The position numbers and the translations under genes are program-made. A stretch of DNA of 17,020 nt from Candidatus Undinarchaeota archaeon (GTDB lineage: Archaea; SpSt-1190; JASMDC01), in contig CAZFHY010000030.1 in NCBI GenBank assembly GCA_964519305.1, positions 1-17,020 on the forward strand, in the 5' to 3' direction. Positions 1 through 17,020 of this stretch are shown one piece after another. The number at the start of each line of letters is the position of its first letter. The first letter of the stretch is position 1. The notes beneath the pieces are model-generated. The model made no database searches. It saw only the letters and a list, made by a program, of their open reading frames with translations, and was not told the DNA's origin.

Positions 1-63
1 GTATCCCTAGAATTTTACAGGAACGCGTGACGGGGGACTACTCGGACAGGCTCAATAGAGCAG

Positions 64-78
64 ATTAAATACTTTCGC
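64..78 (-). promoter_or_regulatory. Putative BRE-TATA promoter for a gene beyond the left edge
   Basis: Minus strand reads GCGAAAGTATTTAAT (purine-rich BRE, then TATA-like box) just after the stop of 89..556. Confidence 0.35.
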
Positions 79-88
79 TCCGGACTCT

Positions 89-556
89 CTATTCCCACCG
101 CAGGACGAGGGAGCCGTCCTCAACACGGGAGGAGGGGCTGCTCGAGAACCGGGCGGGCTTCCGTACGATGGCGAAGTACCCGGTACGTTCGTCGGGGAGG
201 TGTGCCTTCACCTCGAGCGAGTGGGGAAGCTCGCGCACCTCGACCTGGGACGGATGGGAGATCCCCGGGAGGGCGATCCGGGCCTCGTATGCGTTACGCA
301 GGGAGTGCTCGAGCACCTGAGCGCTCTCGTACACTACCTCGGCCTCCTTGATGTCAACCTCCCGCGCCATATCATCGGTAGGCCCGGGCATGTCCACTTC
401 GGTCCCCATGAATGAGCGGGAGAAGTGGTTCACCGCTGTACCGAGAACGGGATCGATTACTTCTTCCTTCTCCTTGACATCATGACGTAGATCGTGAGCG
501 TACCGTAGGAGCAGGGTATCGAAGAGCCTGTCGAGCAGGTAGGCTAGAATGGTCAT
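89..556 (-). CDS. Hsp20/alpha-crystallin-like domain protein (155 aa)
   Basis: Start reassigned to ATG 556 (MTILAY): ATGA overlap with the upstream stop at 553-556 and GGTGG RBS. The C-terminal pattern (EARIALPGI..QVEVRELPHSLEVKA..YFAIV..VEDGSLVLRW) resembles the alpha-crystallin fold. Confidence 0.6.
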   Translation of the reverse strand: MTILAYLLDRLFDTLLLRYAHDLRHDVKEKEEVIDPVLGTAVNHFSRSFMGTEVDMPGPTDDMAREVDIKEAEVVYESAQVLEHSLRNAYEARIALPGISHPSQVEVRELPHSLEVKAHLPDERTGYFAIVRKPARFSSSPSSRVEDGSLVLRWE

Positions 557-1335
557 GAACCCCCCCCACCGAAGGATTGGTCGGCAAGGGTCTTGTACAT
601 CTGGTAGCGCGCCTCGGCCACCTGAGCTTGGATATAGTCGCGCTGTGAGCTCATGAATGAGGCCTGAGCGCGCTGGAGGAACTTTGCGAACATCATGAAG
701 ACGACGGCCATGGCGTACATAACCCATGTCGTGCCGCCTATCCAAGTGGCACCTTCAGCCATCATGATGTTCTTGATCGAGTCCATCACGGGCGTCAGGA
801 GCCCCAGGTCAGCGGCATAGAGCGAGGTGAGGAACACGATGGCCTTACGGGTCCGCACCCGGATGAAGGCCGGCTTGACATATGAGATCAGGTCGAAGAT
901 GATGAGATAGATGAGGCCGAAAGGCAACATGTAGTTCATGATGAACGTCTCATTGGGGAACCATCCCAGATATTTGATAATGAACCCAATAATCCAGTTC
1001 GAGACCATCAGGATACTGATGTTCGTTCCCGATGTGAGGGGTTTAAGGACAGAGAACGAGCCTGGCGTGGAGCTGACCTTGATGGCATCGCTGTGGCCGA
1101 AGGTCTCCATCACTGTAAAGAACATTATGATGAGGGCAAGAAGGTAGGTGTAGGCAGTCTCCTCCGATTCCATGATGTTGACGCCGAAGGGATTGATGAT
1201 CGTGGACCATGCCGTGACCAGAGAGCGGTACATGGTGTTGCGGTGGAGGGTCTGGAGGATGTCCGAACCCGTTTGCGCAGTAGCAGGTGTCAGAAGACAG
1301 ATAATGACGATCGCGATGAGGACGGTATCTCTCAT
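553..1335 (-). CDS. Multi-pass membrane protein with signal peptide, family A paralog (A3)
   Basis: 260 aa; signal-like MRDTVLIAIVIICLLTPATA; motif YMLPFGLIYLIIFDL...RKAIVFLTSLYA; C-terminal YQMY; ATGA overlaps at both ends. Confidence 0.85.
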   Translation of the reverse strand: MRDTVLIAIVIICLLTPATAQTGSDILQTLHRNTMYRSLVTAWSTIINPFGVNIMESEETAYTYLLALIIMFFTVMETFGHSDAIKVSSTPGSFSVLKPLTSGTNISILMVSNWIIGFIIKYLGWFPNETFIMNYMLPFGLIYLIIFDLISYVKPAFIRVRTRKAIVFLTSLYAADLGLLTPVMDSIKNIMMAEGATWIGGTTWVMYAMAVVFMMFAKFLQRAQASFMSSQRDYIQAQVAEARYQMYKTLADQSFGGGGS

Positions 1336-1670
1336 CGCACCCCGCCGTCCCCTTTGACAGCTTCCAGGAGCCTACCGATATCGTGGGTCCGAGAGGCGAC
1401 CTCCAGGCGTTTGCGAGTAATCCAGAGCTCCTTCTGAAGGATAAGTAGTCCTAGGAACGCGATGAAGGCGAAAGCCGTCACGTAGGACTCCCGTATCAGG
1501 CCGAGATGGGCTTCTTCCATTGTAGTTATCTCAGTGCCGTTGAGTACGGCGAGCGCGGTGATGATGAGCACCATCGTCCCGATAAAGGCCACCAACACGA
1601 TTACGAAGGCCAGGAGGACCAGTACGACCTCCTCGGCCTTCGAGAACTTCTTGAGCGTTTCATCGTCCAT
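1332..1670 (-). CDS. Two-TM membrane protein, family B paralog (B1, 112 aa)
   Basis: Start reassigned to ATG 1670 (MDDETL), preceded by GAGGTAGAGAAC. Two hydrophobic segments ending in LLILQKELWITR, matching LLLIARELWLIR in 3611..4114. Confidence 0.8.
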   Translation of the reverse strand: MDDETLKKFSKAEEVVLVLLAFVIVLVAFIGTMVLIITALAVLNGTEITTMEEAHLGLIRESYVTAFAFIAFLGLLILQKELWITRKRLEVASRTHDIGRLLEAVKGDGGVR

Positions 1671-1710
1671 GTTCTCTACCTCTCGAGTCCTTGATCGGGC
1701 GCGGAAGGCC

Positions 1711-2448
1711 CTAGTATCCGGCCCTCCACTTACCGAGTTGGGTCTCGGCAGCGACCTCATACATCTGGTACTGGATCGCCTTGGAAACGCGGCTTGTCTC
1801 GATGAAGAACCTGAAGATCGAGTCGAAGAAGAACCCGAATATCAGGCTGAAGAACAGCACGCTGAAGAAAATCTGCGTGAAGTCGAAGCTACTTCCGGGA
1901 CCGCCCAGGAAGTTCATCAGCCCCATGACCACCGAGAATATACCGTGGGACAGGAACACCGCGTACGCTGCAAGGCATAGCGAGATCATGTTCGCCGTCC
2001 TCGGGGTAAGGAACGTGAAGAGCAGCATCATGTCCTTGAAGATATACATCAGCACGACAAAGGGCATGAAACCATAGAGGAGGTAGAACTTGAGCTTTGA
2101 CTCCCCTGATCCGCTACCGCACGAAACCGTGCCGATCTGGCTGATGTCTGTTGCCCCTTGCACGGTGTTATGTGTCTGCTGCGGGCATATGATCTGGCCA
2201 CACACCAGGTTGATATAGATCGCACGTTCACCGGTCGCGGTGGCATATCCGAACCACCAGTGACAGTCCATCTGGGACATATACTCGTTGCCCGAGCCGA
2301 AGAGCGAGCGTGTTATCTTGCCCAATAGGCCTGTTGCTCGATTGGATACGCCCCCTTCCTTGGCGAGATCGTCCGCCAAAGGTGCCTGCGCGGGCACCAG
2401 AAGCATCAGGGACACAACTGCGATGACAATAATGGCTTTTCGGTCCAT
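1711..2448 (-). CDS. Multi-pass membrane protein with signal peptide and 4-Cys N-terminal domain, family A paralog (A2)
   Basis: 245 aa; signal MDRKAIIVIAVVSLMLLVPAQA; motif GFMPFVVLMYIFKDMMLLFTFLTPRTANMISLCLAAYA; C-terminal KAIQYQMYEV; GGAGAGGA RBS; TATA upstream. Confidence 0.85.
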   Translation of the reverse strand: MDRKAIIVIAVVSLMLLVPAQAPLADDLAKEGGVSNRATGLLGKITRSLFGSGNEYMSQMDCHWWFGYATATGERAIYINLVCGQIICPQQTHNTVQGATDISQIGTVSCGSGSGESKLKFYLLYGFMPFVVLMYIFKDMMLLFTFLTPRTANMISLCLAAYAVFLSHGIFSVVMGLMNFLGGPGSSFDFTQIFFSVLFFSLIFGFFFDSIFRFFIETSRVSKAIQYQMYEVAAETQLGKWRAGY

Positions 2449-2480
2449 GGTCCTCTCCCTGTGTTTCTAGTGCCTGACCC

Positions 2481-2497
2481 GTTATATAAACCTTGCC
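2481..2497 (-). promoter_or_regulatory. BRE-TATA promoter of the leftward operon
   Basis: Minus strand GGCAAGGTTTATATAAC, ending about 33 nt upstream of ATG 2448. Confidence 0.75.
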
Positions 2498-2708
2498 ACC
2501 TATACGGTGGTTGTTGACGGGTTAACTGCCCGGGGATATTTCCCCATAATGGGGCTTTTACTCATAATTCTTCCCTACTCGCGTCTATTGAGGGTGTTCA
2601 AATGCTCCTTGAGCGACCAGAATAGGTCTTTAAGGCGGTGTGAGGGGTGGAAAAAGGGAAATATTCTATATGGGACGGGTGTCGGAGAACGACCTACAAC
2701 CGCGCCTT

Positions 2709-2852
2709 CCGTTCAACGGTTGAACCGACATCCTTCCGATATGTGCCCTTAAGCTTATTATTGACCCTTCAATAACCATAAACTCGGCGAATGAACCGTA
2801 TTGAACCGAAATAGCAAAGATTATTCGATATAATTGTCGGTAATGAACGGTA
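2709..2852. promoter_or_regulatory. Cluster of putative transcription-factor sites
   Basis: WTGAAC(C/G)G at 2720, 2791, 2801, 2843 and inverted at 2709-2716; palindromes GTTCAAC-G-GTTGAAC (2711-2725) and TTATTGA-CCCT-TCAATAA (2758-2775). Confidence 0.5.
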
Positions 2853-2868
2853 CGTCCTTGATTTACCC

Positions 2869-2885
2869 GGCAAACTTTATATAAC
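2869..2885 (+). promoter_or_regulatory. BRE-TATA promoter of the rightward operon
   Basis: GGCAAACTTTATATAAC, followed by RBS AGGAGGTG at 2923-2930 and ATG 2939. Confidence 0.75.
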
Positions 2886-2938
2886 AAGTTCGACATTAGT
2901 GCCTACAGACGGAATAGTCTTTAGGAGGTGGATGCACC

Positions 2939-3544
2939 ATGACGAAAAATATAGCGGCAGTGGTGCTAATCGCATTGCTGCTAACGAGCACCCTCGGAAC
3001 CGCTGCGGTACGAGGGACCAGATACGCCAGGAGTGGAAGCGGCGGAAACAACGCGTTCGACAAGATTGCGGACGTGTTTGAGGATTTCGCTGAAGCTGTC
3101 TTTGGCGAAGAGACCTTTATCCAAGCTAGGTATGAGTGCAATGCTCTGGAAAGGTCGGGCTACATAATGAACGGCTCGTGCAGGGATTTCCCCCTGATGC
3201 TGTTCTTCTTCCTGATCCCGGCCATCCTGATGTTTGCCATCTTGTACGACATGTTGCTCTTCATGGGCTTCATGCGCAAGTGGACGGCTCAGGTCATTGC
3301 GTTCTGTCTGGCGATCTTCGCCGCGCGGACAGGTGCGTACTTCAACCTTGCGGTTGAGCTGACGTCGCTGTTCAACGACACGCTGGTCGCCATGATCAGT
3401 CTGCTGTTCACCATGATGATCTTCTGGTGGACGCTCGGGCACATCCTGTACGGATTCAACCTGAACAGGCAGATCCTGCACAGCAAGAACGCCATCCAGT
3501 ACCTTTCGGAGGTCGGGCGTACAATAGAAGGACGCGGGCAGTAA
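2939..3544 (+). CDS. Multi-pass membrane protein with signal peptide, family A paralog (A1)
   Basis: 201 aa; strong RBS; signal MTKNIAAVVLIALLLTSTLGTA; motif FLIPAILMFAILYDMLLFMGFMRKWTAQVIAFCLAIFA; C-terminal KNAIQYLSEV. Confidence 0.88.
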   Translation: MTKNIAAVVLIALLLTSTLGTAAVRGTRYARSGSGGNNAFDKIADVFEDFAEAVFGEETFIQARYECNALERSGYIMNGSCRDFPLMLFFFLIPAILMFAILYDMLLFMGFMRKWTAQVIAFCLAIFAARTGAYFNLAVELTSLFNDTLVAMISLLFTMMIFWWTLGHILYGFNLNRQILHSKNAIQYLSEVGRTIEGRGQ

Positions 3545-3565
3545 GTGCTCGCTCGCTTGAGCTAG

Positions 3566-3588
3566 TATATATAAAGCAGTAACACTAG
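3566..3588 (+). promoter_or_regulatory. Internal TATA promoter upstream of B2
   Basis: TATATATAAA at 3566-3575 in a GC-rich context, then CACTAG at 3583-3588 and RBS GAGGT before ATG 3611. Confidence 0.6.
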
Positions 3589-3610
3589 GCCGACGGCAGA
3601 GGTAAAGAAT

Positions 3611-4114
3611 ATGTCTGAGATACGATCGACCCGGGCCAATGAGGCAGTATCGAGGATCGAGATGGGAGAGCGAGCAGTCCAAGACCTGCTCATAGTCCTG
3701 TCAATGTTGTTCACAGGGCTCATCGCGATCAATGTAGCGTACCTGCTCATGGTCGGGGATTCGGTAGCGGATAATCCGATCACGAATATCAGCAAGACGA
3801 CGGCCGAGTATGTGATCCCGTGGGCGGGCGCCCTTGCCCTCCTACTGATCGCCCGTGAGCTCTGGCTCATTCGGATCTATATGGAGGGAATCCATATCGG
3901 ATTCGAGTTGGAGAGCATGCTTACGGAGCTCAAGCGGATCGAAGAGATCGAGATGCGTGAAGAAAAAGAGCTCGAAAAGATAGAAAAGATCGAGAAGCAT
4001 AAAGAGGAGCTTCTTGAGAGAGAAGAAAAAGAGCTCGAAAAGATTGAAGCCATCGAGCGCAAGCTCATGGAAAAAGAGGAGGCAAAGGAGAAGAAGAGGG
4101 GCCGGAAGAAATAA
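3611..4114 (+). CDS. Two-TM membrane protein with E/K-rich coiled-coil tail, family B paralog (B2)
   Basis: 167 aa; leader GAGGTAAAGAATATG; two hydrophobic helices; ELW motif; tail REEKELEKIEKIEK...REEKELEKIEAIERK. Confidence 0.85.
   Translation: MSEIRSTRANEAVSRIEMGERAVQDLLIVLSMLFTGLIAINVAYLLMVGDSVADNPITNISKTTAEYVIPWAGALALLLIARELWLIRIYMEGIHIGFELESMLTELKRIEEIEMREEKELEKIEKIEKHKEELLEREEKELEKIEAIERKLMEKEEAKEKKRGRKK
3959..4044 (+). repeat. Intragenic 23-bp direct repeat at 63-bp spacing
   Basis: GAAGAAAAAGAGCTCGAAAAGAT at 3959-3981 and 4022-4044, giving a 21-aa (3-heptad) period. Confidence 0.9.
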
Positions 4115-4171
4115 ATCCGACCCCTCCTCCCCTTCCCTTGAACCTCCTCGGCAACAAGGAGGATGTGAAGG

Positions 4172-4690
4172 ATGACGGAAATCGATCCCGCTGTCGGCAT
4201 GCTGGTAGAACTGGGTTTCTTCCAGTATGTCCTGCCCTTTATCCTGATGTTCGCCGTCTTCTACGGCGTTCTTAGGAAGGCGCAGGTGTTCGACCGCGAT
4301 AATATCAATGGGACCATCGCCTTCGTTGCCGCCGCGTTCACCCTGTACTACGCTTATCAGATGGAGATGCTACAGGATCTGCTCTCACACTTCATTGCGA
4401 ACGTAGGACTTGTCCTACTGTTCATCCTGTTGGCTGGGATGGTATCGACCTTCCTGTTCAACATCATGGACAGCTTGAAGATCGAGGGTAAACTCCTCCG
4501 TATACTGATGTTCATGGCGATTTTTATGTTCATACATAAGATCGCTGCGGAGTCAGGTATGATGGAAGCAATACTCCCTGACAGTGCTGGTGCCGATGAG
4601 GATACCGTAACAAGCCTCTTCGTCATCATCATGGTGATTTACGGGATATCGTGGCTGGCTGGCGAGGGTCCGAGTGCACAGGGGGCATAG
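4172..4690 (+). CDS. Multi-pass membrane protein without signal peptide, family A paralog (A4)
   Basis: 172 aa; RBS AGGAGG at 4157-4162; motif GFFQYVLPFILMFAVFYGVLRKAQVF..NINGTIAFVAAAFTLYY; about five hydrophobic segments. Confidence 0.88.
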   Translation: MTEIDPAVGMLVELGFFQYVLPFILMFAVFYGVLRKAQVFDRDNINGTIAFVAAAFTLYYAYQMEMLQDLLSHFIANVGLVLLFILLAGMVSTFLFNIMDSLKIEGKLLRILMFMAIFMFIHKIAAESGMMEAILPDSAGADEDTVTSLFVIIMVIYGISWLAGEGPSAQGA

Positions 4691-4693
4691 ATT

Positions 4694-5002
4694 ATGGCAC
4701 CAAGCTTTGGATATATGGTTGAACGACTTCAGGAGGTAGGATTCTTCAATTTCTTCCTGTCCTATCTCTTAGTGTTCGCCGTGTACTACGGAACATTCGT
4801 GAAATCCCGTGTGTTCGGGGAGAAGACGGACGCATTGGGTGCGATCATCGCCATAGTGGCGGCGTTCTACACCATGTACTATGCGGCAAACTACCTGGAC
4901 TTGGCGGCGCTCTTGGGCAGCTTCATGCCACGATTGGGCATTGTGCTGTTCGCGATCGTGTCCATGTATCTCGTAGCGAGCCTGGCCACAGGGGGTGACT
5001 AG
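4694..5002 (+). CDS. Three-TM membrane protein, family A paralog (A5)
   Basis: 102 aa; GFFNFFLSYLLVFAVYYGTFVKSRVFGEK..LGAIIAIVAAFYTMYY aligns by eye with the N-terminal part of A4; starts 3 nt after the A4 stop. Confidence 0.85.
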   Translation: MAPSFGYMVERLQEVGFFNFFLSYLLVFAVYYGTFVKSRVFGEKTDALGAIIAIVAAFYTMYYAANYLDLAALLGSFMPRLGIVLFAIVSMYLVASLATGGD

Positions 5003-5004
5003 AT

Positions 5005-5181
5005 ATGTCAATGTCTAACAAGATCTCTGGAATCATCGCAGTCGTGGTAGTCATGATATTGTTCATGACGAGCCCGGGCGCTGATCAGATCATTCCCTTC
5101 GGCTCAGGAAGCATCGAGGCCATGGTCATGCTGCTGGTCATGGGAGTGGCAGTGATCTACATAATGGAAGATCACTCGTAG
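5005..5181 (+). CDS. Small two-TM membrane protein (58 aa), absent from the ORF track
   Basis: Hand translation: MSMSNKISGIIAVVVVMILFMTSPGADQIIPFGSGSIEAMVMLLVMGVAVIYIMEDHS*. RBS GGGGGTGA at 4991-4998; starts 2 nt after the A5 stop; terminator follows. Confidence 0.75.
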   Translation: MSMSNKISGIIAVVVVMILFMTSPGADQIIPFGSGSIEAMVMLLVMGVAVIYIMEDHS

Positions 5182-5206
5182 GACTACGCGACCGGATGGT
5201 CTAACA

Positions 5207-5246
5207 ACGGGTCCCCCTTTCGGGGGGCCCGTATTTTGTTTTATTT
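5207..5246 (+). terminator. GC-rich hairpin followed by a U-rich tract
   Basis: ACGGGTCCCCC-TTTC-GGGGGGCCCGT (11-bp stem with one G-U), then ATTTTGTTTTATTT, between convergent genes. Confidence 0.7.
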
Positions 5247-5287
5247 CCCTAGTATCCCGGCAGTACTCTTTACTTTTCTGGATATCT

Positions 5288-8200
5288 CTATCTGCCGTGT
5301 CCGCCCTGTTGTTGATACTGGTAATAGCCTTCCCGAGTATACCACTGCGGTGGATAGTAGTTATAGAGGAAGTATGAGTCCTGTGGATAGCGTGGTCGTC
5401 GATGGCGTTTAACTGCCCTATTGATGAATAGCATTGCCATCGCCAGGAACAGCATGATCTCAATGGTGTCCTTGAGGTCAAGGAGCACCCTCAGAGGGCT
5501 GTCTTCAAGGATGTGTGCAATGAAGCTCTTAGAGCTCACAATAACGATCGTGGTCTCGGTGAGGGGTCGTTTAACACTTCGGGGGGACACCATCAGGGTG
5601 ACCCTGTACTCTCCTGAAGGTGCTGATGTGATCGATGTATCGATCTCGTAATTAAGTCCCGGGGACAGCTCGATGGTTCTGTCCTTCTCTTCACCGTTGA
5701 TCGATGACCTGAGCTTGATATCGTAGGTCTCCTTCACGTTCCCTTGATTCTCGATGAGGAATGACACACGGATGGGATCACCTTCCTTTGCCATCTCCTC
5801 GGGCTTAGCATCGATATGGGTGCGACAAGAACAATCATCAGAGTTCTGGCAGCTCTCGCCAATATTCGTCTCGCACACACCGTTCTCGCAGTCGCCGGGA
5901 GCACAGTCCTTAGGGCATTTTCCGCATTCTTCTGAATTGCATGTGCCATCCCCACAGGAGAGTGTGCATGAGTGGGTCGCCGTGTTGCATTTGTAATCAG
6001 GGGGGCATTTACAGTCCTCACAACAGGTCACTGAACTCTCATCGGGGCTGTCACAGAAATTGTCCCCGCATTTGATAACATAGCATCCTGACATAATTGA
6101 GTGCTTCCGCTTGGGCTTGCAGATTGATCCTCGCTGGCAGAGGCAGTCTTCTGCGGTAACGGCGCAATCCTCCCCCATCGACGGCTCACAATTACTGTTC
6201 CCCAGACAATCATCGGGAGTGCAGTCCTCCGGGCAGATCGTACATTCGTCCTCGCATAGTCCATCGCCACATATAGTTGACGCGCATGTACCATCTGCGC
6301 ATCTCAGCCCTGACACGCACATATCGGGGCATGTGCACGATGCGTTCACCTGGCCGAGCACATCGCACCTGCCCTCGCCATCGCATACCTTTCCGGTTCC
6401 GCAGACATGACCGCATTGCAGGAACTCAGTAACACAAGCAGTCCCGCTCCATCTGTCCTGCGTACAGTTGTTATCGTCGTCACAGAGCGGATTCTCCCGC
6501 TCGCTTGCGTCGGGTACGGGCCCGAAGAGAGGATAAGGCGTCGTGAACAAGAGGTCATCGATCACGTCATACGCCGCGAGATAACCAAGCATTGCTATAC
6601 CTTGTGCTCCTCCGTTCTCACAGTTCCAGGCATCCTTTCCCGATGCTCCTCCTAGTCCACACGATGATGATTCTGTAAGACTGAGGAGATACCGTCGAAA
6701 TGGCATCTCACAGAGCTCCCAGGGGATGGTGAACTCCCGTGAGCATATCTCAAGGGCCTTTGCATAGGCCATCATGGCCTCCCCCTGCGCGGATGGCTGA
6801 TCGCAATCCCAGTCGCCTTCAGTACGCTCTGCTGAAGCGGGGCCACATCCGAAAAGCGGATTGATGCGGTCCACAGAGCCTTTTGCGCATCGGATAAGGA
6901 ACTCCTGACAGAACGGCCCCTCGGATGGTACCTCTATGAGCTCACATGCACGGGCATACGCAAGCGTGAGCACGAACTCTGAGGAAGTGAAGATATCTGA
7001 GAGCCCGATGGCCGAGACGACCTCGTGCTGCAATTGGCTGGTCACGATCTCGTCAATCCCGCCCAATCCAAGGTCGCGGAGATGGGTGCAGAATGGTCCG
7101 GTGACCTTTGGTAGTTCCAGGAGATCGCATCCTCTTGCATAGGAGAGCATGAGCAGACCCTGGGCCACCTCGTCGCGACACCAGAGCCCGATCTGAGTGC
7201 GCCAGCAGTCGAGCGTATCATTGGCTTTGAGCACCGTGGAAAGATGCGTGCAGAACGCGCCGTCCCCGCGCCCACCGTCCAGGAGCTCACAGGCCTCAGC
7301 AAATCCAAGCGCGAGCATGGCATGTGTCTCCGGGCTCTCCTCGGGTGCGAACAATGCCGCTGCTTGCTCGGCCATATACTTGAGCGCGGTACAATACTCT
7401 GATTCGGTACCAAAGATCCGACAGGCCTGGCCATACATGACCATCATGGTGCCCTGGGCGAAGGCAGTGTCGCACTCCCAATCGTCCATCCCCTCGGATG
7501 TGTCATCCCGCATACCGCACCCGCAGTCCGTACAACCATAGGCCGTCGAGTAACCGCGCAGGAGCCGCTTGGATGCCTCGCATGACGGATTCTTTACCAT
7601 GGGGTCGAGTTCTTCGCAGGCCTTGGCCATGGCGATGGCGGAGGAGGCCTGCTCCCAGGCGCCACCACAGTCCCAATCATCGCCGTCATCCGCAGTACCG
7701 TCCCCCATCCCACATCGGCCCGACTCGCTCCCGGCCCCGGTGTCCGCCATCAGGGAGAGCGCTTGGCAGTATTGCTCCTCCGGCTTCGCCCGGCAACCTG
7801 ACGCGTAACCCTGCATAAGGAAACCGGCGTCCCTGATTCTATCGGGACCACAGTTCCATATATCATCGTGACGATGGGCTTCACCGTTCGGGCCTATGCC
7901 GCACGGAGTGTCCTTGAGGCGGGCGATGTACTTTGCTTCTTCGCACCCCTTCCCGAATTCACTACAGAGGGGGAAGAGCACTCGCATGAGACGACCGGCC
8001 ACCTCGCCCTGCGCACACTCATCAAGGCCGCATACGGGCTTGGTAAGGGCGATCAGGTCGAAAAGACGCAGGCAGTGTTCGCCTGCAGTATCGTTCTTAT
8101 CGAGTATGATACATGCATCCTTGTACGCATCCAGTAGGGAAACAAGCTCGCGGGGATCGTCTGTGGTCCGGTCCTCCGCGACTGCGGCCTTGAGTACCCC

Positions 8201-8899
8201 GCAAGCGTCAACAGAACCCAGGTCACATGCTTGGGCCAGACCCTGTATGAGGTCCGAATGGTGCTCGATGGATGGGAAGCCCGCTCCAGATGTCCTGGTG
8301 ATGTGGTCGTCCACCACTTTGAAGAGGTTGCTACACACATTCTTGTTCTCGGTGGCCGAGCATGCCTCGCCAAGGGCGGACATAACAGCCCCTACGGTCG
8401 CATTGCGGGAGCATTCATCGTACTGCTCGCACTTCACAATGAGGGTTGAGGCGTACAGGATAGTATTGTTGCACTGTTCGCCACCAAAGGCGCGACAGAA
8501 CCGGGCTGCAGCACGAACCAGACCGGTCTGTGTATCAAGATACGTGCACATGGGATTTTCCGGGCCGCATCCGCAGCCTTCGCATCCATCCCGCTCGGTG
8601 GAGCCGGCCTCTAGCAGGAGCTTAGCGGCGGAGCAATATGCTGCACTGCCAAGTGTTACGCAGGCGTCCATGTACCCATTGAACATAGGGAGTTGGGCCT
8701 CCTCGATGCCTGTGCACACCCAATCGTCCCCGAGGTCCGCCTTCCCGTCCCCGCCCATACCGCAACCTCTGAAATCGCTGCCTGCTCCCCCGACACTGAG
8801 TTGTACTACAGCTCGTTCAAGCTCATCGAGCTCAGCGATCGCTGTCGCCGAGGTGAGCACGAGCACGAGCACGACCGCTGCCAATAGATCATCCCTCAC
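5288..8899 (-). CDS. Large Cys-rich, C-terminally membrane-anchored cell-surface protein (1203 aa)
   Basis: GTG start with GAGGTGA RBS; signal peptide; about 14 Cys-paired helical repeats; CDDDNNCTQD and three CGD(G/N)xC..C(P/C)xDC modules; CARDB/Ig-like segment (VSFLIENQGNVKETY); TM helix, basic KRHRRPR, and a Tyr/Gln/Pro-rich tail. Confidence 0.9.
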   Translation of the reverse strand: MRDDLLAAVVLVLVLTSATAIAELDELERAVVQLSVGGAGSDFRGCGMGGDGKADLGDDWVCTGIEEAQLPMFNGYMDACVTLGSAAYCSAAKLLLEAGSTERDGCEGCGCGPENPMCTYLDTQTGLVRAAARFCRAFGGEQCNNTILYASTLIVKCEQYDECSRNATVGAVMSALGEACSATENKNVCSNLFKVVDDHITRTSGAGFPSIEHHSDLIQGLAQACDLGSVDACGVLKAAVAEDRTTDDPRELVSLLDAYKDACIILDKNDTAGEHCLRLFDLIALTKPVCGLDECAQGEVAGRLMRVLFPLCSEFGKGCEEAKYIARLKDTPCGIGPNGEAHRHDDIWNCGPDRIRDAGFLMQGYASGCRAKPEEQYCQALSLMADTGAGSESGRCGMGDGTADDGDDWDCGGAWEQASSAIAMAKACEELDPMVKNPSCEASKRLLRGYSTAYGCTDCGCGMRDDTSEGMDDWECDTAFAQGTMMVMYGQACRIFGTESEYCTALKYMAEQAAALFAPEESPETHAMLALGFAEACELLDGGRGDGAFCTHLSTVLKANDTLDCWRTQIGLWCRDEVAQGLLMLSYARGCDLLELPKVTGPFCTHLRDLGLGGIDEIVTSQLQHEVVSAIGLSDIFTSSEFVLTLAYARACELIEVPSEGPFCQEFLIRCAKGSVDRINPLFGCGPASAERTEGDWDCDQPSAQGEAMMAYAKALEICSREFTIPWELCEMPFRRYLLSLTESSSCGLGGASGKDAWNCENGGAQGIAMLGYLAAYDVIDDLLFTTPYPLFGPVPDASERENPLCDDDNNCTQDRWSGTACVTEFLQCGHVCGTGKVCDGEGRCDVLGQVNASCTCPDMCVSGLRCADGTCASTICGDGLCEDECTICPEDCTPDDCLGNSNCEPSMGEDCAVTAEDCLCQRGSICKPKRKHSIMSGCYVIKCGDNFCDSPDESSVTCCEDCKCPPDYKCNTATHSCTLSCGDGTCNSEECGKCPKDCAPGDCENGVCETNIGESCQNSDDCSCRTHIDAKPEEMAKEGDPIRVSFLIENQGNVKETYDIKLRSSINGEEKDRTIELSPGLNYEIDTSITSAPSGEYRVTLMVSPRSVKRPLTETTIVIVSSKSFIAHILEDSPLRVLLDLKDTIEIMLFLAMAMLFINRAVKRHRRPRYPQDSYFLYNYYPPQWYTREGYYQYQQQGGHGR

Positions 8900-8910
8900 T
8901 CCATATCACC

Positions 8911-9867
8911 TCACGAGTGGGATTGGCCGGCCTTATCGGCCAGTAAGGCCACCTCACGCAGTGTTACTCCCTCTTGGGAGAGGAGGTCGTTGAGCTCTTT
9001 CCAGGATGTCATTTGGCCACCGTTCAGGGATGCTTCCAGCTCCCGAGCCAGCGGGTGCTCTGATGCGACAATGTGCGGACCGATCCTGGGCGAGGCTTGG
9101 AGATAGAGCAGGCGGACTGCCTGCATCCCGCCCAAGACGGTGATGTCGCTACCGGTCACCAGGATACGGAGGCGCTCGGCGCTGATGAGCACGATGGGTC
9201 CCAGCGCTCTACCCAGAAGGGCTACCGCCAGCCGCATGACGGTCGACGGAGCTTCCTGAGAACGTTCGCTGGCCACGATGTATAGCGGAGGTGTACCGGT
9301 GGCACGCATACCATCTGAGAGAGCATCTGCGAGACCATCAAGTGTCATGGGGCGAGCGGGGATGTAGAACACGTCCTCTGCTTCCGCGCCCATGACAGAG
9401 CGGAGCGCGCCCACGACAGTGGAGAATATGAGCAGAATACTCACGCCGAGCCAGTGGAACATGGCCGTCATCCCCCGGAACACAACGAGGCCGACGTCGA
9501 TTGCGGACGCGTCGTCAAGGAACTCCCTGAATGCACTGAAAGCTTCGCCGCTCTCGGTAGGGGAACGCGGCATATAGCCGTGCTGTTCCTGGAACAAGGA
9601 GAGCGAGACCACGACGATCCCCATCAACGGAGGTGCGAGAAGGAGGATGATCGTACCTACCGTGGTCCCGATAACAGGGATGGGCAACGTGGCGAAACGG
9701 TAGAATGGGCCTATCCGGGGTAGCGTGGCTGCATTGGGGATGTAAGGGATGAGCAAGAGCGTGAGCCACAGGGTGGACACCGCAAGGCTAATCTGCATGA
9801 GGCGGGATGAGTCGCGTCGATGTATGAGTGCTGACGTATAGAGACGCACCCAATCAAGAAACCCCAT
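8911..9867 (-). CDS. Uncharacterised membrane protein (318 aa), probably co-transcribed with the large surface protein
   Basis: About three N-terminal hydrophobic segments and a more polar C-terminal half; GGGAG RBS; its stop overlaps the RBS of the next gene. Confidence 0.75.
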   Translation of the reverse strand: MGFLDWVRLYTSALIHRRDSSRLMQISLAVSTLWLTLLLIPYIPNAATLPRIGPFYRFATLPIPVIGTTVGTIILLLAPPLMGIVVVSLSLFQEQHGYMPRSPTESGEAFSAFREFLDDASAIDVGLVVFRGMTAMFHWLGVSILLIFSTVVGALRSVMGAEAEDVFYIPARPMTLDGLADALSDGMRATGTPPLYIVASERSQEAPSTVMRLAVALLGRALGPIVLISAERLRILVTGSDITVLGGMQAVRLLYLQASPRIGPHIVASEHPLARELEASLNGGQMTSWKELNDLLSQEGVTLREVALLADKAGQSHS

Positions 9868-9896
9868 ACTACTCCCTTGGGCGAGGGGCGATGCAC

Positions 9897-9907
9897 ATAT
9901 ATAAAAA
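9897..9907. promoter_or_regulatory. TATA box in a short divergent intergenic region, possibly bidirectional
   Basis: ATATATAAAAA (minus strand TTTTTATATAT), about 30 nt upstream of ATG 9867 (-) and about 50 nt upstream of ATG 9954 (+). Confidence 0.55.
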
Positions 9908-9953
9908 TACCGGCCAGAGCCACATACGGGACCGAAGGGGTGTCCATCGATTC

Positions 9954-10913
9954 ATGCCGCTCTCCTCCTTATCCGATATGGAGCTCGAGCTCGACGGGGA
10001 GGTGCTATCCCTTGATCGGTCCACGCACCGGGCGGATGTCACGTTCGTTTCTCATGCACATATGGACCATGTGCCACGGCGGCGCTCAGCCCCGGTGCTC
10101 GCCTCGCCGCTCACCTTCGATGTGATGCGCGCTCGGACCGGTCATGATCACGTTCATGCCGAACGGGCCCGGTTCGGCCCCTATACATGCCGCTTCCTAT
10201 CATCCAGCCACGCTCCGGGCGCAACGATGCTCCATGTAGAGGGGGACGGCCTTTCGCTGACCTTCACCGGAGACTATTGCGACCAGGAGAACGCCTTCGG
10301 TGTAACGCCCGAGAATGTAGCGTGTGATGTCCTTGTCATGGACTCGACCTACGGCGACCCTCGCCATCGCTTCCCGCGCAGGGAGGATGTACGTGCTGAT
10401 ATCGTGCGGTGGGTTAAGCGTGTCACCAAGGAGATGCACGGTTCTATCGTCTTCGGGGCCTACACTTTCGGTAAAGCCCAAGAGCTCGTGCGCATCCTGA
10501 CAGAGGATGCTGGCGTACCTGTATTGGTGCATGAGGATATCGCCCAGCTAAATCTATTGTGTGAGCGTCATGGTGTTTCCGTTGGTGATGCTGTGTCGGC
10601 AAGCTCTCCTGAGGGTCAGGAGGCGGCCATGGACGCGTTCGTCCTAGTGACTCCACCCCGGACGGTGGATGCCGCCCGGGCGGCTTATGCTAGGCTCACC
10701 CATCGTCCTGTGGTCACAGCCCTTGTCACGGGCTGGGGAAGTCGCCGTCACCGTTGCTTCCCCCTTAGCAATCACGCTGACTTTCAGGGGCTCATGGACC
10801 TGGTCGCCGCCACATCACCCCATCATGTGTACACCGTCCATGGTTCCAACAAGCGACTTGCCAGAGCGATTGCGGATAAGTTCGGTATCAAGACAACACC
10901 ACTAGGGCGATAG
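9954..10913 (+). CDS. MBL-fold beta-CASP family nuclease (COG1236-like)
   Basis: Motifs SHAHMDH, SHAPG, FTGD, DVLVMDSTYG, YTFGKAQEL, LSNHADF and VHG. Start taken as ATG 9954 (alternative 9978) because 9828 overlaps the divergent gene and promoter. Confidence 0.88.
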   Translation: MPLSSLSDMELELDGEVLSLDRSTHRADVTFVSHAHMDHVPRRRSAPVLASPLTFDVMRARTGHDHVHAERARFGPYTCRFLSSSHAPGATMLHVEGDGLSLTFTGDYCDQENAFGVTPENVACDVLVMDSTYGDPRHRFPRREDVRADIVRWVKRVTKEMHGSIVFGAYTFGKAQELVRILTEDAGVPVLVHEDIAQLNLLCERHGVSVGDAVSASSPEGQEAAMDAFVLVTPPRTVDAARAAYARLTHRPVVTALVTGWGSRRHRCFPLSNHADFQGLMDLVAATSPHHVYTVHGSNKRLARAIADKFGIKTTPLGR

Positions 10914-10916
10914 GCC

Positions 10917-12086
10917 ATGTCTACGGTACTGAACGCAGATCTCCACCTCCACTCCCGCCACGCGATAGGCGTTTCTCGCTACATGGACGTCCCCACCCTG
11001 GCGCAACACGCTGCTGAGAAGGGGCTTACGCTCCTTGGGACCGGGGATGCGCAGCATCCCGGATGGCTCGCTCATCTGCGCGAGCATCTCACCGAGGAGG
11101 AGGATGGTCTTTATCGTGCAGCGAACGGTACTCTGTTTGTGACACAGACGGAGTTAGAGGACAAGGATATGGTGCACCACCTCGTCATCTTACCCTCCCT
11201 CGATGCTGCCGAGGACCTTGGCGAACGCATAGCTGCTACGGGCGCGAACGTCACCTCGAACGCTCGTCCCCATCTCAGGATGGACGGTGCCGGTATCGCT
11301 GAGCTCGTACTGGATGTGGGCGGCATAATCGGTCCCGCCCATGCATTCACGCCTCACCGTAGTATCCTTCGGGATGGTGCCTTCTCATCGATAGAAGCCT
11401 GTTACCGGGACCATGCCGCGGACGTGAGCTTTTTGGAACTTGGGCTCTCTGCGGACACGGACATGGCGGATACGATCTCGTCGCTCCACAAGCTCACATT
11501 CCTCTCTTGCTCGGACGCTCATGGACCCCAGCCTCATCGTATAGGTCGGGAGTTCGTACGGTTACGGCTCGACACGCTCTCGTTCCCCGCCCTGCACCGG
11601 GCACTGGAGCGGGGCGACGTTGAGCTGAACGTGGGTCTGGACCCTCGGCTTGGGAAGTACCACCTGTCCTCCTGCACATCATGTGATCGTCTCTTCGCTC
11701 CGAGCGCTGTCCCTGATGACCGGAGCTGCCTTTGCGGTGGTAGCGTACGCGCCGGTGTGAGCGAGCGGGTGGCCCGTCTCGCGGACCTGCCCGAAGGACG
11801 ACACCCGACAGGACGCCCTCCATACTTACGCATAATGCCGCTGGCAGAACTTGTCGCGTTCTCCCTCGGTATGAAGGGAGTGACCTCGAAGCGTGTTGTC
11901 CGTGTATGGCGACAGCTCGTGGCCGCAGGCGAGAGCGAGATAGCGGTGCTGGTGGACATGACGGTTGAAGACATCGCCCGCGTCGCAGGTGAGGAGGTCG
12001 CCCTCTGGATACTGGCCTTTCGAAAGGGTGCGCTCACCGTTCTTCCAGGGGGCGGCGGGCGTTACGGGACCTTCGAACTTGGATGA
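10917..12086 (+). CDS. endoQ: Endonuclease Q (TIGR00375/COG1379, PHP domain plus Zn ribbon)
   Basis: Motifs DLHLHS, GTGD, PAHAFTP, ELGLSAD, SDAH, IGRE, GLDPRLGKYH, CxxC...CxCGG and GGGGRYG, all characteristic of the family. Confidence 0.92.
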   Translation: MSTVLNADLHLHSRHAIGVSRYMDVPTLAQHAAEKGLTLLGTGDAQHPGWLAHLREHLTEEEDGLYRAANGTLFVTQTELEDKDMVHHLVILPSLDAAEDLGERIAATGANVTSNARPHLRMDGAGIAELVLDVGGIIGPAHAFTPHRSILRDGAFSSIEACYRDHAADVSFLELGLSADTDMADTISSLHKLTFLSCSDAHGPQPHRIGREFVRLRLDTLSFPALHRALERGDVELNVGLDPRLGKYHLSSCTSCDRLFAPSAVPDDRSCLCGGSVRAGVSERVARLADLPEGRHPTGRPPYLRIMPLAELVAFSLGMKGVTSKRVVRVWRQLVAAGESEIAVLVDMTVEDIARVAGEEVALWILAFRKGALTVLPGGGGRYGTFELG

Positions 12087-12104
12087 TGGTGCAGGATCAT
12101 GCCC

Positions 12105-12611
12105 TCACACATCATCGAGGAACAGTTCGATGAGCACTTCGTCCACGTACCGGCCTCCGAGCCGTGCTTGCCGTCGTGCCGTGCCGACCACTGTGAACCC
12201 GAGCCGCTGGTGGAATGTCAGGGAAGCTTCGTTGGTGGCTAGGATATAGGTGAAAAGCTTCTCGAACCCCGCAGCCTTCGCCGCTGCGAAAGTTGCTTTT
12301 GCGAGCACGGTTCCGACACCTTGACGTCGGAAGGGCAACCCAACGAACGTACCAATAGTACCCACATGATCGAAAGCATGTGTGTAGGTGGCGAACGGTT
12401 CGATGCTCTGAAATCCGACTATTGATCCTTCTCCGTTCTCCGCGACGAGGAACACACCGCGTTTGGGGAACCGCTCGATATACTCCCGTTCATCTTCGGT
12501 TGAAAGTGGTGAGTCTAGCACGCTCAGATTACCATCACTGATTATGGGATTGAGGATGTCAACGATCGCTGCTGCATCCTCGGGGCGGACATTTCTGACC
12601 ACAAGGCTCAT
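12105..12611 (-). CDS. GNAT N-acetyltransferase (YncA/phosphinothricin acetyltransferase-like)
   Basis: Acetyl-CoA motif FRRQGVGTVL; NEASLTFHQRLGF; N-terminal EDAAAIVDILN. Confidence 0.9.
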   Translation of the reverse strand: MSLVVRNVRPEDAAAIVDILNPIISDGNLSVLDSPLSTEDEREYIERFPKRGVFLVAENGEGSIVGFQSIEPFATYTHAFDHVGTIGTFVGLPFRRQGVGTVLAKATFAAAKAAGFEKLFTYILATNEASLTFHQRLGFTVVGTARRQARLGGRYVDEVLIELFLDDV

Positions 12612-13579
12612 GAGGCGGACTCCTCACTTATCTCGACGTCCGGGTCTGAGTAGGCGATATCGAGGAGCTCGTCGATCGTGGTGATCTCTTTGACAGCATC
12701 GAGCATCCCGGCCACACCTCGCTCATCCTTTAGCGTCTCCAGAGCGCCCTTGACCTCTTTATTCCCCGAGTAGATATGGGCGACTGCCATGATGCAGCGG
12801 TTTATCTCCAGATGCTGCCCGAGGACCTCGTCGCTGAGTGCCGAGTATTTCTCTACGACGGCATCAGCGCCCTTTCTATCGCCCGCCTCGATGAATGGCA
12901 GGATCTCGTCCCGGGCCTCTCCGATGAGCTTGATTGAATTCTCCTTGAAGTGGAGTAGGTGGTCCAGTCTTTCGACCATCTCATCGTCACCGGAATAGTG
13001 CTTCTCCACGTAGTGTTGCAGTCGCTCGGCGCCCAAGATGTCACAAGCGGTGTCGCAGATGATACGCGCTTCTTTCTGATGGTAAGCGTTCTGAAGGGGG
13101 GTTCCCTCCAAGATGAGATGCGTCGCCTCATGGCCCTCGGCATCAGCGCCCCGTAACTCTCCGTATATGTCGGCGATGCGTACCATTCCGCGTGAGCTCG
13201 AGCTCTTTGCTAGGATGGCCACGTCGTAGCCTTGGGATTCAAAATGACGCTTTGCGGCGGGGGATACCCTAACCTCGTCGACGACATCGAAGGCGAGCTT
13301 GTCCTTGGGGCACCTGACGGTCACGTATTGGGTGGGCTGGTACTGGAGATGGAACTCCAGATTCGTCCCGGTCAGCTCCTCCATGTCCTCCACGAGCTCC
13401 TTCTTCCGCTCACCGATGAACTCGCTGCGGTGCTCGTAGCGTTTATACAAGCAGGACCTGTACTCGGCCCGAACGGCCTCTTCGGTATCGTGGTCCATCT
13501 TCTCATTATAGAGGCGACGGTCCAGATCGTTCATTTCCCGCGTGAGCTCGAACCACTCGTGGGAGTACTCAAGATCCAT
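12608..13579 (-). CDS. Acidic soluble protein with HExxH motif (possible zincin-like metalloprotein)
   Basis: GHEATH followed 15 residues later by E (KEA); start taken at ATG 13579, with TTTAAAAA at 13635-13628; ATGA overlap with the GNAT gene. Confidence 0.7.
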   Translation of the reverse strand: MDLEYSHEWFELTREMNDLDRRLYNEKMDHDTEEAVRAEYRSCLYKRYEHRSEFIGERKKELVEDMEELTGTNLEFHLQYQPTQYVTVRCPKDKLAFDVVDEVRVSPAAKRHFESQGYDVAILAKSSSSRGMVRIADIYGELRGADAEGHEATHLILEGTPLQNAYHQKEARIICDTACDILGAERLQHYVEKHYSGDDEMVERLDHLLHFKENSIKLIGEARDEILPFIEAGDRKGADAVVEKYSALSDEVLGQHLEINRCIMAVAHIYSGNKEVKGALETLKDERGVAGMLDAVKEITTIDELLDIAYSDPDVEISEESAS

Positions 13580-13654
13580 TGTCAGTACCCGTCCTTCCGG
13601 TCGGATTGTGCCCGGCACGGCACCCGGTTTTTAAATCGATGCTTTGGGGCCTTA

Positions 13655-14443
13655 TTAACCGAGAACGCTCTTCATGTGGTCGTTCGGCTGCGCGTACTGG
13701 ACCCCGCCCCAGTACCACGTCGTTGCGATTGCCTGAGCAGGGCAGTGATTATAGCATGCCCAGCAAGTATAGCACTTCCTCATCGAGAATATGGGCTTCG
13801 GTCCGAAAGTGATGGCGTCATATGGGCATACCTTTGCGCATGTTCCACACTCGGTGCAGCGCGAGGCGTCCAAGGAGTACCTACCCGTGTTCAGGATGGC
13901 TATAATCCAGGGGATACGTGGTACGAAGCGGTATTTACCTGCATCGAACTCCCGTCCTTCGACCGTACCGCCCTGTGCGATGGTGCTGACGCACCTGTCA
14001 AGCTCGGTGATGAACGCGTTGAAGGTCTGCATCTCCTCAACATCGGGGTGGTCCTCGGCACCATGACCGGCAGCGATCATAGGGGGGTAGCTCTCCGGTG
14101 TATGAAGTGAATGACCGGCAAAGACCGTACACCCGCGGTCCGTTGCGAGCCTTGACATGGTCTTGAGGGTCTTTCCGCTGGAGAATCCGTAGGTATTGAA
14201 CACGAACGCGGGCATCCCTTGCCACGGTCGGAGCTCTTGGATGAACCGTCGCATCAGGGGGGGCGGTTCCCATGAGTCCGTGAACGTGGCCAGTCCGATG
14301 ACGTAGTATTCACCGAGGTCGGGGACGCCGTCCGTAGCTATGTTGAAGAGGTCGAAGGAGCAGTTCGTGATGTTCTTTGTGATGTACTGGGATGCGAGCC
14401 GTGTATTACCGGAGCCCGAGTAGTAGCAGATTACGCCCCGCAT
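13655..14443 (-). CDS. EFR1-type flavodoxin / 2x[4Fe-4S] ferredoxin fusion, copy 1
   Basis: YYSGSGNT flavodoxin loop, PESYPP, CTECGTCAKVCP and CYTCWACYNHCP; start ATG 14443 with TTAATAAA about 30 nt upstream (likely leaderless). Confidence 0.9.
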   Translation of the reverse strand: MRGVICYYSGSGNTRLASQYITKNITNCSFDLFNIATDGVPDLGEYYVIGLATFTDSWEPPPLMRRFIQELRPWQGMPAFVFNTYGFSSGKTLKTMSRLATDRGCTVFAGHSLHTPESYPPMIAAGHGAEDHPDVEEMQTFNAFITELDRCVSTIAQGGTVEGREFDAGKYRFVPRIPWIIAILNTGRYSLDASRCTECGTCAKVCPYDAITFGPKPIFSMRKCYTCWACYNHCPAQAIATTWYWGGVQYAQPNDHMKSVLG

Positions 14444-14517
14444 ACGGTCCCACAGCGCCCTGCTTTTTATTAATCCATTTCGATGACGTCGTCGAACGTC
14501 TGGCGGACCACACAAGA

Positions 14518-15312
14518 TCAGGATTTCAGGACCCGACGCACATGCTCGTTCGGTCGAGGGTAACGTCCGTCGCCCGTGAACCTCCCTGCTAGGATAGCGC
14601 CTTCAGGGCAGTGGTTATAGCAGGCCCAACAGCTCTGGCAGAGATTCTCATCGAACACCGGTGTAGGATCGAGATCGATGGCCCCGTACGGGCAGATCCG
14701 GGCGCACACTCCGCACTCCTTACAACGGCCCTCATCGGCGACCTTCTTACCTATTGACGTGAAGCCGAGGGATCGCGGGAACGGCGGGAGGAGCGTGTTC
14801 AAGAGACCGATGTCCGGGTGGTGGTGGGGGCACGATCCATCGTCCTTGACCTGCCAGAGACGTAGGTCCAATTCGGCGATGAACCGGTCAAAGGATGCCA
14901 TTTCTGACTCGTTCGGGTGGTCTTCGTTACCATTTCCCGATACAATCATTGGGGGATAGTTTTCGGGCATGTGGAGAGCGTGTCCACCGATGACCGTGAA
15001 CCCTTGCGCTGTAGCAAGCTCGTCAAGCCTCTTGAGGGTCTTCCCACTGATGAATCCGAAGGTGTTGAACACGAACGCAGGAATCCCATCCTGGTTAGGA
15101 ATCCCCTGGATGAACGCCCTCATCAGGGGCGGTGGCGCCCATGCGTCCGTGAACGTAGCAAATCCGACGACGTCACATTCCTCCAAGTCAGGCGTGGCGT
15201 CCTTGGTGATATCGACCAGCTCCAGCTGACAGGTGGTGATCTTGGAGGCGAGATATGTGCACGCGTGCTTAGTGTTGCCCGATCCTGAATAGAAGCAGAT
15301 GATGCCCTTCAC
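14518..15312 (-). CDS. EFR1-type flavodoxin / 2x[4Fe-4S] ferredoxin fusion, copy 2
   Basis: FYSGSGNT, PENYPP, CKECGVCARICP and CQSCWACYNHCP; start taken at GTG 15312, which aligns with the paralog start, with TTAATA 28 nt upstream. Confidence 0.9.
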   Translation of the reverse strand: MKGIICFYSGSGNTKHACTYLASKITTCQLELVDITKDATPDLEECDVVGFATFTDAWAPPPLMRAFIQGIPNQDGIPAFVFNTFGFISGKTLKRLDELATAQGFTVIGGHALHMPENYPPMIVSGNGNEDHPNESEMASFDRFIAELDLRLWQVKDDGSCPHHHPDIGLLNTLLPPFPRSLGFTSIGKKVADEGRCKECGVCARICPYGAIDLDPTPVFDENLCQSCWACYNHCPEGAILAGRFTGDGRYPRPNEHVRRVLKS

Positions 15313-15336
15313 TGGGATGCGTTCCTTGGGCAAATA

Positions 15337-15843
15337 TTAAGTGTGCGTCGTCCCGATCCGCTCCCTGATAAGCTTTACGACCTTGTCCGGACAGCGTGTG
15401 GAGAACACGAAGTAGCGGAACCACCTCCCCTCTAGCACGAGCGTCACCCGTGCGGGACCGATGGTACTGAAGACGAGCACCCATCCATCACGACTACGGG
15501 CGAGGCGTACACCGTACCCCCGATACCAGAACGCGGACTTATCATCCACAGCAACCTCAACGATATCGTTCCAGGCGACTTCGTACCGGAACAGGGCGTA
15601 GGTGACGCTCAGTCCCTCGTTCGTGATACGTACATTGAGCCTGCGGAATGCCAGTGCAAGTGCCAGGAATAGCAGGAACATCCCAGGGAACAGTCCCGCG
15701 GGAGGAGTTAGGGGCGCCATCATCGATCGCTGGAACTCGAAAGCGAGGAAGAGCATTGCTACGGCCCCTAGAATGCCAGATATCCAGTAAGAGGACACCT
15801 CTTCTTCATAGAGGGCTTCCGGGCCATCCCAAGGACCGCTCAT
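15337..15843 (-). CDS. Two-TM membrane protein with probable bacterial PH-like C-terminal domain
   Basis: Two hydrophobic helices, then LNVRITNEGLSV..VAWNDIVEV..YRGYGVR..FVFSTRCP, resembling YGGWGIR-type PH-like proteins; ATGA overlap with ybaN. Confidence 0.7.
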   Translation of the reverse strand: MSGPWDGPEALYEEEVSSYWISGILGAVAMLFLAFEFQRSMMAPLTPPAGLFPGMFLLFLALALAFRRLNVRITNEGLSVTYALFRYEVAWNDIVEVAVDDKSAFWYRGYGVRLARSRDGWVLVFSTIGPARVTLVLEGRWFRYFVFSTRCPDKVVKLIRERIGTTHT

Positions 15844-16277
15844 TCTTCAGAGACCTCCTCGACGTATGTACTGATGGAAAGGACATGCAGGGTGACTGCA
15901 AGTGCGATGGCGAGGAGCATTGCTCTGACGTGGGGGCTGTCAACGAAGAATCCCGCGGATACAAGGATGGTGGCCCATAGAAGAGCGAGTGTCGAGGCCT
16001 TCACTTTCATAGGCACTCCGAGCCCGGCCCGGTAGTCGCGTATATATGCCCCGAACCACCGGTTTGTGAGGAGCCATGTATAGAATCTGCGTGAACTGCG
16101 AGCGTAGCATGCAGCTGCTAATAGGAGGAATGGTGTCGTTGGAAGGAGGGGGAGGAATATACCAATGATACCGATGACCGCAGCGAGAGTACCTACGATG
16201 ATCAAGGTGGCACGGACAGCTTTGCTCTCGTGCTCGATTACTTCCTTCTCGATATCAGGACAGGGGGGCGTCGTCAT
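15840..16277 (-). CDS. ybaN: YbaN/DUF454 family membrane protein
   Basis: Signature GIIGIFLPLLPTTPFLLLAAACYARSSRRFYTWL..FGAYIRDY..KVK; GGTGA RBS. Confidence 0.92.
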   Translation of the reverse strand: MTTPPCPDIEKEVIEHESKAVRATLIIVGTLAAVIGIIGIFLPLLPTTPFLLLAAACYARSSRRFYTWLLTNRWFGAYIRDYRAGLGVPMKVKASTLALLWATILVSAGFFVDSPHVRAMLLAIALAVTLHVLSISTYVEEVSEE

Positions 16278-16441
16278 TGGTCGATCACCGCGTTATCGGG
16301 ATTCTGGTCTAAGGCCCTGTCTGGACCCGCGCTGTGTTAGTGGATAAAGATACGGGAGCTTATAATCCTTCGTTTTCCATCTTTTTAACGTTCAGGGACC
16401 ATTTGAATAATATGGGTGGCATTTCGTCCTTAAAGTACGTT

Positions 16442-16535
16442 CTGAACAATAATAATTTGTTCAGCATAATGGAAACGCACGTGATGCATTAGTTTCCACG
16501 AATGGGGTCCGTTTTAACGCTAATAAAATTTATTA
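16442..16535. promoter_or_regulatory. Three inverted repeats in an AT-rich intergenic region
   Basis: CTGAACAA-N7-TTGTTCAG (16442-16464), TGGAAAC-N15-GTTTCCA (16470-16498) and TAATAAA-A-TTTATTA (16521-16535). Confidence 0.55.
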
Positions 16536-16561
16536 ACGTCAAATAGCGCTTATTCGGTAGG

Positions 16562-16692
16562 TTTATATATGATGTCGGTACGCGAAGCCTCCCGATGGAT
16601 CCTGTGCTACCGTCACTGGCGCTCATCATGGTCATCAGCCTGAGGAAGCTTATGTCCTGTCCCATGAGCATCTGATTTTTCGTATTATCTTT
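16562..16692 (+). other. Putative small transcription unit (26-aa ORF 16595-16675 or sRNA)
   Basis: TTTATATA at 16562-16569; ATG 16595 reads MDPVLPSLALIMVISLRKLMSCPMSI*; TTTTT and a T-rich tract follow immediately. Confidence 0.4.
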
Positions 16693-16750
16693 CACTGTTC
16701 ACTATTGGTTCTACTTACAGAATCAACAATGAATCGAGAAATGATAGCGT

Positions 16751-16784
16751 GATCGGGAACGGGGTAATACCCTCGCTCCCGATC
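16751..16784 (-). terminator. Stem-loop downstream of the coiled-coil gene
   Basis: GATCGGGA...TCCCGATC outer stem with an imperfect inner stem, about 15 nt past the stop at 16800. Confidence 0.55.
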
Positions 16785-16799
16785 TTGCACGTTCTGCGC

Positions 16800-17020
16800 C
16801 TAGGTACCCTTCAAATCCTTTTCGATGGCGTCAAGGGCATCCTTGAGGTCTCTGATGGTCGATTCGAAGGAGATCTCGCGCTTCTTAGCATCAGCATCCT
16901 TCTTCTCCAGGTCGTCCTCAAGGTCCTTGATGCGCTTAGCGTCCTCTTCGTCCTTCTTCTTCAGATCGTCCTCAAGGTCCTTGATGCGCTTAGTGTCCTC
17001 TTCGTCCTTCTTCTTCAGAT
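16800..17020 (-). CDS. 3' end of a charged coiled-coil repeat protein (partial)
   Basis: Hand translation: LKKKDEEDTKRIKDLEDD LKKKDEEDAKRIKDLEDD LEKKDADAKKREISFESTIRDLKDALDAIEKDLKGT*; open to the window edge. Confidence 0.8.
   Translation of the reverse strand, partial: LKKKDEEDTKRIKDLEDDLKKKDEEDAKRIKDLEDDLEKKDADAKKREISFESTIRDLKDALDAIEKDLKGT
16911..17020. repeat. 54-bp coding tandem repeat (at least 2 copies, runs off the window)
   Basis: Units 16911-16964 and 16965-17018 differ at 2 of 54 positions. Confidence 0.92.

Follow-up and report, generated by a model that had tools for sequence, protein, structure and literature searches.

Divergent operons of small paralogous membrane proteins in a Candidatus Undinarchaeota genome and a related gene module beside a FlaI-like ATPase in DPANN archaea

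FlaI/FlaJ-like genes have been reported in DPANN archaea (PMC6642349, PMC8784108, available sections), and the accessible part of PMC13705601 describes the ATPase and platform genes of these archaea as lying together and the other parts as scattered. A second kind of locus, in section 3.3 of Makarova, Galperin, and Koonin (2015; PMC5898192), is represented by the arCOG01996/arCOG02054/arCOG09673 cassettes, which are fast-evolving sets of three to four genes encoding small, highly diverged 3–6-helix membrane proteins; they are sometimes found beside an ATPase and S-layer-like proteins, and their function was predicted from context. The protein types described below, including a five-helix family in tandem, a protein with an RELW motif, and a split gene pair (A5|S), are not named in the available portions of PMC13705601, PMC6642349, and PMC8784108, although the supplementary tables of PMC13705601 may list them.

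The window analyzed here, which is the whole 17,020-nt stretch of contig CAZFHY010000030.1 from a marine DPANN-type archaeon, carries two divergent, probably co-regulated operons of small integral membrane proteins belonging to two old paralogous superfamilies. None of the nine proteins was matched in Pfam and NCBIfam searches, and no enzyme or ATPase family was matched by any of them.

Organization of the operons and their protein families

The nine reading frames and the 490-bp divergent control region (2449–2938) lie where the initial annotation had placed them, and its count of eight membrane proteins agrees with a crude hydropathy count of two to six helices in each, H being the soluble exception. 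In the left operon (minus strand), A2 (1711–2448) encodes a membrane protein of the A1 type (245 aa) in which a signal peptide and an ectodomain containing Cys accompany the A core. It is followed by B1 (1332–1670), a 112-aa membrane protein of 2–3 helices, the last of which precedes a (K/R)ELWxxR motif; the start of B1 at 1670 is backed by an ORF in genome G001. A3 (553–1335), another membrane protein of the A1 type (260 aa), having the family core MLPFGLIYLIIFD... and an N-terminus like a signal peptide, shares an ATGA overlap with B1, and the ATG of H (89–556; 155 aa) overlaps the A3 stop in the same manner (ATGA). In the right operon (plus strand), the 201-aa A1-type membrane protein A1 (2939–3544) couples a three-helix core, in which the invariant Asp of the family lies (D104), with a signal peptide and a short ectodomain bearing two Cys. 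B2 (3611–4114; 167 aa) is a two-helix membrane protein with an RELWLIR motif and a Glu/Lys-rich repetitive tail, and its gene contains the direct repeats D1, D2, and D10. A4 (4172–4690; 172 aa) is an A4-type protein of full length, whose five membrane helices are accompanied by an amphipathic helix at the N-terminus, while A5 (4694–5002; 102 aa) matches the A4-type profile over the first three helices only (positions 1–98 of 176) and S (5005–5181; 58 aa) has two helices. A terminator-like GC-rich hairpin, GGGTCCCCC-TTTC-GGGGGGCCC followed by T runs (5208–5246), was read directly from the sequence between S and a convergent 1203-aa gene. Two ATGA overlaps and two gaps of 2–3 nt bear out the tight packing noted earlier, but extending it to most junctions was an overstatement because three gaps measure 40–66 nt.

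An RNA-library contig of 2341 nt spans positions 2917–5191 unbroken at ~93% identity, i.e., the whole right operon; two other studies yielded contigs for parts of the same operon, and short contigs cover parts of A2, B1, and A3, although such libraries may contain DNA and these contigs are not proof of a single transcript. The order A..(B)-A4-A5-S is constant in all nine Undinarchaeia loci examined, each of which includes S. Since S resembles the last two helices of the A4-type (hhalign 80%, E 1.3e-5, 59 columns, positions 115–176 of 185) and A5 the first three, the pair looks like a split A4 paralogue judging from sequence. In genome G011, one A4-type match reads through A5 and S with a single in-frame TAG inside.

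Profile comparison yielded two superfamilies, A (A1/A2/A3 with A4/A5) and B (B1/B2). By plain BLASTP, the only clear pair was A4 and A5 (E 1e-14), A1 and A2 being weakly similar (E 4.6e-5), and A1, A2, and A3 were linked by iterated profiles (jackhmmer). Comparison by hhalign joined A1-type with A4-type proteins (72%, E 3.4e-5) and B1 with the B2 family (87%, E 3.6e-6), whereas five cross-family control pairs gave 0.1–7.8%. The A1-type profile matched A1, A2, and A3 at E 9.0e-49, 7.7e-47, and 4.7e-34, the B2 profile matched B2 at E 1.8e-52, and the A4-type profile matched A4 at E 2.0e-44. Conservation is low, at a mean column identity of 17–23%. These comparisons support the earlier proposal that the A and B genes are real and old paralogues. 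The A4-type branch of A has five helices, the A1-type branch has a signal peptide, an ectodomain, and a three-helix core, and the B proteins have two helices and the RELW motif.

A related module beside a secretion-type ATPase

In a sample of 251 archaeal genomes, the A4-type profile (E ≤ 1e-4) matched 65, of which 62 were kept after the removal of three single weak partial matches. The family comprises five-helix proteins of ~170 aa in tandem, with 2–7 copies per genome, and the genomes bearing it are 0.5–1.6 Mb in size except in the window's own genus (3.6–3.8 Mb). The initial annotation was right that proteins of the LPFxLxFA type are found in tandem in DPANN genomes. The A1-type profile matched all 17 Undinarchaeia genomes, with one weak match among the other 234. 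The B2 profile matched six of the 17 Undinarchaeia genomes, 10 of 11 in a distant family (f24), and the single genome of another (f9), and its matches outside Undinarchaeia always lie directly beside an A4 array. The order B-A4-A4 recurs in a distant family.

The array has a conserved neighborhood outside Undinarchaeia. In 45 non-Undinarchaeia genomes with listed A4 positions, whose coordinates were compared by hand, the array lies within 5 kb of an ATPase gene in 34 genomes from 17 families; it is 12.5 kb away in one genome and on another contig in ten. In a second set of 80 named loci fetched via the ATPase, 53 extend 4 kb or more upstream, and a same-strand array is located within 5 kb in 33 of these at a median gap of 1314 bp (three genes in 29 loci, two genes in two, and four genes in two). 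The loci with an array carry the labels Woesearchaeota, Nanoarchaeota/Nanoarchaeia, and Nanohaloarchaea, and an array is also present in an Aenigmatarchaeota locus whose upstream DNA is shorter than 4 kb. In the other 20 eligible loci, the 5 kb upstream contain no array on the same strand, one of these loci having an opposite-strand array 7 kb downstream. The ATPase is a FlaI/TadA-like protein of 760 aa that scores above the cut-off of PF00437 (T2SSE), and its mean column identity is 64% across nine distant genomes. Its best NCBIfam match is FlaI, at a score of 106 bits, where the FlaI equivalog has its cut-off at 550. A polytopic protein of ~700 aa follows it in 64 of the 80 loci; five of 32 aligned members of this platform protein match PF00482 (T2SSF; best E 4.2e-6), and the G000 copy gave no match at all. 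Two coiled-coil proteins are encoded between the array and the ATPase. About ten genomes with the top-scoring ATPase class gave no A4 match, nor did any genome with a second ATPase class (~750 bits).

A T2SSE-family ATPase in the same locus, as in a type IV filament or type II secretion-like system, is found in the 34 genomes and 33 loci above but not in the window, which encodes no ATPase, platform, or prepilin peptidase. The statement that the cluster lacks an ATPase is true of the window; the usual neighbor of the family is an ATPase, and in this genome the ATPase, platform, and coiled-coil genes are located on contig C2, the cluster being on a different one. The cluster of the sister genome is likewise not beside the ATPase. 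The array and the ATPase are adjacent in only two of the 16 Undinarchaeia genomes with the family (G003 and G011), indicating that the linkage is dispensable.

The right core, B2-A4-(A5|S), is how Undinarchaeia carry a module that occurs in several DPANN lineages and consists of a small B-like protein and two to four tandem A4-type proteins. In most of these, the module lies 1–2.5 kb upstream of the 760-aa ATPase, a FlaJ/TadC-like platform, and the two coiled-coil proteins. The A, B, and S proteins may be membrane-embedded accessory subunits that form a ring, stator, or conduit around the platform, with the A1-type proteins as class-specific, surface-exposed additions. We hold with about even confidence this proposal, in which the three kinds of protein belong to a type-IV-filament-like machine of DPANN archaea as accessory membrane subunits and have expanded in Undinarchaeia; its one source of functional evidence is gene neighborhood. 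Position, strand, and gap are kept across the 17 families and the 33 loci, which argues for a functional link between array and ATPase. A physical and functional connection to the machine is inferred, and so is any part that the proteins play in contact with hosts or surfaces. The secretion or contact role suggested in the initial annotation fits the T2SSE-family ATPase and T2SSF-like platform found beside the family elsewhere.

It is also possible, though we consider it rather doubtful, that the proteins form a self-contained membrane complex independent of the ATPase, for instance a small channel or transporter of several subunits, or an assembly that shapes membranes, and that the adjacency reflects co-regulation or an envelope "island" rather than physical partnership. 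Of the 16 Undinarchaeia genomes with the family, 14, this one included, have the cluster away from the ATPase, and the cluster has its own promoters with a specific common core. Comparable fast-evolving archaeal membrane-protein cassettes have been tentatively tied to membrane remodelling (PMC5898192, section 3.3). However, the conserved placement of the array in the two sets is hard to explain without a functional tie, and no transporter family was matched.

The accessory-subunit proposal may be carried further. The B, A4-type, and S proteins could make up the core, within the membrane, of an envelope machine that is specific to DPANN archaea and powered by the conserved FlaI-like ATPase, possibly an attachment organelle, docking barrel, or cytoplasmic-bridge apparatus. 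In Undinarchaeia the machine would be extended by A1-type subunits exposed at the surface, under the control of two dedicated promoters that are regulated together. We regard this as unlikely. These three structures have been imaged by cryo-tomography in cultivated DPANN archaea, and to our knowledge no genes have been assigned to them yet.

Proteins with a class III signal peptide have a short positively charged leader, a [KRDE][GA] cleavage site, and a single hydrophobic helix. Type IV pilin or archaellin identity was rejected on the A4-type, A1-type, and S alignments, in which two to five membrane helices come after amphipathic leaders that bear no charge, and the Gly is preceded by Gln or a hydrophobic residue. 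A looser variant, in which the A4-type, A1-type, and S proteins are unconventional multi-helix "pilin-like" subunits of a surface or intercellular structure, processed by the ATPase machine as cargo or building blocks without belonging to it, is very improbable. Such a role would be in keeping with several fast-evolving paralogues in tandem next to a motor that is very conserved, as with pilin genes, and with the Gly-Phe-Phe/Tyr motif immediately preceding the first helix. Against it, a protein with five membrane helices resembles no known extractable pilin, and neither the leader nor the position before the conserved Gly carries the expected charge. In prepilin peptidases, catalysis depends on a conserved pair of Asp residues, of which the second belongs to a GxGD motif. 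The A4 type was rejected as a prepilin peptidase (FlaK/PibD/TadV), as only Met1 is invariant or near-invariant and no peptidase family was matched. A fold search with the A4-type protein returned a presenilin-family chain at Z 6.8, which is within noise for helical models.

Promoters, the Hsp20-fold protein, and the origin of the two arms

The sequence GGCAANNTTTATATAAC occurs exactly twice in the window (expected 0), at 2481–2497 on the minus strand and at 2869–2885 on the plus strand. A 16-mer of this core has five occurrences with at most one mismatch in the 3.6-Mb genome, the exact ones being these two. The left core, GGCAAGGTTTATATAAC, resembles an archaeal TATA box and lies ~35 nt before the A2 start; the right core, GGCAAACTTTATATAAC, lies ~55 nt before the A1 start, with a ribosome-binding-like GGAGGTG (2925–2931) ahead of A1. 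The control region is 88% identical to that of the sister genome, with both promoter ends nearly invariant. A candidate operator (2709–2851) with five TGAAC[CG]G words, including the palindrome GTTCAAC-G-GTTGAAC, is kept there as well. The promoters are indeed near-identical, in that a 17-nt core is common to these two alone. Since the encoded proteins have diverged, the persistence of this core is more readily put down to co-regulation than to a past duplication.

H consists of an N-terminal helix, a disordered linker, and a C-terminal beta-sandwich of the alpha-crystallin (Hsp20) type. In an AF2 model built from five sequences, residues ~70–155 have a pLDDT of ~90 and form eight strands. A Foldseek search with this predicted model gave 24 PDB matches at E ≤ 0.001, with the alpha-crystallin domains (ACDs) of small heat-shock proteins at the top ranks, in agreement with the earlier Hsp20-like label. 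The C-terminal 85 residues are modeled as the same beta-sandwich as the Sulfolobus solfataricus Hsp20.1 ACD (4rzk_A; E 1.2e-4, TMt 0.72, rmsd 2.7 over 87 columns), and the LPG...NG-L register is common to H and the Hsp20 family (hhalign 60%, E 8.7e-5). Unlike small heat-shock proteins, H is below Pfam detection. PF00011 did not match it at E ≤ 0.1, nor did it match three relatives and a 91%-identical homologue, and a PF00011 scan of the whole genome found two other genes and missed H. It also ends at the last strand without the C-terminal extension of small heat-shock proteins, and its N-terminal helix and linker differ from those of the two ordinary Hsp20 genes of the genome. Only five relatives were found in 1.84 billion representatives, and among the 14 loci compared H occurs in the sister genome alone, contrary to the expectation of a dedicated chaperone in a conserved A+B+Hsp20-like synteny. 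Confined to the genus and a handful of sequences, it falls outside the conserved system and appears, on the predicted model, to be a genus-level Hsp20-fold protein.

The initial annotation explained the locus by an inverted duplication of a promoter-A-B-A cassette, giving rise to a hetero-oligomeric pore or contact complex with H as its chaperone. The mirrored order of the A and B paralogues, the common promoter core, and the Hsp20 fold of H speak for it, as does an A-B-A left arm in G005 and G011. However, the mirror is exact for A-B only, as the third genes come from different A subfamilies (A3 is A1-type and A4 is A4-type). A duplication is not demonstrable because the mutual identity of A1, A2, and A3 is 17–22% and the tree of A paralogues, whose deep branches are not settled, does not pair the arms. 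With H so restricted and an ancestral unit that was apparently B-A4-A4 beside the ATPase, we find this origin highly improbable. That the genes are lineage-specific, fast-evolving orphans without joint function, or mobile-element remnants, would suit the lack of annotated families, the low column identity, and the unusually large genomes of the genus, but is scarcely credible given the constant gene order, frames intact in two genomes (88–97% identical), the RNA-library coverage, and flanks without repeats or mobile-element genes.

Comparison with known systems

The archaeal cassettes of PMC5898192 (section 3.3) carry SpoIIM (PF01944) and Yip1 (PF04893), and their ATPase is of the AAA+ rather than the T2SSE family; neither Pfam family matched the nine proteins (E ≤ 0.1) or 28 A4-type members (E ≤ 0.01). 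Another likeness is offered by the archaeal type IV filament loci termed "system 2" in the accessible part of PMC13705601, which have an ATPase with a long N-terminus and a single platform gene. The usual neighbors of the A4 family are, correspondingly, a T2SSE-family ATPase with an N-terminal extension of ~300 residues and one ~700-aa platform gene with T2SSF traces. The A, B, and S proteins themselves differ from a type IV filament system, having no visible class III signal peptide and no likeness to its known components by sequence or fold. Among the archaellum accessory proteins, a single membrane helix and a beta-sandwich characterize FlaF and FlaG; the A4-type proteins, by contrast, are polytopic with five helices. 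Although the A4-type proteins share neither sequence nor fold with the FlaF/FlaG stator or the FlaX or FlaC/D/E ring, the role proposed for them is the same, namely that of non-filament subunits associated with the membrane or the motor, with genes next to that of a FlaI-type ATPase.

Organization and control region of the divergent cluster

The nine-gene cluster recognized in the initial annotation is real, and all nine genes were recovered in the ORF list and by our own translations. The left arm, on the minus strand, comprises A2 (1711–2448), B1 (1332–1670), A3 (553–1335), and H (89–556), which encodes an Hsp20-like protein. The right arm, on the plus strand, comprises A1 (2939–3544), B2 (3611–4114), A4 (4172–4690), A5 (4694–5002), and the 58-aa gene S (5005–5181), and a space of 490 bp (2449–2938) separates the arms. 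As first described, eight of the nine products are membrane proteins, with two to six helices each by a crude hydropathy count and none in H. Two junctions are ATGA overlaps (A3/H and B1/A3), the A4/A5 and A5/S gaps measure 3 and 2 nt, and the other three gaps are of 40, 66, and 57 nt. In the sister genome of the same genus, G001, it is the B1 start at 1670 that is open. No meaningful match was obtained for the nine proteins in a Pfam and NCBIfam scan, and neither tRNA genes nor Rfam families were found in the window, which is the start of contig C30 in an assembly of 3.63 Mb and 42 contigs. At NCBI, a protein of 91% identity carries the source name "Candidatus Undinarchaeales archaeon".

An inverted repeat (I3) sets one identical element upstream of both operons. 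The window contains exactly two copies of GGCAANNTTTATATAAC, at 2481–2497 (−) and 2869–2885 (+), versus zero expected; with up to one mismatch the 16-mer occurs five times in the 3.6-Mb genome, the two promoter copies being the only exact ones. The control region is 88% identical between the window's genome and G001, and about 80 nt at either end are nearly invariant. Upstream of the right promoter (2709–2851) lie five TGAAC[CG]G words, including the palindrome GTTCAACGGTTGAAC (GTTCAAC-G-GTTGAAC), which are kept in G001 although the surrounding DNA diverges. We read these elements as a common promoter plus a candidate operator or regulator-binding array, and so as a sign of co-regulation; because the proteins are only 17–22% identical, we do not take them for a relic of duplication. 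An 81-aa ORF in the control region (2507–2752) sits in its least conserved part and was taken as non-coding. A GC-rich hairpin with T runs lies 3′ of S.

Parts of the stretch are contained in four metatranscriptome runs from three studies, whose contigs may derive from DNA and do not establish that the genes share one transcript, so that the cover lends support and not proof. A 2341-nt contig from a related strain covers 2917–5191 without a break at ~93% identity, a run of the second study covers 3180–4356, and two contigs of the third study cover 3318–3591 and 3802–3981 at ≥99% identity. A2 carries short contigs, and one contig spans the B1/A3 junction (1317–1467). Positions 2380–2916, 1–1316, and several other parts are without contigs, and nothing can be concluded from such gaps. 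For the right operon, the contig starts at 2917, beside adapter-like letters, in both of two runs from a single study; since contigs cannot show ends, this position no more than hints at a transcript start.

Several other features were observed in and around the cluster. The tail of B2 (3917–4112) consists of imperfect direct repeats (EKELEKIEKIE...) that lie 63 nt apart in the DNA, and B2 homologues of other genera are without it. Downstream, 5288–9867 (−) holds a gene pair convergent with the right operon. The first gene encodes a 1203-aa cysteine-rich protein with a signal peptide, a C-terminal anchor, a Tyr/Gln-rich tail, and a weak CARDB match (E 5.5e-4), and the second an orphan of 318 aa with four helices; both occupy the same place in G001, and the pair was seen beside the cluster in none of the other loci. 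Tandem paralogues of 286 and 271 aa at 13655–15333 (−) each have, by eye, a flavodoxin-like N-terminal half and two CxxCxxCxxxCP motifs. An open frame at 16749–17018 (+), which runs past the window end and holds the unit LQVVLKVLDALSVLFVLLLQ twice, may belong to a repeat region or be open only by chance.

Distribution of the families and their ATPase neighbourhood

The cluster is part of an unannotated set of membrane-protein families whose core is tied, in several DPANN lineages, to a FlaI/TadA-like ATPase and its FlaJ/TadC-like platform protein; the tie rests on a widely conserved neighbourhood. In one sample of 251 archaeal genomes, the A4-type subfamily was matched in 65 at E ≤ 1e-4, and in 62 after removal of three single weak partial matches (G145, G183, and G230; ~70 residues, E ~5e-5), which lie in larger or other genomes and were treated as chance. 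The 62 positive genomes carry two to seven copies each and all measure 0.5–1.6 Mb, except those of the window's genus. The A1-type subfamily was found in all 17 Undinarchaeia genomes (one to six matches each), with one weak match elsewhere. B2-type proteins occur in 6 of the 17 Undinarchaeia genomes (families f1 and f4), in the single genome of f9, and in 10 of 11 genomes of the distant family f24, and outside Undinarchaeia they always directly adjoin an A4 pair. From this distribution, B-A4-A4 looks like an old unit, of which B2-A4-(A5|S) would be the form in the window.

Within a lineage known for reduced genomes, the two genomes of the window's genus measure 3.6–3.8 Mb, several-fold larger than the 0.6–1.2 Mb of all 15 other genomes of the class; the window's own assembly is 99.8% complete with 4.3% contamination.

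After the A4 array, the small-genome relatives and other lineages carry two opposite-strand coiled-coil genes, the gene of the ~760-aa ATPase, and that of a polytopic protein of ~700 aa, the putative platform. The ATPase matched PF00437 (T2SSE) above the cut-off; its best NCBIfam match was FlaI, at 106 bits versus a cut-off of 550, and the next was TadA. Its mean column identity is 64% across nine distant genomes. PF00482 (T2SSF) was matched by 5 of 32 platform proteins. When A4 and ATPase coordinates were compared by hand in the 45 non-Undinarchaeia genomes with listed A4 positions, the array lay within 5 kb of the ATPase in 34 genomes from 17 families, mostly at 1.1–2.6 kb; the distance was 12.5 kb in one genome, and the two were on separate contigs in 10. 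A second set consisted of named public contigs recruited via the ATPase alignment, of which 53, with ≥4 kb of DNA upstream, were eligible. A same-strand array was present within 5 kb in 33 of these (median gap 1314 bp), and a same-strand upstream array was absent in 20. Labels of the array-positive loci include Woesearchaeota, Nanoarchaeota/Nanoarchaeia, Aenigmatarchaeota, and Nanohaloarchaea. Some records bear the depositors' label "uncultured Methanosarcinales", and one full-length DPANN-type ATPase (L093) lies on a contig labelled "Armatimonadota bacterium"; both labels are probably binning or labelling errors.

The opposite-strand genes between array and ATPase form a conserved cytoplasmic pair (L021 7600–8765, L017 7847–9287, L036 3–919, and many ATPase loci). 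The first protein is a coiled coil of ~130 aa; the second, of 245–345 aa, begins with a small helical domain (..QQGxSDxQIIQxLQ..), continues through a linker rich in Pro and Gly, and ends in a coiled coil. No family matched either protein.

The conserved neighbourhood suggests that the cluster proteins may be membrane subunits of the ATPase/platform machine, a reading to which we give about an even chance. Several observations count against the link. Among the 16 family-bearing Undinarchaeia genomes, only two (G003 and G011) show the A4–ATPase adjacency. In the window's own genome, the ATPase (C2:1045–3348), the platform (3353–5533), and the coiled-coil genes are at the start of another contig, and the cluster contig of G001 continues into unrelated genes. 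A second ATPase class (~750 bits) occurs in genomes without an A4-type match. A self-contained membrane complex, as a reading, would agree with these separations and leave the recurrent neighbourhood aside, and we regard it as possible but rather unlikely. A role as cargo or structural subunits, on which the same neighbourhood bears, is improbable. A complex prediction of the platform with A4 scored 0.00 without controls and is evidence neither way.

Relationships among the A, B, S, and H proteins

The model first proposed, an inverted duplication of a promoter-A-B-A cassette encoding a hetero-oligomeric complex with a dedicated Hsp20-like chaperone, is partly right as to paralogy and fold, and as a whole it is also improbable. 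By BLASTP, A4 and A5 were the only clear pair (E 1e-14), A1 and A2 matched weakly (4.6e-5), and B1 and B2 not significantly. Iterated profile searches with the ORFs of 14 related loci recovered two families, A1/A2/A3 and A4/A5, which matched each other weakly. In profile–profile comparisons, the A1-type (25 sequences) and A4-type (28 sequences) families matched over the first two helices (72%, E 3.4e-5), and the B2 and B1 families matched with a common RELWxxR motif after the last helix (87%, E 3.6e-6). Five cross-family controls (A versus B, A versus platform) reached 0.1–7.8%, so the two matches cannot be put down to membrane composition alone. In the tree of 25 A1-type proteins the deep forks are unresolved (51/41), and the tree therefore speaks neither for nor against an ancient duplication of the cassette.

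In the A1-type core, one Asp (D104 of A1) is invariant and the pattern LPxxxLxxxIxxDxxxxxGFFRxxTA is present, and the A4-type alignment shows an N-terminal amphipathic helix followed by GF(F/Y)xxxLPFLLxFxIVFGxL. The A proteins are not mini-platforms, because either A family reached only 0.1–0.2% against the platform in hhalign. A4 was rejected, on motifs, both as a prepilin peptidase and as a class III signal-peptide protein. A fold search with the A4 model against 48,161 PDB representatives returned only generic helical hairpins (best Z 7.2), so that A4 was given no fold assignment. When the A4-type, A1-type, and platform alignments were used as profiles against PDB sequences, no match fell below E 0.09. 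In the ESM Atlas, the nearest clusters were all archaeal "hypothetical protein" entries, and all structural matches had TM <0.5.

A5 aligned only to positions 1–98 of 176 of the A4-type profile, and the S family (nine sequences) matched positions 115–176 of 185 (80%, E 1.3e-5; hhalign). In G011 (L021 6989–7489; G011:C29:9988–10482), the A5 and S homologues lie in one frame with a single TAG between them, and one match runs through both. A5|S is therefore most simply read, from these alignments, as a split A4-type gene, and the TAG could mark where the gene first split, or a site of read-through. The split is preserved in all nine Undinarchaeia loci examined; in the window the two frames differ, unlike in G011.

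H was missed by Pfam, and a genome-wide scan with PF00011 found two ordinary Hsp20 genes elsewhere, H not being among them. An exhaustive search of 1.84 billion representatives yielded five relatives. The model built from five sequences has a confident C-terminal domain of eight strands, which in the PDB is closest to the alpha-crystallin domains of small heat-shock proteins (4rzk_A, E 1.2e-4, TMt 0.72, rmsd 2.7 Å, 87 columns). H also matched an alignment of eight Hsp20 domains from Undinarchaeia (60%, E 8.7e-5; hhalign), and H alone had no match among PDB sequences. The predicted fold, its PDB matches, and the hhalign result bear out the term "Hsp20-like" at the fold level. Among the compared loci, H adjoins the cluster only in G001 and is therefore not a conserved part of the system.

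The order A..(B)-A4-A5-S is preserved across Undinarchaeia, and it is very unlikely that the genes have no joint function. A left arm of the A-B-A kind recurs in G005 and G011. A ~630-aa orphan lies between the divergent arms in G003, G005, and G011 (L017 3227–5113, L018 9963–11861, L021 3481–5412), with 6–10 membrane helices, long low-complexity loops, and no Pfam match. With these queries it was found in neither the window nor its genome, and the 490-bp region holds no remnant of it.

Significance and comparison with known systems

Conserved, unannotated membrane proteins in tandem beside a motor in many lineages provide a concrete, testable list of candidate parts, together with profile models of three or four families absent from public family libraries. 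Should the link prove to be regulatory only, they would still be widespread DPANN "dark matter" for which an operon structure, a promoter, and a candidate operator are defined.

DPANN archaea live attached to other cells. Elaborate contact, attachment, and docking structures have been seen in tomography, without genes assigned to them in the parts consulted (PMC11420986, PMC11329633), and the main text of the former, as far as seen, has no mention of an ATPase, pili, a gene cluster, or a membrane protein. We found no description of the A, B, and S families in the full-text literature consulted; the supplements of PMC13705601, PMC4858521, and PMC8204110 may include them as numbered arCOGs or families. 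FlaI/FlaJ-like genes of DPANN archaea are already known, with a proposed role in host interaction (PMC6642349, PMC8784108). According to the portions seen of a 2026 survey, an ordered type-IV-filament locus is rare in DPANN genomes, the ATPase and platform occurring together and the pilins and system-specific parts being scattered across the genome (PMC13705601). Unassigned membrane proteins in such loci are recorded in the Makarova papers, and the A, B, and S families differ from them, their features being shared by none of those in the sections consulted (PMC4858521, PMC5898192, PMC6393860).
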